Sequence record: PZ445527.1
Length of the DNA stretch: 64,000 nucleotides
DNA from: a phage
Reading direction: 5' to 3' (one strand)
Shown here piece by piece: positions 1 through 64,000 of the stretch (positions are counted from its first letter, which is position 1; every line of letters begins with the position of its first letter). The translations under genes were made by a program, and so were the position numbers. The notes beneath the pieces are model-generated. The model was not told the DNA's origin. It worked only from the letters and a program-made list of their open reading frames with translations, and did not search any database.

Positions 1-1235
1 TCTTTAATGTTAGCATTACGATCATCAAGCCAACGGGATAGCGCCAAATCGTGATTCGATTCAACAATGATTGTTTGAGAAAAATCGCGCTCCATCGATT
101 CCAGCACGCGACCGGTATCGATAAGATCATCCAGAATTTTATCACGTCCAGCGGCGTACTGTTTTGCTAGGAATACACCGCTGGCGCGATTGTGATGGTT
201 GCGTGATGTAAAATCATGCACGTCATGCACGAATTGATATTTTGGTTTAAGAATATCAAGCAAGCTATTTTCGCCAGCCCATGACGCTGCGGCGCAATCG
301 TCATCTAATTTTTCGGCGTGTATGTCACCATATTGCAAGCCTAAAACATGCCCCGACGTTTCATAGCATCCGGCGGGAGTGGCGCAAATATTCAAATCGT
401 AAAACACGCCGCTTTCATCCATCGTTTCAAGCTGGCGAACAAAAAATTCTCCGTCTTCGTCGAACTCGACAACAAGCGCGCCAAAGTTATGCAGCGCCTC
501 CGCTTTCTGTCCTGCTTTCTGCTGGATGTAATTTTTTAGCGTTGCCGTTCCGGTTGAATACATACGGCGCACTACTTCACCTTTTAAAGCTGGAACGCTT
601 TCGGCGGTGATTTTAGCCGCTCCAATTGCCAGACCTTCAAGATTAAGCGCGGTTGCAGTTTCAGCGAATCCAGAAAGCGGATAGTCTGCGGTAGGTAAAA
701 CGTTAATTTCAGCCATGAAAGCAAAGCGGCGGTTATTTAAAAATACATTCTTATTGCAGATATATTTGTCAAAAGCGGAATCATATTTGATTCCGTTGGC
801 GCCCTCGCCATTTTGAAAACCGTTTTTGTTATAAATAAACTTGCTAACCAGCAAATCAGCGCCGATAAATTGGGCATATTGCTCCAGTGAGGCCAAAAAG
901 TTTTTATGCGGGAACGTATTATTCTGAATCGATGTAATAATAAAGCGTTTTCCCTGCTTTACTTCCCATTGCTCGATCGTGCTAGAAATAACTCCAGCGG
1001 CTTCAGGGCGGTCATCGTTTTTTATGGCTTTTGCTACTTTCGCCGCTTTTGGTTTCGCTGGTTTATTTGCTTCCAGCCAGTCACAAATCGCAGTGGAATG
1101 TTTTGCAGTATCGTAAACCGCTTTTGATATATCGTCGCATACTTCCAGCTTAGTAGCGCGCAGACGTTTACCGTAGAAATTGAAATCAGCGGCAAGGTTG
1201 AGGATCTGGGTTTGTTTTTCTGCGGAAATAACCAT
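1..1235 (-). CDS. metallophosphoesterase-like protein, 3' end truncated by window edge (possible T5 A1-like pre-early protein)
   Basis: Uninterrupted minus-strand reading frame from ATG at 1235 to the window start (over 410 codons), GGAG upstream; phosphoesterase-like motifs GDIH, HDVHDF, ESNHD. Not in the ORF track because no stop lies in the window. Confidence 0.5.
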   Translation of the reverse strand, partial: MVISAEKQTQILNLAADFNFYGKRLRATKLEVCDDISKAVYDTAKHSTAICDWLEANKPAKPKAAKVAKAIKNDDRPEAAGVISSTIEQWEVKQGKRFIITSIQNNTFPHKNFLASLEQYAQFIGADLLVSKFIYNKNGFQNGEGANGIKYDSAFDKYICNKNVFLNNRRFAFMAEINVLPTADYPLSGFAETATALNLEGLAIGAAKITAESVPALKGEVVRRMYSTGTATLKNYIQQKAGQKAEALHNFGALVVEFDEDGEFFVRQLETMDESGVFYDLNICATPAGCYETSGHVLGLQYGDIHAEKLDDDCAAASWAGENSLLDILKPKYQFVHDVHDFTSRNHHNRASGVFLAKQYAAGRDKILDDLIDTGRVLESMERDFSQTIIVESNHDLALSRWLDDRNANIK

Positions 1236-1332
1236 AATAATAAAACTCCATTAAAGGGATTAAAAACGTTTGTTATTGGCAAATATTGCCAGATATAACG
1301 CCTCAAATAATAGGCGTTATAATTTGCAATAT

Positions 1333-1548
1333 TTAACTAATTGGCATTAGGCTAGAACTAACCCCACAAGCAATGGCGGCTATTAAACAAAGTAAGCCCA
1401 ACCGCTTTGCTAATTTAGCTTTACGCTTAAAATAATACGAATCCAGATCATTTTGGAAGTATGCAAATAATAATGAGGCCGCCATAATAAATAAGCCTAG
1501 AATGAGGGATTCAGTAGGGTAAAAGACCATTTTAATAACTCCAGTCAA
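1333..1548 (-). CDS. small membrane protein (71 aa)
   Basis: ORF track; two hydrophobic segments. Confidence 0.45.
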   Translation of the reverse strand: MTGVIKMVFYPTESLILGLFIMAASLLFAYFQNDLDSYYFKRKAKLAKRLGLLCLIAAIACGVSSSLMPIS

Positions 1549-1586
1549 AGGAAATTATAGCGGGGAATATTCCCCGCTAATTAAAT

Positions 1587-1994
1587 TTATTCGCCTGCGG
1601 CTTGTTTTACTTCATCGGCAACGCCTAACAGCTGCGCCACGGCGTCCAGCGTTTCTAATTTTGCGCTTTCCAGGGATGCCAGATCGTCAACGTCTTTGAT
1701 AATGCCGGAATCAATGGCATGTTTTGCAATAACGCGCACGTAATGCGCTTTGCGGATAGAACTACCGCCGCCAACTTTGCGCGGCTTATCGCTTTTCTGA
1801 TACGCTTTCGCGCTGGTCAATTTTGAGCGAACGGACACGGGAGAAGTCGCGCCAACTGCTTTTGCAATTTCTCTCAGGCCGTCGCTGTTGGCGAACTCCA
1901 AGCCGTTCTCATTGATTAGCTGTTGATACATGGTAACAGCCTGCTGGGTGTTTTCTTCATTCCAAGAGAATTTTGCGGTTTTAACGTTAGTCAT
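1587..1994 (-). CDS. hypothetical protein 135 aa (possible pre-early A2-like DNA-binding protein)
   Basis: ORF track; size and position next to the A1-like gene; no motif recognised. Confidence 0.45.
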   Translation of the reverse strand: MTNVKTAKFSWNEENTQQAVTMYQQLINENGLEFANSDGLREIAKAVGATSPVSVRSKLTSAKAYQKSDKPRKVGGGSSIRKAHYVRVIAKHAIDSGIIKDVDDLASLESAKLETLDAVAQLLGVADEVKQAAGE

Positions 1995-2090
1995 GATATA
2001 AACTCCAATTAATTTAATTTAAGGGATAAGATTAACACAATGTTAATCGTTATATACCCCGAACTGCTGGGGTATATAAAGTTAACACTA

Positions 2091-2342
2091 TTACGCTACA
2101 GCTTCCCATTTTTCGTTACGTTGAACAACCTTTACAACGTCGCCGGATTTAACGCGAACGTTATAAATAGTTTTCCCGTTGTTACTCCGTTCCGTTTCAG
2201 CGTAAACCGCATCAATTACATCAAACGGCATAAGCGACGCGCCTTTAATGCGTTCGGCTTTTCCGGTTAGTTCATCCGTTTTAGTAACGAAAGGAATGAA
2301 GACGGATTGACCAATTTTCGGCGCATTAGTAACGTTTTTCAT
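2091..2342 (-). CDS. hypothetical protein 83 aa
   Basis: ORF track; GGAG 8 nt upstream of ATG; inverted repeat attacctg/caggtaat at 2378-2404 upstream. Confidence 0.45.
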   Translation of the reverse strand: MKNVTNAPKIGQSVFIPFVTKTDELTGKAERIKGASLMPFDVIDAVYAETERSNNGKTIYNVRVKSGDVVKVVQRNEKWEAVA

Positions 2343-2569
2343 AGTATAAACTCCAGTTTATTTCGTGGATTGTTCCGCATTACCTGCTAAAAAGTAACAG
2401 GTAATAAGAAAAAATCCGCTCGCCAATATAATCAATTTAAAGAACTCCACTCAGGCCGCTATATCCCGTTAGGGGGCGGGGCACATTTTGGCAAGTACCG
2501 GCCGTCAAATTGTATCAAGTTATCGCTCTTATCGAACTGGGTACATCTTAAAGCCTATCGGCTAGGGTG

Positions 2570-2773
2570 TCAAACTATTTTTTGCAGTTTTTTATGATTT
2601 TCCTTCAGGTCGATCATAATATTTCGCCAGATCATTTCTAGACCTTGCTGGCGGCCTTTCTTGTACTGCTTAAATCGATATTTTACCGATCTTTGCGCTA
2701 TTGTCAATAGCTTTCTAGTATTGCCATCCAGTTTTTTGGCTGGTTTACCAGTGACTAATAAAGTTTGTTTCAT
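2570..2773 (-). CDS. hypothetical basic protein 67 aa
   Basis: ORF track only. Confidence 0.3.
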   Translation of the reverse strand: MKQTLLVTGKPAKKLDGNTRKLLTIAQRSVKYRFKQYKKGRQQGLEMIWRNIMIDLKENHKKLQKIV

Positions 2774-3446
2774 ATCTGCGATCCCTTATAATGTAATAAG
2801 TTTGCCGCCGATAGACTTTAAGATATACCCAATTTTTAAAGAGCGCGGCGGTAAACTTCCCGCCGTGTAGTTCGTCATTGCCGCCCTACGAGATAAATAA
2901 TAACAAATGCCAAAAATGGCGCAACCTTATTTTTGTAAAGAAACGTAAAGAAAGCAAATACTCGCACCGCGTCCGGCGATTGCCCAAGTTTAAAGGAAAC
3001 GGGCGCGCGGATACCATAAAATCCAGCAGATAGGCAAGTAATTTTTTCATTTATATTTGCCTTGCCCTACTTGATTTTTCTAGAATCCATCAGGTGACGA
3101 TAAACGGGCTATCCCTTTATGATGGGATACCTGAAAAATTTACCTCGTTGTAGGACGTTTTAGGCCGCTTATTTTCGAGTTAACAAATATTTAACAAAAG
3201 CAAAATTGAAAAATAGTTGTAAAAGGTATTGACTTTTAAAAATCAAGATTAAACGAGTTATTTTATAAAATTAATTAATTGACTTTTATTTGTTGTTGTG
3301 TACTAGAAAGATAGCAGACTAATAATTACTAGAATGATAATCATGCTGGTGGATTGTAACAGCCTGAACCATTAGCAGACTACTAATTCCGGAAAATCTC
3401 ATTAGCCAACTAACTATTTCCTGAGTTATAATATAAACATAAATTA

Positions 3447-3610
3447 ATGAGAAATAATAACTATAAAAATAATCACCATTATAATAATAACTATAAAAAT
3501 AATAACTATAAAAATAATCGCCATTATAATAATAATTATAAAAATAATCGCCATTATAATAATAACTATAAAAATAATCACCATTATAATAATAACTATA
3601 AGAAACTATC
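3447..3610. repeat. about 4.5 tandem copies of a 30-bp AT-rich unit (aataactataaaaataatcRccattataat)
   Basis: Direct reading of 3456-3590; copies differ at 1-2 positions, one half-copy inserted. Confidence 0.85.
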
Positions 3611-3639
3611 GGTCTAAGTGAGAATCACTATCATTTAAG

Positions 3640-3721
3640 TTATTCACAAAGTTATCCACAGCACAAAATGATTTGACACGATAGGCGGCGATATAAGGGC
3701 TTATCCACAGACTTATCCACA
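3640..3721 (+). promoter_or_regulatory. cluster of four DnaA-box matches (ttattcaca 3640-3648; ttatccaca 3652-3660, 3701-3709, 3713-3721)
   Basis: Matches to DnaA box consensus TTATNCACA, three perfect TTATCCACA. Confidence 0.6.
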
Positions 3722-3731
3722 GGTTTTCCTA

Positions 3732-3747
3732 CTGTATAAATATACAG
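3732..3747. promoter_or_regulatory. LexA (SOS) box-like palindrome CTGTATAAATATACAG
   Basis: CTGT-N8-ACAG with AT-rich spacer, flanked by ta...gg; immediately downstream of DnaA boxes. Confidence 0.55.
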
Positions 3748-3963
3748 GGTAAAAAGGTAGTGTTAACGACTGCAATCAATTTTAAGCGGCCTAAATCGCT
3801 TTCTAACGAGCTAAATGATGCGGGGTAATATTAAAGTAAAGCCTCCACCCGTTGCCCTGGGTGAAGGGTATTGATATTTCTACTTTTACCGTTAACAACG
3901 AAAACGAGTAATAATTAACCTAATGTAAAGTTTTGTAAAGGTCGCCATAATCGGTGGCTTTTT

Positions 3964-3972
3964 TGTTATAAT
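3964..3972 (+). promoter_or_regulatory. candidate extended -10 promoter (TGtTATAAT) for the small-gene cassette
   Basis: TATAAT at 3967-3972 with TG at -15/-14; weak -35. Confidence 0.3.
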
Positions 3973-4031
3973 GCCCCTACACCGTTTGAGGACGGTTGAA
4001 AATTTTCCCAAAAAAATTTTGGAGGCTTAAA

Positions 4032-4262
4032 ATGGTTGCGTATTCTTCTTCTGACGCTCTTTTCACTGGAAAAGGCTGGGTATCAAATCGCTGGATCATT
4101 CAAGAAATGGTGCGGGAGTTCGGCATTGCTAAAACTTACACTACCATTCAGGCGCTTTATGATAATGATCAAATCGATCAGCAAACGGCGGGCTTTTTGC
4201 TGGATACCCTGAAGGCGGAACATTGTACTAAAAAACAAGCCGCCAAAATTGCTTTAATGTAA
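4032..4262 (+). CDS. hypothetical protein (about 76 aa)
   Basis: ORF track frame 3996..4262; start moved to ATG 4032 preceded by GGAGG at 4021-4025. Confidence 0.5.
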   Translation: MVAYSSSDALFTGKGWVSNRWIIQEMVREFGIAKTYTTIQALYDNDQIDQQTAGFLLDTLKAEHCTKKQAAKIALM

Positions 4263-4270
4263 CTAATAAC

Positions 4271-4289
4271 GGGGCGTTATTTTCGCCCC
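4271..4289 (+). terminator. GC-rich stem-loop (ggggcg-ttatttt-cgcccc), possible terminator
   Basis: Perfect 6-bp GC stem right after stop at 4262; no clear U-tract. Confidence 0.35.
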
Positions 4290-4310
4290 ACTAACTAGGG
4301 GGGAATGAAA

Positions 4311-4457
4311 ATGGTTATTTTTCGATCAATTCTGGCGGGTATCTTGGGCGCTGTTTTATCACTTTTTGCCATAGCTTTCGGCGTTCACGCGGTTATTGTT
4401 GGCGCGGGTATCGCCGTTTTTTCTTATTTGCTGGGCTGCATGAGTAAAGGGGAATAA
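4311..4457 (+). CDS. small membrane peptide (48 aa)
   Basis: ATG at 4311 after gggggga; hydrophobic sequence MVIFRSILAGILGAVLSLFAIAFGVHAVIVGAGIAVFSYLLGC; below ORF track size cut-off. Confidence 0.45.
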   Translation: MVIFRSILAGILGAVLSLFAIAFGVHAVIVGAGIAVFSYLLGCMSKGE

Positions 4458-4459
4458 AA

Positions 4460-4672
4460 ATGATCCGCAACGTTTCTCTTGCTCGTTCGAAAGGCTTTAA
4501 GCTGGTGGACGTTAACACGTTCGAGCGGGAAGATTGTAAAATTGAATATATAGCACGGAATAAAAACGCCTTCCGTGTTACTGAAAAGAAATTCGATAAG
4601 CGCGGCAACGTGATCGCTGAAACGGTTAGACACTTTGCCACCTTTTACGCGGCCTTTCGTGGGGTACTATGA
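4460..4672 (+). CDS. hypothetical protein 70 aa
   Basis: ORF track; aagggga upstream; start overlaps previous stop. Confidence 0.5.
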   Translation: MIRNVSLARSKGFKLVDVNTFEREDCKIEYIARNKNAFRVTEKKFDKRGNVIAETVRHFATFYAAFRGVL

Positions 4673-4794
4673 AAAGCGTTGTTATTGTTATCCTTGCAAT
4701 GGTTGGCGGTTTTACCGCCACCTTATTTAAGAATGATCCCCTTTCATTGGGGATTTTTATGCTTTTATCTGGTTACCTGATTGGGAGGTTATAA
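4669..4794 (+). CDS. small membrane peptide (41 aa)
   Basis: ATG at 4669 overlapping previous stop (ctATGa); hydrophobic MKSVVIVILAMVGGFTATLF... Confidence 0.4.
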   Translation: MKSVVIVILAMVGGFTATLFKNDPLSLGIFMLLSGYLIGRL

Positions 4795-4795
4795 A

Positions 4796-5140
4796 ATGGT
4801 AATTTATGAAGGCAATCGCTTTGTTACTAATTGCCGCCCGGCATTGTTAGCAAACTACTTAAACCAGCTTTCTCCTGAATATAAGGGCGTTGTTAATATT
4901 TACGAGGGAAAAGCGCATTATAAGATTAATGCGGTCGTTGCCCGTGAACTAGCGTTTCAATTTTTGACCTTTGCATCTTGTGATATTCAGGTCATGGGGG
5001 AGGCGTTAATCGCAGAAAATGAAAATGATTTTATTAATATTTTTCGCAAAGTATGCACCGAGCGCCTGATAATGAAAGGCGCATATATTCAATCCACTGC
5101 GGATAGTATTGAAACAGCGTTTCGAAAGGTGGCACAATGA
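4796..5140 (+). CDS. hypothetical protein (114 aa)
   Basis: ORF track frame 4781..5140; ATG 4796 preceded by GGGAGG. Confidence 0.5.
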   Translation: MVIYEGNRFVTNCRPALLANYLNQLSPEYKGVVNIYEGKAHYKINAVVARELAFQFLTFASCDIQVMGEALIAENENDFINIFRKVCTERLIMKGAYIQSTADSIETAFRKVAQ

Positions 5141-5155
5141 AATTATATATTTTCG

Positions 5156-5434
5156 TTGGTAATAGTAAGGCAGCTAATGATTCCGCTGGGGGCGATAACG
5201 TTCGCCACTATTGGCAAAAATATATTTACTAGGGTTATTATGAGCAATAAAATTATTATAACTAAAACTACCACAATGGTAGACGTTTTTTACGTGCCCG
5301 ATACGCCGGAAAACCGGCAAGCGGTCGAGCGGGGTGATTATGGTAGCGTTATTTATGATGCCGATGGCTATTATCGGCATTTGGTCGATTCCTATGGGGA
5401 AGAGGAGAAGATCACGCATCGACTACCAGACTAA
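5156..5434 (+). CDS. hypothetical protein, start uncertain (possibly internal ATG near 5240)
   Basis: ORF track; acidic C-terminal half; followed by a GC hairpin at 5441-5470. Confidence 0.35.
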   Translation: MVIVRQLMIPLGAITFATIGKNIFTRVIMSNKIIITKTTTMVDVFYVPDTPENRQAVERGDYGSVIYDADGYYRHLVDSYGEEEKITHRLPD

Positions 5435-5469
5435 TAATAACGGGGCGCAACTATCAGGGAGTGCCCCCA

Positions 5470-5516
5470 ATTCTCAAATGAGAATCATTCTCAAATGAGA
5501 ATGATTCTCATTTGAC
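5470..5516. repeat. imperfect palindromic repeats built on tctcaaatgagaatCattctca
   Basis: Direct reading; same aatgagaat motif family recurs at 5840-6030. Confidence 0.7.
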
Positions 5517-5707
5517 CGCGCCCGCGATGGTTAGCCTGCTAATGATTAGGGTGTTACGTGTCGCCTTGTGTGATCGTTAGCTCGCTAACTAATTTTCAAG
5601 CCTCCTCCAATTTTGCCCTTGTTTTAGTATCCCCGCCAAAATTAAACGCGTTAGAATGCGATTCAGGACGTTTTAGCGGTATATTAGAATTATTCACTGC
5701 ATAGGAA

Positions 5708-5727
5708 TACTGTATAAATATACAGTA
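5708..5727. promoter_or_regulatory. LexA (SOS) box, 20-bp consensus-like tACTGTATAAATATACAGta
   Basis: CTGT-N8-ACAG with TA flanks; second copy of the 16-mer at 3732-3747. Confidence 0.6.
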
Positions 5728-5747
5728 GAATAACCTGGGGATAAGTC

Positions 5748-5817
5748 TGTGGATAACGCTTCAAAATGGCTAGGATTCTGTCAAGTCAAATCGTGCTGTT
5801 GATAAGTCTGTGGATAA
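5748..5817 (-). promoter_or_regulatory. two DnaA boxes in inverted orientation (tgtggataa at 5748-5756 and 5809-5817), each within gataagtctgtggataac
   Basis: Reverse complement of TTATCCACA; the 18-bp context is the inverse of cttatccacagacttatcc at 3700-3718. Confidence 0.6.
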
Positions 5818-5839
5818 CTTAAATAACAGTGTTTCTCAC

Positions 5840-6030
5840 TTCCGTTTTTAAATGCGAATCATTATCATTCGTATTCCACTATCTAACCGATAATCATTCC
5901 ACTTTTTAAATGAGAATCGTTTCACTTCTTGAATAGTTCTCATTCCCTTTCTTAAATGCGAATAATTATCATTCGCATTTCACTTTTTAAATGAGATTGA
6001 TTCTCATTATCATTCGCATTCAGGCGAGCA
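5840..6030. repeat. cluster of degenerate repeats (ttttaaatgMgaat / tcattatcattcg units)
   Basis: Direct reading: at least 4 copies of ttttaaatg[c/a]gaat and 3 of (t)cattatcattcg. Confidence 0.65.
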
Positions 6031-6050
6031 GGGCAATTGCCCTGCGCTTT

Positions 6051-6653
6051 TGTGCAAATCCGACATCTGCTCCAAGGGTTACGTGCTGGCGTGTATGTGC
6101 AAATCCGACAATTTTTGGTAGTGTGCAAATCCGACCCGAAAAATTTTTATAGTGTGCAAATCCGACGACGAATCTGTCTCCCAAAAACTCCAGCAATCAC
6201 GAACTGCGTTCGAATCCTGTGGGATATGTGCAAATCCGACATGGTTTTTCTAGGATTAAGATGTGCGAATCCGACAAGATTTTTGTGACTTCGATTGAAG
6301 GGTGTGTGATTGTGTGGGTTTGAGGAGAAGATGAGAGAGCGAGAGAAATTTTGGGACTAGAAGGATGTGGGCGCAGGATTGGTGCGGAGCACCTGATTTG
6401 CGGGGATTTTGGGGAAGATGTGGGATAATTTGGGAAGATTTGAGATAGGTGCAGAAAAAGTGAAATTTTATTAGCAAAATGGGGCAAAATAGCTTGACAA
6501 GTGAAAATTTCTGTGGCTCTAAAAACTCAGGCAATCATGGGCCTTCGGCCCGAAATAATGCTGCTATTTTCAGGAGAGTAGGAGTTCCTAAAAACTTAGG
6601 CGTTTGTGCAAATCCTACCATAAATTTCTAGAATATCAATGTGCAAATCCGAC
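6051..6653 (+). repeat. iteron-like array: 8 dispersed direct copies of TGTGCAAATCCGAC (6051, 6106, 6122, 6153, 6227, 6263 variant, 6605 variant, 6640)
   Basis: Six exact 14-mers plus two 1-mismatch variants, all same orientation, in non-coding DNA. Confidence 0.85.
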
Positions 6654-6689
6654 AGTAATTTCTGGAAATGTGTTTTCGAAAAATGTCTC

Positions 6690-6790
6690 CTAGAAATAAC
6701 CGCCCTCCCTATAACCGCCCTATATTAACCGCCTATTGCTAGAGTTTCTAGGAACAATGAAAACCGCCTGAGTTGACTAAAGTTTTCATA
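6690..6790 (+). repeat. four copies of a short aaccgcc(c/t) motif
   Basis: ataaccgccct, tataaccgccct, attaaccgcct, aaaaccgcct within 100 bp. Confidence 0.5.
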
Positions 6791-7189
6791 AAAACTTAGG
6801 AGTCTAGAAGAAAGTGTTGTGCCATCCTAGCAGATGAGCGGCAACAGGTGTATCATCTTGAATGTAAATTATATGGTCAAAAGTTTTACTTTTATTTTAA
6901 ATATAAGATCCCCCAGGGTTCTCATATAGAGCTTTGCCCCCGCCAGAAGGTCTCGTGATGTTTCTAGCAATTTATATTAAATTACTTATTAACTTGTCCT
7001 GTCGCTCCGTATCCTCCGCTACAAGTTAGTAATTTTAAATTACTGAACCACCACACCTTCTGTGTGGCAACTCTAAATGGTTAATTCTATTAACTCATAG
7101 AGTTATGATAACATACATTTAGCTATCTGTCAACGAAAGTTTGTATTTGAGTCTCGGTACAGGTATTGTGCACCGAGACATGCAGAGTA

Positions 7190-8074
7190 TTATAATAATT
7201 CTTGGTATGCTTTTTGATACGCCTCAGTATCTGTAGGTGTATCTTTTGCTAACGCAATTAGTTCATCTGTTATCTGAACATTCGTACTATAACGTTGGTG
7301 GAACTCTTCTGGGATTTCTAGGTATCTATTTATGAACGCTGCAGCAAGCGGTGTAACTAACCCAATTTCTAGGGATAACTTAACTTGTTTCTCATAAATT
7401 AAATATTGAGAGTCAGATGGGGTTGGTGGGGTTACATCAACTTTTTCTGGTTCTTTTTCTGGAAGCAATGGATTGTTATACAATGCTTCATCTGGAAGCA
7501 CAGATTTACGCTCTTTAAATATATAAGTTTCTAGATCCGATGCTTTAGATCCTGAGTAAACAGCGAAGATGCTAGCTTTACCTTGAGATGCCCTAACTGG
7601 TAAGTAACTAGTAGGATAGCTCCTTAATGCATCGTGGAATGGACTTCCTGAGTATTTGTACGTATCCCCATAGAGATCATCAATATTCATTCGTTCATCT
7701 TCAAAGATATGGAAAGAGCTAAATGATGGAATGGTGAAGTATTCCATCTGTAACCCATAAACTAAGAAACGATGTGCATATGCGCTAATCTTTAAGACTG
7801 TAAATGCTTTCTCACCTTCTTTATAAGAATTGCCCTTTGAAGTAACTTGATAACGCTTACAAAACATCTCTACTAGACGTTTCTCATTAATATTGAGTGA
7901 GGAATATAAACGTCCATTTAGCCCTAGAAGGGCATCAAACATAAATGCTAACTTATCTTTTTCTTCTTGGGACAGTTCTGGAAATGGTAATACTTTCGCA
8001 TTAGGAACATTATTGTTCTCTTTAGGTTTTGTTTTACCAGCATTTTGTCTTAGCTTATCTTTAAAGTTATACAT
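7190..8074 (-). CDS. hypothetical protein 294 aa
   Basis: ORF track; first gene of the long leftward block. Confidence 0.6.
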   Translation of the reverse strand: MYNFKDKLRQNAGKTKPKENNNVPNAKVLPFPELSQEEKDKLAFMFDALLGLNGRLYSSLNINEKRLVEMFCKRYQVTSKGNSYKEGEKAFTVLKISAYAHRFLVYGLQMEYFTIPSFSSFHIFEDERMNIDDLYGDTYKYSGSPFHDALRSYPTSYLPVRASQGKASIFAVYSGSKASDLETYIFKERKSVLPDEALYNNPLLPEKEPEKVDVTPPTPSDSQYLIYEKQVKLSLEIGLVTPLAAAFINRYLEIPEEFHQRYSTNVQITDELIALAKDTPTDTEAYQKAYQELL

Positions 8075-8153
8075 TATTATCTCCCGTTTTTAAGGTCTGG
8101 ATGACCTTCTTTTTATTTTAGAGCCTCCATAGAGGCTCGTGTATTAGGAATTA

Positions 8154-8765
8154 TTAATCCTTTTTACTTTCGTTAATAACAGCCCCTAATGCTTCCATAA
8201 TTGCATCTTCTAAACTTCCATGTTTATCAGGATTGCTTAAGTGAATAGTATAAACAGAATTCCTAGAAACTCCAGAGTCCGCTGGTGCTACGCTTTTCAT
8301 GTCAGATTCAAAAGCTTCTTGAGTATGTTTCAATTGTACAGAAGGTCCATAATCTTCACCAACTCGGTAGGACTGATTAGACGACAGTGTACCACCACAT
8401 GGAACATTGTGCAAATCCGACGTTATTTTAGGGCTGTTCCACATTGTAATTGGCCCTGACTGCCACGGATCTCGAATAGTCACAGGAGTACTAGGACGGT
8501 TAACCTCAGTCTTCACAAGTTTATAGCCAGCATCGATTAGTGTATTAATTAGATTATCAGCTGGGATGCGAGCTTTGCCAAAGATCTTACGAGCGTTGTT
8601 GAGCCTACCTTCAAAATCTTTACATGCTTTAATATTAGTGTGCGCAAAGGTTAGCTTCATAGATTTGAACTGTACAGTGGCAGTTAAATCTTTAAAAGCA
8701 TAATCCCACGTATTCAGTTCATGATCTGGTACTACTTGAATAGATTGCTGTGCATATAAAGTCAT
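8154..8765 (-). CDS. hypothetical protein 203 aa
   Basis: ORF track; contains one copy of TGTGCAAATCCGAC at 8408-8421. Confidence 0.6.
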   Translation of the reverse strand: MTLYAQQSIQVVPDHELNTWDYAFKDLTATVQFKSMKLTFAHTNIKACKDFEGRLNNARKIFGKARIPADNLINTLIDAGYKLVKTEVNRPSTPVTIRDPWQSGPITMWNSPKITSDLHNVPCGGTLSSNQSYRVGEDYGPSVQLKHTQEAFESDMKSVAPADSGVSRNSVYTIHLSNPDKHGSLEDAIMEALGAVINESKKD

Positions 8766-8950
8766 TATTTATTCTCCAGTTTGTCTAACATCTTATGAGC
8801 TGCTAGGTTATATTGTTTAAGTTCACGATTAAGGATTTGGTTCTCACACTTTAGTTCTAGGTTCTCCTTGTTAAGGAGATTGCAGATTAGTAGAAGTGCT
8901 AGTATAACTAGCAGAGAACCTACGAGCATTAAAAGAAAAAGAGTTTCCAT
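8765..8950 (-). CDS. small membrane protein 61 aa
   Basis: ORF track; N-terminal hydrophobic helix; overlapping stop/start. Confidence 0.5.
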   Translation of the reverse strand: METLFLLMLVGSLLVILALLLICNLLNKENLELKCENQILNRELKQYNLAAHKMLDKLENK

Positions 8951-9183
8951 TATTTAATTCCCATGTAACGTTTGAGATACATGATGAAGTCTTCTGTTGT
9001 ATGTTCTACGCTACCCTGAACCACAAACAACTTTAAAGCCTCACGCTGTAATTTAAGAGCAGCTAACTCACCGCGTAATTTTGTTATATCTTCCGCTAGT
9101 TCTCTAGCTCTGCGCATAATAGCAAATGATACAGATGTTACAATAAATAACATAACTGCTAAAATAATTACTATGAACTCCAT
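8950..9183 (-). CDS. small membrane protein 77 aa
   Basis: ORF track; N-terminal TM segment then charged helix. Confidence 0.5.
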   Translation of the reverse strand: MEFIVIILAVMLFIVTSVSFAIMRRARELAEDITKLRGELAALKLQREALKLFVVQGSVEHTTEDFIMYLKRYMGIK

Positions 9184-9461
9184 ATTAACATCCAGCTCTT
9201 ATCGTATATTTGGGCATGTTCTACTAATTCATTTATTGATATAGAATTATCGTAGATACTCTCTAGTAAACATTTTCTGTCAAATTTATCTACCAAATAC
9301 TCCGCGCCATTTATCACTACCCTATATAGCTCTGGAACTAAGGGGTGTTTGTTTGGTATTGGGCGACTGCCTAAGTCTATTTCATTATATCCCCACGTTG
9401 TTTTAAATAGTTTGTTACTAAGTGCTGCTAGTGGGTTTGACCATACAATATAGCTACTCAC
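9171..9461 (-). CDS. hypothetical protein 96 aa
   Basis: ORF track. Confidence 0.45.
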   Translation of the reverse strand: MSSYIVWSNPLAALSNKLFKTTWGYNEIDLGSRPIPNKHPLVPELYRVVINGAEYLVDKFDRKCLLESIYDNSISINELVEHAQIYDKSWMLIWSS

Positions 9462-10002
9462 TATTTATCTCCATTCTTAACTTTGAAAACTTATTATACC
9501 AAACTATGTAATTATCGTCAATTACAAATTTATGATAACATGCTGGTACGGTATAAGTTCCATAATCCGTGACACGCTGCACAACCTTGTGTGCGCACAG
9601 TCGACATCCATGCCCTTCTAAATGAGATCTAGCAGTTTGCCAGTAATAACCATCATGGTCTGGACAATAGATCTCGACTTGCTGTTGCATTGTCTTATAA
9701 TTTACACGCTCATACCCGAAGAAAGCCCCGTGAGCTGCAATAGCTTTCTTGATAAATATAAGGTTTAGCGCTTCTTGCTGGAAGTCGGGATGTAGCTGCT
9801 TAATTTTAGTTCTATTAATAGACCCATCCGATTTGATGAACCTATTTATTGGAAAGTTGTTAGCTTCCTCGATTAATAATTCATTTACTTTCTCTCTCAT
9901 ATTAGATACTCTCACAACTAAGGTGGAAACATTCGTAAGCATCCCCAGTAAACTCTTTATCTTGTAATAAACACTTAGCCTGGTCTTCCGGTACTCCAGC
10001 AT
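9454..10002 (-). CDS. hypothetical protein 182 aa (Cys/His-containing, HGCRLCAH)
   Basis: ORF track; start may be internal. Confidence 0.5.
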   Translation of the reverse strand: MLEYRKTRLSVYYKIKSLLGMLTNVSTLVVRVSNMREKVNELLIEEANNFPINRFIKSDGSINRTKIKQLHPDFQQEALNLIFIKKAIAAHGAFFGYERVNYKTMQQQVEIYCPDHDGYYWQTARSHLEGHGCRLCAHKVVQRVTDYGTYTVPACYHKFVIDDNYIVWYNKFSKLRMEINSE

Positions 10003-10105
10003 CTAATAATTGTTGTTTACTTGGCTTTTCAGCAAATACCTTTACAAAATACTCGCCATCCTGATTATACTCATTTATATCTCTAGTAAGGACATATACT
10101 TGCAT
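9902..10105 (-). CDS. hypothetical protein 67 aa
   Basis: ORF track; overlaps 5' end of previous ORF so one start is probably wrong. Confidence 0.35.
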   Translation of the reverse strand: MQVYVLTRDINEYNQDGEYFVKVFAEKPSKQQLLDAGVPEDQAKCLLQDKEFTGDAYECFHLSCESI

Positions 10106-10123
10106 TTAAAGTTCCTTGAAAAC

Positions 10124-10153
10124 ATAAAAGGCCAGAACAATTAAGTCCTGGCC
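10124..10153 (-). terminator. rho-independent terminator (ggccag...ctggcc stem, U-tract)
   Basis: 6-bp stem at 10130-10153 followed on minus strand by UUUU (plus aaaa 10126-10129). Confidence 0.55.
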
Positions 10154-10161
10154 TCCTAAAA

Positions 10162-10533
10162 TTAATGAAGTTGTTTACCACTTCTTAACATAGTGGCCGT
10201 TTCCATAAGACCTAGCGTAGCATCACGCTTATTGATCTGTTTACCAAGTTCATCAGTACGTTTACTGATGTAAGCATTAATAGCCATATTCATAGCTGTA
10301 GCGAGATCTTCTTTGGTTATCTCTTCATCGTCTAAAGCTAATTTAGCCAAAGAATCAAATGTGCTAGAGAGTCCTATAAGATCTGAGGTTTCTCCAGCCA
10401 AAATAGGATTAATATTATCTACTGTTACTTCTAGCATGGAGTTGACAATATCTTCACCGTCTATTAGACCAGTTTCAATATTACTCTCCCACTCCTTCAT
10501 CTGCTCCAATAATGGATTTTTCTTTTCTGTCAT
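10162..10533 (-). CDS. hypothetical acidic protein (about 123 aa)
   Basis: ORF track 10162..10599; start moved to internal ATG to avoid 119-nt overlap. Confidence 0.45.
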   Translation of the reverse strand: MTEKKNPLLEQMKEWESNIETGLIDGEDIVNSMLEVTVDNINPILAGETSDLIGLSSTFDSLAKLALDDEEITKEDLATAMNMAINAYISKRTDELGKQINKRDATLGLMETATMLRSGKQLH

Positions 10534-10942
10534 GGTAGAGGTTTCCTGTGTCAGTCGGTAAGAAGGATGATTGCGTTTTAGGTGGATGTTGCTTAGCAAT
10601 CCAGTTAAGAATCAGCACGCGACTAGGAACAATATCGGTGTTATACCAAAAATCGTGAACCCATTGACGAGCGTCTTCAAACTTACCAAATTTATATGCT
10701 TTCTTAAACAATTCAAATCCAAAACAATCTGGTGTAAAGTCTACTTCGCGATATTGAATTACTTTAGAACCAGTTAGGTCTTGGATCGCTGCATTAATTT
10801 CTGTATGTGAGAATTTTGTTTCATGAAACTTATTAAAGAATCGGTAGTTGAAGCGTCCGTTCGTTTCGACAAACAACTGGATGAAAAGATCGTTAAATTG
10901 GTTATCAAACCAGTAATTCTGTAGTTGTTGTAGTGCTGTCAT
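10481..10942 (-). CDS. hypothetical protein 153 aa
   Basis: ORF track. Confidence 0.5.
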   Translation of the reverse strand: MTALQQLQNYWFDNQFNDLFIQLFVETNGRFNYRFFNKFHETKFSHTEINAAIQDLTGSKVIQYREVDFTPDCFGFELFKKAYKFGKFEDARQWVHDFWYNTDIVPSRVLILNWIAKQHPPKTQSSFLPTDTGNLYHDRKEKSIIGADEGVGE

Positions 10943-11139
10943 TTACGAACCCCGTTAATCGCCATAATGATGCCTTCGTACATAAAAGGAAGTAGCCCAG
11001 AAGTATAGAATATACTTTCCGTTATTCCTAGATGTCGAAAAAGTACATTAAATAACGCTGTTAGAAATACAATCTGAGGCAATAATACAAAATACTCAGT
11101 TACAATCTTTGGTGCCTGATAAACAAGACGTTTTATCAT
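10939..11139 (-). CDS. small membrane protein 66 aa
   Basis: ORF track; hydrophobic. Confidence 0.45.
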   Translation of the reverse strand: MIKRLVYQAPKIVTEYFVLLPQIVFLTALFNVLFRHLGITESIFYTSGLLPFMYEGIIMAINGVRK

Positions 11140-11238
11140 TGTTTTTAAGTCTCCTTATTACTTTGGCCTGCTCCACAATAATGAAAACTGCGAGCACTAA
11201 TAGTGCTATTAGCCCCGCAGTAATTGGTACTAAATCAA

Positions 11239-11583
11239 TCATGGGAGACGCCATACGTAATTAGCTGTCTGTAGGACCATAGGAGTACCATTATGGTGCA
11301 TTACTACAGACGTTGGAGAGTAACTATTCGCCAGTTCTGTACGAACCATCTCACGTTCTTCTCCAGTTTCAATATTTTTAACAACCACCTTCATTTTGAG
11401 AGGTGTCAGTTCAGAGAGCGGTTTCCAAGAGTCCTCAATTTCAATTCCTACCTTTTTCTCAATTAACATGAGAACTTCTAGTGTATCATCTGGAATACTA
11501 ATATTATTATTTACAAACTGTAACAGCTCATGCAAAGTATTTAATTCGTTGAAATTAAGTTTCATCTTTAAGAATATCCTCAA
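11239..11583 (-). CDS. hypothetical protein 114 aa
   Basis: ORF track. Confidence 0.5.
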   Translation of the reverse strand: MRIFLKMKLNFNELNTLHELLQFVNNNISIPDDTLEVLMLIEKKVGIEIEDSWKPLSELTPLKMKVVVKNIETGEEREMVRTELANSYSPTSVVMHHNGTPMVLQTANYVWRLP

Positions 11584-11800
11584 TCATATCACAGGACTGT
11601 TGCAATTCGTCAGCAATGCGCTTAACATCGGTCTTCGTCACTTTACCGATTAACATCACTAGTAGCATAGAAAATATAACAAGGGGAACTGGAATAACAA
11701 ATAATGCTACCTTAACTACATTCTTTGGTGCCCATGTATGGTATTTAGTAACTAGAACTCCCACCACGATTAGATAAAATGCTAGAATAAACATCATCAT
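11555..11800 (-). CDS. small membrane protein 81 aa
   Basis: ORF track; two TM segments. Confidence 0.5.
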   Translation of the reverse strand: MMMFILAFYLIVVGVLVTKYHTWAPKNVVKVALFVIPVPLVIFSMLLVMLIGKVTKTDVKRIADELQQSCDMIEDILKDET

Positions 11801-12078
11801 TTTTTAATCTCCGTAATTATCTGTGCACGCATTACTTTATTAGGTAATTTTGTATTCCCAGCTATTGCTTCAATATTATTTAGTTTTTCTTTAAGAATAT
11901 CTGAGCGTCTTTGTGCTAATTCAATATCTTGCTCTTGCTCTAGTAACCGGTGGTGTAGCCCATCATTAGTAATGAGCATACTTTCCATGTTTTTTCGTGC
12001 GTTTACAATCCCAATAACTCCACCAATCGCTACTAGCGTAGTAAGAACCAGTAACCCAATAAGAATTTCAATCAACAT
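11797..12078 (-). CDS. membrane-anchored coiled-coil protein 93 aa
   Basis: ORF track. Confidence 0.5.
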   Translation of the reverse strand: MLIEILIGLLVLTTLVAIGGVIGIVNARKNMESMLITNDGLHHRLLEQEQDIELAQRRSDILKEKLNNIEAIAGNTKLPNKVMRAQIITEIKK

Positions 12079-12241
12079 TAAATGTCCTTACATTTTTCAT
12101 TGTTTGGAACTAGTTTACACATCTCCACATTTAACTCGTGGATAGAATTGTCTAGTTCTTCTAAACGTGTGTGAAGAAAAACTATACTATATATTAACAC
12201 TCCTAAAAGGAGTGACAGCATAAAAATGGATAGTCTTTCCA

Positions 12242-12538
12242 TTATTTCTTACCTTTCAGTTGTTTAACTTCACGCTCAAAGCTAGCTGCACGGCGTTCTG
12301 CCACTGCTTGATGCTCCTTAGCAAAGCGTGCCTCTTGTTTTGCTAAGTTAAAGGCCATAGCGTTCTTGTTAAGAGAATCATACATCTTCTTCATCGCCGG
12401 AATAGACATTTTCATCAGTTGCCCCTCAAATCCTTGCATGTCGAGGAGAATTGCTAATACATTGGCCATTTCAGTCTTGGTAAGGTTAGAGGCGTCGAAG
12501 TCTTTAGTCATGTTTTCCATTAGAATTTCCTCTCTCAT
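12242..12538 (-). CDS. hypothetical protein 98 aa
   Basis: ORF track; consensus promoter immediately upstream. Confidence 0.55.
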   Translation of the reverse strand: MREEILMENMTKDFDASNLTKTEMANVLAILLDMQGFEGQLMKMSIPAMKKMYDSLNKNAMAFNLAKQEARFAKEHQAVAERRAASFEREVKQLKGKK

Positions 12539-12553
12539 TAATTTATGAACTTA

Positions 12554-12582
12554 TTATACAGAATTTTGAGGTTTAAAGCAAC
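12554..12582 (-). promoter_or_regulatory. sigma70 promoter, T5 early type (TTGCTT-17-TATAAT)
   Basis: Minus strand reads TTGCTT, 17-bp spacer, TATAAT; AT-rich upstream; gene start about 20 nt downstream. Confidence 0.7.
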
Positions 12583-12598
12583 TGAATTTTTTAATTAC

Positions 12599-13030
12599 TT
12601 ACCAATCGTTAACAACACCAGAGAACTCAGAAGCAAAAACTTTCTCAAATTTTTCTGCAATTTCAGGATGATCCTTACAGATCAACTCAATACATGCTTC
12701 TGGAGTCATTCCTTCGTCTTCAGGATCACCATAATACTTGTCCCAAAGATCGTCAGGGATGATGTGCTCTGCCAAATCTTGGAAAGAGATTAGCTGATAA
12801 CGTTCTGCTTCCTCAGGGATAAGGATTTCACAAAGATCTTTATCTATATCACTACGGTAATCAGCAATTAGCAGGGCATTGCAAGCATGACACTCCCAAA
12901 CCATCAAGCGTTCAGAAATAGAATTAGACTTATCCTGAATGTAGGACTGAAACAGGGTTCGAAAAGTAGCTTTAACTTGTTCAAACTTATCTGCTGCTGC
13001 AAAAACTAGAGCTTTATCAACTTTGTTCAT
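12599..13030 (-). CDS. hypothetical acidic protein 143 aa
   Basis: ORF track. Confidence 0.55.
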   Translation of the reverse strand: MNKVDKALVFAAADKFEQVKATFRTLFQSYIQDKSNSISERLMVWECHACNALLIADYRSDIDKDLCEILIPEEAERYQLISFQDLAEHIIPDDLWDKYYGDPEDEGMTPEACIELICKDHPEIAEKFEKVFASEFSGVVNDW

Positions 13031-13060
13031 TTTGTTTCCTTCTCATCAATTTATAAAGTA

Positions 13061-13089
13061 ATTATACAGAAACTTAGGCATTTTAGCAA
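13061..13089 (-). promoter_or_regulatory. sigma70 promoter, T5 early type (TTGCTA-17-TATAAT)
   Basis: Minus strand TTGCTA(17)TATAAT then gagaagga SD and ATG at 13030. Confidence 0.75.
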
Positions 13090-13197
13090 ATAAAACTTTT
13101 AATTAAAATGCCTAATCCTGTACTAATAGCAATACAAATGATTATAAGTATTGCTACTGCTTGTATGACTCGTTTAATGATAACCTCAGCTATATAC

Positions 13198-13719
13198 TTA
13201 GACATTTAACATCCAGCTAGTTTTATCATGGGAAGTATACTTACCACTCATGATGTCTTCCAGGCGTACTGGTGATTTTGCATACTCTACACAAACGTTA
13301 ATATAACGAGGGTCTCCCATTAACTCAAAGTGAGTATGCCCATGTAAGTTCTTTTTACCCCTCAGCTCCTCTGGATGTACTGGAGCATGGGAAAGCCAAA
13401 AGTTTTTATACTTAACTAGGGATTGTACATTATCTACTACTCCTACTAAGTCTTTGAAAGATAACCCTTCTCGTTCTAAGTCGTGGTTCCCCAAAACTAA
13501 TATAGTTCTAACATTGCTAAAGAGTTTTTCGAACTTTTCCAAACCATTTCTAGATACAAATGCATCTCCTAAAATATAAAATACTGTACGCTTATCTTTC
13601 ATGGATGTAATAGTATCCATAATAAATTCATCATGCTCTTCCATAGTAGAGAAGATTGGTCTGAATTTAGTAATATTTGCATGTCCTAAATGGAGATCAC
13701 TCCAAAAGCAAACTTTCAT
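13198..13719 (-). CDS. metallophosphoesterase (calcineurin-like) 173 aa
   Basis: Motifs DLHLGH, GDAFVSRNG, GNHD, HGHTH. Confidence 0.7.
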   Translation of the reverse strand: MKVCFWSDLHLGHANITKFRPIFSTMEEHDEFIMDTITSMKDKRTVFYILGDAFVSRNGLEKFEKLFSNVRTILVLGNHDLEREGLSFKDLVGVVDNVQSLVKYKNFWLSHAPVHPEELRGKKNLHGHTHFELMGDPRYINVCVEYAKSPVRLEDIMSGKYTSHDKTSWMLNV

Positions 13720-14594
13720 TAAAGGATCCTCTGTACACCACAGCTATTATTTTTGTCAGTGGTAAATGCTGTGATTTTGCCAGTTTCATCATTAACCTGC
13801 GCAACCGTCAACTGCCCGTTGAAAACACCGCCAGTATCAAGATAAACACGGTTTTTATAAAGAAGTGGGTAAGGTACTCCAGTATGCCCGTGAAACACGA
13901 AATCTATCCCTTTAACTTCTGGCACTTCCACCATATATTCTTCTTTAAATCCTGCATAACGCTGGAAATAGGGGTGTTCCTCAACATTTTTAGACAAGTG
14001 GAAGCCTATTTCTTGGATTACATCTCGATCCCATAAATATGGTTCAACATGGTATCCAGGAGGGTCATGTGGGTCTTCCTTAGCTGCTTCTACTTGTGCA
14101 ATAAGGTTATCCCATACTGGGGTTTCAACTTCGTTACCACATTCTTTGTACATAAAAGGTACACCACCATGAACAACACCATATTTCTTGCCACGATGTT
14201 TAACAGTTAGGAATACTGGCATTTTTTCAGCCATGTCTTCGGCAATATTTTTAATGGTATCTGCATCTAGTTCATTCATAGCCCACATACCACCGTTATA
14301 CATCCAGTTAGCCCAATCTCCTACAATCATAAACTGGTCATGATTTCCACGAACGCTACAGAAACGTGGATTATACAGGAATTTGGCTAAAACTTGTAGG
14401 TTCTGCGTGCCTCGATCAATTAAATCTCCCACGCATACAACGCAATCTTTCTTGCCGTTATAGCCAGCTAATTGTAGTGCATCTTCTAGCAAATCGTTGC
14501 ATCCATGAATATCACCAACAAAGAATAAGTTAACATCATCAGGTACTACTAGTGTTTTATGTACATTAAATTCTTTTTTCATAATTATTCCCAA
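13719..14594 (-). CDS. serine/threonine protein phosphatase (calcineurin-like) 291 aa
   Basis: Motifs GDIHGC, GDLIDRG, GNHD, HGG; size typical of phage Ser/Thr phosphatases. Confidence 0.8.
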   Translation of the reverse strand: MGIIMKKEFNVHKTLVVPDDVNLFFVGDIHGCNDLLEDALQLAGYNGKKDCVVCVGDLIDRGTQNLQVLAKFLYNPRFCSVRGNHDQFMIVGDWANWMYNGGMWAMNELDADTIKNIAEDMAEKMPVFLTVKHRGKKYGVVHGGVPFMYKECGNEVETPVWDNLIAQVEAAKEDPHDPPGYHVEPYLWDRDVIQEIGFHLSKNVEEHPYFQRYAGFKEEYMVEVPEVKGIDFVFHGHTGVPYPLLYKNRVYLDTGGVFNGQLTVAQVNDETGKITAFTTDKNNSCGVQRIL

Positions 14595-14830
14595 ATAACA
14601 TTTAAAATAGTTGTACCATAGTTATTCGATAGTTTGAGAGTATAACCCTCTTTATTGAGGGCTTTTATAGCCTCATAACTAATTTCGTCACGATTAAGCT
14701 GTACAAAGGAACCTCCAATCTCGACAGAAGATACTATCCTCCGCTTAACCCATCTATACGTTTTCTTTCGGCTCTTAAGGAGTGCAGCTCTATTAACCCT
14801 AGCTAAATGTTTTGCTTGCTCTGCTAACAT
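14585..14830 (-). CDS. hypothetical protein 81 aa
   Basis: ORF track; promoter upstream. Confidence 0.5.
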   Translation of the reverse strand: MLAEQAKHLARVNRAALLKSRKKTYRWVKRRIVSSVEIGGSFVQLNRDEISYEAIKALNKEGYTLKLSNNYGTTILNVIWE

Positions 14831-14857
14831 TTAATCCTCCTATCAATCTATATAAAT

Positions 14858-14886
14858 ATTATACCAAAATTTTTAGCAAAAAGCAA
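14858..14886 (-). promoter_or_regulatory. sigma70 promoter (TTGCTT-17-TATAAT)
   Basis: Minus strand TTGCTT(17)TATAAT then ggagg SD. Confidence 0.7.
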
Positions 14887-14927
14887 GTAAAATAAAAGCC
14901 TGATCCGCTAAGATCAGGCTTGGTTTA

Positions 14928-15224
14928 TTAATCCTCTGGATTATCATCCAGGAAATTTTTAATAGCTTCGTGCATAGTTTCCTTACGAAGCTGACGTCCA
15001 ATCAAAATATGGTTAGCTTCTACTCGACCATTAGGTAAGCGATCTGCCAGAACTACTACAGGTACTTGACGTACACCAAATTTCTGCATTAATTCTGTAT
15101 TATCAGTCTCTTTATGGACTTCCAAGTTATAGTCATTGACTACTTTATCAAATACTGGCTCGAAAAGAGCACAAGGACGACACGTGGAACCTTTTAATAA
15201 ATAAATAATTTTGCTCATATACAC
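14928..15224 (-). CDS. thioredoxin/glutaredoxin-like redox protein 98 aa
   Basis: CxxC motif (STCRPC) near N-terminus, size of NrdH/Trx-like proteins. Confidence 0.55.
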   Translation of the reverse strand: MYMSKIIYLLKGSTCRPCALFEPVFDKVVNDYNLEVHKETDNTELMQKFGVRQVPVVVLADRLPNGRVEANHILIGRQLRKETMHEAIKNFLDDNPED

Positions 15225-15231
15225 TCCTATT

Positions 15232-15771
15232 TTACTTGTTAAGCTCTTCTAAATCTGGTATATATCCAAGAAACTCCTCAATTAAAGCGTACTCCCCAGC
15301 AATCTCCTGTCTAGACTTATTCGCTAAGTCTACTGCCAGAGCTAAGTCTTCATAATTGAAGGTTCCTTTCATACGTTTTCGGCCTGTTTCATCCGTAATT
15401 TGAACTCTCCATTTCTGCCTATCTTTAGCCCACATAACATTTGCATATCCAGATTTGGACTTTCTATGCTTCTTATTACGACAATTTTGTGGTTTAGATG
15501 CAGAACGTAAGTTTTTCCATCGGTTATTTTGTGGATTTCTATCTATGTGATCCACAAATTCAGGTATATATCCTTCCATATATAGGAAGGCCCATCTATG
15601 GGCTCCCTGCCTCTCCCCTTCCACCATTATCATTATGTAATCATTGTTATATAGAGTTCCAGCTTCCATTCCCCTCTTTACATACTGATTATTACCATCT
15701 ATCTTCCAGGTAAATATCCCGGTTTCTGGATTATATTCTAGTAATTCTTTTAGTCTTTCTTGAGTGATCAC
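15232..15771 (-). CDS. HNH homing endonuclease (AP2-like N-terminal domain) 179 aa
   Basis: N-terminus MITQERLKELLEYNPETGIFTWK, HNH-type His/Asn core; paralog of 39016..39558. Confidence 0.7.
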   Translation of the reverse strand: MITQERLKELLEYNPETGIFTWKIDGNNQYVKRGMEAGTLYNNDYIMIMVEGERQGAHRWAFLYMEGYIPEFVDHIDRNPQNNRWKNLRSASKPQNCRNKKHRKSKSGYANVMWAKDRQKWRVQITDETGRKRMKGTFNYEDLALAVDLANKSRQEIAGEYALIEEFLGYIPDLEELNK

Positions 15772-16172
15772 AATTTATTAATGGCCTCTAAGAAGTTTTT
15801 CATGCACTTAACAGTTGCGGTGCTGAGGTCTAGAGTAGTTCCTAAACATTCTGTTAATGCTGCCTGGTAAGGCGCTTTTAAACGCCCTTCAGGGACTTCT
15901 ACCTTTTTGTAGGTTTTATTCTTTACTTTATCTAGCATAGCTTCAAGAACATTGAGAGGCAACTTCGCACCCTCAATATTCACACCAAGCATTTCGGTCA
16001 GCATGTTATTAAGATCAATACGAGTAAGTTTCTTGCCTTTAGACATAGTAGTTCCTGCCTTCTTCTCAAGTTTTTTACGCTCTGGTGAATCGAGGTCACG
16101 TAATGCGATGTTCAACTCATATGGAGCCATGTTATAATGTTCCGCCATTTGAGTGTAGAAACGATCAGACAT
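15768..16172 (-). CDS. hypothetical protein 134 aa
   Basis: ORF track. Confidence 0.55.
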   Translation of the reverse strand: MSDRFYTQMAEHYNMAPYELNIALRDLDSPERKKLEKKAGTTMSKGKKLTRIDLNNMLTEMLGVNIEGAKLPLNVLEAMLDKVKNKTYKKVEVPEGRLKAPYQAALTECLGTTLDLSTATVKCMKNFLEAINKL

Positions 16173-16247
16173 AGTATATACCTCTCTTAACTAATTTATG
16201 TATATATTATATAATAACTAGGGCTAAAAGTCAACTACTTTTTTATC

Positions 16248-16664
16248 TTAATCTACTGCATGTATAAATCTTTTCCTAACTAGATACATAGTTATTGGGT
16301 AAATTGAGTACATAAGTATAGGGGAGAAAAGGGTGAAATACGCTGTAACTCCCCCAGCTAACATCAAAGGTATTAATGCTAGAGTAAGGGCCATAAGAAT
16401 CATACCGAATGAAACAGCCAAAGCTATGGATATAGGATTCTCTAGTTCCATCCATAACCAACAATATTTCGTATCTCTGTGGCAATTGCATTTACAAACG
16501 CCGAATAAACCCATAATTATATACTCTAGTCCGTGAATAACCTTTATTAATAAGCTATTTCGGGTAGTTAATGCAATGATAGTAAAGACTATCATTAAAA
16601 CGAATACTACTAGACTTATTTTCCAAATACCTAGCAGCATCATAGTGAATAGTTCTGCAAACAT
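16248..16664 (-). CDS. multi-pass membrane protein (lysis-associated, holin candidate) 138 aa
   Basis: Several hydrophobic helices; immediately downstream of endolysin. Confidence 0.5.
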   Translation of the reverse strand: MFAELFTMMLLGIWKISLVVFVLMIVFTIIALTTRNSLLIKVIHGLEYIIMGLFGVCKCNCHRDTKYCWLWMELENPISIALAVSFGMILMALTLALIPLMLAGGVTAYFTLFSPILMYSIYPITMYLVRKRFIHAVD

Positions 16665-16705
16665 GGCTTTCTCCTATCTTCAAAAGTTATTAAAGCCCCC
16701 TTTGC

Positions 16706-16730
16706 CTAAAAAGGCGGGAGTATTCCCGCC
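16706..16730 (-). terminator. rho-independent terminator (ggcggga-gtat-tcccgcc + U-tract)
   Basis: 7-bp GC stem at 16713-16730, UUUUU on minus strand. Confidence 0.65.
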
Positions 16731-16739
16731 GTATCTTAC

Positions 16740-17153
16740 TTAAATCAATTCTATATGTGGGCCATCAAAAGTACCACGTTGGATTTCATCCTTATAACTT
16801 CCGTTCTGGTTCCAATCACCACCCCATCTAATCTTTACCCCTAGCTCTTCTGCTGCCTTAAAGAAGGCATCTGCCACTAATTTGAATGATTCTAAATCAT
16901 TCCAATCAATCTTCCCATTTTTAAGAGGAGCAAAGTCAACGGCCAGCCCTTGTACGTGTTTTGACTTGCTCGGGTCTTTTAAAAACGAGGTTCCATTCTT
17001 AATATTTTGGGCGCTTTGTTCTAAGGAACGTAATCCTTCTGTAATTGTAAAATCATATGGGCTTAATTCTAAAGCTCTATGAGTTACTCTTACTAAATCT
17101 GGATGAACACCCTTTAATCTATCTAAACTTCTTTTACTAAATTTAAAACTCAT
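16740..17153 (-). CDS. lys: endolysin, L-alanyl-D-glutamate peptidase (peptidase M15 type), T5 endolysin-like
   Basis: 137 aa, same length as T5 endolysin; conserved blocks LELSPYDFTI, NGTSFLKDPSKSKH, DFAP, GKIDWNDLE. Confidence 0.85.
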   Translation of the reverse strand: MSFKFSKRSLDRLKGVHPDLVRVTHRALELSPYDFTITEGLRSLEQSAQNIKNGTSFLKDPSKSKHVQGLAVDFAPLKNGKIDWNDLESFKLVADAFFKAAEELGVKIRWGGDWNQNGSYKDEIQRGTFDGPHIELI

Positions 17154-17860
17154 ATTGACCTACCTAAAGACCTCTGTTGTGGGGAACAGAGCTTTGCTAA
17201 ATATTCCTTGAACTGTTCAGAATCAGCTGTATCTACCGGATTATCTTTCCAAGCAATACCAATGTACCCAGCATAGATATTTTTTAGATTGAAGTATGGA
17301 CAAGTGTATATGTAATTAAAAGTAATGTTTTTAAACGCAGGTATATTTAACCCCATATATTTATTTACTCTTACACTTAAATCCGATGCGTAGTTAAAGC
17401 CCTCTAAATGACGTCTGTATAATTCAGACGTTTTATTTACCGCTTTATCGGCCAAGTCAGCCCTATCTAATTGCGCATTACTTTCCCATGCAATAATATT
17501 GGAATAATCATTGATAGCATCTGGTTTATACTTGACTACAAAAACAGCATCTGCACCCGTCTGAGAGAAGAGAACCATGCTCTTTTCCCTCGCCACATTA
17601 GGGAAGTTATCTATCCTCTGGGTTTGTAAATCCTGTAAAACTGCAGACGTGGAAAAAGTCTTTAAGAATGACATCACTTCACTAGTATTACTAACGAATA
17701 AGAAAATAATGACAGCAACTAAGATAGTTAGCAGACGTTTAAGAAGCGATGCTGGGTCTTTCGCTTCTTGGAGCAGTACTGTTAATAATTGTAAGAACTT
17801 TTCCAATTTGTAACCTCCTCTAACCAGTACCATTATACTAATTTTGGAGGAAAATTTCAA
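17150..17860 (-). CDS. membrane-anchored protein 236 aa (possible holin/lysis regulator)
   Basis: N-terminal TM helix (LLTILVAVIIFLFV); directly upstream of and overlapping endolysin. Confidence 0.5.
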   Translation of the reverse strand: MKFSSKISIMVLVRGGYKLEKFLQLLTVLLQEAKDPASLLKRLLTILVAVIIFLFVSNTSEVMSFLKTFSTSAVLQDLQTQRIDNFPNVAREKSMVLFSQTGADAVFVVKYKPDAINDYSNIIAWESNAQLDRADLADKAVNKTSELYRRHLEGFNYASDLSVRVNKYMGLNIPAFKNITFNYIYTCPYFNLKNIYAGYIGIAWKDNPVDTADSEQFKEYLAKLCSPQQRSLGRSI

Positions 17861-17962
17861 TGGGTTTTTAAATGTTATACTTGGAGCACAAAATTATGTC
17901 GTTGTCAAGAAGAATTTTAGATAAAAGAAAAGCCAGGGTACTTAACCCTGGCTTAAAATTAC

Positions 17963-18562
17963 TTACTCTTCGTTGCGCTCCTCGGATTGAGGTAACTGCG
18001 CTTTATTATATTGCTCAGATCGATATTTTGCCAAGATTTCAATACGTTTATGGATTTCCTTGCTATCTAGATAGATATTTTTGTTGTCTTTTACCATCTC
18101 GTCGATTTCATCTATTGAGAAGAACGGATAGTAGACATCTAGCATCATATCTTCTACGAACTTGTTGTAAGATTCATAGGCTTTCTTGATTTCTTGACCT
18201 TTCTCACAGAACCCGCCAGAGAACGTGTGTCCCATTAGCGTAGCATGTGGATGTACTACCCATCCATGACAAGATAGGAAAATTGTGCAGTAAGCAGAAG
18301 CACTAGGACCAATCAGGTGTCCTATAACTGTTCCACGGCAATTAGCAATTAAGTTAGATAACTGTGCAGCGGTATCAACATAGCCACCAGGGCCATTAAT
18401 CATCAGATTAATTTCATCGTCCTCATTTGCCTGCATAAGTACCATTGATAAATCACGGTATTCATCCGGCGGACCAAGTTCTTCATCAAAGAAAAAGGTA
18501 TACTCGTTAGATTGGCGAATAGAGTGGAACAGGTTAGTCTTTTCTTCTTTTTTATTAGTCAT
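17963..18562 (-). CDS. ClpP-like serine protease 199 aa
   Basis: ClpP-type blocks (INGPGGYV, GHLIGPSASAYCTIFL). Confidence 0.65.
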   Translation of the reverse strand: MTNKKEEKTNLFHSIRQSNEYTFFFDEELGPPDEYRDLSMVLMQANEDDEINLMINGPGGYVDTAAQLSNLIANCRGTVIGHLIGPSASAYCTIFLSCHGWVVHPHATLMGHTFSGGFCEKGQEIKKAYESYNKFVEDMMLDVYYPFFSIDEIDEMVKDNKNIYLDSKEIHKRIEILAKYRSEQYNKAQLPQSEERNEE

Positions 18563-18574
18563 AGCGATCCTTGA

Positions 18575-19327
18575 TTATCCAACTAGTGGTTCTAGCTCTA
18601 AGTCACAGAAGTTATACACTTCTAGTTTAAGGTTATTGATACCATCGAATTTATTAACTAATTCATGAGTAATATATTTTGCAGGAATACCACTTTCAGA
18701 TGGATGATCTGATTTAATAGTGAACTTCTGCTCAGCGGGCACTACATTTACTAGTAAAGAATCCATATCTAAATGGTTTGTTTCTCTGAGTAACTCTCCT
18801 TCATTGGGGAATCTCACATCTGTTATTACGGCGACATCTGGGTCGTCTTTAGCGATGGATTGCTCCAGAATTATGAGCCAAATGCGTTCATGTACTAGCT
18901 GCCTTCCTAGCTCTGTTCCTACGAGCTGTAACATTTTTCTCGGAGAAATAAATAAACTATAAAGTCCATCTTCTTTATTCTCTGAGATAAGTTGTTGAGG
19001 ATTAAGATATTTTTCCTCAAAAATAGGCCAAACGTACGAGAAGTCCTCAAACTTATCGATACCATATTTAAACCATACGTCTCTAGCTCGCTCCAATTGA
19101 TATTGTGTGACCGTAAACCATTGGTCAATCTCTTTCCCCCTGCGCTCTCCTAGAAACTCTGGAGTTACCCCGAGGATTACGGATGCAAGCTCATAAACTG
19201 GTTTAGCAAAACTGTAACGACGTGGTAAACACGTTGGATACGTGTCATTACACCAATCGATAATTAATTTTGCAACGGTATCTTTTCCTGCACCTGCCTC
19301 GCCATGTAAACCTACTAATACTGACAT
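18575..19327 (-). CDS. deoxynucleoside monophosphate kinase 250 aa
   Basis: P-loop GEAGAGKDT at N-terminus, size similar to T4 gp1-type dNMP kinase. Confidence 0.7.
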   Translation of the reverse strand: MSVLVGLHGEAGAGKDTVAKLIIDWCNDTYPTCLPRRYSFAKPVYELASVILGVTPEFLGERRGKEIDQWFTVTQYQLERARDVWFKYGIDKFEDFSYVWPIFEEKYLNPQQLISENKEDGLYSLFISPRKMLQLVGTELGRQLVHERIWLIILEQSIAKDDPDVAVITDVRFPNEGELLRETNHLDMDSLLVNVVPAEQKFTIKSDHPSESGIPAKYITHELVNKFDGINNLKLEVYNFCDLELEPLVG

Positions 19328-19680
19328 TAATCTTTCCTATTGTTAATGGGTGGATAGTAAATTAAGCAACGTTTTTCTTGTAAATCTTGGCGATAGAAGC
19401 AAACCATACTAGTCAATCGTGAGATATATGAATATTCTGCCTCCCGACATTTTGCTAACATATTCCAATCTTTATATGGTACAACAACTACTACACCATC
19501 TTCGCCATTTGTAGCTAATTTCTTTTCGAATTTGAAATCAAAGCTACAAGGCTGAAGTCCTTTAGGCCAATCTACATGAGCTGTTGGTAGCTCATGTGTA
19601 GGTTCTGGCTTTACTTCTTGTGCACAGCCTGTGATTGTGATTGCGGCTGTGAGCAGTATTCCACACTTCCAGTTAAACAT
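19327..19680 (-). CDS. putative lipoprotein 117 aa
   Basis: Signal peptide with lipobox-like ITGC. Confidence 0.5.
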   Translation of the reverse strand: MFNWKCGILLTAAITITGCAQEVKPEPTHELPTAHVDWPKGLQPCSFDFKFEKKLATNGEDGVVVVVPYKDWNMLAKCREAEYSYISRLTSMVCFYRQDLQEKRCLIYYPPINNRKD

Positions 19681-20054
19681 GCTAATCTTTCCTCGAACTC
19701 CTTACTCTGCTTTTTAGCAATTAATGTAACCAATCCAGGCTTTGCAGCTATAATATCTTGACGACTAAGTGCTTTATCAAGCTGGGAGATCTTCTTATCA
19801 AGATCTTGTTGGGAAATATTATGGAAAGTGAAATATTGATTCATACGTGTTTCACGTTGTTCACTTTCAACTTTAATCTTGTTTAAGGAAGTTTCTAGAG
19901 TAGAGATCTTTTTAGTAGCTACTGCAAGATCACCTGATAGAGTCTCAACCTTATTAACTAAGTGATAAGCACCGAATCCGATGCCTATCGCTAGACCTGC
20001 TCCCAGGATATACCATTTACCTTGCCATAGAGAACTAATAAAGTTTTTTATCAT
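19611..20054 (-). CDS. membrane-anchored coiled-coil protein 147 aa
   Basis: ORF track; TM helix then coiled-coil-like region. Confidence 0.45.
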   Translation of the reverse strand: MIKNFISSLWQGKWYILGAGLAIGIGFGAYHLVNKVETLSGDLAVATKKISTLETSLNKIKVESEQRETRMNQYFTFHNISQQDLDKKISQLDKALSRQDIIAAKPGLVTLIAKKQSKEFEERLACLTGSVEYCSQPQSQSQAVHKK

Positions 20055-20731
20055 CTTTTCATATTCCTGAATGACGTAACCGTATCAAATCCATGTGCTG
20101 CTAGGCGGTCTTTATCAGAAGTGGTAATAATATCTGGTTCTCCTGTTCCAAGTACACCCCAAATATACTGCTCGATTCTTTGGTGCAGCCGATATAGGTT
20201 AGGTTCCACACTCTGCCACGGAATACCTGATAGGTGTAGACGCGGATTAGTTATAACCTTGAAGTATTTATTGTTATCTTTATCATTTGGAACTAATGAA
20301 TCTAGAACTGCTAACGGTACTCTTAACTCAGTTAAGGCTTCTTCAGCTTTGGGGGTAACTTCTTCTTGCCATGCTAAGATAGACTCTTTTGGCTTCCCCC
20401 TATTTATGTCTAGCAAAGAAAACCCTGTTGACCATCCCTTCTCCTCCAAAATTTCTAACGCCTCGTCCAAACTGAAGGTTTTTACTTGGGTATCCAGTAC
20501 ATCAATGTGGTATAACCAGTAAATCTCCCCAGCTAGGAAGAAAGGCAAAATTTTAAAGTAGCCAATCTTTCCCTCAATACGAGCAATCCTACGTTCTTGC
20601 ATGATCATATAGTTGTCATCATCTGGGGCTTTTATTGTTAGCTCTTCAGTTTTACGTTCCCAAACGCGATCGGGGTCGAACAAACTGTTCTGCAAATCAT
20701 ACACATCTACGAATTTAGAGATGATTCTCAT
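20051..20731 (-). CDS. hypothetical protein 226 aa
   Basis: ORF track; promoter upstream. Confidence 0.6.
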   Translation of the reverse strand: MRIISKFVDVYDLQNSLFDPDRVWERKTEELTIKAPDDDNYMIMQERRIARIEGKIGYFKILPFFLAGEIYWLYHIDVLDTQVKTFSLDEALEILEEKGWSTGFSLLDINRGKPKESILAWQEEVTPKAEEALTELRVPLAVLDSLVPNDKDNNKYFKVITNPRLHLSGIPWQSVEPNLYRLHQRIEQYIWGVLGTGEPDIITTSDKDRLAAHGFDTVTSFRNMKR

Positions 20732-20762
20732 ATTTAATCCTCTTGCCTCAATCTATGAATAT

Positions 20763-20791
20763 ATTATACAAAAGTTTGGGCATCTATGCAA
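20763..20791 (-). promoter_or_regulatory. sigma70 promoter (TTGCAT-17-TATAAT)
   Basis: Minus strand TTGCAT(17)TATAAT. Confidence 0.65.
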
Positions 20792-20804
20792 CTAAAATTT
20801 TATT

Positions 20805-20840
20805 ACAAAAATAGCCCAGTCGCAAAAGTGCAGGCTGGGC
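20805..20840 (-). terminator. rho-independent terminator
   Basis: Stem gcccag/ctgggc with U-tract on minus strand. Confidence 0.5.
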
Positions 20841-20885
20841 TTTGTCATTATTTGCTTTTGCTAGTAAGTTGACTTAGTGTCAATC

Positions 20886-21266
20886 TTATGTAATATTAGT
20901 TTCTCTAGCTTTGCGTAGTACCCCTGCATTTCTCCATAACTTAATATCGTCTACTGTTTCTTTATAAGGAGCTATGGTAAAACCTAGTGGGCCAGCACTA
21001 AATAATCCTAAGAATCCTATTGCACGCATATAGAATAAACATTCTTCGCCTGTCATTTCTTCAACTGCTTTTCTTTGTTTTTCGTTTTCAAACTCGTGAT
21101 CCTTGTTGTCTATACGAAGGTGTTTAATGAACCATTCAGCAGAATATTCATCTAAGTGTCTAAGTATGGCTACTGCATACCCAGCACCAATTAAAAACCA
21201 AGTGGTAACAAGAATTAATACTATAGTCATATCATCTCCAGTTAAGGTCAGCGACCAACTCACCAC
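20886..21266 (-). CDS. membrane protein 126 aa
   Basis: ORF track; two TM helices. Confidence 0.5.
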   Translation of the reverse strand: MVSWSLTLTGDDMTIVLILVTTWFLIGAGYAVAILRHLDEYSAEWFIKHLRIDNKDHEFENEKQRKAVEEMTGEECLFYMRAIGFLGLFSAGPLGFTIAPYKETVDDIKLWRNAGVLRKARETNIT

Positions 21267-21340
21267 TTACCGCACTAAGGGGCACGACTCCCTTATCCGT
21301 AACAGTTGCAGGTGACGCAACTCGGTCCTACGCGAGTTCT

Positions 21341-21625
21341 TTAAGTATTCTGCATTTCTGCTTTAAATTTTCTCATATTACGGGTTTTTCGGTAATAGAA
21401 AAATACAGATGTTGGGCCTAAAAGAATGTCTATAATAAATATTGCAGATCTAGCACACCTGAGCAACGTTTTATCATCAAGAGGTGCTAGGTCTGATGGA
21501 CGTGTTTTATGTACAACATATAAGATCACATCTTTATTCTTGGAGATGAATAAATCATCTATTAGACTATAAATAGCAACCACAGAGCCGATGACGAACC
21601 AAAGAGCAAATGGAGAAACAATCAT
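21341..21625 (-). CDS. small membrane protein 94 aa
   Basis: ORF track. Confidence 0.45.
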   Translation of the reverse strand: MIVSPFALWFVIGSVVAIYSLIDDLFISKNKDVILYVVHKTRPSDLAPLDDKTLLRCARSAIFIIDILLGPTSVFFYYRKTRNMRKFKAEMQNT

Positions 21626-21918
21626 TTCAGATCCTTTTCATTAATTAAAATATTTGTAAATAATGGAGTATTTCCTAAACTCATAGTAGGTCCAAATGTT
21701 TTCATAGCTACCCATAACTGCATAGTAATCATGCCATCTTTAATTTCTGGATCTTTATACTCCTCGATACGTTTTTTAGCAAAGGCAACTACATCTGGAG
21801 TGCTGCCATTCTTTATAACATGATCATGCCAAAATTGTGCATCCTCACTACGCAGGAATGTTAAGATGTCCTTAGTTGCTGGAATCTGCACTGTGCTATT
21901 GATGTTTAGCTTTTTCAC
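21622..21918 (-). CDS. hypothetical protein 98 aa
   Basis: ORF track. Confidence 0.5.
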   Translation of the reverse strand: MKKLNINSTVQIPATKDILTFLRSEDAQFWHDHVIKNGSTPDVVAFAKKRIEEYKDPEIKDGMITMQLWVAMKTFGPTMSLGNTPLFTNILINEKDLK

Positions 21919-22315
21919 GTTCTTCTCTCCGACGTTTGCATTCTTTCATCATATGAGCTGCTACTACTTCATGGTAGTAGTCATTAATGTTATCTTCTGG
22001 CAAGAAATGCTTAATAGTCTCTAGCTGACAAATAACTCGATGAAGATGATTATTTGGTAGACACAATTTCATACCTGCAACAAATCCAGAGAAGCCTGGA
22101 ACACTGAACATGGGTTGGGCTTCTACTCTACCTTCAGAGTTGATATTAAGCTCAATTGAGATACCCATTTTCATGCTATAAAGCTGGCAGTATTCCCCAT
22201 TACCAGATCTTGACCAAATAGTGAAGTCTTCATCAATTTGATCTTGGATTTCTGTAATTGCAAATTTAATTCTAGGATCTAAATTATTCATCTTCACCTT
22301 CAAAGTCGCAATCAT
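21896..22315 (-). CDS. hypothetical protein 139 aa
   Basis: ORF track. Confidence 0.5.
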   Translation of the reverse strand: MIATLKVKMNNLDPRIKFAITEIQDQIDEDFTIWSRSGNGEYCQLYSMKMGISIELNINSEGRVEAQPMFSVPGFSGFVAGMKLCLPNNHLHRVICQLETIKHFLPEDNINDYYHEVVAAHMMKECKRRREEREKAKHQ

Positions 22316-22584
22316 AACGACAAGTAAAAGAACTAGAGCTATTAGTACGTTGAGTAGTTATCTCACCGCGTTTGCTAATGGTAATAGCTGGTGTAGAGAA
22401 ATTTTTGTTAGTGTATACCTCTACTTTACCATTACGTTCCCTAACATCACGAACTTTACCATACTCGGTAATAATACCATTCTGTTGTACCCTAACATTC
22501 CCATTTTTCATAAAAACTTTGGTAGATGCTAGAGAACCGAAACTAACTGCTGAAACCATCAGTGCAATAATAAACTTATTCATC
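22284..22584 (-). CDS. secreted protein (about 100 aa)
   Basis: ORF track 22284..22694; start moved to ATG with GAGGAAG SD giving signal peptide MMNKFIIALMVSAVSFGSLAST. Confidence 0.45.
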
Positions 22585-22857
22585 ATGGTCTTCCTCATTG
22601 CAGTCACGGCATACATCATAATCATTGAAGGAATGTTCGTGGGCTTCACACCACCAAGAACAAGAATCACAGAGGAATATTTCGGTTTTCTCAAGTGCTT
22701 GGCCTAAAAGATCATCAGCTTCCTCAGCAGTAATCTTCAATCCACATACATCTGCCACACGTTCTTTAATTAAGCGACCTGCCTCATGGTAAGACATACA
22801 GGTTCCAACAACACTATGCTCGACAACGTGAATAGCACAGTCTAGACGAGTTTTCAT
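22576..22857 (-). CDS. Cys-rich hypothetical protein 93 aa
   Basis: ORF track; CxxC pairs near C-terminus. Confidence 0.5.
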   Translation of the reverse strand: MKTRLDCAIHVVEHSVVGTCMSYHEAGRLIKERVADVCGLKITAEEADDLLGQALEKTEIFLCDSCSWWCEAHEHSFNDYDVCRDCNEEDHDE

Positions 22858-22887
22858 TTCAAACCTCTCTCATCAATTTATAAATAT

Positions 22888-22916
22888 ATTATAACAAGAA
22901 AAGAGAGGTTTAGCAA
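22888..22916 (-). promoter_or_regulatory. sigma70 promoter (TTGCTA-17-TATAAT)
   Basis: Minus strand consensus. Confidence 0.7.
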
Positions 22917-22933
22917 ATGAATTATTTCAGAAA

Positions 22934-23281
22934 TTAGTCGTAGCACCACCATAACCCACGCTTACGCATGTCATGATCGCGATTATAGTCGTAATTTTCT
23001 GGATCTTTCATCACGCGGTGGAGTTCTTGACGATTCCCTTGACGAACCATTTTATTAGAATGCCACTTAACATTCTTACTAATGGAATTCCAGTTATAAC
23101 CATCCTTTTTCTCATTACGAATGGTTGCTTCCTTCATTTCTTTTTTGATGTCGTCCCAGGATTTAGCATAAGTAACACGAATCCAGTAGCCATTTTCTTT
23201 TAGGAAAGAATATTCTTGAGAGAATTGTTCTTTAGACTTCCACCACTGATCACCAGATTGTTTACGATAAGTACGGCTCAT
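22934..23281 (-). CDS. hypothetical basic protein 115 aa
   Basis: ORF track. Confidence 0.5.
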   Translation of the reverse strand: MSRTYRKQSGDQWWKSKEQFSQEYSFLKENGYWIRVTYAKSWDDIKKEMKEATIRNEKKDGYNWNSISKNVKWHSNKMVRQGNRQELHRVMKDPENYDYNRDHDMRKRGLWWCYD

Positions 23282-23402
23282 ATTACCTCCATTAAGTCTT
23301 TTAAACTAACCTAATGTGGATGAATTTTGTTATACATATATTATGTACCTTTATACAGAAAAACCCCAGACTACTTATTCAATAGCTGGGGTTTGTTATT
23401 AA

Positions 23403-23714
23403 TCACAGATCGGGGCGCTTATCTTCTAAACAGTCCGAGCTAATATCTTCTCCGAATCCTACGAAGCCATCAAATTCATTTGAAATATCCGTAATCATTG
23501 CTTCCATTTTCCTAATCTCCGAGGTTTTCATCCCTGCTTTACTATTCTTAAAGTGTTTGCGAGGATTCCCGCACATCCAACAAGAACAGATACAAGGAGT
23601 AGTAGTGATAATACCTAACCGTTTAGGGCTTTCTTCATGCGGGAAGACTGTCCAATATTTCTTGCGGTTGTTCTTCACACGTTGCCGGTGATGACGTCTT
23701 AATGCTCGATCCAC
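23403..23714 (-). CDS. Cys-rich hypothetical protein 103 aa
   Basis: ORF track; CICSCWMCGNP cluster. Confidence 0.5.
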   Translation of the reverse strand: MDRALRRHHRQRVKNNRKKYWTVFPHEESPKRLGIITTTPCICSCWMCGNPRKHFKNSKAGMKTSEIRKMEAMITDISNEFDGFVGFGEDISSDCLEDKRPDL

Positions 23715-23795
23715 ACATTTCTCCTAAAACTTGGGAGATAAATGGAGTTTGCTCGACTACCTTACGTAGTTCGTAGAAACCGTATCCAAGCCCCA

Positions 23796-24164
23796 TTACA
23801 TCGCCTGAGTAAATGTACGACTAATAACGTCGTTCTGCTGTTCACGCGTCAGTGCGTTAAAACGCACAGCATAACCAGAAACACGAATGGTTAGCTGAGG
23901 ATATTTTTCAGGATGTTTCTGAGCATCCAAAAGCTGGTCACGACTTAACACATTGACATTTAGGTGTTGACCCCCTTCAATTTGAGGGGCGACTTCCACC
24001 TTGACTTCACGAAAGGATTCGGGGTCAAAGTGAGGTGTGATACCTTCTAGATCCTCAACTAGAACTTTTTGTTTAAGTTCACCATCTTTAGAGTATAATT
24101 GAATAATCTGATTATTATGAACAATATTAATTACGCCAGATTTAAGATTTTGATATGCTTTCAT
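23796..24164 (-). CDS. grcA: autonomous glycyl radical cofactor (GrcA/YfiD-like)
   Basis: C-terminal half closely matches remembered E. coli GrcA blocks ([30 protein letters not shown]). Confidence 0.8.
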
Positions 24165-24529
24165 TAGATCTCCCTGATGTTAGAATTTGGCTCAGCTTTT
24201 TGTTAACCCAGAAGCAAGATAAAAACTGGAAGGCAGGCTTGCTTTTCTCTTAACCACTAGGCTACTTTTGGGTGCTAGCATTCCGGTGAGATTGATGGTC
24301 TCGGTTAAGAAGAAAAACACGGGACTTCTGTTTTAACGTCGTGCTCCCGGATTGATGCGACTACGTGATTGCTCGCGCTAAGACAATGGCTATCTAAAGT
24401 CTTAGCTTCTACATTTATACTCCTGGATAGCATGGAGTTGCAGTCTACTTCCTGCTGTCACGCCCGGTCATTTATAGAATGTGGACTCTCTTCTCAGCAA
24501 GTTCTGGCACTATGGCCTGATCTTCTGTT

Positions 24530-24603
24530 TGGTAGTTAGTAGTGGAATCGAACCAGGTTCCACGGTTTACAAGACCGTTGCATCGCCAGCAATGCTTTAA
24601 GAG
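24530..24603 (-). ncRNA. tRNA-like remnant: anticodon arm with UGU (Thr-like) plus imperfect T-arm, no matching 5' acceptor strand
   Basis: acggt-cttgtaa-accgt arm with U33/A37, then GGTTCGATTCC-like loop and CCA; acceptor pairing not found. Confidence 0.3.
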
Positions 24604-24996
24604 CTATCGTTGTCTTGTTGAAACTCTATTTCTGGCCCTATGCGTAGAGGTCATAGAGTGGCAGTTAGGGCAGAGAATCTTTAGATTTTCTGGAGAACAG
24701 TTAGTTGCATCTCCATCTATATGATCTACCTCAGTTAAAACTGCTCCGTCAATTGGATGTTTCCCATCCCAACCACATACTTCACAAGCAGTACCACGAG
24801 TATCCCACAGCCACTTCCTAACAAAAGGTTTTAATTGTGCAGCTTTACCAGTATAACCAGGTTCTTCACCTGCCAGCCACTTTAATACTTTTTGCTTTGT
24901 CTGGTACTCCTGCTGACAAGCAGGACCACAATACTTACCTGCGGAACCTCTACTTTTAGGTTTTGTGATTCCGCAATTTAAACAAGTAAACTCCAT
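24604..24996 (-). CDS. HNH endonuclease 130 aa
   Basis: HNH core (HIDGD...N...NL..LCPNCH) with zinc-finger cysteines. Confidence 0.75.
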   Translation of the reverse strand: MEFTCLNCGITKPKSRGSAGKYCGPACQQEYQTKQKVLKWLAGEEPGYTGKAAQLKPFVRKWLWDTRGTACEVCGWDGKHPIDGAVLTEVDHIDGDATNCSPENLKILCPNCHSMTSTHRARNRVSTRQR

Positions 24997-25160
24997 GTTG
25001 CTTCCTATTTCAACGGGATTTCTTTTTCAATAACAAGGGCTTATCAGTCATAACTGTCATTGCCATTTGTTGTAGAAATTCAAAGGTGAAGGCTACACGT
25101 TCTTCACCAATCTCTACTTCTACACGTTTCTTTTGTTTGTCAACCTTTAATTTTAGGCTA

Positions 25161-25382
25161 TCAGCCATCTTCGGATTCTCGTTGCTCGGCTACTGCTAGC
25201 CAGTCTGGTAAAAGAAACTTAGTACGAAACTCTTCATACGTTTCTTCTGGATAAAAGCTAAAACCCCCTTTCTCATCATTCAAGATAACAGAGCCGTCAG
25301 TTTGTTCATATGCTCGATATGTTTCTCCAATAATGATAACTCGCTTATCAGTACTTTTATTACGAAACTCAAAAACGTGCAT
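25161..25382 (-). CDS. hypothetical protein 73 aa
   Basis: ORF track. Confidence 0.45.
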   Translation of the reverse strand: MHVFEFRNKSTDKRVIIIGETYRAYEQTDGSVILNDEKGGFSFYPEETYEEFRTKFLLPDWLAVAEQRESEDG

Positions 25383-25398
25383 AACGTTTCCTTAAAGT

Positions 25399-25474
25399 TG
25401 GAGCGGCTAGAGGGAATCGAACCCTACTCAGCGAGGCTTGGAAGGCCTGCGACACAACCCGTGTGCTTAACCGC
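25399..25474 (-). tRNA. tRNA-Gly (anticodon UCC)
   Basis: Hand fold: 7-bp acceptor (one G-U), T-loop GGTTCGATTCC, anticodon loop CTTCCAA, encoded CCA. Confidence 0.55.
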
Positions 25475-25482
25475 TTATTGTT

Positions 25483-25560
25483 TGGCAGGGGATATTGGAT
25501 TTGAACCAATGATCTCGACTTCAAAGGCCGTTGTGCTAACCGTTACACTACTCTCCAATT
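25483..25560 (-). ncRNA. tRNA-like 3' fragment (canonical T-arm + acceptor 3' strand + CCA) without a pairing 5' acceptor strand
   Basis: ATTGG-TTCAAAT-CCAAT T-arm followed by atcccct-g-CCA; no complementary 5' strand within 100 nt. Confidence 0.3.
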
Positions 25561-25648
25561 GTTTGGCTGGAGTGCCTGATTCAATCCCAGGCACCTTCGG
25601 AGTCAGAGGCCGACGACTTGACAATTGATCTACACCTCAAGAATACTA

Positions 25649-25885
25649 TTAACTAGATGCTGGTTCTGCTGGCTGAGATACAGCAGGCTGTTCTAATGTA
25701 TCTGGTGCTGATACAGAGAAAAGAGCTTGTAATGCTGCAATATCACGCTCGTAAGTTTCAATACGAGTAGTAAGAGTATCTACCATCTGTTTATGATAGG
25801 CTAAGTTATTCTGAGATTCATCTCGAAGGGTTTGCAGTTCTGCAAGACGTGTTAACATAATTTCACTAATTAAAGCATTACTCAT
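25649..25885 (-). CDS. hypothetical coiled-coil protein 78 aa
   Basis: ORF track. Confidence 0.5.
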   Translation of the reverse strand: MSNALISEIMLTRLAELQTLRDESQNNLAYHKQMVDTLTTRIETYERDIAALQALFSVSAPDTLEQPAVSQPAEPASS

Positions 25886-26075
25886 TTGTTTCTCCTAAAT
25901 TTTCCGGTTCTTCTAAACGTTTGCCTTCATGATCTACTCGAATAACTCCGCATCCTTCGCAAATCACAACTGCACCATAACCTTCTTTGACTTCAGCTTC
26001 TGTAATCAAACCAGAAAGATCACCAGTATCTCTGCCCCACATATCAATGGAGCATTGTTTGCAGAAATCAGCCAT
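25878..26075 (-). CDS. small Cys-containing protein 65 aa
   Basis: ORF track; CKQC...CEGC. Confidence 0.45.
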   Translation of the reverse strand: MADFCKQCSIDMWGRDTGDLSGLITEAEVKEGYGAVVICEGCGVIRVDHEGKRLEEPENLGETNE

Positions 26076-26100
26076 ATTTTATTTCCTATTTAAGTTAATT

Positions 26101-26177
26101 TGGGGTGGCTAGTGGAACTCGAATCCACATAGGCCTGATTCACAATCAGGATCATTAACCAATTATGATATAGCCAC
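26101..26177 (-). tRNA. tRNA-His (anticodon GUG)
   Basis: Perfect 7-bp acceptor, D-stem TCAT/ATGA, anticodon stem CCTGA/TCAGG with loop TTGTGAA, T-arm GTGGA-TTCGAGT-TCCAC, encoded CCA. Confidence 0.75.
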
Positions 26178-26543
26178 AATTGAAAACTCGCAGGGTTAGC
26201 GAAACCATCCTCAATTAGCATGTTCTAGAATACTAATCAAGTTATCTCCTATTGCACGCAGCTCAAGACGAGTACGAATTTTCAATTGTGGCGGCTCTCA
26301 GAAACTCTTCTATTCTAGCCTCAGAAGCTTACCCCCGAACGCATGTCGGGAAAGTCTTTCCAAGCGCATCAAATAGCACCGTTACACTTTGAGCCATTGA
26401 TGTATCAAGGAATAGAAGGACTTGAACCTTCATGAGTTAGACCATTTAACTCAACCGCTTTTTAGGGTATATTTCTAGGAGTGGATGTTCCTAGTAAACC
26501 TATTCGGCAGTCCCGTCTACCAATTCCGGCATATTCCAAGATT

Positions 26544-26638
26544 TGGAGGTAGGTAAGGGGATCGAACCATTACACCGTATCACTACGGTCAACCGATTTC
26601 AAGTCGGAGTCCATCGCCAGCCGTTGGATTGACCTACC
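26544..26638 (-). tRNA. tRNA-Ser (anticodon UGA), type II
   Basis: 7-bp perfect acceptor, anticodon loop CTTGAAA, long variable arm (ACCGTA/TACGGT), T-loop TTCGATC, CCA. Confidence 0.7.
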
Positions 26639-26650
26639 TTATAAATTGTT

Positions 26651-26735
26651 TGGTGGGTTAGGAGAGACTCGAACTCTCACGCACTTAAGCAAGGGCTTCT
26701 AAGACCCTCGTGGCTACCAATTACACCACTAACCC
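26651..26735 (-). tRNA. tRNA-Leu (anticodon UAG), type II
   Basis: 7-bp perfect acceptor, anticodon loop CTTAGAA, long variable arm, T-arm GAGAG-TTCGAGT-CTCTC, CCA. Confidence 0.7.
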
Positions 26736-26741
26736 CTAATT

Positions 26742-26816
26742 TGGTGGACAGTAGGAGAGTCGAACTCCTCACTCCTGAGTGCAAGTCAGGTATTTTCCCA
26801 GATAAACTAACCGCCC
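26742..26816 (-). tRNA. tRNA-Ala (anticodon UGC)
   Basis: Acceptor GGGCGGT with G3:U70 wobble (Ala identity element), anticodon stem CCTGA/TCAGG loop CTTGCAC, T-arm AGGAG-TTCGACT-CTCCT, CCA. Confidence 0.7.
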
Positions 26817-27055
26817 AAATTCTTTAATTTACTAAGGCTATTAGCTCGGCGTAACTACAGCACCTTCGCTTCAAGCGGAAGGAACCGCGTCATCTCGCAA
26901 ACCCAATACACTATTCAGTTGCCGCTGAATCTAGTGGACTAATCTAGAACTTCTCCCGAGTCGTAGGGATCGTGCTTTTTGGCAGCCAGTCCTAGGTCGA
27001 GCTAATACCTTAGTGAATTATGATGAGGATTTCTCCCATATCAATTTATATAAAT

Positions 27056-27084
27056 ATTATAACAAGAAATTAATCATCAAGCAA
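27056..27084 (-). promoter_or_regulatory. sigma70 promoter (TTGCTT-17-TATAAT) driving the tRNA block 26101-26816
   Basis: Minus strand consensus upstream of untranslated spacer and tRNAs. Confidence 0.65.
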
Positions 27085-27158
27085 TTGAGTTTTTCTTGAA
27101 ATTGGTAGCGGGTTCCAGTACTGCCCTGGACTTACTTAGCTTATGAGACTAAGAAGAA
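27083..27158 (-). ncRNA. tRNA-like sequence with CAU anticodon, 1:72 mismatch and non-canonical T-loop
   Basis: Acceptor 6/7 bp with CCA, anticodon loop CTCATAA; T-loop GGCAGTA lacks the T-psi-C pattern. Confidence 0.3.
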
Positions 27159-27165
27159 CTCTATG

Positions 27166-27260
27166 CCTTCCACCCGCAATTGTTTGGTTATTCTAGACAG
27201 GATTCGAACCTGTTATCACTTGTGCGGACTTACGAGAACCATTCTTTCACTCGAATCGAA
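27166..27260 (-). ncRNA. region with two T-loop-like motifs (GGTTCGAATCC and CGTTCGATTCG) that does not fold into a canonical tRNA
   Basis: Hand folding failed to find anticodon arm/acceptor pairing. Confidence 0.25.
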
Positions 27261-27431
27261 CGAGCTTCTGCCCTAGCCAAGCTGGTTTCCCCATCAACCA
27301 CGCTAGAATGTTTGATTGTTTTCAGTGCAAGAGTCCGAGTCTTGGACACGACCGTTTCGCAAGTACATAGGCAGCTTATCATGAGTCAGCACTTCCGAAT
27401 TGCTAGCCCCGTGTTCTGCACTGAAATTTTA

Positions 27432-27779
27432 TTAGTTTAACCGTAAAGTATTATCTAATTCACCATTAATTGTTCGGCATTCCTCTGGAATTGCTGGTGT
27501 GGCCTTGTATTCCCACCACTCAGCACCATCATATTCCCCACGTTCTAGCCAAGTTCCGTCGGCAAACCATACATTACCATAAAGTAATTGTCCACCGTAT
27601 CCAGAATCATACTCAAAGTCTAGGTTATCAAGAAAATCCTCAATATCTTCTTCTGTATAGCCTAAAGGTAATACCCAAACTTTTTTATCCCCATAATACC
27701 CGAATTCTATTTTAATACACTTAATTTTAGAATTGGTATTTTTTAAGGCAAGTAACAACTCTTCTTTAGCATTACGCAT
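27432..27779 (-). CDS. hypothetical protein 115 aa
   Basis: ORF track. Confidence 0.55.
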   Translation of the reverse strand: MRNAKEELLLALKNTNSKIKCIKIEFGYYGDKKVWVLPLGYTEEDIEDFLDNLDFEYDSGYGGQLLYGNVWFADGTWLERGEYDGAEWWEYKATPAIPEECRTINGELDNTLRLN

Positions 27780-27804
27780 AGTATATTCTCATACTGAATT
27801 AATT

Positions 27805-27881
27805 TGGCGCGACTGATGGGATTTGAACCCACATTCCCTCCCGTGATAGGGGAGTACCATTACCAAGCCAGCCACGGTCGC
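27805..27881 (-). tRNA. tRNA with unusual anticodon loop CTATCAC (anticodon AUC if folded conventionally)
   Basis: Acceptor 6/7 bp + CCA, T-arm GTGGG-TTCAAAT-CCCAT, anticodon stem CTCCC/GGGAG; A34 is atypical. Confidence 0.5.
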
Positions 27882-27890
27882 ATAATTTAT

Positions 27891-28076
27891 TTACTCAGCT
27901 TTGAGTTTTTCAATAGCTGCATTAAGTTCTTTAAGAAACTCTTTTCGTACATTAAGACGATTGAGACTTACTAGTATATCATGTTTAAGTTCTTCGATGT
28001 ATTTCTTCTCAACTTCAATATTGTTGATAGTGCTATCACGATGAACTTCTAGCTGCGCAATCACATTCTTGGACAT
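27891..28076 (-). CDS. hypothetical coiled-coil protein 61 aa
   Basis: ORF track. Confidence 0.4.
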   Translation of the reverse strand: MSKNVIAQLEVHRDSTINNIEVEKKYIEELKHDILVSLNRLNVRKEFLKELNAAIEKLKAE

Positions 28077-28178
28077 GCTTGTTTCCTCAGTTATTAATGA
28101 AAATGGTATCTGTGGCTGAATTAGATGTCAGCAATGATAGCTGGTTGGCTACCGGTTTACTTAACTCTACACAGAATT

Positions 28179-28260
28179 TGGCGGGCCGTGTAGGATTCGA
28201 ACCTACGTTGTCTTTCGACACGGATTAACAATCCGCCGCCAAACCGCTTGGCTAACGACC
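28179..28260 (-). tRNA. type II (long variable arm) tRNA with anticodon GUU
   Basis: 7-bp acceptor (one G-U), D-stem GCCA/TGGC, anticodon arm GCGGA-TTGTTAA-TCCGT, extra arm GTC-GAAA-GAC, T-arm GTAGG-TTCGAAT-CCTAC, CCA. Confidence 0.55.
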
Positions 28261-28416
28261 CTAAAAAATTTATATTGCTGACTAGGGTTTTCACCTAGAC
28301 GGAGTTAGCACCGTAGCGTGTAGCGGCATACCTCTCCAAACCGTGCCTCATCTTTCAATTACGGAGACAGTGTTCCTACGCGTGCCTGAATTGATTTAAC
28401 AATTCTTTCAGCAAAT

Positions 28417-28492
28417 TGGACGACCGCATGAGGATTGAACTCACATAAAAAGGATTTGCAATCCTTCGCCTAAGCCATTCAGCCAACGGTCG
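28417..28492 (-). tRNA. tRNA-Cys (anticodon GCA)
   Basis: 7-bp acceptor, anticodon stem AAGGA/TCCTT loop TTGCAAA, T-loop TTCAATC, CCA; 5' end overlaps stop of ORF 28479..28670. Confidence 0.65.
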
Positions 28493-28670
28493 ATTTATCT
28501 TGTTTTTCGAGATCTTCAAACTCTAAATCATTGAAGTTCCCTAGAGTACGGGTATAGAACCCATCCCCTGCGTCATAGCCTGATTTACCACAATCACACA
28601 TTTTAAATTCGCGCAGGTGTGTGAAAACATGTTCAGAACCACAACACTTAAATCTAACTAATCGTTTCAT
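28479..28670 (-). CDS. small zinc-finger-like protein 63 aa
   Basis: ORF track; CC...CDCGKSG. Confidence 0.4.
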   Translation of the reverse strand: MKRLVRFKCCGSEHVFTHLREFKMCDCGKSGYDAGDGFYTRTLGNFNDLEFEDLEKQDKSTVG

Positions 28671-28698
28671 TAGCTTCTCCAGTTCAATTTATGTAATT

Positions 28699-28727
28699 AT
28701 TATATAGAACTTTTGGGAACTAAGCAA
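28699..28727 (-). promoter_or_regulatory. sigma70 promoter (TTGCTT-17-TATAAT)
   Basis: Minus strand consensus. Confidence 0.65.
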
Positions 28728-29009
28728 CTACATTTTTTAAGAATTTGATGCCTTTCTTTTTCTTCTTATATTTCCACGTTAATGGATTCTGTCGATTATG
28801 AACGCTTGAGATCTTTGTCTCGTCAAAGTTCTTCAATATCATGTAATCACAAGATAATTGTTCTAGTGGAATGTGATCACCGTCAAAAGCGTATACATAA
28901 GGCTGTTGACTAGCACGATAATGATAGACTTTGTTAATTCTACGTTTCAGCGACTTATCCGCGCAGTAAATAAAGAAGTTTTAAGGGTGCATCAGCATCT
29001 CCTTCAATT

Positions 29010-29093
29010 TGGTGCATCGTGCTGGATTTGAACCACCAACCCCGAAGGGCACGGATTTACAGACCGCTGCAATAGCCATTCTGCCAACGATGC
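29010..29093 (-). tRNA. tRNA-Tyr (anticodon GUA), type II
   Basis: Perfect 7-bp acceptor, anticodon loop CTGTAAA, long variable arm (CCC-TTCG-GGG), T-loop TTCAAAT, CCA. Confidence 0.7.
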
Positions 29094-29221
29094 ACATTTA
29101 AAAGTATTCAAATACTAGTTTAAACACTTTTAAATATGTTTCCAAATTAGATAACTATTATACCAAGTTTTAAGGCACTGAGCAAGTCAGATTTTGAAGA
29201 ACTTGCTCAGTGCTGTATTAG

Positions 29222-29506
29222 TTAGTCGAACTTAGGAGTGACAGATAAGGAGAACGGAAGTTCAAAAACTTCTTCACCCTCATTACTAACGGTAACTACA
29301 CGACCTTTAAGTTCAGACATTAAAATATCAATATCAGCTTTTGCATCTGGAGCCATGCCAGCTTCAATACATTTAGCTTTAACTTCCGGTAAAAGCTCTA
29401 CGTTATAGAGATAGAGCCACTCAATCTCACCTTCCCAGTCTTCCCAGTCTTCCCAGGATTTGCAGATTGCACTTTCAATACCAGTTGCTACAACACGATT
29501 TTGCAT
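29222..29506 (-). CDS. hypothetical acidic protein 94 aa
   Basis: ORF track. Confidence 0.5.
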   Translation of the reverse strand: MQNRVVATGIESAICKSWEDWEDWEGEIEWLYLYNVELLPEVKAKCIEAGMAPDAKADIDILMSELKGRVVTVSNEGEEVFELPFSLSVTPKFD

Positions 29507-29596
29507 TCGTTAACTCCTTCATCAATTTATATAACTATTATACCAGAAATTTAAAGCAAAAGGCAAGTACATTTTTAAAAATTCTGTTTGGAGGAG

Positions 29597-29803
29597 CTAA
29601 ACTCCAGATTCTTCTGCCAAGTCTAGACTAATAAGAGTTATAGCCATAATTGCTGCACCGTGTTCTTTTTCTCCGGTGTTTTTAGCAGAGTCTATAATAT
29701 CCTTAATCTGTTCGTAATAACTTTTTACTTCTTGTTCAATGCCTGCCTCGGCTATCATGCCTTTAGTCATGAGTCGTTGCATGGTAATTTCAGTATTAGC
29801 CAT
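29597..29803 (-). CDS. hypothetical protein 68 aa
   Basis: ORF track; GGAG SD. Confidence 0.5.
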   Translation of the reverse strand: MANTEITMQRLMTKGMIAEAGIEQEVKSYYEQIKDIIDSAKNTGEKEHGAAIMAITLISLDLAEESGV

Positions 29804-29963
29804 GTTGTTTCTCCAGTTTCATTTTTAATAGTTTACAAATGAAATCAACGTCTTCATCCGTGCCTAGATCTCTATCTTCAAGGGTTGCCTTGAAATTTTT
29901 TGTTAGTTCCATAAGAATAACTTCCCTGGAACGACGTGTTGGCGGGGGTGGATGTCTATACAT
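29796..29963 (-). CDS. small proline-rich protein (55 aa)
   Basis: ATG with AAGGA SD, MYRHPPPPTRR...; below ORF track cut-off; overlaps next start by 8 nt. Confidence 0.4.
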   Translation of the reverse strand: MYRHPPPPTRRSREVILMELTKNFKATLEDRDLGTDEDVDFICKLLKMKLEKQHG

Positions 29964-29978
29964 CTTATTTCCTTAATT

Positions 29979-30053
29979 TGGTGGGTCGGAGGAGAATCTA
30001 ACTCCTACTCGTTAGCTTATGAGGCCACCGCTTTAACTTTAAGCTACCGACCC
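29979..30053 (-). tRNA. tRNA with CAU anticodon (Met or Ile-lysidine type) and atypical T-loop TTAGATT
   Basis: Perfect 7-bp acceptor GGGTCGG/CCGACCC, CCA, anticodon loop CTCATAA, T-stem AGGAG/CTCCT. Confidence 0.55.
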
Positions 30054-30059
30054 TATGTT

Positions 30060-30148
30060 TGGCGGAAGAAGTGGGAATCGAACCCACAAGGCTATATTTC
30101 AAACCGACAGATTAGCAATCTGCTGCAATACCGTTATGCTATTCTTCC
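30060..30148 (-). tRNA. tRNA-Ser (anticodon GCU), type II
   Basis: Perfect acceptor GGAAGAA/TTCTTCC, anticodon arm GCAGA-TTGCTAA-TCTGT, long variable arm, T-arm GTGGG-TTCGATT-CCCAC, CCA. Confidence 0.7.
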
Positions 30149-30162
30149 GAATTTATAAATAT

Positions 30163-30191
30163 ATTATATTAGAAATTTAGCTTCATAGCAA
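30163..30191 (-). promoter_or_regulatory. sigma70 promoter (TTGCTA-17-TATAAT) overlapping the 3' end of the upstream gene
   Basis: Minus strand consensus; would drive tRNAs 30148-29979. Confidence 0.6.
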
Positions 30192-30687
30192 GAAAATTTT
30201 TCAAGTTTTCGGTAGACATCTCATCCACATCTACAGGAGAAACAAATCCATTTAATTGTCTAGCAAATTTTTTACCAGCAGGATCATTATCCCCAACAGC
30301 TACCAATTTAAAAGGTAGTAATTTCAATTGCTTTAATAGCGCTTTTCCTGGAGAAGAACCCAACATTGCCAAGGCTGGATAACCAGCGTTATGTAACGCA
30401 ACTGCCTTAAATACAGATTCAGCAATCAATACCACTTTTTCATCTCCATTGAGAGTTTCTAGTCCCCATACACACTGTGTAGTAGAATAAGTAAAATATC
30501 TAGCTTCAAAGGGGCACTTACCATGACCTTTTGGAGCAGAAGGATTATAAGTCTGATAGCCTCTCAACATCCCAGAGAAGTCATACAATGGGACTGTTAG
30601 CCATCCTTCCGGGCTTAACCAGCAATGATATTTATCTGTATCAAACCCTCTAGATAAGAGATGTTCTGTTAGTTCATCAACAGTCAT
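30169..30687 (-). CDS. Toprim-domain protein 172 aa
   Basis: Conserved Glu (LIAESVF) and DxD (VGDNDPAGKK) spaced as in Toprim folds. Confidence 0.5.
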   Translation of the reverse strand: MTVDELTEHLLSRGFDTDKYHCWLSPEGWLTVPLYDFSGMLRGYQTYNPSAPKGHGKCPFEARYFTYSTTQCVWGLETLNGDEKVVLIAESVFKAVALHNAGYPALAMLGSSPGKALLKQLKLLPFKLVAVGDNDPAGKKFARQLNGFVSPVDVDEMSTENLKNFLAMKLNF

Positions 30688-30724
30688 ATTTGATCCCCTA
30701 GTTAGTTGTATAAATACATTATAC

Positions 30725-30758
30725 AGAAAAGCCCTGCGCTCTCCAGTGAACGCAGGGC
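30725..30758 (-). terminator. rho-independent terminator (gccctgcg...cgcagggc + U-tract)
   Basis: 8-bp GC stem followed by UUUU on minus strand, downstream of 30784..31731. Confidence 0.65.
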
Positions 30759-30783
30759 TTACTTCGAATATTACGTGTGGGTA

Positions 30784-31731
30784 TTACTTGTTACGCATAT
30801 CCATAATCATTTGGCCATCGTAACCAGTGCCAACCACAGTCTGCGGTACACCACCTTGATACTTCTGAGCACGAATCATTTCAACTTCTAGTTGCTTCCA
30901 GCGAATCATCTCAGGAGTAATGGTACGTTGCAGAGCGGCGTTAGCTTCAGCTTCTTTCTTAGCTGCGTACAGTTTAGCATCTGCATCACGTTCGTTTGCA
31001 ATAGCTTGGTTGTTACGAGCTTCACGATCTGCTTCTGCTTGTTTAACCTTCTGCTGTGCTTCTTGTTCAACACGAGCCAACTCAGCTTTCGCAGCATTAA
31101 CTTGTTCTTCACGAACTTTGGTATTCTGTACCTGTTCCATGATTACAGGCGGCAAAGTAATATCCTGAAGGAACACTTGCTTAACTGTGTAACCATAAGG
31201 GCGTGCATACTCTTCAACTTCCTGTTGAATTGCAGTTTGCAATTGAGCCTGAATTTTAGCATCAAACAAATCTTGTGCTTTAGGTACAGACTTACCAAAC
31301 TCACGAATAGTAGACAGTAATTTTTCAGTTACATACTTGTCTAGTGCCTGATCCTGAGTACCTGCATTAATACGGTTAATCGGTGCCTTAGAACCATCAA
31401 ACTGCAACATAACAGTCAGGTCAACAGTGGATTTAAACTTATCCTGACTAGGAACCTGAAGTTTATCTAATTTTACAGCAATATCTTTTGTACTGAAAGT
31501 ATCGAAAGATGCAAACGGGTTTACAATATGGAAACCAGGTAATACTGGATTAGGGTCTACTTTACCAAGAAATGTTTGGGTTTTAACCGTACCATCAGAA
31601 ACAATAGTATATGAATTAAAAGCTAGGATTAAACCTGCTAAACCAACTACAGCACCAATACCCCAACGTTTAATAGTACGGATTACTTTCTGCTCAGAAG
31701 TCAGTTCTTTCATATTTTTAGTAGCAAACAT
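30784..31731 (-). CDS. SPFH/band-7 (prohibitin/HflK-like) membrane protein 315 aa
   Basis: N-terminal TM helix, SPFH-like core, long Ala/Glu/Gln-rich coiled-coil C-terminus. Confidence 0.6.
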   Translation of the reverse strand: MFATKNMKELTSEQKVIRTIKRWGIGAVVGLAGLILAFNSYTIVSDGTVKTQTFLGKVDPNPVLPGFHIVNPFASFDTFSTKDIAVKLDKLQVPSQDKFKSTVDLTVMLQFDGSKAPINRINAGTQDQALDKYVTEKLLSTIREFGKSVPKAQDLFDAKIQAQLQTAIQQEVEEYARPYGYTVKQVFLQDITLPPVIMEQVQNTKVREEQVNAAKAELARVEQEAQQKVKQAEADREARNNQAIANERDADAKLYAAKKEAEANAALQRTITPEMIRWKQLEVEMIRAQKYQGGVPQTVVGTGYDGQMIMDMRNK

Positions 31732-31765
31732 ATATTTCCTTTGTTTTAGTTACAGTTAATAAAAT

Positions 31766-31839
31766 TGGCCGAGGTGACAGGATTCGAACCTGCATAAAGG
31801 AATTTAGAAGACTCCTGCCTCTCCCTTAGACTACACCCC
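31766..31839 (-). tRNA. tRNA-Arg (anticodon UCU)
   Basis: Acceptor 7 bp (one G-U), anticodon loop CTTCTAA, T-loop TTCGAAT, CCA. Confidence 0.6.
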
Positions 31840-32343
31840 GTTTAAGTATTTTTAAGAACTCTCGTAAAAACTCTTAAAAATACAGACGATACCGGGAGAG
31901 TCATAAGTCTCACTCATTAAGTATTTCAAGACAAAATACAGTAACGTCTATTATTTTCCAGTTTAAGTCAGGGTGACTTAGTGGTTATGTCCTGCGGTAT
32001 ATTGAGGACTCGGTTAGGCTTGGGGTCATGACTTCCCGCCTTTTGCTGCTACTCAACAGGAGTTATCGCGAATTACCTGTGCTATTGTGCACCATTAGTG
32101 ACATCTCTCATGCCAGCATTTCCCACTTTGTGGATAGCTTGAAAAACTACTCCGATACGGAGAAAGAACTTCACTATCCTAGAATACCTTCTAAAGTTCT
32201 TCTTTAGCCTGGACATAGTTAAATCGTAATAAAACTATTCAGCAGACCGGTTGGTTAGTCTGGAACCAACTACCGCGTGGTTTAGGCAGTGCGCAACTAA
32301 CCTCGGAAGCTTTTACGTTAAAAGCACCAGTTATCCAGTTCTT

Positions 32344-32416
32344 ACCGACCGTAGGATTCGAACCTACATCTTCCACCAGTTACGGCTTGATAATACCAAT
32401 TATACTAGGACGGCAG
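32344..32416 (-). ncRNA. tRNA-like sequence (canonical T-arm GTAGG-TTCGAAT-CCTAC, no CCA, anticodon arm not resolved)
   Basis: Hand fold incomplete. Confidence 0.35.
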
Positions 32417-32490
32417 TGTTACTACATAAGTGATTTCCACACCCCACTATTTATAAATTAGAAAAGAATTACTCTCTAATTTATGAATAT

Positions 32491-32519
32491 ATTATACAGA
32501 ATTTATAAGCATTTAGCAA
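32491..32519 (-). promoter_or_regulatory. sigma70 promoter (TTGCTA-17-TATAAT)
   Basis: Minus strand consensus; transcribes leftward into 32416-31766. Confidence 0.7.
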
Positions 32520-32527
32520 ATGAATTT

Positions 32528-32962
32528 TTAGAAAAACTCGCTAGCAATCAAGGCGGCTGTTTTACCATCATAACGCCCTGTAAACTCTGCCTTAATAGTT
32601 TTCATTAAGAGAGCTTTGGTAATACCTGGGTTTAGCTTAACCAATTCTGCAAAGTATTTACGAATTTCAGTTTCAGTTAACTGTTGCAGTGCATAATCAT
32701 GCTCTAAACGCGCTAAAAGATCTAAGTATTCAGCATCAGGGGTATAGTCAACATTCGATTTTTCAGCAGCAATCCGTGTATTCTCAATTGCTTTGAATTG
32801 TGATTTCAACCAGTTAGTAAACTCCAGCTCAGTTACGCAATCTTTATCAATACGTTGCAGGTCTCCTAGAACCGTACTTAGATGCTTAACTGATACAGCG
32901 TCACCACTTTTGCGAGCAGCTTCAATCAACTCTCGCAGTACATAAAGCATATTCATGCCCAT
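32528..32962 (-). CDS. hypothetical protein 144 aa
   Basis: ORF track. Confidence 0.55.
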   Translation of the reverse strand: MGMNMLYVLRELIEAARKSGDAVSVKHLSTVLGDLQRIDKDCVTELEFTNWLKSQFKAIENTRIAAEKSNVDYTPDAEYLDLLARLEHDYALQQLTETEIRKYFAELVKLNPGITKALLMKTIKAEFTGRYDGKTAALIASEFF

Positions 32963-33132
32963 TATTTCATCCCCAATGCTTGGTTGAAAGATTGTTCCGT
33001 CATAACTGCTGAGACTTTGGCGAAATCAAACTTTTTAGGGTTAGTAGTGATCTCAGCAACGTTGGAAGTTTTAACAGTTTTCGTAGTACGAATACCGCGA
33101 GTGTTAACACCAATGACGATCAAGTTTTTCAT
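32962..33132 (-). CDS. small protein (56 aa)
   Basis: ATG at 33132 with GAGAGGAAG SD; stop overlaps next start (TAATG); below ORF track cut-off. Confidence 0.5.
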   Translation of the reverse strand: MKNLIVIGVNTRGIRTTKTVKTSNVAEITTNPKKFDFAKVSAVMTEQSFNQALGMK

Positions 33133-33163
33133 ATTTCGCTTCCTCTCATTAATTTATGAAAGT

Positions 33164-33192
33164 ATTATACAGAAGTTTAAGTATTTAAGCAA
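33164..33192 (-). promoter_or_regulatory. sigma70 promoter (TTGCTT-17-TATAAT)
   Basis: Minus strand consensus. Confidence 0.7.
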
Positions 33193-33200
33193 ATAAATTT

Positions 33201-33650
33201 TTAAGTTTTAGTGACAACAGGCTTATAAAATGTATGTCCCTTAATCTTAGTTGTTTTCTTAAACTTCTTTGTCCAGTACGGTTTATCTTTACCACTATGG
33301 AAGTATAAAGCTCCATGTGTAGGATCTTGTGGTAAATCAACGTAGTATATCACTCTAGCTAAATTCTTGGCGGTTTTCCAAGCCTCATCGGTTTTATCAA
33401 CTTTTGGTCTCTTAGATACCCAAGAGAACTGGTTAGACTGATATACTACTTTACAGTAGGAATCTGGGAATTTACCGGAGTTTACACGGTTTTTAGTAAC
33501 ATGTGCAATCGCCGTCATTCCCTTTATGCCCTCACCACGACTTTCGAAATAGATATTTTTAGCAATGCAATCTATTTCTTTTGCATCGTGCGATGCCTGA
33601 CTACTAAAGCTGAAGGTAAGGGCAGCTACTAAAAGCAAAGCTGCCTTCAT
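33201..33650 (-). CDS. SleB-like cell wall hydrolase with signal peptide 149 aa
   Basis: Signal peptide MKAALLLVAALTFSFSSQA; hydrolase_2/SleB signature NIYFESRGE...AHVTKNRV...FP.SYC.VV.Q.NQFSW. Confidence 0.7.
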   Translation of the reverse strand: MKAALLLVAALTFSFSSQASHDAKEIDCIAKNIYFESRGEGIKGMTAIAHVTKNRVNSGKFPDSYCKVVYQSNQFSWVSKRPKVDKTDEAWKTAKNLARVIYYVDLPQDPTHGALYFHSGKDKPYWTKKFKKTTKIKGHTFYKPVVTKT

Positions 33651-33662
33651 TCTTTTTACTCC

Positions 33663-34484
33663 TTAAAATAGATCATATTCTAATCTATTGGGATTTTCTC
33701 GGTATCCATAAGACGTAAGAGTACCCCTCATATACTCTGCGTCAACAGGATTAGATGTTACTAGAACCACTTTTAGTGGTCTTTGACCTAAAAATAGTAT
33801 ATGATCTAATAAGTCTTTTCCTTGTACCTCTGGATCTCCTAAATCTGAGTCCATAAATAAATAGGATCCTGTGAAACTAAATATATCTGATAGTTCCAGC
33901 GCACCTATAACTGTACGACAAATAATGGACATTTCAGGTAGATCTCTAACATCGTCTATTAGAATATTGGTCTGCTTCCCAATTTCTGCATTACATAAAC
34001 CATTTACTAGTTTTTCTCTTTCCCCTTTAGCTTGTTCGAAAGTGGTGAAGCCAGGAGATACGAAAAACTTTCCACCTAATGTAATGCTATACACAAAACC
34101 CTCTGGGAGTAGTTCTACACCTACGGTTTTATTAGTATTAATCCTATTTAACTTAAAATTTGTCTCTCTTAGATTAATAATTCTGTTATCCCACGGTATA
34201 GTATTTATATGGTCGATCATATAAGGCGGCTCTTCACCATAATGGAGCAACCACGCTATTCGGTGTCCATAAATAATTGTGGGTTTATTATCTAAGAGCA
34301 AACTAACTCTGATGTACCCATCAGAGTTCTTACTACATATTTCTCTCCCAGCATATAGGGTGTGCCAAGTTTTATTCTTGTATTTATTAGGCTTATAAAA
34401 TAATTTACCGGTATAAGGATTATACTCTATAATTTCTCGAATATAATCTATATATGGTAGTATTTGTTTTTGTAATTTACCCAT
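33663..34484 (-). CDS. HNH endonuclease domain protein 273 aa
   Basis: N-terminal AP2-like segment and HNH motif (GHRIAWLLHYG...IDHINTIPWDNRIINLR). Confidence 0.6.
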   Translation of the reverse strand: MGKLQKQILPYIDYIREIIEYNPYTGKLFYKPNKYKNKTWHTLYAGREICSKNSDGYIRVSLLLDNKPTIIYGHRIAWLLHYGEEPPYMIDHINTIPWDNRIINLRETNFKLNRINTNKTVGVELLPEGFVYSITLGGKFFVSPGFTTFEQAKGEREKLVNGLCNAEIGKQTNILIDDVRDLPEMSIICRTVIGALELSDIFSFTGSYLFMDSDLGDPEVQGKDLLDHILFLGQRPLKVVLVTSNPVDAEYMRGTLTSYGYRENPNRLEYDLF

Positions 34485-34514
34485 AATAGCCTCGTTTCAT
34501 CAATTTAAAAATAT

Positions 34515-34543
34515 ATTATACAGATAACTTAGTAAATTAGCAA
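34515..34543 (-). promoter_or_regulatory. sigma70 promoter (TTGCTA-17-TATAAT)
   Basis: Minus strand consensus. Confidence 0.7.
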
Positions 34544-34926
34544 ATACATTTTTAAATTGTGAAACTAGTAAACCGATAAACAGCCTAGAGGCGCCACAGG
34601 CCATATCTTACGAGCCATGTACCTTTGATCTAGGGTTTGAATCATCAACGAATACTTTGCATCTTTTAGCTTTAGAAGTTTAGAAGTTTGAGTTCTTTAA
34701 ACTTTTCAGCTTTCATACTTAAATGTTGATCTTTGAAGTTGTGTCGGTAATATCAACGACGCTTTGTTTTTACGTGTCAGATTAAGTGTCTGATGTAATA
34801 AACATAATCTCCAATAGATTATACTTTATAGTATGGTCAGCGGTCTTATTTAACCTCGTATTTCAACCGCTGCTGCGAGGTAAGATGCTTGGGCTTTCGT
34901 CTACCGATTTACTAGCTTTTAAATTA

Positions 34927-35565
34927 TTACTCTACTTCAATGAAGGTAGAGGCGTTAGACTCGGACAGAACAAAGTCAACATTTGTTGCAAAGTCCTGAT
35001 ATTCCTCGTCATGCTGTTTAATCAGCTTCTCCAGCTCCAGCGGATCAATCAAGAATGGAGTATTCTTGAGTTCCAACAGGTTGAGCTGCATTTTAACTTC
35101 ATCTTCGGAAGTTTTCTTATCGCGGGTAGCCATGCTATCCTGCAAACGCTCATATTTAGCATCAAACTGTGCTTTCTGCGTATTAAACTTAACTGTAGCG
35201 GCATGGAACTGCTTACGCATGTTAGCCAGCAGCTGAGCTTTAAGCTCCATAGAACGCTTAGCTTCAATTGCTTCCGCAACAGTCATCTTACGAGAGCCAA
35301 TCTCAACGATTGTTTCCGCATTGCTTTTAATCAGAGCAGCTTTGATACGATCACGCTGGGACATCATATCCAGCAGAGACTGGAAATCAGTCTTAATACG
35401 GGTAGACAGATCAGCTACTTCGATTGCAGCGCCAACTACAACCTGGTTTTTATCCTTACCTTCACCAACAGCGATCAGAAGCTGTTGTTCAGTAGCTTTA
35501 CGGATTTTAGCTTCCAGAGATTTGATGGTTGCCAGAGCACGAGTTTTAGAAATACGAGTAGTCAT
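34927..35565 (-). CDS. hypothetical coiled-coil protein 212 aa
   Basis: ORF track; chosen over antisense plus ORF 34786..35598 on context. Confidence 0.55.
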   Translation of the reverse strand: MTTRISKTRALATIKSLEAKIRKATEQQLLIAVGEGKDKNQVVVGAAIEVADLSTRIKTDFQSLLDMMSQRDRIKAALIKSNAETIVEIGSRKMTVAEAIEAKRSMELKAQLLANMRKQFHAATVKFNTQKAQFDAKYERLQDSMATRDKKTSEDEVKMQLNLLELKNTPFLIDPLELEKLIKQHDEEYQDFATNVDFVLSESNASTFIEVE

Positions 35566-35618
35566 TATTTGCTTCCTTATATGAAGTTTGAGATTTGAAT
35601 TTGTTTAAAGTTGGTCTA

Positions 35619-35801
35619 TTACAGACCAATTGCCAGCAGAGTGCGTAGAACAGTATCGTTACTGTTATCAATTTTAGGATTAGCACGATTTAGCAGATCA
35701 AAGATCTTCTGGACACCTGATTGACGTTCAGCCATACGACGGCTACCCAGATTACGAGTAGCTTTCTTACCATTTTTACGAACATTTTTAGATACTGGCA
35801 T
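35619..35801 (-). CDS. small basic protein 60 aa
   Basis: ORF track. Confidence 0.45.
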   Translation of the reverse strand: MPVSKNVRKNGKKATRNLGSRRMAERQSGVQKIFDLLNRANPKIDNSNDTVLRTLLAIGL

Positions 35802-35872
35802 ATTTGTTTTCCTTTTATTGTTCTCTCAAATTTATGAATATATTATACAGAATTTTGGGGGCCGGAAGCAAA

Positions 35873-36574
35873 TCAAATTTTCATTTTTTCGATCATAGCT
35901 GCAACACAATAGCTCTCAACTAAGGCATCGAATGCTGGGTCATGTTTAACTGGGTAGATCCCATAACGAATGGTGTCCATCTTCTCCATTTTAGCTTTTG
36001 CCCAGCTAATCCCCTCTGCTTCTAGGTCTTTGTAGTTATAACCAGCCTGCATCCAGAGATTGCGGAGAGATCGAACATTACCCAAGTTCCAGAATTTCCA
36101 CGGAACTATTTCTTCATTGGTTCCAGCATGGAAAGTGTTTGCAGAGTAGATAGTCATATCAAACTCTGGGCCGTTGCCATAATACAAAGCATTCTCTCCT
36201 AGAGCCAACTCCATAATATTTTGAGCCATAGAGTAAGCAGCATAGTTAGAGCCGAGTTTATTAGTACAATGATGTTTACCGTTTTGGAATGCAATCAGCT
36301 TTGGATTACGTTCGTTCATAGCTTCCATAATGTGGAGAGCAGACGGACTATTTTTAGCTTGATCCATCCAGAATGCTAGAGTAGATGCTGTAACTTTAGC
36401 ACCAGAATTAAACTGATCTTGCACATCCAAAGTAACAAATACTAGATCAGGATCTTTATCAATTCCGTGCATAGCCACAAAAGCGAAAGAAGGCATTGCG
36501 ATATGAGTAGTACCACAATCTCCTGGAGTTCCTAGAGATTCAATATCTAGCATACCAAATGGTTTTACTTTCAT
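35873..36574 (-). CDS. DEDD-type 3'-5' exonuclease (T4 DexA-like) 233 aa
   Basis: N-terminal D-x-E motif (MLDIESLG), C-terminal H...D (HDPAFDAL). Confidence 0.55.
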   Translation of the reverse strand: MKVKPFGMLDIESLGTPGDCGTTHIAMPSFAFVAMHGIDKDPDLVFVTLDVQDQFNSGAKVTASTLAFWMDQAKNSPSALHIMEAMNERNPKLIAFQNGKHHCTNKLGSNYAAYSMAQNIMELALGENALYYGNGPEFDMTIYSANTFHAGTNEEIVPWKFWNLGNVRSLRNLWMQAGYNYKDLEAEGISWAKAKMEKMDTIRYGIYPVKHDPAFDALVESYCVAAMIEKMKI

Positions 36575-36602
36575 AACTTATCCTTTATTGTGTAGAAAAC
36601 TA

Positions 36603-36824
36603 TTAAAGAGCTGTCTCTTTAATAGACTCCCACTTCTTGGGGTCTTTAAAACCAGGAAGCATACCCTCACTGACATCCCAGTTCTCCTCCACATAGAGGT
36701 CCTCTAAGTCTAACTCATCTACTGCTAGATCCATTACCTCATGACTAGAAAGTCGTGTATAATCCCTAGCTGACTTATGGGTACTAGCACGGTTAAAATC
36801 ATTCTTTGCTACAAAATTACGCAT
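36603..36824 (-). CDS. hypothetical protein 73 aa
   Basis: ORF track. Confidence 0.45.
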   Translation of the reverse strand: MRNFVAKNDFNRASTHKSARDYTRLSSHEVMDLAVDELDLEDLYVEENWDVSEGMLPGFKDPKKWESIKETAL

Positions 36825-36834
36825 AGTTTCTCCA

Positions 36835-36857
36835 AATAAGAGGGGCTTTCGCCCCCT
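36835..36857 (-). terminator. stem-loop aggggc-tttc-gcccct, possible terminator
   Basis: 6-bp GC stem downstream of 36866..37081. Confidence 0.4.
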
Positions 36858-36865
36858 GATTTAAA

Positions 36866-37081
36866 TCACTTGCCCAGCAGTTTAAGGATATTTTCCATAA
36901 TAGTTTGGGCAGATTTTTCACTCTTGTTGGTTTCAGCCAACTTTAAAGCGAGTTCTTCCTGCTGTTTCTGAATATCCGCAGCAATTTTTTGATCAGCCTC
37001 AATACGAGCTTGAAGCTCATCAGTGATAGTGGTAAAGGAAGCAACGATTTCAGTAACAGAACGTGGTTTCTTAGAGAACAT
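36866..37081 (-). CDS. hypothetical coiled-coil protein 71 aa
   Basis: ORF track. Confidence 0.45.
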   Translation of the reverse strand: MFSKKPRSVTEIVASFTTITDELQARIEADQKIAADIQKQQEELALKLAETNKSEKSAQTIMENILKLLGK

Positions 37082-37144
37082 AAAAATATCCTTGATTAGT
37101 TAGAGAATTAGTAGATTCTAGGGGCAGAAGCCCCTATTTATCTA

Positions 37145-37660
37145 TTACTTCGCTTTACGTTTACGAGCTGGTTTAGCAGATTTACGAGCAGAATCACCCG
37201 TGAACTTAATGCCTACACCGTAACACAGAGCACGAACATTATCTTTACTATACTCTACGCCAAAGATATTTGGCTTAACAGAACCAAACTGTCCACGAGT
37301 ATCACGCAATACATCTGCCGTTGGTTTGCGTTTCTGGTTAACTGCTTTCTCGTAATCTTTCATGGCCATGCCATTACGAGGGAACAATTCTGCTCCAGCA
37401 TTGAAACTCAGTGCTACGGGAACAGATTTGTGACCGTAACCCTGTACATAGGTCACAAGGCGGGTTACAGAACGAGTAGCATTCTTAGCCTTCGGCTTTT
37501 GACGAATCGGAGCCGGACGATTCAGTGCCTGTGCAGCTTGAGCATCAGTAGGGTGCTTGCGCAGGTGGCGTTCCAGACGAGCTTTGCGGTTAGCCTCAGT
37601 CTGAGGGAAAGTTTTAACTGTAGTAGCTGCTTGAGTTTTTGCGTTTTTCTGCTTAGCCAT
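37145..37660 (-). CDS. basic hypothetical protein 171 aa (Lys/Arg-rich termini)
   Basis: ORF track; possibly nucleic-acid binding. Confidence 0.55.
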   Translation of the reverse strand: MAKQKNAKTQAATTVKTFPQTEANRKARLERHLRKHPTDAQAAQALNRPAPIRQKPKAKNATRSVTRLVTYVQGYGHKSVPVALSFNAGAELFPRNGMAMKDYEKAVNQKRKPTADVLRDTRGQFGSVKPNIFGVEYSKDNVRALCYGVGIKFTGDSARKSAKPARKRKAK

Positions 37661-37698
37661 TATTTGTTTTCCTTTTTGTTTATCAATTTATGAAGTAT

Positions 37699-37727
37699 AT
37701 TATACGGTAATTTGAAGCGTTTAGCAA
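37699..37727 (-). promoter_or_regulatory. sigma70 promoter (TTGCTA-17-TATAAT)
   Basis: Minus strand consensus. Confidence 0.7.
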
Positions 37728-37735
37728 ATGAATTT

Positions 37736-38185
37736 TTAATTTATTAACTGTAAGCTTCTTTTAATTTCAGACCTTACCTGCATCAAAAGAACTCCTAAAG
37801 TATTGTCCCCGATGCCTCGGCAAACACCCCAATATGTATCTCCCCAGGTATTTCCTTCGATCAAAGTTGCATTTTTTGTTGCTAACAGTTTGTCCCTCAA
37901 ATCAGGGATTGCAAACTTTAACCGTAAAAGCTCTAGCATTACGTCATCTTTTACCTTATCCCAGTCAGAGCGCAGAGTTAATTTACGTCCCCTACGTTTG
38001 GCAACTCCTGCATTTAGGGAGCGCAGTACATGAGCTACATCATCTTTTTGGTCGGATTTCATAGCCTGAAAAGCATGTTCTACAGTATCAGCATGCCATA
38101 TCTCATTTAGATATTCGAAAGTAATTGGTGATAAATAAAAGTTAGATAAAAAACTATAAGTACCTTTAAATTCAGTAATCTTCAT
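37736..38185 (-). CDS. NADAR (YbiA-like, DUF1768) domain protein 149 aa
   Basis: NADAR pattern: FLSNFY, EHAFQA.K, KRRGRK, RSDWDKVK, GNTWGDTYWG, LG..LM.VR. Confidence 0.7.
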   Translation of the reverse strand: MKITEFKGTYSFLSNFYLSPITFEYLNEIWHADTVEHAFQAMKSDQKDDVAHVLRSLNAGVAKRRGRKLTLRSDWDKVKDDVMLELLRLKFAIPDLRDKLLATKNATLIEGNTWGDTYWGVCRGIGDNTLGVLLMQVRSEIKRSLQLIN

Positions 38186-38466
38186 TTTTTACGCCCCGCA
38201 TCTTTAGCCTCCTCGGCTGTATAGATATACTGATAAGCCCCTTTGGAGTAGGCTGGAGCAGTACACATTTTCTTACGCTCAATCTCTTCTTGAGCTTTTC
38301 TTTCGCGTTCAGCTAATTCTTCATCCAGATAAACTAAACGTTGTTCTGGAGGAGGTGGAAGACGTGTTTCTGGCTCACCAATATTAGCCTTTCTTATTTG
38401 ACGAGGTGATTGTGCACGTTTTCTCAACGGTTTAAATCCTAATGAATTTGAGTTATAAATTCGCAT
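38182..38466 (-). CDS. hypothetical protein 94 aa
   Basis: ORF track. Confidence 0.5.
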   Translation of the reverse strand: MRIYNSNSLGFKPLRKRAQSPRQIRKANIGEPETRLPPPPEQRLVYLDEELAERERKAQEEIERKKMCTAPAYSKGAYQYIYTAEEAKDAGRKK

Positions 38467-38542
38467 AAAGCCCTCCTCACTTTCAATACGAATATTATAC
38501 TAAATTAGAGGGCTTTAAGCAAGAAGATTTTTAATTTATTTA

Positions 38543-39019
38543 TCACATCTCGGCAAGTTCTTGCTCAGTAATAACAGTATTACATAATGCGTCAACTTCT
38601 TCATTACCTCTAATACCTGAGTGCCCTTTAACCTTAATAAAGGTAGGGTTAGTATTATGAAAATTAATATACTGTTGGGTTAGTTTAAATGCTTCTTGCC
38701 ATAGTTCTAAATTGAGAGGAGCTTCACCATCTCCCTTCTTCCAGCCTTTCTTCTGCCAAGACCACATCCAGCTTTCCATACCATTTTTACAGTATGCAGA
38801 ATCAGTGTAGATTATAACTGGACGTTTATCATTCTTAGTAGCCCAGCGCAGAACTTCAACAATAGCTGTAAGTTCCATTTCATTGTTTGTGGTTTTTGGA
38901 CTGAAACCCGACTTAGAACCCAAACGTTCGTCATTAGGATCATAAACTACGAAACCCCAAGCACCTAAACCAGGATTACCTTTACAAGCCCCATCTGTAT
39001 ATATATGAAATGTACTCAT
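38543..39019 (-). CDS. rnhA: ribonuclease H (RNase HI type) 158 aa
   Basis: N-terminal FHIYTDGACKGNPG...WGF and conserved acidic residues. Confidence 0.8.
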   Translation of the reverse strand: MSTFHIYTDGACKGNPGLGAWGFVVYDPNDERLGSKSGFSPKTTNNEMELTAIVEVLRWATKNDKRPVIIYTDSAYCKNGMESWMWSWQKKGWKKGDGEAPLNLELWQEAFKLTQQYINFHNTNPTFIKVKGHSGIRGNEEVDALCNTVITEQELAEM

Positions 39020-39558
39020 TTATTAAGTTCCTCTAAAATAGGGGGTGGTTTTGTGGAATCAAAAGTTTCTATAACAGCGTTTTTACCGTGTAACTGTAGA
39101 CGAAGTTCATTGGCACATTGAATGGCGGATTCTAGGTCTTTGTACTCAAAATAACCACCATATACTGACTTTTTATCGGAGTCTCTAACATGTACTTGCC
39201 ATTTCTGATTTTGCCTATTCCAGCTAATTCCTAGATAACCAGATTTACTTCTAGTGGTTTTATTTCTCTGATTCTCTTGGTAATTAGATTTCCTGAGATT
39301 AATCCATCTATTATCATCTCGTATGCGGTTTATGTGGTCTACCATTTCCGGTAGATAGCCTTCCATATAGAGAAATGCTAGCTGATGCGCATAATATGGA
39401 TTTTTATCCACGGATATAGTTATATATCCGTCTTTTCTTAGATGACCAGCAATACTTCCTATTTTTCCGTTTCTACCCCTGACTCCCGTCCTTCTAGTAA
39501 ATATTCCGGTATCGGGGTTATAATCGAATAGTTCTTTTAATCTTTCTTGTGTGATCAT
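39016..39558 (-). CDS. HNH homing endonuclease (AP2-like N-terminal domain) 180 aa
   Basis: Paralog of 15232..15771 (same MITQERLKEL...YNP.TGIFT start). Confidence 0.7.
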   Translation of the reverse strand: MITQERLKELFDYNPDTGIFTRRTGVRGRNGKIGSIAGHLRKDGYITISVDKNPYYAHQLAFLYMEGYLPEMVDHINRIRDDNRWINLRKSNYQENQRNKTTRSKSGYLGISWNRQNQKWQVHVRDSDKKSVYGGYFEYKDLESAIQCANELRLQLHGKNAVIETFDSTKPPPILEELNK

Positions 39559-39938
39559 TCATCTAACCATCCTATGTCTATACTAAGTAATGCTTTTATT
39601 CCTGTAATACCTGTACCATAGGTATTATATCGAATAGCACTTCTGCTCTTTACTTCAAGTATATTTTCATACTCTGTATTTTCTAGAATTTCTGTAGATA
39701 TACCTAAATATCCTGATTGATCTTCCTCGTCCCAACCCATATCTTCTAGAAGATTTAGACGTAATTCTACCTTCTCATCTCCATTGCCTACAGAGTAGTA
39801 GTCTTCTAAAGTCCTGAATTTAGAAGTGATAGAGTCTAGTATTAATAATATCTGTTCCTTAGTAATAGTTTCTTTATCACCCTGTAAGTAATTGGAGTAA
39901 TTCAGAAGGGCTTGTTCTAATTCAATTTCTTTACTCAT
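39555..39938 (-). CDS. hypothetical acidic protein 127 aa
   Basis: ORF track. Confidence 0.5.
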   Translation of the reverse strand: MSKEIELEQALLNYSNYLQGDKETITKEQILLILDSITSKFRTLEDYYSVGNGDEKVELRLNLLEDMGWDEEDQSGYLGISTEILENTEYENILEVKSRSAIRYNTYGTGITGIKALLSIDIGWLDE

Positions 39939-40038
39939 TTTATTATCCTTTTGTACTTATTGAGTATATTATATTTAAAATTATACCTAATAAGCAGGTA
40001 CAATTTCAAATATAATAGCCCCGAAAGGGCTATTTGAG

Positions 40039-40878
40039 TTAAGAAGACATCTTAGCTTTAAGAGCTGGGTGAGGATCATACCCCTCCAAATGGAATGACC
40101 AAGCTGCCGTATTATTTTCTAGTAAGTCGTAAAGATCTACAAATTCTGGCATTACTAGAGTCGGTAAAGGACGAGGTTTACGTTTTACCTGTTCTTCTAC
40201 CTGTTCCATGTGGTCATTATAGATATGAGTATCGCCGCCACTAAAGATAAGGTAGCGAGGTTTTAATCCTGTCAGTTTTGCTAATATATGCGTTAATAAA
40301 GCATAACTAGCAATGTTGAAAGGTAAACCGAGGAAACAATCCACAGAACGTTGTGTCCATTTAAGATCTAGGTATCCATCGTTACTTACATAGCACTGGA
40401 AGCCGTAGTGACAGGGTGGTAATGCCATTTTATCAAGTTCAGCTACGTTCCATGCAGATACTAGGTGTCTGCGACCATGTGGGTTATTTTTGAGTCCCTC
40501 AATAAGTTCTATAATCTGATCTCGTCCACCAAAGTTGCGCCATTGTTTACCATATACTGGCCCTAGATTACCTTTGTCATAACCCATACTTATGGCTTGG
40601 TCTTCGTAGTTTGGAGTCCATATAGTCCATTGCCCCTCATCACACCCAAAAGTGAATACACGTAGATCATGAAGATTTGTGGAACCAGACAAGAACCATA
40701 AAAGTTCTCCTACTACTGATTTCCAGGCCAGGCGTTTAGTAGTTACAGCCGGGAACCCTTCACGTAGATCGAACTTAGCATAGGAATCAAAAATTGAAAC
40801 TGTGCCTGTTCCTGTACGGTCATTACGGGGTTCACCTAGTAAAATTACATCTGTCAAAATTTTTAAGTATTGTTGCAT
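40039..40878 (-). CDS. thyA: thymidylate synthase (ThyA type) 279 aa
   Basis: Conserved ThyA blocks (GxxxxDRTGTGT, catalytic-Cys region LPPCH, GLPFNIASYALLTHI). Confidence 0.9.
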   Translation of the reverse strand: MQQYLKILTDVILLGEPRNDRTGTGTVSIFDSYAKFDLREGFPAVTTKRLAWKSVVGELLWFLSGSTNLHDLRVFTFGCDEGQWTIWTPNYEDQAISMGYDKGNLGPVYGKQWRNFGGRDQIIELIEGLKNNPHGRRHLVSAWNVAELDKMALPPCHYGFQCYVSNDGYLDLKWTQRSVDCFLGLPFNIASYALLTHILAKLTGLKPRYLIFSGGDTHIYNDHMEQVEEQVKRKPRPLPTLVMPEFVDLYDLLENNTAAWSFHLEGYDPHPALKAKMSS

Positions 40879-41411
40879 TAATAAGTAACCAATTCCTGTA
40901 CAAATCGCAGGCTGTTATCACTGTTTGCGCCAACTGCATAGACTAATCGAGTGGATTCATAGTTATAATCCAGTATCATACTATCTAGGTGTGTATCTGC
41001 CTCTAGCTTCTGTTCGCTAAAGATTGTAGATACAAAAGCACTTTCAATATGCCCATGTTGGTACATTTCTAGAAGAAGACTAGCTCCACCTAGAACTACT
41101 GTTTGCTGATCTTTTAGAAAGGTAGGTAATGTATCACCTATCATTGATATGGGAGTGTAAATATCGTGTGTAATATCGTCTGGCAGTGGACGATCAGCAC
41201 GAATAAATAGGTCAGAAGCTCCAATCATACGTTCCCTAACGGTATATGGAAGAGCTAAATAAGTACCCGCACCAATGATGATATTATCGGGATTCAACAC
41301 GTCCAGTTGGGAATAGAAAGCATTCAGCTCTTCCTTGAAGGAGCCCCAAGGAAGCTTACCCCGGAGGCCGAACTCCCCATTCGGCCCAACTGCATACATT
41401 GCTGTAATCAT
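40878..41411 (-). CDS. frd: dihydrofolate reductase 177 aa
   Basis: DHFR-like N-terminus (IGxxGxLPW), size, position between thyA and nrdB. Confidence 0.75.
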   Translation of the reverse strand: MITAMYAVGPNGEFGLRGKLPWGSFKEELNAFYSQLDVLNPDNIIIGAGTYLALPYTVRERMIGASDLFIRADRPLPDDITHDIYTPISMIGDTLPTFLKDQQTVVLGGASLLLEMYQHGHIESAFVSTIFSEQKLEADTHLDSMILDYNYESTRLVYAVGANSDNSLRFVQELVTY

Positions 41412-42553
41412 AGGAAATCTCCAAATTCATTACCCAAATCTTTCAGGGTATCCATAGACGTTTCTGTGACTTGACCTACACGGTAGGCTGCACCAATCTG
41501 GATTTCTTGTGGAGCAGGCTGTAGAGAGGTAGTATCCAACCAGTTCATGATCCACGGAATAGGGTTTTTGGTGATTACTGGTAAGTGACTAGGCCATTCT
41601 ACACCAATGTGCATAAATGCATTACGCCCCACAAAGTACAGATATTCTTCTAGAAGTTCTGCATTCAAACCAATCAGACTACGACCTTTGAAGATGAAAT
41701 GACCCCATTCAATTTCAGTTTTCAGAGTTTTCAGGAGCTGTGCTGGTGCTTTAGCCACTGCTTCATCTACCAGATCTTTGTCAAACTGCTGGAACATAAT
41801 CTGGATGATTGTTTTAGACATCTGCGTGTGAAGGGCCTCATCCTTAGCAATCAACTGCAGATTTTTAGCAATACCTTGCAGAATATCGTTCTCTGCTAAC
41901 GCAAAGGTACATGCAAAGGATGCGTAGAACTGCATTGCTTCCAGACCGTAGATTGCAAAATAAGCATCTAACAGTTTAGCCTGAGTTTCACGCTTAACTT
42001 CAGGGAACTCAGTTTCTGGGTATGTATTGTCACCACGATGATCACGTACTGCGATGAAATACTGACCTAACTGGTACAGTTCATCAAATAGTTCAACAGA
42101 ATCTGCGATACGTGCAAATGCTTCTTGGTTTTTAGTTACAGAATCAATAAATTCTGCCGGATCAGTCAACACATTACGAATAATATTGCTATAGGCACGA
42201 CTATGCAGGTCTTCAAAGTAGCTCCACTGTTTTAGCATTCCTTCCAGTTCAGGGCGGCTTACAAGCGGCATAATAGCTGCTTCAGGTGCGCGACTAATGA
42301 AAGAATCTGTTTGGGTCTGCCATGCTAAGTTCAGGAGTGTAATTTCCTGAATTTCACGAGGGAGGTTAGGCCATTGTTTCTTATCAGCCTCTAAACTGAT
42401 TTCTGTCTCAGTCCAAAATTGAGAGCGTTGCAGAAGTGCCAGACGCTCTAATTCTGGATGTGCTACGCGTACATAATCTGCGATACCTAGAGAATCGCCC
42501 AGGAAAAGATCAGCGTTAGTATGATCCCAATTCAGGTTTAGTAAAGTAGTCAT
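41408..42553 (-). CDS. nrdB: ribonucleotide reductase class Ia small subunit (NrdB) 381 aa
   Basis: Di-iron/tyrosyl-radical R2 blocks, size, adjacency to nrdA. Confidence 0.85.
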   Translation of the reverse strand: MTTLLNLNWDHTNADLFLGDSLGIADYVRVAHPELERLALLQRSQFWTETEISLEADKKQWPNLPREIQEITLLNLAWQTQTDSFISRAPEAAIMPLVSRPELEGMLKQWSYFEDLHSRAYSNIIRNVLTDPAEFIDSVTKNQEAFARIADSVELFDELYQLGQYFIAVRDHRGDNTYPETEFPEVKRETQAKLLDAYFAIYGLEAMQFYASFACTFALAENDILQGIAKNLQLIAKDEALHTQMSKTIIQIMFQQFDKDLVDEAVAKAPAQLLKTLKTEIEWGHFIFKGRSLIGLNAELLEEYLYFVGRNAFMHIGVEWPSHLPVITKNPIPWIMNWLDTTSLQPAPQEIQIGAAYRVGQVTETSMDTLKDLGNEFGDFL

Positions 42554-42619
42554 TGATTTTCCTCTTTCTCACTATTTCAGGAATATTATAGCAAATCAGA
42601 TAGCGATTAGCAAGTAAAA

Positions 42620-43126
42620 TTATAAACTATCAAGCTCCAATAGTTTAGCATCACGCCATTCTATAGCATCCTCTAATTCTTTAAATGTTTTTGTATATTT
42701 TACGCCTTTACGAGCTATCTGGACTTGATATGATCCACTAGCTTTTTGATGAATATTTTTAATACCTAGCTTATTGTCTTTATGCGCCCCGACATTCTTT
42801 CCGTTACTGAATCTATCAGAAGCTACTAGGTTAATAGCTCTATTATCATGTCGTATTCTATTATCGTGGTCTACTTCAGGTGGCAGATACCCATGAATTT
42901 TAGCAAAGATTACCCTATGGGCTAAGTAGGGGTATCCTTTAATATTTAATACTATATATCCTGTAGATTTATCTAAGGAGCCTGCTGGTTTTCCGGCATA
43001 TTTGGTATTAAATGTTTTATTATCTCTAGGTCTATGAGTCAATATTCCAGTATATGGATCATAATCAAATAATTTAGCTACCTCTAGATGATCTTCTAAT
43101 GTTTTTGACATAATTATAATTTCCAA
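42620..43126 (-). CDS. HNH homing endonuclease 168 aa, free-standing between nrdA and nrdB
   Basis: AP2-like N-terminus (FDYDPYTGILTHR) and His/Asn core (EVDHDNRIRHDNRAINL). Confidence 0.7.
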   Translation of the reverse strand: MEIIIMSKTLEDHLEVAKLFDYDPYTGILTHRPRDNKTFNTKYAGKPAGSLDKSTGYIVLNIKGYPYLAHRVIFAKIHGYLPPEVDHDNRIRHDNRAINLVASDRFSNGKNVGAHKDNKLGIKNIHQKASGSYQVQIARKGVKYTKTFKELEDAIEWRDAKLLELDSL

Positions 43127-43175
43127 CCAATTAGTATAAAAATAAGAGGGTTATAATTAACCCTCTTTACTAGTT

Positions 43176-46100
43176 TTATAAGGTGCAGCCACCTGAAGAA
43201 CATCCTGTAGTTTCTCCAGCTCCTCCACCATTCGCAGTGTTAAAGTTAGCATAATACCAGGTTTTTATACCATACTTAACCGCAGTCATAAAGTCACGAA
43301 CTACTACTGGGCCAGGGATGATTTCATTCTCGAATTTAGAGTAATCATAATACATCTGGAAACTTGATGACTGACTCAAGAATTTTTGGTAAACGGCGTT
43401 CCACTTGATCCACTCAATACGATCTACATCATAGGCCAGTTTATAGCTCATGAGAGTATCCCAATCAGTTGCACCTGGGGCAATTGCAATTACTTTATTC
43501 ACTGCACTACCCTTGATAGATACAATCTTACGAGGTGGTTCAATAGAGTTAGTAACGCCTAACAGAACAGAGGAACTTTCTCCCGGCATCTGCGCAGTCA
43601 GAACAGAGTTACGCATACCGTATTTCAGAATGTCTGCACGCAGAGATTCCCAATCCATTTCTAGACCTACGGATACCAGCTCATCAACAGTTTTCTTATA
43701 CGTGTCGATTACCAGAATTCCTTTGGATGGTTTAGTACGATTAAACCATTCACATGCACCTTGTTCTTTAGCCAGACGTACAGAGGCTTTATGTAGGAAG
43801 TAAGACAGTTTTTCAGCTTCACGATGAATCCAGTTACGTGCTTCAACGCCTTCATAAGCCAAACCTTCCGCCGCCATTGCACCTGCTGCGTTCATCAGAC
43901 CAATACCAACATTACGACGTTTCTTAGCCGTATATTCCATAGTTGGGAACGGATAATCCTGAATTTCAATGATGGTATCAACGAATTTCAGGAGGATGTA
44001 GCAAGTTTTCTCCCACTCAGCCAGAGATTCCATGCGTCCTAGTACAACACCACCTAAGTTACACAGAGATACTTCACCAATATCCTCTGGCTTCATTTGA
44101 TCAAGCTGCTCTTTTGTCTTATACAGCTCTGTGATATGATGGAACGGGCGTGTAGGCTGAGTAATTTCTACACAGTTACCCGCTAAAATGCCATTAAATA
44201 CACCTAAGTTTAATTTAGGTTCTGTAAAGCAATAAGTATCACTAATACGACCAGTAAACTCAACGTTAGTTACAGTTACAAAACGGGTTGCGTCTCTATT
44301 GGGGCGTGTTAGGTTTAAGAGTTTCTCTTTATCCAAAGAGAGTCCTAAATCTTTAAGTTTCCAGAAGCCACTACTCCCCACAATAAGCCTACTAGTCTCC
44401 TTGCAGTGGTATAGTTTACTAGTACCAGTACCATCTGGTAACTCGTGGTCACCTTCTTTGCGTCCTAAAATAATCTTGCTAGTAACCCCCAATTCTAGTA
44501 ACAAATCCTTCACTTTACTTAGAAAATCAGGCTCTGCCGAAGCAACCACAATACTAGGAGTTGTGCCATTTTTCTGTATGCAGCCATCTGCATCTAAATA
44601 TCCCTCTAACCATTTGATACGGCTATCAATAGTATACTCTGGGCCAGGTACAAAATACTTCGGCATTAAATCAGACTTAACAATATAGCTCAGTCTACCT
44701 GTGCTGTCCAGTAATCCACTTCCCTGAATTTCTGCGTCAATTTTATCCACTAATGGTAGTTTGCCACCTTTTTCATAGAAGTACAGCTTAGGTTCTCCAT
44801 GTCTTCCATAAGTTCCATCTCCAGTGAAGAAACCGTTAGTATAAGGAGATTTTAGTACCATATTTCCATGATCTACAATAGGATTACTAAATTTAGGCAT
44901 TTTCATACCTACTTGCAAGTCTACTGCTCGTACCTCTTCTAGCCCCTGTTTGAAAGAGGTACGACGATCCTCTCTGACATATTTGGGCTGGTGGTAGAAC
45001 TTATGATAAAGAGTAGATTCAATAGTAGATCCATCAGAGAATGTGATTTTTATCAACTCCTGAGCTTCCCCAGTTTTAGTAGGGATAACTGTTGACCATT
45101 CTTGTCCGTTCCAAATCTCTACTTCTTTACCAACTAAATCAATAATCTCTATGTTACCATTTTTGGTTAAAATTTTTGTTTCTGGAGCTACACAAAGGTT
45201 TGTCATACGGATTGGATCAAGGAAGTTACCGTGACGATTAGATTCCCCGATGTGGTGCGCATACATACGTCCTGTTTCCATTCGGATACGTAGCCAAGTA
45301 TCTAGGATTTCTTTTGCAGAGACTTTAGGAGCTGCTGGAACTGTTTTTCCTTCGTGGTCGATCTTTGTAAGAGATGCCACACGTTTCTCCGCTGCCACGT
45401 AGATTTCTTCAAATTTAGCCTCGTCATCACTATAAAACGCTTCATGAACTTCTGGAGCATAGAAGTATGACATTAGCGTAATATCTTCATTTTTCAGATA
45501 ACGTTTTAACAAAAGATTGTTGAAGCTCAGAGAATAATCCATCTTATCAATTTTATTCTCGTCTGTAGCACGTTGTTGCTTAACCTGCATCAACTGAATG
45601 ATTTCAGGGTCAAAGTATGGATAAGACACTGTAGCAGAACCACCACGAGTTTGCTGAGTATTGGCCTTTACTGAGCGATCAATGTGTCGATAATATGGCA
45701 GTTTTCCGGAATGCGGGAATGCCCCATTTCGCACCGGATCAGCAATTGATCTGCTTTCAAGATGATACCCGATTCCCGCTCTGGCTGCAACCATTTTGAA
45801 GACGATGTGCTCGGCGGTGTCGATTGAATCCAACGTGTCAGTGGAATCCACGAGGCAGCAACTAGCAAATCCACGGTCACTAGAGCGCAGACCAACCAGT
45901 GGCGGCGTAGGAACGTTGATTTTGTGGAGCGACATTGCGTTGTAGAGGTCGATTGCATCTAGAATTGTCCAGTTAGGTTGAGATAACATCGCCATTGCCA
46001 TACCCATGTAGGCAAACTGCGGAGTTTCATAAATTTCACCAGTGGCTATGTTGCGGCGGGAATACTTATCAAAGAACTGCTTCAGTCCACCACTAGTAAA

Positions 46101-46523
46101 AAGACGGTCACGATCATGGTCGATAACCTGATTCAGAGCTTCAAATTGCTCATCGGTAATCCATGCACTCATGTCTTCCCATGCACCTACGCTAACCATG
46201 TGGTCATGGAAGAAGCGCAGAGAAGGTGGTTCGAAGGAATCATAAAGGCGTTTACGCATTTGCGCAAGACGTAATTCCTTTGCTGGCACATCGTATGCTG
46301 GGTTATCTTTGATAAGGCTTTCAGCAGCCTTAATTAATGCGTCCATCAGAGTGTCGGAATCTACAACCCCTTTAGGCAGAGTTTTTTGAGCAGCCATAGT
46401 AATGGCTGACCAACTTACATCAACTGTTTTGCAACCATACTCTGCCCAACCATTGAGTTTTTCAGGAGCAAAGTCTTCTACAGTACCGTCACGTTTAATT
46501 ACTTTTTCAATGCGATGGCTCAT
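43176..46523 (-). CDS. nrdA: ribonucleotide reductase class Ia large subunit (NrdA) containing a 340-aa intein
   Basis: ATP-cone start MSHRIEKVIKRDG (ORF track start trimmed to ATG 46523 behind a consensus promoter and SD), catalytic-site motif TNLC...VEI interrupted by intein; extein about 776 aa. Confidence 0.9.
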   Translation of the reverse strand: MSHRIEKVIKRDGTVEDFAPEKLNGWAEYGCKTVDVSWSAITMAAQKTLPKGVVDSDTLMDALIKAAESLIKDNPAYDVPAKELRLAQMRKRLYDSFEPPSLRFFHDHMVSVGAWEDMSAWITDEQFEALNQVIDHDRDRLFTSGGLKQFFDKYSRRNIATGEIYETPQFAYMGMAMAMLSQPNWTILDAIDLYNAMSLHKINVPTPPLVGLRSSDRGFASCCLVDSTDTLDSIDTAEHIVFKMVAARAGIGYHLESRSIADPVRNGAFPHSGKLPYYRHIDRSVKANTQQTRGGSATVSYPYFDPEIIQLMQVKQQRATDENKIDKMDYSLSFNNLLLKRYLKNEDITLMSYFYAPEVHEAFYSDDEAKFEEIYVAAEKRVASLTKIDHEGKTVPAAPKVSAKEILDTWLRIRMETGRMYAHHIGESNRHGNFLDPIRMTNLCVAPETKILTKNGNIEIIDLVGKEVEIWNGQEWSTVIPTKTGEAQELIKITFSDGSTIESTLYHKFYHQPKYVREDRRTSFKQGLEEVRAVDLQVGMKMPKFSNPIVDHGNMVLKSPYTNGFFTGDGTYGRHGEPKLYFYEKGGKLPLVDKIDAEIQGSGLLDSTGRLSYIVKSDLMPKYFVPGPEYTIDSRIKWLEGYLDADGCIQKNGTTPSIVVASAEPDFLSKVKDLLLELGVTSKIILGRKEGDHELPDGTGTSKLYHCKETSRLIVGSSGFWKLKDLGLSLDKEKLLNLTRPNRDATRFVTVTNVEFTGRISDTYCFTEPKLNLGVFNGILAGNCVEITQPTRPFHHITELYKTKEQLDQMKPEDIGEVSLCNLGGVVLGRMESLAEWEKTCYILLKFVDTIIEIQDYPFPTMEYTAKKRRNVGIGLMNAAGAMAAEGLAYEGVEARNWIHREAEKLSYFLHKASVRLAKEQGACEWFNRTKPSKGILVIDTYKKTVDELVSVGLEMDWESLRADILKYGMRNSVLTAQMPGESSSVLLGVTNSIEPPRKIVSIKGSAVNKVIAIAPGATDWDTLMSYKLAYDVDRIEWIKWNAVYQKFLSQSSSFQMYYDYSKFENEIIPGPVVVRDFMTAVKYGIKTWYYANFNTANGGGAGETTGCSSGGCTL
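44175..45194 (-). mobile_element. intein (340 aa) with LAGLIDADG homing-endonuclease domain, inserted at the NrdA catalytic Cys
   Basis: Starts with Cys (CVAPETKIL) right after TNL, ends ...ILAGN followed by +1 Cys (CVEITQP), restoring NLCVEI; LAGLIDADG-like blocks FFTGDG and LEGYLDADG. Confidence 0.8.
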
Positions 46524-46561
46524 TTGGTTTTCCTTTTTATAGTTATCAGGATTTAAGGAAT

Positions 46562-46590
46562 ATTCTACATTATTATTGGTCATTAGGCAA
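46562..46590 (-). promoter_or_regulatory. sigma70 promoter for nrdA (TTGCCT-17-TAGAAT)
   Basis: Minus strand; followed by AAAAGGAAAA SD and ATG at 46523. Confidence 0.6.
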
Positions 46591-46667
46591 ATAAAATTTT
46601 CTGATAGAAAAGGCCCGAGTATTTTCATACCCAGGCCCTCTGTGTTGTCAGTCTAGTTTTTGGCCAC

Positions 46668-46865
46668 TTAAGTTCTCAGCAGAATATCTATCGAGGTACT
46701 TAGTTCACTATAATTGAAGGGCCGATTTGGATTTGAGGTTACAATTTTCCACGCTAGGGTAGTCTTAGGACTTTCTTCCCCTTCCTTACGTGTAATCATA
46801 TTAGCAGCGCTCAGTGAAGTACGATGTATTTTAGTTTTTCGGTGTAGATGTACAACGTCTCCCAT
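46668..46865 (-). CDS. hypothetical protein (about 65 aa)
   Basis: ORF track 46668..46934 trimmed to ATG 46865 with GGGAAGG SD to remove overlap with phoH. Confidence 0.35.
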   Translation of the reverse strand: MGDVVHLHRKTKIHRTSLSAANMITRKEGEESPKTTLAWKIVTSNPNRPFNYSELSTSIDILLRT

Positions 46866-46866
46866 A

Positions 46867-47628
46867 TTACACCTTCCCCATGTCTTTAAAAATATCGTAG
46901 AATGCTTTAGACTCAGCAGAACGAACGTTATCAATTAATTCGATCATTGAGAATGGAGCATTTTCATATTTCTCATAAACTTCCATAAGAAGTGCTAGAC
47001 CTGAGTCACCTTTAATGTCTTTCTGAGCTATATCCCCGCAGATAATCAAACGGCAGTCTTGTCCTACACGAGTTAGGAGACAAACCATTGCCTCAACGGA
47101 AATATTCTGAGCTTCATCGACAATTACATAGGAGTTGTTGAAAGTTCTGCCACGAGCATGTTCTATAGCCAAAAATTTAATTTTCTGACGTTCGACATAT
47201 CCCTTATAGGCATGATCACCGATGGCCCATTTCATACCATCAGCTATTGGCTCCAACCAAGGCTCTAGCTTTTCGGCTAGATCACCAGGAAGCATACCAA
47301 GAGACTTACCTAGAGGTTCATTAGGACGTACGAGAATCACTTGCTCAATATCTGAGTGAATGTCTACGAGTTCCTGAGCTGCAAGAACGGACGGAATAAA
47401 GGTTTTACCAGTACCTGGCTCACCGATACCCACAGTCACTGTGTTGTTCTTGATCATATTGATATATGATTTTTGCTCGCGGTTTTTACCTACTAGGGAT
47501 TTAGCAACTGGGTTAGCGTAATCATTAGAAAAATCAGCCTGAATTACGTTATTCTCATATTTGTTGCCACGCTTTCTTGAACCATTGCGGTTCTCTCTTT
47601 TTTGACGTGCTTTTCCCATAAATAACAC
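46867..47628 (-). CDS. phoH: PhoH-like ATPase 253 aa
   Basis: Walker A GEPGTGKT and PhoH-family blocks. Confidence 0.85.
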   Translation of the reverse strand: MLFMGKARQKRENRNGSRKRGNKYENNVIQADFSNDYANPVAKSLVGKNREQKSYINMIKNNTVTVGIGEPGTGKTFIPSVLAAQELVDIHSDIEQVILVRPNEPLGKSLGMLPGDLAEKLEPWLEPIADGMKWAIGDHAYKGYVERQKIKFLAIEHARGRTFNNSYVIVDEAQNISVEAMVCLLTRVGQDCRLIICGDIAQKDIKGDSGLALLMEVYEKYENAPFSMIELIDNVRSAESKAFYDIFKDMGKV

Positions 47629-47694
47629 TCCTATAGTGTACTTCGCTTCTAACAGAGGATCAACAAAAGATCTTGTTTATCAACTTACAAATAT

Positions 47695-47723
47695 ATTATA
47701 CCAGTATATACAGTAAAAAGCAA
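47695..47723 (-). promoter_or_regulatory. sigma70 promoter (TTGCTT-17-TATAAT) for phoH
   Basis: Minus strand consensus. Confidence 0.7.
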
Positions 47724-47895
47724 CTACAATTTTAAATAAGCCTATGATATTGCATTTAAATAAAAAATTTGCTTGCTTATAGAGGTAGAAATATGATACT
47801 AGATAATCATTTATTTATATGTAAAAATACTATGCTGTATAGCATCAATAAAAATTGATAAAAATCAAAAGTCAAATAGTATTAGAAAAATGTAG

Positions 47896-47924
47896 TTGAC
47901 GTATGGGGTGGAATTATGTATAAT
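47896..47924 (+). promoter_or_regulatory. sigma70 promoter (TTGACG-17-TATAAT), first rightward promoter
   Basis: Near-consensus, AAGGAG SD and ATG 47946 downstream. Confidence 0.7.
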
Positions 47925-47945
47925 ATGTGAATTAAGGAGAATTTA

Positions 47946-48611
47946 ATGGTAAGAAAGAAAATAACTACAGAAGATGTGAACTTAGCACTTGCTCCCAGAG
48001 GAATAATTATGCTAAGCACGTATATATCAGCTAAATCCAATGCTATATTTAAGTGCTCTAATGGGCATAGTTGGGAGGCTAGAGTAGATAATGTAAAAGG
48101 TGGGAGAGGTTGCCCTTATTGTGCTAGTCGTACTTTAGATCTTAAAGAGGTAAATGAATCCTTAGCTGCTCGTGGAATAAAGATGGAAGGTAAATACATC
48201 AATTCTAAGAGTAAAATTATGTTCAGCTGTGAGAATGATCATAGGTGGGAGTCTACCCTTGATAGTGTTAGAAATCATAATTCTGGTTGTCCTATATGTT
48301 TATTAGAGAAGGATAATTATCCTACTAACGTATATATTTTAGTAAGTAGTATGGGAACCAAAATAGGGATGTCTAGCAGAACTAAAGATAGACTCAGAGA
48401 TATTAAAACTTCTTCTAACATACATGATTTAAAAATATTTAAGGAATATAGCTTTTCAGATAGATCAAAAGCTGTGCGTATTGAAAGAGAAGCCCATTTA
48501 CAGTTTAAGGAATATAATTGTCAGTACAAAGATTTTGATGGTGCTACAGAATTTTTTAGTATTGAGCCAGAAGTAGTAGCAAGGTTTATTGAGGAAATAA
48601 TTAATGAATAA
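47946..48611 (+). CDS. zinc-ribbon repeat + T5orf172 (GIY-YIG-related) domain protein 221 aa
   Basis: Two C..GH.W....G.GCP.C repeats (CSNGHSWEARVDNVKGGRGCPYC; CENDHRWESTLDSVRNHNSGCPIC) and a KIGMSSRTKDRLRDIKT segment. Confidence 0.6.
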   Translation: MVRKKITTEDVNLALAPRGIIMLSTYISAKSNAIFKCSNGHSWEARVDNVKGGRGCPYCASRTLDLKEVNESLAARGIKMEGKYINSKSKIMFSCENDHRWESTLDSVRNHNSGCPICLLEKDNYPTNVYILVSSMGTKIGMSSRTKDRLRDIKTSSNIHDLKIFKEYSFSDRSKAVRIEREAHLQFKEYNCQYKDFDGATEFFSIEPEVVARFIEEIINE

Positions 48612-50451
48612 AGATGAATTGATTAGAAACTGCAAAGAAATTATTGAGGGTTCTGCTGATGAAGAGCTTCTCTTTAATAATGCGAATAAACCCTCTGAGC
48701 GTTTCCCTACACAAAGGGATATGCTTGCAGGGGAATTGAGTAAATATCTGATTCTAGAAGAAATGCCAATTCAGATTCGAAATGCTCATATGATTGGAGA
48801 TATTCATTTCCATGATGCTGACTATGCTGCATTAGGCATGACTAACTGTTGCCTAGTAGCCCTGGAAGATATGTTGAAAAATGGTATGAAAGTTGGTAAT
48901 GCTGAAATTAGTACACCAAATTCTATTACTACTGCGGCGGCTATTACTGCTCAGATTATCACTCAGGTTAGCTCCCATCAGTATGGTGGTACTTCTGTAG
49001 ATCGCCTTGATGAAGTATTAGCCCCTTATGTTCGTAAGTCCTATGATAAAAATCATGCGTTTGCAAAACGTTGGACTAAGGATGAAGCTAAAGCATCTGT
49101 AATGGCTACGGAGATGACTGAAAAAGAAGTCTATGACGCTTGCCAGGGTTTAGAATATGAAATCAATACCATGTTCAACTCTAACGGTCAGAGTCCATTT
49201 ATTACCTTTGGTTTTGGTCTAGGAACTTCTTGGGAAGCACGTCTAGTACAGAAAGCAATACTGAAAGTACGCATGGATGGTTTAGGTATCAATAAACGTA
49301 CAGCTATCTTCCCGAAACTGGTATTTGTACTTCGTGATGGCGTAAATATGAAACCAGGGGATGTTAATTATGACATCAAGAAGTTAGCTATGAAATGTAC
49401 TGCTGAACGTATGTATCCAGATTATATCAGCTATGATAAGGTTGTGGAAGTTACTGGAGACTATAAAGTTTCTATGGGCTGCCGTTCATTCCTAGCTGCT
49501 GCAGAAGATGGTGAAACTGCCGGTCGTAATAACTTAGGTGTTGTTTCTGTAAACTTGCCTAGAATTGCTATCGAAGCTGAAGGAAATATTGACCTATTCT
49601 TTGATTTGCTTGAGCTACGTGTAGATACAGCATTAAAAGCGTTGGAGTGGAGAGTTGATCGCTTAAAATACATTCAAGCTAAAGCTGCACCCATCCTCTA
49701 TATGTCAGGAGCCTTTGGATTACGCTTAGGGCCTGATGAATATGTATTCGATCATTTCTATAACCGTGCTTCTGTATCTCTAGGGTATATTGGTTGCCAT
49801 GAAATGCTACAGTTCATGTTTGGCAAAGATGTAGACACAATGTCCGAGACCTGCATCAAGTTTGTTCAGCGTGTATTGCAGTACATGCGGGATAGAGTCG
49901 ATCAGAAGAAGGAAGAAACTAAGTTAGGTTATAGCCTGTATGCTACACCATCAGAGTCCCTATGTGATCGCTTTTGTCGTCTAGACCGTGAATATTTCCC
50001 GGAGCATGAAGATATTCTGTCCAAAGGATACTACACTAACTCTCACCACCTTGATGTGGAACGTAAAGTTGCCCCTAACGTGAAATTTGATTATGAATCT
50101 AACTTTACTCCGATTGCTTCTGGTGGGTGTATCTCTTATGTAGAACTACCAGATATGAAACGATTCCCGGATGCACTGGAATGGGTTATTAATTATGCTG
50201 CTAGTAAGGTTCATTACTTCGGTATTAATACTCCAGTGGATTCCTGTGGTAAATGTGGATTCTTAGGTGAAACAGTAGCATCCGAAGATGGATTCAAGTG
50301 CCCTATCTGTGGTAATCATGACCCTGAAACTCTTGAAGTAACTCGTCGAGTTTGTGGGTATCTTGGAAATCCAGGTGCTCGTCCGTTTAACCCAGGAAAA
50401 CAACATGAGGTTATGGGCAGGGTGAAACATCAGGATATTCGAGCTAAATAA
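48604..50451 (+). CDS. nrdD: anaerobic ribonucleoside-triphosphate reductase (NrdD) 615 aa
   Basis: C-terminal glycyl-radical motif RVCGYLG and Zn site CPICGN; size. Confidence 0.9.
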   Translation: MNKDELIRNCKEIIEGSADEELLFNNANKPSERFPTQRDMLAGELSKYLILEEMPIQIRNAHMIGDIHFHDADYAALGMTNCCLVALEDMLKNGMKVGNAEISTPNSITTAAAITAQIITQVSSHQYGGTSVDRLDEVLAPYVRKSYDKNHAFAKRWTKDEAKASVMATEMTEKEVYDACQGLEYEINTMFNSNGQSPFITFGFGLGTSWEARLVQKAILKVRMDGLGINKRTAIFPKLVFVLRDGVNMKPGDVNYDIKKLAMKCTAERMYPDYISYDKVVEVTGDYKVSMGCRSFLAAAEDGETAGRNNLGVVSVNLPRIAIEAEGNIDLFFDLLELRVDTALKALEWRVDRLKYIQAKAAPILYMSGAFGLRLGPDEYVFDHFYNRASVSLGYIGCHEMLQFMFGKDVDTMSETCIKFVQRVLQYMRDRVDQKKEETKLGYSLYATPSESLCDRFCRLDREYFPEHEDILSKGYYTNSHHLDVERKVAPNVKFDYESNFTPIASGGCISYVELPDMKRFPDALEWVINYAASKVHYFGINTPVDSCGKCGFLGETVASEDGFKCPICGNHDPETLEVTRRVCGYLGNPGARPFNPGKQHEVMGRVKHQDIRAK

Positions 50452-50459
50452 GCTAATCA

Positions 50460-50490
50460 GCCAGGTTGCTAGTCGACCTGGCTTTTATTT
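50460..50490 (+). terminator. rho-independent terminator after nrdD
   Basis: Stem gccaggt/acctggc followed by TTTT. Confidence 0.7.
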
Positions 50491-50493
50491 TAT

Positions 50494-50522
50494 TTGCTTT
50501 CAGCTAAAAATATATGTATAAT
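50494..50522 (+). promoter_or_regulatory. sigma70 promoter, T5 early type (TTGCTT-17-TATAAT)
   Basis: tatttgctttcag...gtataatagatttataaatttgagagg closely resembles T5 PN25 as remembered. Confidence 0.75.
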
Positions 50523-50550
50523 AGATTTATAAATTTGAGAGGAGAAGACT

Positions 50551-50931
50551 ATGAAAGTAAAACCCTATATAGTTGAGTCTACGTGCGGGAGTTTCCATCT
50601 AGGAGTGGATGATATTGCAGAAGCTATCTTTGCTGCTACAGGTGATTACTCCCATATAGGGGGTGCTGCATACCCCACCGTTATTGGTGATTGGGCGGAA
50701 ACAAATCTAGATGTATCACCATATAGCTCACATTGCTTGTTTGATGAAGACAGAGATGAGGTAAAATGTAATCTTGAATTTGTATACAATAGAGTACTAA
50801 AAGTCTATCAACACAGTGTTGAGGGATATGAAGATATTACTGGAAGTATTAAACAATATCTTAAAGATGTATACTCTAATTTTTCTGATGAAGACCTGGA
50901 AACAGTTGCAGTGGAGTTTAATAATGACTAA
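50551..50931 (+). CDS. hypothetical acidic protein 126 aa
   Basis: ORF track; SD gagaggaga. Confidence 0.6.
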   Translation: MKVKPYIVESTCGSFHLGVDDIAEAIFAATGDYSHIGGAAYPTVIGDWAETNLDVSPYSSHCLFDEDRDEVKCNLEFVYNRVLKVYQHSVEGYEDITGSIKQYLKDVYSNFSDEDLETVAVEFNND

Positions 50932-51157
50932 GAATGTGAAACACCTTAAATATCGCTTAATCTATAACGGACGTATGGAAACTGAAGAGCTAGCTCAATT
51001 AGCTATTAACTCTAGTGAGGTTATGGTGCGTGCGCTAGCAATTGAAAAGTTGCGTGCTTCTTATGAAAGCCGTATTATGCAACTGGAGGAAACCCTTTAT
51101 GGGCTTCTTGAATCAGAAGCTAAAAGCAACCCAGAGGATAGACCTACTAAGCAATAA
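50926..51157 (+). CDS. hypothetical protein (about 77 aa)
   Basis: ORF track 50816..51157 trimmed to ATG 50926 overlapping previous stop. Confidence 0.45.
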
Positions 51158-51211
51158 AAGGTATGCATATTATGGAATAATTTTACCCCAAAACATTATC
51201 GAAGGATTTAA

Positions 51212-52051
51212 GTGAGGAACTGTACAGTGCGTAGATTAATTATTATTAGCGGTGCAGGTTTGAGCGTTGAAAGTGGTGTACGAGCCTTCCGTACTGATAC
51301 TGCTAGTGGTAAAGCATTGTGGGATGATTATGACTTAGAAGAGGTATGTAATATTCATGCCTTTCGTGGTAATTTTTATCATAAAACCCATATGTTTTAC
51401 AACAAGCGTCGTGAAGAGCTAAAAACTATTGAACCCAATCTTGCGCATCTTCGTATTGGTGAGTGGTATAAACAATACCCAGGTCAAGTAGTAAACTTGA
51501 CTACTAACGTCGATGACCTTATTGAGCGTGCTGGCGTTCCGCATAGTGACATTCTACATATTCATGGGTATTTAAAAGAGGTTGTTGTAGCTGACAGCTA
51601 CAATAGCAGTAATAAACGAGTTATTGATGTTGGGTATAGCTCTATTGACCCAGATGATTATAAATGGGTTAAACCTAATGTAATCTTCTTTGGTGAGCAT
51701 GCTCCAGCGTACGCAGAAATGTACAATATTTTTGATGGTATTACCAGTCAAGATATGATCGTTGTAGTTGGTTGCTCTAACCAAGTAATTAACTTCTACT
51801 GGGAATTATTCCCTGTTCTTAATTTGACTGCTGCCAAATTAATGGTAGTTAACTACTATGATAGTGCCCTAGCGACAGAGCCAGGCTATCAAGGTATGAC
51901 TCGTAGTGAGATGTACCAGCTGGAAGAACGCGGTATCCCTTACTGGAGTAAAGGGGCTGTAGATGCCTTCAGTGACCCTGATTTTATTACTCGTGTAGAA
52001 GCTCATCTAGAGGGTAGACCTTATATGCCGGGGAAACAAATATGTCCATAA
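51212..52051 (+). CDS. Sir2-family (sirtuin-like) NAD-dependent protein 279 aa, no zinc-ribbon cysteines
   Basis: GAGLSVESGVRAFR, TNVDDL and HIHG blocks; GTG start with GAAGGA SD; no CxxC pairs. Confidence 0.75.
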   Translation: MRNCTVRRLIIISGAGLSVESGVRAFRTDTASGKALWDDYDLEEVCNIHAFRGNFYHKTHMFYNKRREELKTIEPNLAHLRIGEWYKQYPGQVVNLTTNVDDLIERAGVPHSDILHIHGYLKEVVVADSYNSSNKRVIDVGYSSIDPDDYKWVKPNVIFFGEHAPAYAEMYNIFDGITSQDMIVVVGCSNQVINFYWELFPVLNLTAAKLMVVNYYDSALATEPGYQGMTRSEMYQLEERGIPYWSKGAVDAFSDPDFITRVEAHLEGRPYMPGKQICP

Positions 52052-52224
52052 TTAAATCTGTGTATACACACCCTGATGATATATTTGTATGGGCGGATGG
52101 TAGTTGGTGCTATCGCTGTGAGCTGTGGGAAATGGACTATAAATCCGATGACTATGGTGTCATATATGTTGATACGGTTGAGTATGATACGTTCTTAGAA
52201 AGGGACAAAAGTGGAAATAAGTAA
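52042..52224 (+). CDS. hypothetical protein 60 aa
   Basis: ORF track. Confidence 0.4.
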   Translation: MSIIKSVYTHPDDIFVWADGSWCYRCELWEMDYKSDDYGVIYVDTVEYDTFLERDKSGNK

Positions 52225-52719
52225 TACTCCGATTATTTTTCTAGACATTGATGGGGTGCTCAATTCGAGCATCTCCCACCATCATGCACCTGATGATGAA
52301 AAGATTTTCTTTGGAAGTGACTGGGTTTTCAAACCGCTTCTCAAGGCTTTTCAGGACTTTATTCGTCCTTCTCCGATAATGATTGTTGGAGTATCCTCAT
52401 GGTTCTCTGTCAGGAATGAGGTGGAGAACGTTCACATTATGACCGGATTAGGTCTTATCGATCGTTTTCTAGGTACAACGGATTTTACAGGGGGGTGGAT
52501 TATCTAGGGGTAATTCTGTTCTTCGTTTCGTTGAAAAGCATAAGCTCAAACATTGGTGTGTGCTGGATGATGCTGGTGCTATGATGTATCAGTATCCAAC
52601 AGTTATAGTCAATGGTAGGACTGGGATAAATCTTCAAGATTTAAAAGCTGTTAGCTATATGCTAGAATTTAGCCCAGATCTTGAAATGTGTAAATCCTTA
52701 CAACAATTTAAGGTGTAAA
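52211..52719 (+). pseudogene. HAD-like hydrolase gene split into two frames at a G6 tract (52490-52495)
   Basis: N-terminal ORF 52211..52507 carries HAD motif I (FLDIDGVLN); downstream frame to stop 52717-52719 continues with a WCVLDDAG-type motif; one fewer G would fuse them. Confidence 0.5.
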
Positions 52720-52720
52720 T

Positions 52721-53149
52721 ATGTTCAATAATGTATTCTCTAAAGAAGCTAACCCAATTTTGGTTAACTTTTGGCGTACTCTTCCAGCCAACCTATACAA
52801 TGAGGCTATTAATGCTCTGAAAATATGGTGTGAGAATAATGAAATCTCCTTTGCTTTTAAAGGTGAGATTGAAGAGGCTCCGTGTATTGGTTTAATTGTG
52901 CAGGTGGAGGATGGTCTTGAAGAGATTGTCGGCTGGAAAGAGTTAGATGAAATGGGCTTGGTTTTTGCATTAAACTATAAGCTGTTTATGCCTAATAAAC
53001 ACCGTATTGTTGTTAATTATAAAACCAGTGAATCTCCTGGTTTTCAAGTTAATGAACGGTATGGTTGGTCTTACTCACCAGAAGAGGTAAATGATGGTAT
53101 CCAAAAACTTCGCCGTTTTGGTTATCAAATTCCGGGTTTAACTGCCTAA
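52721..53149 (+). CDS. hypothetical protein 142 aa (paralog of next gene)
   Basis: ORF track; shared blocks PCIG...MGL..ALN..LF...PGL with 53159..53545. Confidence 0.6.
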   Translation: MFNNVFSKEANPILVNFWRTLPANLYNEAINALKIWCENNEISFAFKGEIEEAPCIGLIVQVEDGLEEIVGWKELDEMGLVFALNYKLFMPNKHRIVVNYKTSESPGFQVNERYGWSYSPEEVNDGIQKLRRFGYQIPGLTA

Positions 53150-53158
53150 GGAGGCACA

Positions 53159-53545
53159 ATGGAACAAGTATATTGGCGTCAGATTGATCCTAGTTTAGTG
53201 AAGCGTGCAGAGAAGCTGCTACAACGTTGGTTGGGGGTAAGACAAGCCTCCTTCACTTTTCCGGAGCAGCAAACGGATGATCCCTGTATTGGTGTTTTCC
53301 TATCAGGCTACGCTAGGGAATTGGATTGGAATGAGTTGTCTGCTATGGGTTTAATTGTTGCACTAAATTTCTTTTTGTTCCATCCACGTGGTTTGGCCAT
53401 ATGTCGTGTGCCTGATGACGGTTGTTCGCCCCATCTTTTACAGGTGAAAGATGATACTTGGGAGTACACTCCAGATATTCTCAAAGAAGCCAAAGAACAA
53501 TTGAATCGTGTTGGAATCTATGTTCCAGGCCTGAATGATGAATGA
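53159..53545 (+). CDS. hypothetical protein 128 aa (paralog of previous gene)
   Basis: ORF track; AGGAGG SD. Confidence 0.6.
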   Translation: MEQVYWRQIDPSLVKRAEKLLQRWLGVRQASFTFPEQQTDDPCIGVFLSGYARELDWNELSAMGLIVALNFFLFHPRGLAICRVPDDGCSPHLLQVKDDTWEYTPDILKEAKEQLNRVGIYVPGLNDE

Positions 53546-53568
53546 TTTTTATTAGCTGAACTCTAATT

Positions 53569-53593
53569 GCCGAGTCATTTTGGCTCGGTTTTC
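53569..53593 (+). terminator. rho-independent terminator
   Basis: Stem ccgag/ctcgg with TTTT. Confidence 0.55.
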
Positions 53594-53636
53594 TCTATGC
53601 TCAAAGACACTGGTAGCAGCCCCTGGAAAAATCTAC

Positions 53637-53665
53637 TTGCATGATGCTCAAAATCTTGATATAAT
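53637..53665 (+). promoter_or_regulatory. sigma70 promoter (TTGCAT-17-TATAAT)
   Basis: Consensus spacing; followed by a 590-nt untranslated leader. Confidence 0.7.
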
Positions 53666-54259
53666 ATTTATATTGAATTGAGAGACATTAGTAAAAATTG
53701 ATTTTGCTAATTTTTCTTAGTGAAGCTGACAAGGGATTTACGGCGAGAGGAATCGATGACCCGTAAATAGCTGCATAAGGTACGTTGCTAGAGCTTTACG
53801 AAAAAGTTTTTTCTTGTTTACAATCCGCGATACGGAACAGTTAGGCTGCCCCATTAAGGGTTGTTTTAACTATTACTAGTGTTTATATTGCATTAGTTAA
53901 TCTTCAATTAAGTGATCTGTGTACCCTGAATTCGGAAAGGTAAATCCAAACCGTGCATATTTAGCTCGTTATATAGGCAGAGTTTTATATGGGGGTGCGA
54001 ACGAAAAGAGCAGCGAATGGCGGCACGTACAGTAGTCACCTACCAATAGGATAGTGAGGACAAATAGAATCGGCTTAGCGGCCAATGACCTAGGTTCTAT
54101 TCTGTATATGAGCGAAGAGAGCACAGCACTGAGATATGATAACTTATTCATATTGTTTGATGATAATTGATGTTTACGTAAATAGTAGTAATAGTTGTTC
54201 TATTCTTTCTGAATAGTCCTAAAGAAAAGATTTCGATTAACCAACACAGGAGTATTATT

Positions 54260-57049
54260 GTGTTTTCTATCCTCCAAGGTCACGCCGGGTTTTCTCGTGA
54301 TTTAGCAACAGGTATTTGGCGAGAAATCAAAGCGGAAGATTATACCTTTGCCAAGCGATTCTCGAAAGAGCATCCAGAAGGTAAACCAGCTTCTATGCCC
54401 TTCAAATTTGATGTAATAGAAGAGCACGACCCACAAAGCCTTGCAGAAATGTTACCACTTATGAGACGTTTAACGTCTGACCCTCATATCGTTGCGGTAC
54501 GAGGTCGATGTCTTGCACCTAAAAATAATGTGCGACGTAAGAAAGATAACTTTAATGTATCTAATCCTAGTAATATTATTGCTATGGACGTGGATGGTAT
54601 CCTAGATACCGGTGGGTACGACAAATTTAACCTTGTTGGTATGGCCCGCCACATTATTAAGATGTTGAATAGTATTAGTGAGGATATGTTTCCTCTTGAT
54701 GCAGGCTTTATAGCTCATGCATCGTCTTCGGCTGGGCTAAAACCAGGTATCCGAATGCACTTAATGCTAGAATCTAACGTCAAGGTAACTCAGGGTCAGC
54801 TAAAGTTCTTATTTACATCTATCAATGATAGTAGTAAGCAAAAATTTGGTTTTGATATTGCCGACCTAGCTTATTATTCATCTGTCCAGCTCCACTATTT
54901 TGCCAACCCCTTATTTAGCGATGGTATTGTTGATCCGTTTAAAGCGGAGAGTAAGCCACGTCTGGTGTATGTTAAAGGTTCGAAAGTAAATTTGCCCAAT
55001 AATCTGGTTGACTATGAAACAACTAGAGGGGAGTTTAAAGAGGAATTCTACTCTTTACTCGATCAAATTAAAGGCAAAAAGATTGCTTCCGATAAAGTAG
55101 AAGAAACCATTAGCGAGTTAGAAGAGGCTGATGATGGAGTGTACTTGCGTATTATCCCCAAACTATACCATAGAGCATTAGAGGATGGTGTTGATTTTGA
55201 ATGGCTAGAACGTGAGATTAAACCAGCTTTATCTGAATATATTGCAACTAAAGATAACAGCCGTAATATTCAAGATTACTTTAATAACGGTCGTAAGCAG
55301 GCTCTCAAAGCGTTTGTTAATAATTCTAAACGTGAGATTCCATTAAATCTGAAAGGTGTTCCACTTAAGAAATTAGAAGTGGATTCTCCACCAGAAGTTC
55401 CATACCTGAAGATTAACATTGTGCCCCCAAAAGGCCATATAACATTTGTTAAGGCAAGTCTTGGTACTGGTAAAACTACGGCAGTAACTAAATGGCTGGA
55501 CGCAGGTGTTCTTCCGGGCAACTTTTTAGCAGTTACAAATACTAGAGCACTGGTATCTTCAAATGCTAAGAAATTTAGTGCAGGACAATATGATAAGTCT
55601 GTAGATATGCTTAATTTTAAACGTGGAGCTATTGATCGTATGTCCACAACTATTCACTCTTTACATAAGTTCAAAAGTTTTATTGGGCAAATAGACACCA
55701 TTTTTATTGATGAATGTGACGCTGTAATGAATGACCTATTATTCGCCCCAGTTGTTAAGCAACGTCGCGAGTGTATTCAAGTTCTACGTGACATCCTCAT
55801 GACAGCTAAGACTGTAATCTTATCCGATGGTGATATTAGTGCGGAAACAATTGAAGCATATGGTTCTTTGATTGAGTTCGATAAACCAGTTGCATTCTAT
55901 AATCATCACCGTAAGATGCTGTCAAAAGCTCATGCTTATGAGTTCCCTGATGAATCTAGTATTTGGGTTGCACTTCAGACCTCTCTAGAGATGGGTGAGA
56001 AATCTATTCTGGTATCTGATTGTGGGCCGGATGAACTGAATGAGAAGGGCATGGCGTTGCGTCGTAATACGGGTGCGTTAGTTAAGGAAATCCACTCAAA
56101 CTCTACGTCTGATGTAGATATTCGACGTATTCTGGATTACACAACTAATGAGTTAATTGACCAACAAATTGATTGCTTATTATGTAGTCCATCCGTAACG
56201 AGTGGTGTTGACTTCAACTATTTTGATAACGTATTCGTTATTACTAGAACCTCAAACCAAGCGCCAAACATGCGTTTTCAAGCAATCAGGCGCGACCGTG
56301 GTGCTCAGAATATCTATTATTTTATTGATAAATCCACTAGTGGGTTCTCTGCAGGTTCTGAACAATATAATATTGATGAAGGTTGGCTGGAGTTAGCACA
56401 GCAATTATACGCACGTCGCAGAGAGCTGGAATCTAGGAACTATACTAGTACTTTACGTTATTATTTGCTTGATCAGGGTGCAACTATTGATATTTTCAGC
56501 GAAAGCTGGGGAACTATTGAAGGTGCTGGTAAAGAGTACACAGAAGAGCGAATCAAAGCTATTCTGCACTCAACTCCTGATTATTGTGCTCCACGTCATG
56601 CGGATGCGTATGAAGCTAAACTACTTCTTGTCCGCTATTATCATCTTGAGTCTATTAAAGATGTAACAGTTGAGCATGTTGAACAATATATCAAAGATAA
56701 GCCGAATGATCGAGCTGCATTCTTCCATAAGATGCACGAGATGTTCTGGGAAGATATTAAGAAGTGTTCAAATGTGACCATTAAACCATTCATAGAAGCT
56801 CTGAAGGGTAAGAAGAAGGACTTCTTCCTTAAAACAGGTCAGAGTGCTAACCCAAAATATGCTAGAATGTATCTTGGTATGATGGGTATTGGTAAGGATA
56901 TGAACACTGAAAATATTGTAGACTGGTACAGAACCTATTGTAAAATCGAGTGTATGCCAATTCCTTTCAAATTCATGACAGAGGAAGAGAAGGCTATGGC
57001 AGAAGAAGTAATGTCAGAGCTAGGTGCTAGAAATGACAGTGAAGAATAA
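54260..57049 (+). CDS. Walker A/B NTPase, helicase-like; possible replication origin-binding protein 929 aa
   Basis: Walker A (VKASLGTGKTTAV), Walker B (IFIDECDAV); GTG start with ACAGGAG SD. Confidence 0.65.
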   Translation: MFSILQGHAGFSRDLATGIWREIKAEDYTFAKRFSKEHPEGKPASMPFKFDVIEEHDPQSLAEMLPLMRRLTSDPHIVAVRGRCLAPKNNVRRKKDNFNVSNPSNIIAMDVDGILDTGGYDKFNLVGMARHIIKMLNSISEDMFPLDAGFIAHASSSAGLKPGIRMHLMLESNVKVTQGQLKFLFTSINDSSKQKFGFDIADLAYYSSVQLHYFANPLFSDGIVDPFKAESKPRLVYVKGSKVNLPNNLVDYETTRGEFKEEFYSLLDQIKGKKIASDKVEETISELEEADDGVYLRIIPKLYHRALEDGVDFEWLEREIKPALSEYIATKDNSRNIQDYFNNGRKQALKAFVNNSKREIPLNLKGVPLKKLEVDSPPEVPYLKINIVPPKGHITFVKASLGTGKTTAVTKWLDAGVLPGNFLAVTNTRALVSSNAKKFSAGQYDKSVDMLNFKRGAIDRMSTTIHSLHKFKSFIGQIDTIFIDECDAVMNDLLFAPVVKQRRECIQVLRDILMTAKTVILSDGDISAETIEAYGSLIEFDKPVAFYNHHRKMLSKAHAYEFPDESSIWVALQTSLEMGEKSILVSDCGPDELNEKGMALRRNTGALVKEIHSNSTSDVDIRRILDYTTNELIDQQIDCLLCSPSVTSGVDFNYFDNVFVITRTSNQAPNMRFQAIRRDRGAQNIYYFIDKSTSGFSAGSEQYNIDEGWLELAQQLYARRRELESRNYTSTLRYYLLDQGATIDIFSESWGTIEGAGKEYTEERIKAILHSTPDYCAPRHADAYEAKLLLVRYYHLESIKDVTVEHVEQYIKDKPNDRAAFFHKMHEMFWEDIKKCSNVTIKPFIEALKGKKKDFFLKTGQSANPKYARMYLGMMGIGKDMNTENIVDWYRTYCKIECMPIPFKFMTEEEKAMAEEVMSELGARNDSEE

Positions 57050-57266
57050 AAAATGGGAAACAAGGAAGCTTCCAGTAAAAGAACGTAAAGTTCCTGTTTA
57101 TGATACTTCGGAAAAGCTATGTAGGGTGGTTCCTGCTAGACTAGCTGGCATCCCTAACATATCCGAGTGGTTACTTAAACAACGGAGGACTAACGTATCT
57201 CTTCGCATAGGGTTTGAGTTAGATAAAGTATATGCTGAACTTTCTTCTTTGCTCAAGGAACAATAA
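57033..57266 (+). CDS. small hypothetical protein (start uncertain)
   Basis: ORF track 57024..57266; overlaps end of helicase gene. Confidence 0.3.
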   Translation: MTVKNKKWETRKLPVKERKVPVYDTSEKLCRVVPARLAGIPNISEWLLKQRRTNVSLRIGFELDKVYAELSSLLKEQ

Positions 57267-57838
57267 TGTTTATAAGAATTCCTAAATTTCCTGACTATGC
57301 AGTGAATGAAAATGGAGAGGTGTATTCTTTTCTCTCCTACAAGTTTCTTACTCCAGGTCAAAATACTGCTGGGTACTTACAAGTTAATTTAATGAAGGAC
57401 GGTCCCCCTATAAATATGAGGGTGCATAGGTTAGTAGCCTATTGTTTTGGACTACTTCCTGGGTTAGAATCAGAATTGGTAGTAGACCATATAAATGATG
57501 ATAAGTTAGATCCTAGACTATCTAACTTGCAGGTATTAACCTACAGAGCTAATGCAATAAAATTTCATAATAAAAATTGGAGAGAACATCCAGATTTCCT
57601 AGTAGAAATTAAGAAATTAGAAAGTATGGGCATAACTAAAGCAGCTGCATCCTATAGGCGCAAGGCTATGCTTAAATACATTGTGGCTGTTCCCTCTAGT
57701 GATACTCTAACCTTAGAATTAATAGAATCTACATATCAGAAAACCAATTCTTGGAGAAAAACTGCTAGAGTGCTTGGATTTAAAAGCGCCCCAGCTATTC
57801 TTTATAGATATAACAAGCTGAAAGCAGCTTCTTTATAA
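57266..57838 (+). CDS. HNH homing endonuclease 190 aa
   Basis: NUMOD4-like N-terminus (IPKFPDYAVNENGEVYS) and HNH core (VVDHINDDKLDPRLSNLQVL). Confidence 0.7.
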   Translation: MFIRIPKFPDYAVNENGEVYSFLSYKFLTPGQNTAGYLQVNLMKDGPPINMRVHRLVAYCFGLLPGLESELVVDHINDDKLDPRLSNLQVLTYRANAIKFHNKNWREHPDFLVEIKKLESMGITKAAASYRRKAMLKYIVAVPSSDTLTLELIESTYQKTNSWRKTARVLGFKSAPAILYRYNKLKAASL

Positions 57839-57844
57839 ATTTAT

Positions 57845-57873
57845 TTGCATAGTTCAAAAAATTTCTGTATAAT
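57845..57873 (+). promoter_or_regulatory. sigma70 promoter nearly identical to T5 PN25 (TTGCAT-17-TATAAT)
   Basis: tttctgtataatagattcataaatttgagagaggagtt matches the T5 PN25 promoter/leader as remembered. Confidence 0.8.
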
Positions 57874-57904
57874 AGATTCATAAATTTGAGAGAGGAGTTT
57901 AAAT

Positions 57905-58609
57905 ATGGCCGGTTCTCGCAGAAAGAAACATATCCATGAAATCCCGGATGAAGTCTTTAAAAAAGTTATAGAGCATCTGGAGAACGGTGGTACTAAGAAA
58001 GCAGCATGTGAAATGCTCGGCGTATCATCCAATCCGACTATGGAAAGGATGATAGAAGAGTGGCAAGATCGCCAAATTCAAGTTGCCGAGATGAAGAAAA
58101 AGAAACGTGGTACACTCATTGAAGGTATTGAGTTGGCCAACGTTATTGAACAGTATCTATCTGGTGATTCTTTTGAAGAGATTGCCGATCGTAATTACCG
58201 CTCTGTAGCAATGGTTAAATCCGTTCTGGAACGCTATGGTGCTCTGCTTCGTTTGAACGATATTGTAGATCCATTGAATCCACCAATTATTCCTGATGAT
58301 GCTGTAGCAGAAGAATTTGAGGTAGGTGAGCTTGTTTGGGTTCCTGGATACCAGTGTATCGGTGAAATCAAAAAAGCAATGGATAACCCTGTTGGTTGTT
58401 ACCGTGTATGGCTTCTATCAGAAGGCAAACAACAGAACGTTCATTATATGAATTATGAATTAGCTTCTGTAAAGCATTTGGAAAAGCTAGGGGTAGACGT
58501 AAAATCTCTGGGGTATAAATGGTCCCGGGAAGAAGTTATCACACTGATTAACGAAGCTGTTAAGGCCGCCTTGAAACTTGATAAAGAAAAAGGAAAACGC
58601 CGTGAGTAG
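57905..58609 (+). CDS. hypothetical protein 234 aa with N-terminal HTH-like segment
   Basis: ORF track; downstream of PN25-like promoter with strong SD. Confidence 0.65.
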   Translation: MAGSRRKKHIHEIPDEVFKKVIEHLENGGTKKAACEMLGVSSNPTMERMIEEWQDRQIQVAEMKKKKRGTLIEGIELANVIEQYLSGDSFEEIADRNYRSVAMVKSVLERYGALLRLNDIVDPLNPPIIPDDAVAEEFEVGELVWVPGYQCIGEIKKAMDNPVGCYRVWLLSEGKQQNVHYMNYELASVKHLEKLGVDVKSLGYKWSREEVITLINEAVKAALKLDKEKGKRRE

Positions 58610-58838
58610 ACTAACTGATTTACTTAAAGATGGAGATGTAAAATATCTCCAACGGGATAGCTGGGAAAATAATAAAGAGTATACTGTACTATTGAAGTTT
58701 GACGTAGACAGTAATACTGTACGCCAATACGTGTGGATGCCTTCAGACACTACTCTGCTGCCTAGTGATGAAGAGGTTGAATTAACACTAGATGAAGCTC
58801 TAGCGGATGATTGGGAGATTGTTGAGCTAGATGTGTAG
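58602..58838 (+). CDS. hypothetical acidic protein (about 78 aa, GTG start)
   Basis: ORF track 58578..58838; GTG 58602 with AAGGA SD. Confidence 0.45.
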   Translation: MSRLTDLLKDGDVKYLQRDSWENNKEYTVLLKFDVDSNTVRQYVWMPSDTTLLPSDEEVELTLDEALADDWEIVELDV

Positions 58839-58858
58839 CAATTACCGAAAAATTTCAG

Positions 58859-58887
58859 TTGCTTAATCCTACAATTCTTGATATAAT
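58859..58887 (+). promoter_or_regulatory. sigma70 promoter (TTGCTT-17-TATAAT)
   Basis: Consensus. Confidence 0.7.
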
Positions 58888-58944
58888 ATTCTCATAGTTT
58901 GAAAGAACTATTCTGTTTAATTCTTAATTAAGGAAATATAAAAT

Positions 58945-59355
58945 ATGACTACTCCAACTCAGTGGACTGATGAACTGTTCGAAAAAATGTCTTCCGAATA
59001 TGTTGCTCGTATGGAGCAATTCCCAGAGGATGAACGTCCGAGTGTTAGCATGGAAATTGTTAGCGAAATTGCCCAGGAAAATGGTGTAACTCCGAACGGT
59101 TTTCGTATGAAGCTGACTAAAGCAGGTTTGTATATCAAGAAAGCTGCTGGTTCTACTTCTAAATCTAGCGCATCTACTGGAGAAAAAGCTTCCGGTGGTT
59201 CTCGTACCTCCAAAGCCCAGGCCCATGCCGACCTTCGTTCAGCATTCTCTGACGCTGGCTTAGCACCAGATTTTCTGGATGACGCAATTATCGACAAACT
59301 GACCGGTAAAGCGGCCGCTCATCTGGCAGAAGCAATCCGAGCTATCACTAAGTAA
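58945..59355 (+). CDS. hypothetical protein 136 aa
   Basis: ORF track; strong SD AAGGAAAT; codon usage like the D5-like gene. Confidence 0.6.
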   Translation: MTTPTQWTDELFEKMSSEYVARMEQFPEDERPSVSMEIVSEIAQENGVTPNGFRMKLTKAGLYIKKAAGSTSKSSASTGEKASGGSRTSKAQAHADLRSAFSDAGLAPDFLDDAIIDKLTGKAAAHLAEAIRAITK

Positions 59356-59369
59356 TAGGGAGATTATAC

Positions 59370-59657
59370 ATGAACAAACAAGAAATTATCTCCGCATGTG
59401 AAGCCTATAATGAATTCTATCTCCATTATGAGAAACTACGCCAAAAAGGTACTACGTATCTTCAGGGTACTATGGATTTTTCTGATAAGTACCTAAGTAA
59501 ACGTTTTGCCCAGGAGCGTATCCGTCAACCAAAAGATGACGAAATTCTAGTGTTTAGTCGCACTAATGACAGCTTCCGTTTTATTCCTGTAGCGAAAGTT
59601 CGTCGTGTGACTAGCCTCCAATCAGAGTTAGATCGTGCTTCTCCAGTAGGCCGATAA
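59370..59657 (+). CDS. hypothetical protein 95 aa
   Basis: ORF track. Confidence 0.55.
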   Translation: MNKQEIISACEAYNEFYLHYEKLRQKGTTYLQGTMDFSDKYLSKRFAQERIRQPKDDEILVFSRTNDSFRFIPVAKVRRVTSLQSELDRASPVGR

Positions 59658-59667
59658 GAAAACAATT

Positions 59668-59690
59668 AGCCCCTATATGGGGCTTTTTGT
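59668..59690 (+). terminator. rho-independent terminator (agcccc-tatat-ggggct-TTTTT)
   Basis: Perfect 6-bp stem and T5 tract. Confidence 0.7.
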
Positions 59691-59707
59691 GTATTTGGGA
59701 TATGTAA

Positions 59708-60016
59708 ATGAGCGAACAGGTAAATCAAAACTATGAGGGACACGTTGATGACCAGTCCATCATACTTTGGGAGAAGGAGGGGGAACAAGTAAGATTAACA
59801 GTATCTGAATTTCGTGGGAATCTATACATGGGTATTCGTTACTGGCTTCTTGATATTAATGATGAGTGGTTTCCAACGAAATCTGGCTTCTCTTTTCCTT
59901 ACACCCTAGAAACAACATCACAGCTTTTCTATGCGTTTACACAGATTCTTAGCGAATCTGAGGTTTTACATGAAGTACAGAAACGAGCTGAAGAACTCAA
60001 AGCCAAGAATGCCTAG
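59708..60016 (+). CDS. hypothetical protein 102 aa
   Basis: ORF track. Confidence 0.55.
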   Translation: MSEQVNQNYEGHVDDQSIILWEKEGEQVRLTVSEFRGNLYMGIRYWLLDINDEWFPTKSGFSFPYTLETTSQLFYAFTQILSESEVLHEVQKRAEELKAKNA

Positions 60017-60030
60017 TTCTTGGCTTTTTC
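60002..60030 (+). terminator. rho-independent terminator (gccaagaa...ttcttggc-TTTTT)
   Basis: 8-bp stem overlapping stop codon, then T5 tract. Confidence 0.65.
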
Positions 60031-60043
60031 TTTATAAATGTAT

Positions 60044-60072
60044 TTGCTTTCAACTCAGTTTTGTTATATAAT
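60044..60072 (+). promoter_or_regulatory. sigma70 promoter (TTGCTT-17-TATAAT) for ligase
   Basis: Consensus. Confidence 0.7.
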
Positions 60073-60103
60073 ATTTATATAAATTAATGAGAGATATAAA
60101 TAA

Positions 60104-61075
60104 ATGACTAATGTAAAAGAATTTATTAAACGCTGTCAAGAAGCATATTATCAAGGCATGTCTTTAATCTCTGATGAAGAATATGATCGTCTGGTAAAAC
60201 GCTTCCCGTTAGAGGAAGAGATCGGGCCTAAGGGTGATATTCCACACCTATATCGTATGTATTCTTTACAGAAAGTTTATTATAATCGTGGGGATAAACC
60301 ACCATTCAATCCTTTAGGTCAGGTGGAAACCGATAAGTTAGATGGTTGTGCAATTTCTCTGCTATATATTAACGGTGAATTTGTTCAAGCATTAACCCGT
60401 GGTAACGGTATTCTGGGGAATGATGTCACAAGCAACGTAAGATTGCTGAACATCCCTAAAAAGATTTCCCAAAAAGTACCTACCCAAATCACTGGTGAAG
60501 TTCTAATTACAAAGGAAGTAGAAAATAAACGTAACTTTGCCTCTGGTGCTATTAACCTCAAAGATAGCAATGATTTTGTACAACGCATTGGAGAAGGCGG
60601 TTTAATTTTTGTTGCTTATGGTATCCAATGTTCTGCTGAATCTGTAGGTATTACAGAAGCATACTTAAAAGATATGCTTTGGCTAGAGAATGAGAACTTC
60701 TTAACAGTTGTTAATGTACGTTCCTTCTTTAAATGGATTCCAACCGACGGTAAAGTTGTTCGTATTAATGATAATAATAAATTCTTCCGCGAAGGGTGGA
60801 CTAATAAATTCCCTCGTGGAGCATTCGCTATTAAAGAGGATGAAGAAGGCGAGATTACAACTCTTACTAAAGTTGAATGGGCGACAGGAGCGTCTGGTAA
60901 AGTAACTCCAGTTGGTTATTTCGAACCGGTAATTATTGATGATGCAGTTATTACAAAAGCCACCCTTAATAATGTAGATTATATTAAATCACTAGATTTA
61001 GAGATCGGATGTCAGATTAGAGTAGTACGTGCAGGCGGTGTGATACCAAAGATTGTGGAAAGAGTTTATGAATAG
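60104..61075 (+). CDS. NAD-dependent DNA ligase, N-terminal part (adenylation + OB-fold) 323 aa
   Basis: Adenylation motif KLDG (ETDKLDGCAISL) and LigA-like blocks; ends before the Zn-finger/HhH/BRCT region. Confidence 0.8.
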   Translation: MTNVKEFIKRCQEAYYQGMSLISDEEYDRLVKRFPLEEEIGPKGDIPHLYRMYSLQKVYYNRGDKPPFNPLGQVETDKLDGCAISLLYINGEFVQALTRGNGILGNDVTSNVRLLNIPKKISQKVPTQITGEVLITKEVENKRNFASGAINLKDSNDFVQRIGEGGLIFVAYGIQCSAESVGITEAYLKDMLWLENENFLTVVNVRSFFKWIPTDGKVVRINDNNKFFREGWTNKFPRGAFAIKEDEEGEITTLTKVEWATGASGKVTPVGYFEPVIIDDAVITKATLNNVDYIKSLDLEIGCQIRVVRAGGVIPKIVERVYE

Positions 61076-61709
61076 CGGAGTTTATCCACTGATAGTAAAA
61101 GGATATAAATATGTTGGCTATTCCAGAAATATTGATAGAAGGTTTAAGGAGCATACATATACTTATGTTACTAATCTAGGTCATATAGACTCCCATATCC
61201 CGAGAAACTTACTAGGTGTACAGGTACAGAAGTCAGATATAAGCATAGAAATTCTAGAGTATATTTCTCCGGAAGAGAGTACTGATGTATTTTTAAGGGC
61301 AGAAGATTTGTGGATACAGAGGATTTGTCCAGAGCTAAATACAAACGTTCCTTTATCTAACTTAGTCGAAGCAGTAGAATATTGTATTTCAAACCCATCT
61401 GAAACGTATAAATCAGCGGCCTCAAAGTTCAACATTACACCTAAAATGTTAGAGCATGTTGCCTCTGGAGGATATAACTCCTTAGGATGCATTTTATCAA
61501 GAAGTACTTTAGAACTATTTCGTAGTAAGAAATATAAAGAACTAATATTAGTACACGAAAATGGGGCTAGGTTTGTAGCGACGTCTTACCTTGAATTACA
61601 TAGATTATCTGGGCTAGATAGGCATAGAATATCTGACCTACATAAAGGCAAGTACCCCACCTTTAAAGGGTGGACCCTTTTAACCCCATCTACCATATCG
61701 GAATTATAA
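61068..61709 (+). CDS. GIY-YIG homing endonuclease inserted between the two ligase ORFs
   Basis: GIY-YIG motif near N-terminus (GVYPLIVKGYKYVGYSRNIDRRFKEH); ATG 61068 overlaps ligase stop. Confidence 0.7.
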   Translation: MNSGVYPLIVKGYKYVGYSRNIDRRFKEHTYTYVTNLGHIDSHIPRNLLGVQVQKSDISIEILEYISPEESTDVFLRAEDLWIQRICPELNTNVPLSNLVEAVEYCISNPSETYKSAASKFNITPKMLEHVASGGYNSLGCILSRSTLELFRSKKYKELILVHENGARFVATSYLELHRLSGLDRHRISDLHKGKYPTFKGWTLLTPSTISEL

Positions 61710-61810
61710 AGTGGTTATTGACATTTTCGCCGCTTAGGTATATACTATTATCATTCAGTTGAGGGATAGAAAGTTATGGCGAGGGTAAGCAAAGTTAATT
61801 AAAATTGTAG

Positions 61811-61839
61811 TTGCTAAATGCTTAAATACTTGCTATAAT
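61811..61839 (+). promoter_or_regulatory. sigma70 promoter (TTGCTA-17-TATAAT)
   Basis: Consensus upstream of second ligase ORF. Confidence 0.65.
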
Positions 61840-61869
61840 ATTTATATAAATTGATAAGGAAGAAATTTG

Positions 61870-62637
61870 ATGAAAATCGAAATTCCAACACAATGTCCCT
61901 CTTGTGGTTCTAAGCTAGATCTTGTCAACGGACAATTATTCTGTCGTAATAAGTCCAACTGTCCAGCGCAATCAAGTAAGTTAATTGAGAACTTCTGTAC
62001 AAAAATGAAGTTAAAGGGCTTTGGCCCAAAAACTATTGAGAAGCTGGAGCTGACGAAGATTTCAGAACTATTTTACCTAACCGAAGAAGATTTGGTTAGA
62101 GCCGTGGGTAGCAAGGTTGCCGCTAAGTTAATTAGCGAATTAAATACTAAAGTTCGCGGAGACATTGACTTTGGTTCAGTTCTCGGTTCTTTAGGAATCC
62201 CTCTGATTGGAGAGGTTGCAGCAAAGAAATTATCCCAAAATTGCACTAGCTTCCACGATGTGAAGGCTGACGGCAAGGCTGGAGAAAACTATAAAGCCTG
62301 GCTAAATTCCCCACAAGGCAAGGATGTAATCGAATTACCGTGGAAATTCTCAAAGGGTGTTAAAGCTGACATCATTACTGATGGTCTAGTAGCTCAACCA
62401 AATGGAATCGCGGTATGTATTACCGGATCTTTGCAAGATTTTGCAAATAGAACGGATGCAACAAACTATTTAGAAAGTCTAGGGTATACGGTTAAGAAAT
62501 CCGTTACTAAAGACGTCAAATACCTAATCTGTGAGGATGAATCAAAACGTTCTTCCTCATCTTATAAGAAAGCCGAAACGAATGGGATAGAAATCCTGTC
62601 GATTAAAGAACTATTGGAGAAAAATAATAATGTCTAA
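61870..62637 (+). CDS. NAD-dependent DNA ligase, C-terminal part (Zn-finger, HhH, BRCT-like) 255 aa
   Basis: Cys4 zinc finger (CPSCGSKL...CRNKSNCPAQ) then HhH- and BRCT-like segments. Confidence 0.8.
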   Translation: MKIEIPTQCPSCGSKLDLVNGQLFCRNKSNCPAQSSKLIENFCTKMKLKGFGPKTIEKLELTKISELFYLTEEDLVRAVGSKVAAKLISELNTKVRGDIDFGSVLGSLGIPLIGEVAAKKLSQNCTSFHDVKADGKAGENYKAWLNSPQGKDVIELPWKFSKGVKADIITDGLVAQPNGIAVCITGSLQDFANRTDATNYLESLGYTVKKSVTKDVKYLICEDESKRSSSSYKKAETNGIEILSIKELLEKNNNV

Positions 62638-63397
62638 ACTGAACTGGAACGTAGAAGGTGTAACCGAGTCTCTGAAAGCAAAAGCCACTGCTCTGGGTGT
62701 TGCTGTAATCTCTCAAGAACAAGTAGCTGCTATCGCTGCTGAACTGGCCGCTGAAACTGGTAAAGATGTTACCGCTCGCTCTGTTGGCTCTAAACTGCGT
62801 AAAGAAGGTTTTGAAGTACAAAAAGCTAACGAAGTACAGAAATCCCCGTGGACTCCTGAGCAGGAAGCTGAACTGGTTGATTTCCTGAACGCTCATGCTG
62901 GTCAGTATACCTATGCTGAAATCGCTGCTGCTGTAGCTGGTGGTCAGTTCGGTGCTAAGCAGGTACAGGGTAAGATTCTGAGTCTGGAAATGACCGCTTC
63001 TGTTAAACCAACCGAAAAAGCTGCTGCTGTTCGTTCCTTCACTCCGGATGAAGAAACTGATTTTGTTAATCAGGTTGTTGCTGGTGCTACTATTGAAGCT
63101 ATCGCTGCTCACTTCGGTCGTAATATCAAGCAGATCCGTGGTAAAGCTCTGAGCCTGCTTCGTGAAGGTCGTATCGCTGCTATGCCGGTACAGGAAACCT
63201 CAAGTGCTAAAACTCGTGAAGATCTGTTAGAAGGTCTGGATCTGGTTAACATGACTGTTGCTGAGATCGCTGAGAAAACTGGTAAGTCTGAGCGTGGTGT
63301 TAAATCTATGCTGTCTCGTCGTGGTCTGGTTGCTAAGGACTATGATGGTGCCGCTAAGCGTGCTAAACTGGATGCAAAAGCTGCGGCTGCTGAATAA
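62630..63397 (+). CDS. abundant DNA-binding-like protein with four internal repeats (possible T5 D5 analogue) 255 aa
   Basis: Four repeats of a motif ([KR]..G.....L.[KR].G), biased high-expression codons; size matches the 29-kDa T5 D5 protein as remembered. Confidence 0.5.
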   Translation: MSKLNWNVEGVTESLKAKATALGVAVISQEQVAAIAAELAAETGKDVTARSVGSKLRKEGFEVQKANEVQKSPWTPEQEAELVDFLNAHAGQYTYAEIAAAVAGGQFGAKQVQGKILSLEMTASVKPTEKAAAVRSFTPDEETDFVNQVVAGATIEAIAAHFGRNIKQIRGKALSLLREGRIAAMPVQETSSAKTREDLLEGLDLVNMTVAEIAEKTGKSERGVKSMLSRRGLVAKDYDGAAKRAKLDAKAAAAE

Positions 63398-63414
63398 TCT
63401 GGTAAATTAAACCT

Positions 63415-63446
63415 AAGGGGTGGGGGCTATGCCTCTACCCCTTTTT
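63415..63446 (+). terminator. rho-independent terminator (aggggt...acccct-TTTT)
   Basis: Stem-loop plus T-tract right after stop. Confidence 0.65.
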
Positions 63447-63480
63447 GCATTTAGAAGGCACGAAAGCGTGCAAAGGAGAA

Positions 63481-64000
63481 TGACCTTGTTTAACGTGCAA
63501 GCTGTAGTGTTGAAGATGCTTCTAGCTTCCGAACAGAAGCAAATAGCATTGGAAACATTCTCAAAACTGCATAAAGATCATTTTAATGACGCTTTCTCCT
63601 CAATTTACCAAGCCGTCCAGAATTATTATAAAAAATATAACGCAATGCCGTCCATTGACGCACTTATGCTTGAGGCCAATAGGAACGCCCGCCTTTCTCA
63701 AGCTCTAGTCGTCTTAGCTAACACTCAAATTCCAGAAGTTAGCATGGAACAGGCACTTGAAGTCCTAGAGGCCGAGTATACACAGGATTTATTCCTGAAG
63801 CTTCTAGAAACAGACGTGCTTCAAGATTTAACAATGCTGGATCAGGGAGAAATTCTTAACCGAGTTGCCTCCCTTCACTTAAAATTAGAAGAGAAAGTAA
63901 CGAATACTGGAAAAGTATTCAACGCAGATAACATGCGTATTTTCCAGAGAGAAGAAGATACCAAACTGAACTTAATCGCTCTTGGTATTTGTAATGAGTT
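63481..64000 (+). CDS. hypothetical protein, 3' end truncated by window edge
   Basis: ATG 63481 behind AAAGGAGA SD; open to window end. Confidence 0.5.

What the first reader, a model, noticed from the sequence alone, without database searches (positions are those of the whole stretch)
52211..52719. HAD-like hydrolase gene interrupted at a G6 homopolymer
ORF 52211..52507 ends 12 nt after a run of six G (52490-52495); the next frame continues a HAD-like sequence to the stop at 52717-52719. A single-G change fuses them into about 165 aa. This could be a sequencing error, a recent inactivating frameshift, or slippage-dependent expression.
Basis: seen in the sequence. Interest (0 to 1): 0.5.

Follow-up and report, generated by a model that had tools for sequence, protein, structure and literature searches.

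The report
One-base frameshift in phage phosphatase gene
A small, conserved phosphatase-like gene of this T5-like phage is broken by one extra base found in no other sequenced phage; this is an ordinary recent knock-out mutation or a sequencing error, not a special decoding signal.

Summary
The G6 run is at 52490-52495. ORF 52211..52507 (98 aa) stops 12 nt after the run.

Both halves match one Pfam domain, PF18143 HAD_SAK_2, colinearly. The window is a T5-like phage (Tequintavirus), and the gene is the orthologue of T5.105. It is an intact 507-nt, 168-aa gene in about 450 phage records.

The window has 508 nt. Its closest relatives already carry the same G6 (TAC GGGGGG TGG), so the extra base is most simply A52489, just 5' of the run. 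The window's allele occurs in none of 50,697 phage records; the in-frame G6 allele occurs in 10.

Removing one base gives a protein 100% identical to that of Salmonella phage EH1. The break falls inside the invariant GGGxxRG motif and removes the DD motif, so the 98-aa product should be inactive. No other annotated gene of the two relatives compared is frame-broken in the 64 kb.

Verdict: a fresh, isolate-specific one-base insertion in a dispensable accessory gene. It is either a real mutation or a consensus error, and reads are needed to decide. Programmed slippage is not supported. Low interest.

The parts
52211..52718 (+). Whole frameshifted gene, 508 nt. It is the orthologue of T5.105 / HASG4_00131, a stand-alone HAD_SAK_2 phosphatase-like protein that is 168 aa when intact.
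   Evidence: Alignment to 507-nt intact genes of HASG4, Elw, GEC_N5, Bf23, T5, FFH1 and EH1. Pfam PF18143 at 71.7 bits on the HASG4 orthologue. 473 phage records carry the gene.
52211..52507 (+). 5' reading frame as written: 98 aa with a GTG start, ending TGGWII then TAG at 52505-52507. It keeps HAD motif I (DIDGV, D12/D14) and the SSWF motif. It loses G96, R99, G100 and D119/D120.
   Evidence: Invariant columns of alignments A2/A3.
52489..52495 (+). The lesion: A52489 followed by G6 (52490-52495). This is 7 nt where intact relatives have 6 (GGGGGG, CGGGGG, TGGGGG, TGGTGG, GGGAGG).
   Evidence: The allele is absent from 50,697 phage records, while the in-frame G6 allele is present in 10.
52473..52718 (+). 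+1 frame, open from 52473. From 52491 it encodes the ancestral C-terminal part (GGGLSRG...VLDDAG...QQFKV) up to TAA at 52716-52718.
   Evidence: tblastn frames. PF18143 positions 89-138.
52560..52718 (+). The only mechanical ORF in the downstream frame (GTG start, 52 aa). It starts 21 codons after the break, lacks the GGGxxRG motif and the Rossmann core, and has no convincing ribosome-binding site.
   Evidence: sequence read; motif positions.
50551..53545 (+). The co-directional gene cluster holding the gene. It includes a Sir2-like gene (51212..52051), a 60-aa ORF (52042..52224), the HAD gene, and two tandem phrog_2502 paralogues (52721..53149, 53159..53545). Terminator-like hairpins flank it at 50459-50483 and 53569-53589.
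   Evidence: Same order in T5 (T5.102-T5.107), HASG4 and FFH1.

Best explanation
The gene is the T5.105-type stand-alone HAD (HAD_SAK_2) phosphatase of a T5-like phage. In this genome it carries one extra nucleotide at the G run that encodes the invariant Gly-Gly-Gly of its GGGxxRG motif.

The simplest event is an A inserted at 52489. The alternative is one extra G plus a silent change of the preceding threonine wobble base.

The insertion shifts the frame, and translation stops five codons later at TAG 52505-52507. The resulting 98-aa product keeps the nucleophile motif DxDGV. It lacks the conserved Arg99/Gly100 and the Mg-binding DD motif, so it should be catalytically dead. The downstream part has no start signal of its own.

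I read this as a genuine, very recent, isolate-specific loss-of-function mutation in an accessory gene that T5-like phages can lose. It probably arose by replication error at a run boundary and became fixed during isolation or plaque purification. It is not a programmed or conserved feature.

Shown here: the frameshift, its uniqueness, its freshness, the family assignment and the loss of invariant motifs. Inferred: that the base is really in the phage DNA, that the product is inactive, and the mutational route.
For: - The gene is intact at 507 nt in all relatives inspected, and 451 of 473 phage records carry at least 80% of it in one place.
- The window's allele is in 0 of 50,697 phage records, against 10 records for the in-frame G6 control.
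- It is also absent from genome contigs, IMG/VR, metagenomes and the 15-billion protein collection.
- The repaired product is 100% identical over 168 aa to that of phage EH1 (H116). It differs from HASG4 by only 2 synonymous sites.
- Purifying selection acts on both halves (pN/pS about 0.03-0.07), with no excess of non-synonymous change downstream of the break. The lesion is therefore fresh.
- The break lies inside invariant columns G95 G96 R99 G100 and upstream of D119 D120. The structure model has pLDDT 94 and its best PDB matches are HAD phosphatases.
- The assembly is otherwise clean. A tblastn scan used all ORFs of at least 45 aa from HASG4 and FFH1. This was the only annotated CDS with an internal frame break in the 64 kb.
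- The extra base is an A, not a seventh G. A simple homopolymer over-call on the HASG4-type haplotype would have given G7.
- The gene is dispensable. DT57C retains only aa 128-168 in a deletion hybrid annotated as a defective Sir2. Other isolates carry independent truncations (SP_Thor 117 aa; MET_P1-197_41 and S.Ent 1-35-3).
Against: - No reads are available, so the base cannot be verified.
- The break sits at one of only two G/C runs of 6 or more in the window, which is the classic place for base-calling or polishing errors.
- Two of the three other frameshifted alleles found come from low-grade records: an unverified SPAdes contig and a 41-kb partial genome. This hints that such breaks in databases are often artefacts.
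- Complete absence of the allele elsewhere, and zero downstream decay, are equally expected for an error.
- Insertion of a non-repeated A is not a typical slippage product.
Confidence: 0.5

Rival explanations
1. Sequencing, polishing or assembly error. The phage really has the intact 507-nt gene, and the extra base at the edge of the G6 run exists only in the consensus sequence.
For: - The break is at one of only two G/C homopolymers of 6 or more in 64 kb.
- The allele is unique among 50,697 phage records and all other collections searched.
- The repaired protein is 100% identical to an existing protein, and the downstream part shows no decay.
- The gene is under strong purifying selection in relatives.
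- Another record with a length change at the very same run (G5) is an unverified contig.
Against: - The rest of the window shows no other frame-broken annotated gene against two relatives, so the assembly is not generally error-prone.
- The extra base is an A, whereas a homopolymer over-call on the closest haplotype would give G7.
- The haplotype that would make it a pure G5-to-G6 over-call (ACA GGGGG T) was not found in any T5-like sequence. The eight 17-mer hits in IMG/VR lie in unrelated sequence.
Confidence: 0.42
2. Recoding. The frameshift is real but partly bypassed. One route is +1 re-pairing of tRNA-Gly on GGG GGG U. The other is RNA polymerase slippage on the G6 run. Either would yield some full-length protein identical to the ancestral one (…TGGGLSR…).
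For: - A +1 slip of a P-site tRNA-Gly from GGG (52490-92) to GGG (52491-93) re-pairs perfectly and restores exactly the ancestral sequence.
- The G-rich stretch AGGGGGGUGG resembles a Shine-Dalgarno sequence, as found upstream of the prfB +1 site (my own knowledge of prfB).
- The RNA from 52484 to 52600 folds somewhat better than shuffles (z = -2.4).
Against: - The two-frame arrangement is not conserved at all.
- All of the surrounding sequence is ancestral and is read in frame in relatives, so nothing there was selected for shifting.
- Many relatives break the run (TGGTGG, GGGAGG).
- No stop or known hungry codon follows the slip site. The next 0-frame codons are GGG, UGG, AUU, AUC, and the stop lies three codons past the run.
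- From general knowledge, six G is short for transcriptional slippage, which usually needs 8-9 or more A or T.
Confidence: 0.04
3. A deliberately split enzyme: two separately translated polypeptides (98 aa and about 52-75 aa) that assemble into a functional HAD phosphatase.
For: Both halves still carry recognisable parts of the domain.
Against: - No relative has two ORFs.
- The first start codon in the downstream frame is GTG at 52560, which lacks a ribosome-binding site and lies 21 codons past the break. The invariant GGGxxRG motif would therefore be missing from both pieces.
- The break lies at the start of helix 97-110, in the middle of the single Rossmann-like domain of the model.
Confidence: 0.01

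Closest known systems
T5.105 of phage T5 (YP_006933.1) and its orthologues in Tequintavirus/Epseptimavirus (HASG4_00131 QBQ81384.1; EH1 WMM34905.1; 'RNA repair protein' of vB_EcoD-Elw WOZ54434.1)
   Same: - Same position between the 60-aa T5.104-like ORF and the T5.106/T5.107 paralogues, downstream of the Sir2-like gene.
- 94-98% DNA identity over the 901-nt stretch spanning the gene.
- The repaired protein is 100% identical to EH1's.
   Different: The window's copy has one extra base (508 against 507 nt) and therefore a premature stop. All of these orthologues are intact.
Pfam PF18143 HAD_SAK_2, the HAD domain of 'Swiss Army Knife' RNA repair proteins. These are stand-alone HAD phosphatases of phages, proposed to remove terminal phosphates from cleaved RNA (PMC7824862, section 3.4.9).
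   Same: - Score well above the gathering cut-off (71.7 against 27.5 bits on the orthologue).
- All 22 homologues found carry PF18143.
- DxDGV, SSW, GGGxxRG and DD motifs are conserved.
   Different: - The RNA-repair role is a computational proposal, and no activity has been tested for the T5 family.
- No RNA ligase or kinase gene lies among the immediate neighbours scanned here.
- This copy is broken.
Cap-less small HAD phosphatases with solved structures: human MDP-1 (2wm8), the KdsC/YrbI family (2p9j, 2r8e), and the T4 polynucleotide kinase phosphatase domain (2ia5)
   Same: The best structural matches of the high-confidence model are all of the HAD fold.
   Different: - The matches are weak (best E 1.5e-3, TM 0.4-0.56, 13-21% identity).
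- There is no PDB match by sequence.
- This shows a distant family relationship only, not the same enzyme.
prfB (RF2) type programmed +1 frameshifting
   Same: Both have a G-rich Shine-Dalgarno-like stretch, and a +1 shift would restore the functional frame (sequence; prfB from my own knowledge).
   Different: - Here the arrangement is not conserved.
- There is no stop or slow codon at the slip position.
- The context is simply the ancestral in-frame coding sequence.
Natural losses of the same gene in other T5-like phages: the DT57C deletion hybrid, and the SP_Thor, MET_P1-197_41 and S.Ent 1-35-3 alleles
   Same: These are independent disruptions of the same accessory gene. S.Ent 1-35-3 is changed at the same G run (G5).
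   Different: The lesions differ: a large deletion, a truncation before WCVLDD, and 1-nt deletions. None shares the window's insertion.

Membership tests
HAD superfamily / Pfam PF18143 HAD_SAK_2 | Profile score above Pfam's gathering cut-off | tested here: met
   The HASG4 orthologue scores 71.7 bits against a cut-off of 27.5. The window's N-terminal ORF scores 42.6 bits (profile positions 1-78). The C-terminal piece alone scores 23.4 bits (positions 89-138), which is below the cut-off on its own.
HAD superfamily / Pfam PF18143 HAD_SAK_2 | Motif I: DxD nucleophile/acid pair after the first strand | tested here: met
   F10 L11 D12 I13 D14 G15 V16 L17 N18 are invariant in 17 homologues down to 36% identity. 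The motif is present in the window at 52238-52264, within ORF 52211..52507.
HAD superfamily / Pfam PF18143 HAD_SAK_2 | Motif II (Ser/Thr) and motif IV (acidic DD) present | tested here: met
   S62/S63 and D119/D120 are invariant or nearly so. In the window, D119/D120 are encoded only in the +1 frame, downstream of the premature stop.
HAD superfamily / Pfam PF18143 HAD_SAK_2 | Motif III basic residue (Lys/Arg) | tested here: inconclusive
   R99 in the invariant GGGxxRG is the only invariant basic residue. Calling it motif III is my inference, not tested structurally against a ligand.
HAD superfamily / Pfam PF18143 HAD_SAK_2 | Rossmann-like alpha/beta HAD fold | tested here: met
   AlphaFold2 model of a 97%-identical homologue: pLDDT 94.1, pTM 0.91. 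The top PDB matches are HAD phosphatases (2p9j, 2r8e, 2wm8 with prob 1.00 and TM 0.56, 2ia5), but the E-values are weak.
HAD superfamily / Pfam PF18143 HAD_SAK_2 | Uninterrupted reading frame (a functional member) | tested here: not met
   The gene is 508 nt against 507 nt, with a premature TAG at 52505-52507.
HAD superfamily / Pfam PF18143 HAD_SAK_2 | Phosphatase activity on RNA or nucleotide substrates | not testable with these tools
   The only available basis is a computational proposal in the literature (PMC7824862).
Programmed ribosomal frameshift site | The two-frame arrangement is conserved among orthologues | tested here: not met
   0 of 50,697 phage records hold the allele. All inspected orthologues are single 507-nt ORFs. 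In a 60-record sample spread across the tblastn ranking, one record matched in two frame pieces, and its break is at a different site.
Programmed ribosomal frameshift site | Slippery sequence allowing tRNA re-pairing in the new frame | tested here: met
   GGG GGG U allows perfect +1 re-pairing of tRNA-Gly and restores TGGGLSR. This is a by-product of three conserved Gly codons.
Programmed ribosomal frameshift site | Stimulator: a slow or stop codon at the A site, a correctly spaced SD-like element, or a selected downstream structure | tested here: inconclusive
   The stop lies three codons past the run. The G-rich stretch is SD-like, and the downstream fold has z = -2.4. All of these are equally present in relatives that read the region in frame.
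Programmed ribosomal frameshift site | Trans-frame protein product observed | not testable with these tools
   Needs mass spectrometry or a reporter assay.
Phase-variable homopolymer (contingency locus) | A long tract (usually 8 or more) with frequent length polymorphism among strains | tested here: not met
   The tract is 6 nt. One record has G5 and ten have G6 in frame. Most relatives have interrupted runs such as TGGTGG, TGGGGG, CGGGGG and GGGAGG.
Split (two-subunit) gene | Two ORFs with their own start signals, conserved in relatives | tested here: not met
   No relative is split at this site. The first downstream start is GTG at 52560, which has no ribosome-binding site and lies 21 codons past the break.

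The most novel reading that the evidence does not exclude
The extra base is real, and the G GGG GGG U context lets a fraction of ribosomes (or RNA polymerases) shift by one. The phage would then still make a low level of a phosphatase identical to the ancestral protein. This would be a freshly arisen, unselected 'leaky' frameshift, showing how a conserved Gly-Gly-Gly codon run can buffer its own indels.
Probability: 0.04. Interest if true: 0.35.

Novelty: already known. Interest (0 to 1): 0.1.

Why it matters
The main value is for annotation.
- The two ORFs should be annotated as one frameshifted T5.105-type HAD_SAK_2 gene, flagged 'verify with reads', and not as two hypothetical proteins.
- If the base is real, this phage is a natural knock-out of a conserved but uncharacterised phosphatase. 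It has near-isogenic intact relatives (HASG4, EASG3), which would help in testing what the gene does.
- The G run encoding the invariant GGG motif appears to be a recurrent indel site in T5-like records.
- The analysis also exposes a propagated mislabel: many records call this HAD gene 'Sir2 (NAD-dependent deacetylase)'.

Tried and rejected
- A nucleotide-level list of all indels against HASG4 was too noisy at 4-12% divergence to judge assembly quality. I replaced it with tblastn of every ORF of at least 45 aa from HASG4 and FFH1 against the window. I checked each two-frame case against the annotations. All except the HAD gene lie in intergenic DNA, on the non-coding strand, or upstream of start codons.
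- I looked for the window's allele elsewhere: phages with a 111-nt query and a 36-nt query, genome contigs, IMG/VR and metagenomes with a gapped pattern, and the exact 98-aa product. Nothing was found.
- I looked for a putative ACA+G5 ancestor that would make the lesion a pure G5-to-G6 run expansion. There was no 28-mer match in phages. The eight 17-mer hits in IMG/VR lie in unrelated sequence.
- A PDB sequence search gave no hit even at E 10. The fold search gave only weak HAD matches.
- Literature searches for HAD_SAK_2 and Swiss Army Knife RNA repair found no experimental work on the T5 gene. Only a general comparative statement was usable.
- The downstream RNA structure is mildly stable but is shared with in-frame relatives, so it says nothing about recoding.
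- The 52-aa downstream ORF as an independent gene was rejected. It has no ribosome-binding site, lacks conserved motifs, and is not conserved as a separate ORF.

Full report
**What is in the sequence.** The window reads ...ACG GAT TTT ACA GGG GGG TGG ATT ATC TAG at 52476-52507, with GGGGGG at 52490-52495. ORF 52211..52507 starts at GTG, encodes 98 aa and ends ...TDFTGGWII. The +1 frame is open from 52473. From 52491 it reads GGGLSRGNSVLRFVEKHKLKHWCVLDDAG...QQFKV up to TAA at 52716-52718. The gene spans 508 nt, so one base must be removed to fuse the frames, which gives 168 aa. The two pieces match one Pfam domain colinearly: PF18143 HAD_SAK_2, profile positions 1-78 and 89-138.

**Where the window comes from, and the orthologues.** The window is a T5-like phage (Demerecviridae, Tequintavirus). 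The best matches to the 901-nt stretch spanning the gene are phages HASG4 and EASG3 at 98%. The genome itself is not in the collections searched. The gene is the orthologue of T5.105. It is a single intact 507-nt ORF in HASG4, Elw, GEC_N5, Bf23, T5, FFH1 and EH1. By tblastn it is present in 473 phage records, 451 of them with at least 80% of the protein in one place.

**Nature of the lesion.** Aligned with the relatives, the window has exactly one extra base. The closest relatives (HASG4, EASG3, vB_Sen_I1, GEC_N3/N5, NBSal003) read TAC GGGGGG TGG, that is ACG GGG GGT GGA, so the G6 run is ancestral and in frame. The window reads TAC A GGGGGG TGG.
- The single-event reading is an A inserted at 52489.
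- The two-event alternative is a silent change of the threonine wobble base plus one extra G. That wobble base is G, C or T in relatives. The intermediate ACA+G5 haplotype was not found in any T5-like sequence.
- Only two G/C runs of 6 or more exist in the 64 kb.
- An unverified contig of another phage, S.Ent 1-35-3, has G5 at the same place.

The run is therefore probably involved mechanistically, whether in replication or in sequencing.

**Uniqueness and age.**
- A 36-nt query in which every 28-mer seed spans the junction finds nothing in 50,697 phage records. The same query without the A finds 10 records at 100% identity.
- The allele is also absent from genome contigs, IMG/VR and metagenomes.
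- The 98-aa product is absent from the 15-billion-protein collection.
- The repaired protein is 100% identical over all 168 residues to that of Salmonella phage EH1. It differs from HASG4 by two synonymous sites only.
- Across seven relatives, pN/pS is about 0.03-0.07 in both halves. The now out-of-frame half shows no non-synonymous change against HASG4, EH1, Elw or FFH1.

The lesion is thus evolutionarily brand new, or not real.

**Consequence for the protein.** Seventeen homologues down to 36% identity share invariant FLDIDGVLN (motif I), SSWF, G95 G96 R99 G100 V103 and, nearly or fully, V117 D119 D120 G122.
- The frameshift falls inside the GGGxxRG motif.
- The truncated product loses G96, R99, G100 and the DD motif.
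- A model of a 97%-identical homologue is confident (pLDDT 94.1), and its best PDB matches are all HAD phosphatases, although weak.

From the established chemistry of HAD enzymes, loss of the acidic motif IV and of the basic residue should abolish activity (inference). The downstream frame has no start before GTG at 52560 and no ribosome-binding site, so the C-terminal part is probably not made.

**Real mutation or artefact?** A tblastn scan with every ORF of at least 45 aa from HASG4 and FFH1 found this to be the only annotated CDS whose match to the window switches frame internally (checked). The assembly is therefore not generally error-prone. The extra base is also not the G7 that a plain homopolymer over-call would give. 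On the other side, the site is a G homopolymer, the allele is unique, and the downstream half shows no decay. All of this fits an error equally well.

The gene is clearly dispensable for plaque formation in at least one relative. DT57C keeps only residues 128-168, in a deletion hybrid annotated as a defective Sir2. SP_Thor, MET_P1-197_41 and S.Ent 1-35-3 carry independent truncations.

I put a genuine recent knock-out at about 0.5 and a consensus error at about 0.42. Only reads can separate them.

**Recoding.** A +1 re-pairing of tRNA-Gly on GGG GGG U would restore exactly the ancestral protein. However, none of the defining signs of a programmed site is present.
- The arrangement is not conserved.
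- The surrounding sequence is the ancestral in-frame coding sequence.
- No stop or slow codon sits at the slip position.
- Many relatives break the run altogether, including T5, FFH1, Bf23 and EH1.
- The downstream RNA fold (z = -2.4) is shared with in-frame relatives.

I give this about 0.04. A deliberately split enzyme gets about 0.01.

**Comparison with the known.** The family is PF18143. It comprises stand-alone 'Swiss-army-knife' HAD phosphatases of phages, proposed to remove terminal phosphates during RNA repair (PMC7824862). No experiment on the T5 gene was found. Everything here is an ordinary member of known kinds: a known gene family and a common type of lesion. Interest is low. The useful output is correct annotation and, if the base is real, a natural knock-out.

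Noticed in passing
window 52211..52718; T5 NC_005859.1 57588-58094 (L012:1589-2095); DT57C NC_027356.1 46493-46765 (L020:1054-1326): Many RefSeq and other records label this HAD gene 'Sir2 (NAD-dependent deacetylase)'. phrog_18062 (92 positions, labelled Sir2) matches residues 77-168 of the HAD protein and only weakly matches the true Sir2-like protein. DT57C has a deletion hybrid ORF that starts where the Sir2 gene starts and ends with HAD residues 128-168. The hybrid may be the source of the propagated mislabel.
   Followed up: partly
L019 (OR845040.1, S.Ent 1-35-3), site aligned to window 52489-52495; L018 (PV785641.1, MET_P1-197_41), about 35 nt downstream: Two other records carry independent 1-nt deletions in the same gene. 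One is at the very same G run (G5 instead of G6). The other is at GAAAA-CAT. Both come from low-grade records, and whether they are real variants is unknown.
   Followed up: partly
window 43176..46628 (- strand), insertion about 44175-45189: The ribonucleotide reductase large-subunit ORF is 1150 aa here against 811 aa in HASG4. The in-frame extra segment of about 339 aa contains a LAGLIDADG domain (residues 672-758), so it is most likely an intein in NrdA.
   Followed up: partly
window 39016..39558 (-), 15232..15771 (-), 24604..24996 (-), 57266..57838 (+), 61053..61709 (+), 47946..48611 (+): Several free-standing homing-endonuclease-type genes sit in segments that have no aligned counterpart in HASG4: four HNH, one GIY-YIG between the two DNA-ligase halves, and one T5orf172/MUG113. 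This is typical mobile-element variation among T5-like phages.
   Followed up: partly
window 52721..53149 and 53159..53545: These are two tandem paralogous genes (142 and 128 aa) immediately downstream. Both belong to phrog_2502 of unknown function (T5.106/T5.107). Some records annotate them inconsistently as 'exonuclease', 'tail protein' or 'tail tube protein'.
   Followed up: no
window 52042..52224: The 60-aa ORF (T5.104-like, phrog_5116) belongs to a 90%-identity protein cluster whose representative and most members are 271-278-aa Sir2-like proteins. This is odd for a protein encoded after the Sir2 gene. It may reflect fused ORF calls in some genomes or a clustering artefact.
   Followed up: no
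MT233524.1 7381-7719 (L022): In Salmonella phage vB_Sen_I1 the orthologue is annotated as only 339 nt (112 aa), although the DNA aligns full-length with the window and has the in-frame G6. This is probably a different start call or another upstream difference.
   Followed up: no
window 5494-5510: A 17-nt insertion relative to HASG4 creates a near-perfect inverted repeat (ATCATTCTCAAATGAGAATGAT) in a non-coding stretch.
   Followed up: no

What the first reader, a model, noticed from the sequence alone, without database searches (positions are those of the whole stretch)
52721..53545. Tandem paralog pair of unknown function
Adjacent genes 52721..53149 and 53159..53545 encode proteins of about 130-140 aa sharing ordered blocks (PCIG, MGL..ALN..LF, PGL at the C-terminus), indicating a tandem duplication, which is unusual in a compact phage genome.
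Basis: seen in the sequence. Interest (0 to 1): 0.4.

Follow-up and report, generated by a model that had tools for sequence, protein, structure and literature searches.

The report
Conserved T5 paralog pair (DUF7415)
The two adjacent genes are real but ancient duplicates, the already catalogued T5.106/T5.107 genes found in essentially every T5-like phage; each protein is itself an internal double of a small domain of unknown function (DUF7415), so the finding is correct but largely ordinary.

The parts
52721..53149 (+). P1 gene, 142 aa, ortholog of T5.106. It has two DUF7415 repeats plus a C-terminal helix, and its C-repeat signature is degenerate.
   Evidence: ORF. 99% aa identity to T5.106. 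Pfam DUF7415 114 bits. AF2 pLDDT 88 with order b-a-b-b, b-a-b-b, a. dN/dS 0.02-0.05.
52763..52906 (+). P1 N-terminal DUF7415 repeat (residues 15-62)
   Evidence: The N-half alone scores 65.2 bits against PF24187, whose gathering threshold is 27. Strand-helix-strand-strand at residues 14-61 in the model.
52925..53056 (+). P1 C-terminal DUF7415 repeat (residues 69-112). It keeps 7 of the 18 family signature positions.
   Evidence: The C-half alone scores 53 bits against PF24187. It scores only 28.7 bits against an HMM built from single-repeat relatives.
53150..53158 (+). 9-nt in-frame spacer GGAGGCACA (Shine-Dalgarno GGAGG) between the P1 stop codon TAA and the P2 start codon ATG
   Evidence: Sequence. 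The same 9-nt spacing is seen in T5, Epseptimavirus EH4 and L091. In Sugarlandvirus the two genes overlap by 4 nt.
53159..53545 (+). P2 gene, 128 aa, ortholog of T5.107. It has two DUF7415 repeats plus a C-terminal helix, and its C-repeat signature is intact.
   Evidence: ORF. 93% aa identity to T5.107. Pfam 104 bits. AF2 pLDDT 95.6. dN/dS 0.19-0.24. T5.107 is called 'Fit' in the CRISPRi-ART screen (PMC11879866 supplement).
53165..53308 (+). P2 N-terminal DUF7415 repeat (residues 3-50)
   Evidence: The N-half alone scores 57.7 bits against PF24187. Strand-helix-strand-strand at residues 2-49.
53321..53443 (+). P2 C-terminal DUF7415 repeat (residues 55-95; the signature extends to Y103). It keeps 16 of the 18 family signature positions.
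   Evidence: 50.6 bits against PF24187. 64.7 bits against the single-repeat HMM. Invariant N70, P76, W101 and Y103.
53569..53599 (+). Rho-independent terminator that ends the operon
   Evidence: 9-bp stem with 5 G-C pairs followed by a T-run. A terminator is annotated at the same place in T5.
51212..52051 (+). Sir2-family gene (T5.102 ortholog). It lies upstream in the same operon and is the most constant neighbour of the DUF7415 gene(s) across Demerecviridae.
   Evidence: Pfam SIR2 2e-24. Synteny in T5, Shiner, Slocum, DU_PP_V and EH4.
52211..52718 (+). T5.105 ortholog (HAD_SAK_2 phosphatase-like), frameshifted in this window into two ORFs (52211..52507 and 52560..52718)
   Evidence: Alignment with T5 shows one extra G in a G-run near 52490-52495. 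Pfam HAD_SAK_2 4e-20 for the intact T5 protein.

Best explanation
Shown: the two genes are the last cistrons of an early operon (T5.100-like ORF, sir2, T5.104-like, frameshifted HAD, P1, P2, terminator). This operon lies immediately downstream of nrdD and its terminator, and upstream of the origin-binding-protein gene. They are ancient paralogs, orthologous to T5.106 and T5.107. Each encodes a small acidic protein (pI 4.2-5.0). Each protein is built from two DUF7415 repeats (beta-alpha-beta-beta) followed by a C-terminal helix, that is, a fused pseudo-dimer of a module that in many other phages exists as a free protein of about 75 aa. Of the four repeats, only the C-repeat of P2 keeps the family's conserved polar signature (W-N..S..G-L...I-N....H-P.G-L-A..R....G.S.......D-G.W-E-Y). 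Inferred: the proteins are non-catalytic binding proteins with one canonical binding site, carried by P2. P1 is a diverged but strongly constrained partner. They are probably made in similar amounts and may act as a hetero-complex. Their target would be a conserved component of the DNA-precursor or replication machinery during early infection. Under this view DUF7415 is an accessory module of the phage DNA-synthesis gene set.
Against: The contexts are heterogeneous. phiCTX carries the gene between capsid gene L and tail gene X, and other loci place it next to portal or terminase genes. Fusions are rare, about 10 of 120 representatives. Positions between nrd genes in T4-like phages are common landing sites for unrelated small ORFs (my own knowledge). 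Synteny within Demerecviridae may simply be inherited. The strongly conserved polar residues could equally mark a small-molecule site or an active site. The CRISPRi-ART effect is marginal, and that screen missed genes expected to be essential, such as T5.108. My independent single-repeat HMM does not detect the N-repeats, so their homology rests on the Pfam model and on predicted topology.
Confidence: 0.3

Rival explanations
1. Anti-defence proteins. P2, with or without P1, binds and neutralises a host immune protein, for example a system that depletes nucleotides or NAD. The duplication reflects diversification against different host targets.
For: The proteins are small, acidic, early-expressed accessory proteins. 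Free homologues sit in moron-like positions in P2-like and T4-like phages. P2 evolves faster than P1, with dN/dS 0.2 against 0.02. T5.107 affects fitness on a K-12 host, as the known anti-defence gene dmd does in the same screen for T4. One GenBank record labels a homologue 'anti-CBASS protein acb1'.
Against: The acb1 label has no support here: the same protein falls in PHROG 3954, 'unknown function', and has no other Pfam match. The signature is highly conserved across phages of Pseudomonas, Vibrio, Aeromonas and enterobacteria, which suits a universal target better than a fast-evolving immune protein. The pair is retained in all of about 523 T5-like genomes regardless of host. No PADLOC match was found, though that library holds defence, not anti-defence, proteins.
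Confidence: 0.25
2. A small-molecule (nucleotide) binding domain or a minimal enzyme. The conserved N/H/R/S/D/Y residues form a ligand or active site at a repeat interface. P2 is the active subunit and P1 is a pseudo-subunit.
For: Polar residues (N19, H24, S39, R32, D47, Y52 in P0061 numbering) are invariant or nearly so across about 120 diverged representatives. Fusions exist to thymidylate kinase, dATP/dGTP pyrophosphohydrolase and ASCH-like domains. Related genes are embedded in nrd operons.
Against: No known nucleotide-binding motif is present, and there is no structural match to any ligand-binding fold. The domain is very small, about 50 aa. Fusions are rare and also involve non-enzymatic partners (Cox, DUF5405, DUF551).
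Confidence: 0.17
3. An accessory of an RNA-repair or RNA-modification module, working with the upstream HAD_SAK_2 phosphatase-like protein and Sir2.
For: T5.105 matches the Pfam family 'HAD domain in Swiss Army Knife RNA repair proteins'. In Aeromonas phage Ah1 the free DUF7415 gene abuts rnlA. In Roth22 it lies in a block with an RNA ligase and a Nudix gene. Fusions and adjacency to DUF3850/ASCH (PHROG 986, 'RNA-binding protein') are seen.
Against: The HAD gene is frameshifted in this window. It is split or truncated in other T5-like phages and absent from Sugarlandvirus, Slocum and DU_PP_V, while the DUF7415 genes persist. Most contexts lack any RNA-repair gene.
Confidence: 0.08
4. P1 is a redundant, decaying copy with no function of its own.
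For: P1 has lost 11 of 18 signature positions. T5.106 was 'Not Fit' in the CRISPRi-ART screen.
Against: P1 is the more conserved of the two: 99% aa identity to T5 while synonymous divergence is 0.22, giving dN/dS 0.02. It is intact in 523 records. It is predicted to fold confidently. It has been retained since before the split between Markadamsvirinae and Sugarlandvirus.
Confidence: 0.03

Closest known systems
Phage T5 genes T5.106 (YP_006934) and T5.107 (YP_006935), also listed as ORF098 and 'Aeh1ORF298c-like' in AY587007
   Same: Same position, order, spacing and operon. 99% and 93% amino-acid identity.
   Different: Nothing material. The window phage differs from T5 only in its neighbours: T5.103 is absent and T5.105 is frameshifted.
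Single-repeat DUF7415 proteins (PHROG 3954), e.g. phiCTX orf7, Klebsiella phage KpV477 gp071, Aeromonas phage Ah1 gp198
   Same: They share the DWNELS..GL..IN..HPxGLA..R..GxS..DDGxWEY signature with the C-repeat of P2.
   Different: They are 65-100 aa with one repeat and presumably act as homo-oligomers. They occur in P2-like prophages and T4-like or jumbo phages, in different genomic positions.
Single-copy two-repeat DUF7415 genes of other Demerecviridae (Serratia phage Slocum gp143, Pectobacterium phage DU_PP_V gp086)
   Same: Same two-repeat architecture and the same place after sir2 and before the terminator and the obp gene.
   Different: There is only one copy per genome, and it keeps an intact signature (58-69 bits) even where it groups with the P1 clade. 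Signature loss in P1 is seen only where a P2 copy is also present.
Tautomerase superfamily (4-oxalocrotonate tautomerase versus MIF/CHMI). This is an architectural analogy recalled from my own knowledge, not a claim of membership.
   Same: A short beta-alpha-beta unit exists both as a free subunit of about 60-75 aa and as a fused tandem protein of about 120-130 aa.
T7 gp1.2, a small phage inhibitor of the host dGTPase. This is a functional analogy recalled from my own knowledge.
   Same: It is a small early phage protein in the DNA-metabolism gene set that works by binding a nucleotide-metabolism enzyme. This is the kind of mechanism proposed here.
   Different: No sequence or structural relationship was tested or is expected. 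It is a lead only.

Membership tests
Pfam DUF7415 (PF24187) | Score above the curated gathering threshold (27 bits) | tested here: met
   P1 scores 114.2 bits and P2 104.4 bits, each with two matched stretches. N- and C-halves scanned separately score 50.6-65.2 bits.
PHROG 2502 (two-repeat T5-type proteins) | Full-length match to the 134-position profile | tested here: met
   P1 2.7e-62 over profile positions 2-134. P2 3.6e-58 over positions 4-134. T5.106 and T5.107 are assigned to phrog_2502 in the PMC11879866 supplement.
Orthologs of T5.106 / T5.107 | High identity together with conserved synteny (sir2 ... P1, P2, terminator, obp) | tested here: met
   95% nucleotide identity across the region. 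The gene order is identical. Amino-acid identity is 0.99 and 0.93.
DUF7415 signature-bearing (presumed functional) repeat | Retention of the 18 invariant or near-invariant positions of single-repeat members | tested here: met
   This holds for the P2 C-repeat only: 16/18 positions and 64.7 bits. The P1 C-repeat has 7/18 and 28.7 bits. Both N-repeats score about -1 bit against the single-repeat HMM.
Acb1 (anti-CBASS 2H phosphoesterase); label on a homologue in GenBank PQ657795 | 2H phosphoesterase fold with two H-x-T/S motifs, about 150 aa | tested here: not met
   The labelled protein is 85 aa and falls in PHROG 3954, 'unknown function'. P1 and P2 have no paired HxT/S motifs (sequence). Neither matches any Pfam family other than DUF7415 at E<=1.
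'Phage exonuclease (ACLAME 70)' and 'tail tube protein'; labels in some GenBank records | Match to a nuclease or tail-tube family or fold | tested here: not met
   No nuclease or tail-tube family appears in Pfam, NCBIfam or PHROGs. There is no structural match.
Tautomerase superfamily | Catalytic N-terminal Pro1 and the beta-alpha-beta tautomerase fold | tested here: not met
Known anti-phage defence system components (PADLOC-DB) | Match to any PADLOC model | tested here: not met
   No hit for P1, P2, the Sir2-like protein, the HAD protein or free DUF7415 proteins.
Obligate P1-P2 hetero-complex | Confident predicted or measured interface | not testable with these tools

The most novel reading that the evidence does not exclude
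The four DUF7415 repeats of P1 and P2 assemble into one asymmetric hetero-complex with a single surviving binding site. This would be a previously undescribed fold and family of phage factors that dock onto a universal host or phage DNA-synthesis component (for example ribonucleotide reductase or a replisome protein) and are needed for full T5 fitness.
Probability: 0.2. Interest if true: 0.5.

Novelty: already known. Interest (0 to 1): 0.27.

Why it matters
The pair itself is textbook T5 gene content and does not change any view of phage genome organisation. The family it belongs to has some value. DUF7415 is widespread in T5-like, T4-like, jumbo and P2-like phages. It has no structural or functional precedent. 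One member, T5.107, is among the few T5 genes of unknown function with a measured fitness effect. This locus also offers a natural dissection: four repeats with one intact signature, and single-copy relatives that keep the signature. That tells an experimenter which residues and which protein to mutate first.

Tried and rejected
1. Internal repeat by independent sequence tests. hhalign of N-halves against C-halves gave only a 17-column local match in a shifted register (E=0.0016, probability 16%). An HMM built only from single-repeat proteins did not detect the N-halves. The internal duplication therefore rests on the Pfam model, which may have been built with such sequences, and on the predicted topology.

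3. Heterodimer prediction. MAFFT placed P2 homologues on the wrong half of a fused query.

4. Literature. There were no hits for DUF7415 or T5.105-107 in main texts. HIDEN-SEQ and other essentiality papers hold no data on T5-like phages. The RNA-repair 'Swiss Army Knife' paper is not held.

5. Long repetitive proteins in the profile search (P0082, P0116 and others, with 5-13 short stretches) are low-complexity or tandem-repeat artefacts that match only profile positions of about 90-125. I ignored them.

6. I looked for two-repeat forms outside Demerecviridae. The queries returned only T5-like contigs or nothing.

7. The 83-aa ORF upstream of the DU_PP_V copy is not a remnant of a second copy.

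8. PADLOC returned nothing for the whole operon.

Full report
**What is there.** The window region 50.5-57 kb is colinear with phage T5 and 95% identical to it and its relatives (DT571/2, Bf23). The two ORFs in the finding, 52721..53149 (P1, 142 aa) and 53159..53545 (P2, 128 aa), are the orthologs of T5.106 and T5.107. Amino-acid identity is 99% and 93%. They are the last two cistrons of an early operon: a T5.100-like ORF, sir2 (51212..52051, Pfam SIR2), a T5.104-like ORF, the T5.105 HAD-like gene, P1 and P2. This operon lies downstream of nrdD and its terminator. It ends at a rho-independent terminator at 53569-53589. About 700 nt further on is the origin-binding-protein gene (54260..57049). 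The P1 stop and the P2 start are separated by 9 nt (TAA GGAGGCACA ATG) containing a Shine-Dalgarno sequence, and the two ORFs are in the same frame.

**Check of the observation.** BLASTP of P1 against P2 gives 31% identity over 124 residues, E=2e-20. Both proteins match Pfam DUF7415 (114 and 104 bits; gathering score 27) and PHROG 2502. AlphaFold2 models are confident (P2 pLDDT 95.6, pTM 0.89; P1 pLDDT 88, with only residues 1-12 disordered). Both show the same order of elements: strand-helix-strand-strand, strand-helix-strand-strand, C-terminal helix. The paralogy is real.

**A duplication within the duplication.** Pfam reported two matched stretches per protein. I scanned the halves separately. 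All eight half-proteins (window P1 and P2, Sugarlandvirus Shiner gp121 and gp122) pass the Pfam threshold on their own: N-halves 46-65 bits, C-halves 37-53 bits. This agrees with the repeated beta-alpha-beta-beta topology. There is a caveat. An HMM I built only from free single-repeat proteins detects the C-halves but not the N-halves, and hhalign of N against C is weak. The N-repeat homology therefore rests on the Pfam model and on predicted structure. On that basis the locus carries four DUF7415 repeats.

**Age and copy number.** P1-type genes are found at 80% coverage or more in 523 phage records, and P2-type genes in 525. These cover Tequintavirus, Epseptimavirus and the Klebsiella genus Sugarlandvirus.
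- In Shiner, gp121 is the P1 ortholog (35% identity, E=2e-24). It is only weakly similar to P2 and to its own neighbour gp122 (E=1e-5 and 2e-6). The duplication therefore predates the split of these lineages.
- Serratia phage Slocum and Pectobacterium phage DU_PP_V have a single two-repeat copy at the same position.
- A rough neighbour-joining tree puts the Slocum-type copy with the P1 clade and the DU_PP_V copy with the P2 clade. That pattern suggests an old duplication followed by differential loss.
- Both genes are under purifying selection, P1 more strongly. dN/dS is 0.02 against T5 and 0.05 against EH4 for P1, and 0.24 and 0.19 for P2.
- I found two-repeat forms only in T5-like contigs.

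**Asymmetry.** Free DUF7415 proteins (65-100 aa) share a strict signature. G13, L14, I18, N19, H24, G27, A29, G37 and S39 are invariant. W6, N7, S10, P25, L28, R32, D47, G48 and Y52 are nearly invariant (P0061 numbering).
- From the model-anchored alignment, the P2 C-repeat keeps 16 of these 18 positions and scores 64.7 bits.
- The P1 C-repeat keeps 7 of 18 and scores 28.7 bits. Its changes include N to K, S to D, H to M, GLA to KHR, R to V and DG to RY.
- The same holds in Sugarlandvirus: gp122 scores 53.2 bits and gp121 8.5 bits.
- Single-copy relatives keep the signature (58-69 bits) even when they group with the P1 clade.
- So the signature has decayed only where an intact paralog sits next door, while the decayed copy stays under tight constraint. 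This fits a diverged partner, not a dying gene.

**Function-related evidence.**
2. Charge. Both proteins are acidic, with pI 4.2-5.0 across orthologs, which argues against DNA binding.
3. Experiment. In the CRISPRi-ART transcriptome-wide screen of T5, T5.107 is one of 17 'Fit' genes (fitness -2.90, p=0.0215) and is described as of entirely unknown function. T5.106 is 'Not Fit' (-3.28, p=0.167) (PMC11879866 supplement). The effect is small, and the screen misses genes expected to be essential, such as T5.108. I treat it as weak support that P2 matters.
4. Context of free DUF7415 genes.
   - In 69 IMG/VR loci, 37 have the P2-type replication initiator gpA within two genes.
   - One locus has nrdA, DUF7415, nrdB in that order, and another has nrdA nearby.
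   - In Klebsiella Jiaodavirus the gene overlaps the end of nrdD and the start of nrdG.
   - Other neighbours include a UvsW-like helicase, DNA methylases and, less often, portal, terminase or capsid genes.
5. Fusions. Among 120 representatives clustered at 50% identity there are fusions to dATP/dGTP pyrophosphohydrolase (2), DUF3850/ASCH (2), DUF551 (2), thymidylate kinase (1), DUF5405 (1; PHROG 154 'replication initiation protein'), Cox (1) and PGDYG (1), plus a weak ClpX zinc-finger match.
6. Neighbours in Demerecviridae. The constant neighbour is sir2. nrdD is absent from the Slocum cluster. The HAD_SAK_2 gene is absent, split or truncated in many relatives and is frameshifted in this window.

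**Interpretation.** The anatomy and evolutionary history are well supported. For function, the most economical reading is a non-catalytic binding module attached to the phage DNA-replication and nucleotide-metabolism gene set. P2 would carry the one canonical site, and P1 would be a constrained, co-translated partner. I put this at about 0.3. Three rivals remain open: an anti-defence binder (0.25), a nucleotide or other small-molecule binder or minimal enzyme (0.17), and an RNA-repair accessory (0.08). The idea that P1 is merely decaying is contradicted by its dN/dS of 0.02. GenBank labels on homologues ('exonuclease (ACLAME 70)', 'tail tube protein', 'anti-CBASS protein acb1', 'Sir2' for T5.105) are not supported by any family or fold search here.

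**Verdict.** The claim that the duplication is unusual is not, because this is a fixed, family-wide, already catalogued pair (T5.106/T5.107; DUF7415; PHROG 2502). I add three things:
- the nested repeat architecture;
- the one-in-four survival of the signature;
- the link to replication and nucleotide-metabolism contexts.

The interest is modest. It is a good entry point to an uncharacterised, widespread phage domain with one reported fitness phenotype, but it is not a surprise.

Noticed in passing
window 52211..52718 (G-run near 52490-52495): The T5.105 ortholog (Pfam HAD_SAK_2, 'HAD domain in Swiss Army Knife RNA repair proteins') is split into two ORFs (52211..52507 and 52560..52718). The cause is one extra G in a G-run relative to T5. 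This may be a real pseudogene or a homopolymer sequencing error. The same gene is split or truncated in several other T5-like records (Gostya9, MET_P1-88, DT57C, SelmaRatti).
   Followed up: partly
window 52042..52224, compared with L001 (T5) 3837-4195: T5 carries two small adjacent genes, T5.103 and T5.104. Both are assigned to PHROG 5116 in the PMC11879866 supplement, though BLASTP finds only a 13-residue match between them. The window phage has only the T5.104 ortholog (97% identity). So a second small gene pair next door varies in copy number between close relatives.
   Followed up: partly
window 53147..53161: P1 and P2 lie in the same reading frame, separated only by TAA plus 9 nt (GGAGGCACA). 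This spacing is conserved in T5, Epseptimavirus EH4 and contig L091. In Sugarlandvirus the genes instead overlap by ATGA. No fused P1-P2 protein appeared among the 159 profile hits.
   Followed up: partly
window 53546..54259: A non-coding gap of about 715 nt lies between the operon terminator and the origin-binding-protein gene. It has no Rfam match and only short repeats (an 18-nt inverted pair at 53868/54179). T5 annotates an early promoter here. Whether the gap has a role such as a long leader or a replication-related site is unknown.
   Followed up: partly
L003 (Klebsiella phage KpV477) 4046-4264; L016 (IMG/VR contig) around 1872-3357: Free single-repeat DUF7415 genes are wedged inside ribonucleotide reductase operons of two different classes. 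In Jiaodavirus the gene lies between nrdD and nrdG and overlaps both. In an uncultivated viral contig it lies between nrdA and nrdB.
   Followed up: partly
GenBank records of relatives (e.g. LR597655, NC_103212, OP394141, PQ657795, NC_005859): Annotation labels on this family and its neighbour are inconsistent and unsupported. T5.106/107 homologues are labelled 'Phage exonuclease (ACLAME 70)', 'exonuclease', 'tail tube protein' or 'anti-CBASS protein acb1'. The HAD-like T5.105 is labelled 'Sir2 (NAD-dependent deacetylase)' in RefSeq T5.
   Followed up: yes
profile search hits P0082, P0116, P0160, P0184, P0194, P0205: Very long repetitive proteins (718-2734 aa) matched only the last third of the profile, in 5-13 short stretches each. 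P0082 is a perfect tandem repeat of about 53 aa. These are probably spurious matches to the W-x-Y-x-P-E..L..G helix segment.
   Followed up: no

Follow-up and report, generated by a model that had tools for sequence, protein, structure and literature searches.

The window, the whole stretch of phage DNA that was analysed (64,000 nucleotides, PZ445527.1), is T5-like and matches Escherichia phage DT571/2 best (98.6–99% identity); it contains a 929-residue ORF that is 99% identical to T5 D2. Directly upstream of this gene lies a leader that is the longest untranslated stretch of its part of the genome. The earlier note on this DNA had pointed out a gap of about 590 nt before the GTG codon at 54260, and this is confirmed: the distance of ~590 nt is untranslated, the next long ORF starts at that codon, and the leader contains no plus-strand ORF of at least 40 aa. 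The elements of the locus are listed below; those within the leader are predicted.

53569–53595, + strand: intrinsic terminator that ends the upstream operon, GCCGAGTCATTTTGGCTCGGT plus a T-run (terminator scan)
53637–53665, + strand: early promoter, TTGCAT / 17 bp / TGnTATAAT with an extended −10 (sequence, T5 annotation)
53680–53718, + strand: P1, a 5’ hairpin with a GAGAGA/UUUUCU outer stem and a 10-bp inner stem (folds)
53719–53815, + strand: optional 97-nt insert with its own hairpin, flanked by the direct repeat TTTTTCTT (alignment A1, predicted fold)
53820–53864, + strand: P2, a branched hairpin whose tip CAGU-UAG-GCUG is conserved (folds, compensatory changes)
53867–53907, + strand: 5’ arm of P3, a long closing duplex, paired with 54157–54197
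53908–54156, + strand: multi-helix core of ~250 nt, type A allele (folds, covariation, covariance model)
53911–53927 / 54116–54130, + strand: core helix (fold)
54063–54101, + strand: UAGC-hairpin domain with the invariant CUUAGCGG at 54074–54081 (fold, conservation)
54133–54154, + strand: core hairpin (fold)
54157–54197, + strand: 3’ arm of the long closing duplex P3, paired with 53867–53907
54200–54216, + strand: 3’ hairpin CUAUUC-UUUCU-GAAUAG with no U-run after it (fold, conservation)
54243–54264, + strand: weak hairpin at the D2 translation-initiation site (consensus folds)
54260–57049, + strand: D2 helicase gene, 929 aa, in the same orientation as the RNA and with a terminator-free junction

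The leader is bounded on its 5’ side by a terminator and a promoter. The terminator hairpin proper occupies 53569–53589 in the scan; the element is kept in alignment A1, which comprises nine relatives, and is annotated in T5 (NC_005859). Directly after it, a homologous promoter is annotated in both T5 records. Its −35 element, TTGCAT, spans 53637–53642, its extended −10 element, TGATATAAT, spans 53657–53665, and the predicted transcript start is at ~53672, or about 59,080 in T5 coordinates. The description of this sequence as a consensus promoter holds for the −10 element but fails for the −35 element, which fits TTGACA at just 3 of 6 positions; for this reason the promoter was skipped by the consensus scanner and is missing from its list. 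Exactly one TATAAT is present in each of 44 distinct leaders, 493–773 nt upstream of D2. Similar promoter sequences recur elsewhere in related phages. At the 3’ side, the stretch from the RNA to D2 is free of called terminators in the window as well as in the Proteus and Providencia loci.

The locus is widespread among relatives of T5. Matches to the 801 bases around the leader are found in 524 phage records, all of them T5-like (Demerecviridae), and the locus as such is kept in 524–529 phage records. The order of promoter, 500–770-nt untranslated stretch, and D2 repeats across several genera (Tequintavirus, Epseptimavirus, Sugarlandvirus, Novosibvirus of Proteus, and Priunavirus of Providencia) and two unnamed lineages. 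In the lineages compared, the RNA is invariably located directly upstream of D2 and in the same orientation. The leader occupies position 48.4–48.9% of the T5 genome, where the two T5 GenBank records carry no other annotation between the promoter and D2; among the GenBank records listed, none has an RNA annotated at the locus.

D2 is a bipolar SF2 helicase and a proposed replication-initiation protein (PMC3632103). Profile matches of the window protein are to phrog_3712 and to Pfam Herpes_ori_bp, the latter restricted to residues 389–533, which form the first helicase lobe, and the likeness of D2 to solved herpes OBP structures is likewise confined to the helicase lobe. Neither Pfam nor the herpes OBP structures yield a D2 match for the UL9 DNA-binding domain, and the N-terminal domain of D2 matches no Pfam domain. 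The name ‘origin-binding’ helicase, which had been given to this protein, rests on a UL9 match that lies in lobe 389–533 and not in the DNA-binding domain. A single weak match of the D2 N-terminus to PDB 4py5 (‘Ribonuclease’; E = 0.012) was judged spurious. We take this entry to be an RNase H3.

Base composition and small ORFs require two further corrections. The leader had been called AT-rich, a label that does not apply to it as a whole: its GC content is 36.7% compared with 38.9% for the window, and low GC is found at the two ends only (19.5% at 53666–53706 and 26% at 54130–54259), while the leader core at 53930–54130 has 45% GC. Both reported small ORFs exist, the mini-ORF ATGACCCGTAAATAG at 53756–53770, with GAGAGG upstream of it, and a 21-codon ORF from 53989, but neither is conserved. 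The mini-ORF sits in an insert found in 51 of ~529 records, and the 21-codon ORF is confined to type A sequences (see below) and has no Shine–Dalgarno sequence. No ORF of at least 20 codons is kept between lineages in blastp comparisons, apart from trivial overlaps with invariant nucleotides; the leader is thus non-coding. A 60-aa minus-strand ORF (53969–54151) was rejected as a gene since it is missing from Epseptimavirus type A sequences.

The insert itself is an optional element, absent from ~90% of relatives. In alignment A1 the window, DT57C, and 26175I have it, and T5, Sw2, and others lack it; among the ~529 related records, the 51 that contain it do so once each and only at the leader locus. 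Its predicted hairpin has an 8-bp stem, AUUUACGG/CCGUAAAU, and the codons of the mini-ORF are the 3’ arm of this hairpin. The insert was considered as a mobile repeat and rejected, as it is a single copy in the window and elsewhere always lies at the same locus.

Minimum-free-energy folds and consensus folds yield the same architecture in every lineage. The outer stem of P1 consists mostly of G-U pairs, and counterparts of P1 with differing sequence are found in the Sugarland, L046, L071, Providencia, and Proteus lineages. P2 shows compensatory changes between lineages, with CAG/CUG replaced by CGG/CCG in L071 and GCAU/AUGC by GUAU/AUAC in L070. P3 comprises 19 + 16 bp in the window and 27–38 bp in six of seven lineages, the Sugarland duplex being shorter and interrupted; 6–10 bp are enough for closing a domain. 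Inside the core is an invariant GCUUAGCGGC hairpin, and the UAGC domain consists of the hairpin GGCU-UAGC-GGCC within a covarying outer stem. The 3’ hairpin is replaced by different pairings elsewhere: CUUUCC/GGAAAG in L046, ACUAU/AUAGU in L071, UUCUUU/AAAGAA in Providencia, and UUCUC/GAGAA in Proteus. It is separated by ~45 nt from the D2 ribosome-binding site, where the weak initiation hairpin holds AGGAG (54248–54252) in its loop and the GTG start (54260) in its 3’ arm. This hairpin reads ACAC..GUGU in T5 and ACAU..AUGU in Sugarland, which has an ATG start. No alternative pairing of the Shine–Dalgarno/start hairpin with the core was found.

The fold belongs to the plus strand. In six lineages the plus strand folds 23–46 kcal/mol better than the minus strand, and z-scores of the minimum free energy are modest, ranging from −0.8 to −4.7 on the plus strand and from −0.8 to −2.7 on the minus strand. 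Conservation obeys RNA pairing, with G-U pairs that are frequent and tolerated on the plus strand only.

Comparison of the nine sequences in alignment A1 reveals a succession of blocks: an invariant 5’ block, the optional insert, a second invariant block, a centre of ~300 nt that occurs in two forms, and, just before the ribosome-binding site, an invariant 3’ block. The type A centre is present in the window, T5, Sw2, and S132, and the type B centre in DT57C, SA001, HASG4, and BB1. The two types are very different and have the island GGCTTAGCGGCC in common. Core alleles are swapped between near-identical phages, for example DT571/2 and DT57C, a pattern that suggests specificity or conflict rather than housekeeping control. 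A link between RNA allele and the D2 N-terminus was considered and rejected: D2 is diverged in type B phages, but it is diverged in the type A-bearing Epseptimavirus as well.

Nucleotide diversity over 35 Tequintavirus and Epseptimavirus loci follows the same division. It amounts to 0.00–0.04 at 53660–53869 (the 5’ blocks with P1 and P2), 0.17–0.37 in the centre at 53870–54199, and 0.025 in the 3’ hairpin block at 54200–54229, compared with about 0.05–0.2 in flanking coding DNA. The ends of the leader are thus more constrained than the surrounding genes, and the centre is more variable. Across 35 of 35 enterobacterial T5-like loci (L018–L052), the 8-mer CTTAGCGG is present on the plus strand upstream of D2. 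A covariance model, R1, built from type B and related cores only, aligns full-length to type A cores (window 54012–54136, T5, and an Epseptimavirus) and weakly to Providencia. Because one equally scoring false match lies inside a Vibrio D2 gene, R1 scores alone are not significant, and it is the position of the true matches that counts.

Three lines of evidence show that the pairings covary. First, in the type A set (17 sequences, 155 pairs), 99.8% of cells are paired, compared with 36–51% in slid controls, and the covariation score is 0.059, compared with 0.003–0.016 in slid controls and with none of 500 shuffles as high. Six pairs are compensatory (0–1 in slid controls), a count that is not above that of shuffles (5.1 ± 0.9, with 204 of 500 as high). 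A one-sided change that preserves pairing is seen in another 13 pairs, in 11 of which G-U alternates with A-U or G-C; three pairs are disrupted, in a single sequence each. Second, the set of type B, Sugarland, L046, and L071 sequences (alignment A6 with mapped structure; 21 sequences, 170 pairs) has 91.5% of cells paired (37–50% slid) and a covariation score of 0.187 (0.049–0.073 slid). Compensatory changes affect 57 of the 170 pairs, compared with 20–28 in slid controls and 23 ± 3 in shuffles, none of 500 being as high, and 142 cells are changed on both sides (34–44 slid). Both structures were derived from the tested, related sequences, a property that the slid controls share, yet these score far lower. 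Within the second set, compensatory changes occur in 7 of the 8 pairs of the outer stem of the UAGC domain and in 12 of the 31 pairs of P3. MAFFT with RNAalifold on the short UAGC domain alone misaligned the outer stem, and the longer A6 alignment was used instead.

Third, P3 was examined without alignment, by pairing the 45 nt after P2 with the 45 nt before the 3’ hairpin. Cognate arms pair at −21 to −38 kcal/mol and non-cognate arms mostly at about −8 to −15, reaching −21 at the extreme. This lineage-specific pairing is found in seven lineages (A, B, Sugarland, L046, L071, Providencia, and Proteus), and the arms covary such that pairing is kept with G-U but no A-C mismatches.

Known RNA families do not account for the leader. 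At the gathering score, Rfam 15 finds nothing in 53550–54300; at E values up to 10 there are just four chance matches of 12–14 bits, and at E values up to 1 nothing is found in six other lineages. ARAGORN identifies no tRNA or tmRNA in the leader. A literature search returned no paper describing an RNA or a mapped origin at the D2 leader locus, and T5 ‘Rad’ has no relation to it. Thousands of automatically predicted phage RNA candidates are reported in PMC10690425, the main text of which does not mention T5-like phages, and the D2 leader RNA may sit unnoticed among these candidates. Judged by the hallmarks of riboswitches and T-boxes, the leader is without an Rfam match and its core is hypervariable save one hairpin; a weak Shine–Dalgarno/start hairpin is present. 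A leader-peptide attenuator was rejected, as the ORFs are not conserved and no terminator precedes D2. A CsrA sponge was rejected too, GGA, AGGA, and ANGGA being mostly paired and not enriched relative to dinucleotide shuffles.

The comparative evidence strongly supports the view that the leader is a gene for a folded plus-strand RNA of ~450–550 nt, conserved across several T5-like genera, and we think that function resides in the folded RNA rather than in the DNA. We class it as a putative new family of phage RNAs with a structured fold, joined to a replication gene. The leader had been proposed to be either a regulatory leader RNA or a replication origin; the former is borne out as far as the conserved fold is concerned (covariation, plus strand), and the latter found no positive support in the sequence.

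As for its role, the chances are about even that the leader RNA is a cis-acting processing and expression module for D2, and such a module would most likely serve the replication genes behind D2 as well. The early promoter would drive a rightward transcript from ~53672 through the RNA and into the D2 message, in which P1, the optional insert hairpin, P2, the P3-closed core of ~250 nt, and the 3’ hairpin would fold in that order. Host RNase III would cut the primary transcript within P3, which would release a stable core RNA and a D2 message that starts at the conserved 3’ hairpin. This new 5’ end may set the stability and translation of the message, and the invariant GCUUAGCGGC loop may serve as the docking site of a partner protein or RNA. 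We infer the cut by RNase III, its consequence for D2, and that such a partner exists.

RNase III substrates are duplexes longer than about two helical turns, as established for rRNA leader–trailer helices and T7 early RNA. The cut in P3 is proposed because P3 is longer than two helical turns and of the type that RNase III recognises; it provides the conserved duplex of ~20 bp or more within a transcript that characterises a processing stem. Like P3, the RNase III stems of rRNA leader–trailer helices, T7 R sites, and the lambda N leader exceed two helical turns in a transcript from a strong promoter, and they likewise bracket a structured RNA or precede a coding region. The T7 sites differ in being hairpins of ~60 nt, whereas P3 closes a 250-nt core and its cleavage is something that we infer; in contrast to rRNA operons, the RNA enclosed by P3 is not rRNA. 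HK022 put, lambda nut, and the T4 gene 32/43 operators are also hairpins near an early promoter or replication gene that act on the same transcript, but they measure 30–75 nt, compared with 450–550 nt and a closed multi-helix core here, and no boxA/boxB-like sequence was recognised by eye in the leader. To our knowledge, a fold of ~450 nt is far larger than any known translational operator, which, like the modest z-scores and the exchanged core alleles, counts against the cis-acting module.

It is possible, if rather unlikely, that the RNA instead acts in trans. The core freed at P3 would then be a stand-alone RNA that binds or titrates a host or phage factor via the invariant loop, and its place before D2 would only give early, strong co-expression. 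The large complex fold suits this reading, as does a hypervariable core that keeps its fold and one invariant hairpin, and both core alleles are common and exchanged between close relatives. P3 resembles the processing stems that are known to release rRNA. In addition, Proteus phages have a second promoter with 12 of 12 consensus positions 36 nt before D2, so that D2 can there do without the leader, and this speaks for an RNA that has its own function. Against a trans-acting role, no terminator marks a separate gene, the RNA keeps a constant, co-oriented position directly before D2, and it has no known partner and no Rfam match. In size (several hundred nt), number of helices, GNRA-like loops, covarying fold, and occurrence in phages, the RNA is comparable to GOLLD and ROOL (also OLE and raiA), but no sequence or structure match to these was obtained at any threshold tried. 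Unlike these RNAs, the leader RNA is attached to an mRNA at its 5’ end, and its distribution is limited to enterobacterial T5-like phages.

It is also conceivable, again as an unlikely reading, that the RNA belongs to a new class of large phage RNAs of complex fold and acts together with D2 in the initiation of T5 replication, serving as a structured primer or origin RNA or as the RNA subunit of an initiation complex. If so, the two core alleles would represent replicon-specificity types.

We consider it quite unlikely that the leader is a transcription-primed origin modelled on ColE1 RNA II or on the promoter-type origins of T7 and T4, in which a persistent RNA–DNA hybrid near the AT-rich 3’ end (54130–54259) would prime replication or open the DNA for D2. 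The arrangement is suggestive, because a strong promoter, a structured transcript of ~500–600 nt, and an end of 26% GC adjoin the gene for a presumed initiator helicase, which has been proposed as an initiation protein (PMC3632103), and because the RNA stays next to D2 also in phages in which D2 is served by a separate promoter. The promoter transcript enters a potential unwinding element (26% GC, 54130–54259), as an RNA-primed origin requires. ColE1 RNA II (~550 nt), T7 phi1.1A/B, and T4 oriF/oriG likewise combine a strong promoter with a structured untranslated transcript beside replication genes and end in AT-rich DNA. According to 10.1101/866236, mapping placed the T5 origins ‘near the centre’ of the genome, and the leader lies at 48.4–48.9%; that mapping is coarse EM.

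Other features are at odds with a primed origin. No conserved G-rich hybrid-forming tract is present, the G5 run at 53991–53995 being limited to type A. The AT-rich end is itself the paired 3’ arm of P3, and origins of the T4 and T7 type need no elaborate covarying core. Cumulative GC skew in the window reaches its minimum where gene orientation changes from leftward to rightward, at ~47.6–47.9 kb and 6 kb upstream of the leader, so that skew minimum and strand switch (~47.7 kb) lie elsewhere. Compared with ColE1 RNA II, the leader shows no conserved hybrid-forming G-tract, RNA I-type antisense regulator, or mapped start, and its fold has no similarity to that of RNA II (no Rfam match).

An origin at the DNA level is very improbable. 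Duplex DNA with repeated sites and an AT-rich unwinding element would be bound by D2, as herpesvirus oriS is by UL9. An exact UL9 box I core, CGTTCGCAC, is present at 53995–54003 on the minus strand as the sole copy in 64 kb, the leader ends are AT-rich, and D2 adjoins; this box is, however, single and found in type A only, and we treat it as a coincidence. Neither iterons nor inverted box pairs exist: the leader has just two-copy repeats of 9–19 nt with 75–100% identity, and its best matches to DnaA boxes carry two mismatches. An iteron or DnaA-box origin would call for at least three direct repeats of a 9–22-bp initiator site, or for clustered DnaA boxes, beside an AT-rich unwinding element. 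An origin of the oriS/oriL type, which requires at least two inverted UL9 boxes (CGTTCGCACTT-like) on either side of an AT-rich spacer and an initiator with the UL9 C-terminal DNA-binding domain, was rejected, as one 9-mer was found and the likeness of D2 to UL9 is limited to the helicase lobe. Nor would DNA-binding sites be expected to produce RNA-type pairing with G-U on the plus strand, or to lie in the most variable part of the leader, the core.

There is scant reason to regard the leader as a mobile-element remnant or a neutral spacer. Inverted repeats of 40 bp around an interior of ~250 bp do resemble a miniature inverted-repeat element, and both the variable interior and the 97-nt insert with its 8-bp direct repeats fit such an origin; but the element occupies a single locus in every lineage with no copies elsewhere in the collections searched, its arms covary to keep pairing (G-U, no A-C), and its flanks are more conserved than coding DNA. 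A leader peptide or small protein, by which the mini-ORF or the 21-codon ORF would couple ribosome movement to D2 expression, is a near-negligible prospect: both ORFs exist and GAGAGG lies upstream of the mini-ORF, but the mini-ORF belongs to an insert missing from ~90% of relatives and its codons make up a hairpin’s 3’ arm, the 21-codon ORF lacks a Shine–Dalgarno sequence and does not occur in type B or the other lineages, and no ORF recurs from lineage to lineage.

In T5, a long-standing model phage, the leader RNA offers a concrete, easily mutated target for studying how replication is switched on, as it constantly precedes the helicase proposed as the replication starter, and its exchangeable core alleles constitute a ready-made natural experiment. 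Large complex RNA folds are rare and often have sophisticated jobs. With a size comparable to that of RNase P RNA or tmRNA, the leader RNA is a candidate addition to the few families of large RNAs from bacteria and phages.

T5-like phages of Vibrio contain neither CUUAGCGG nor a match to covariance model R1, and an alignment of two Vibrio lineages is of too poor a quality for judging covariation. They do possess a consensus-like promoter, two highly conserved 5’ hairpins, and a long untranslated stretch before D2.

Leftward genes end at position 47628 of the window and rightward genes begin at 47946. The cumulative GC-skew minimum of the entire window falls at this switch in gene direction (47629-47945), which is a divergent control region and, by skew, a better origin candidate than the D2 leader, the untranslated stretch that encodes a structured RNA 5’ of D2, the 929-aa helicase gene.

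The leader itself contains a herpes-like motif and, within its 5’ part, an optional segment:

53995-54003, minus strand: UL9 box I core match, an exact copy of the herpes simplex CGTTCGCAC
53719-53815: optional 97-nt insert, located between the 5’ hairpins P1 and P2

The box lies a little 5’ of the UL9-like helicase gene. It is a lone box, with no second exact copy of CGTTCGCAC within the 64-kb window, and it is confined to type A alleles, one of the two core alleles of the leader. The insert is bounded by a direct repeat, TTTTTCTT (copies at 53711-53718 and 53808-53815), folds into a hairpin of its own, and is present in ~10% of relatives, in type A and type B backgrounds alike. A similarly sized insert occupies an analogous position in the Vibrio phage locus L054.

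Four Vibrio T5-like loci share the following arrangement:

~700 nt 5’ of D2 in L015, L053, L054 and L056: promoter-like site, TTGACA-N17-TATAAA

Two hairpins follow closely 3’ of this site, and then a long variable untranslated stretch; the site and both hairpins are near-identical across lineages that are ~65% identical elsewhere. The Vibrio stretch preceding D2 may be an analogous RNA without detectable sequence homology.

The Proteus phage locus L047 carries two promoters, each a perfect 12/12 match to the sigma-70 consensus:

705-733 of L047: promoter 1, preceding the structured RNA
1435-1464 of L047: promoter 2, with D2 36 nt downstream

The interval between RNA and D2 in this locus holds ~290 additional bases, including a second CCTTAGCC motif. 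In phages BB1 (L007) and S132 (L008), another promoter (TTTGCA...TATAAT) replaces the leader promoter. An HNH homing-endonuclease gene is inserted just 5’ of the leader in both (116-568 of each locus).

Within the N-terminal part of D2, residues 272-360 (55073-55339) show a weak sequence match (E = 0.012) to PDB 4py5, a file named ‘Ribonuclease’ and nothing more specific, which we take to be RNase H3. This match is probably spurious.

Two further features lie outside the leader:

52721-53149 and 53159-53545: gene pair just 5’ of the leader, tandem paralogues
27805-27881, minus strand: tRNA-Asp called by ARAGORN, anticodon ATC

Each paralogue is a full-length match to phrog_2502, a family of unknown function. 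The tRNA-Asp belongs to a cluster of 12 tRNAs at 25.5-31.8 kb, and its anticodon differs from the usual GTC.
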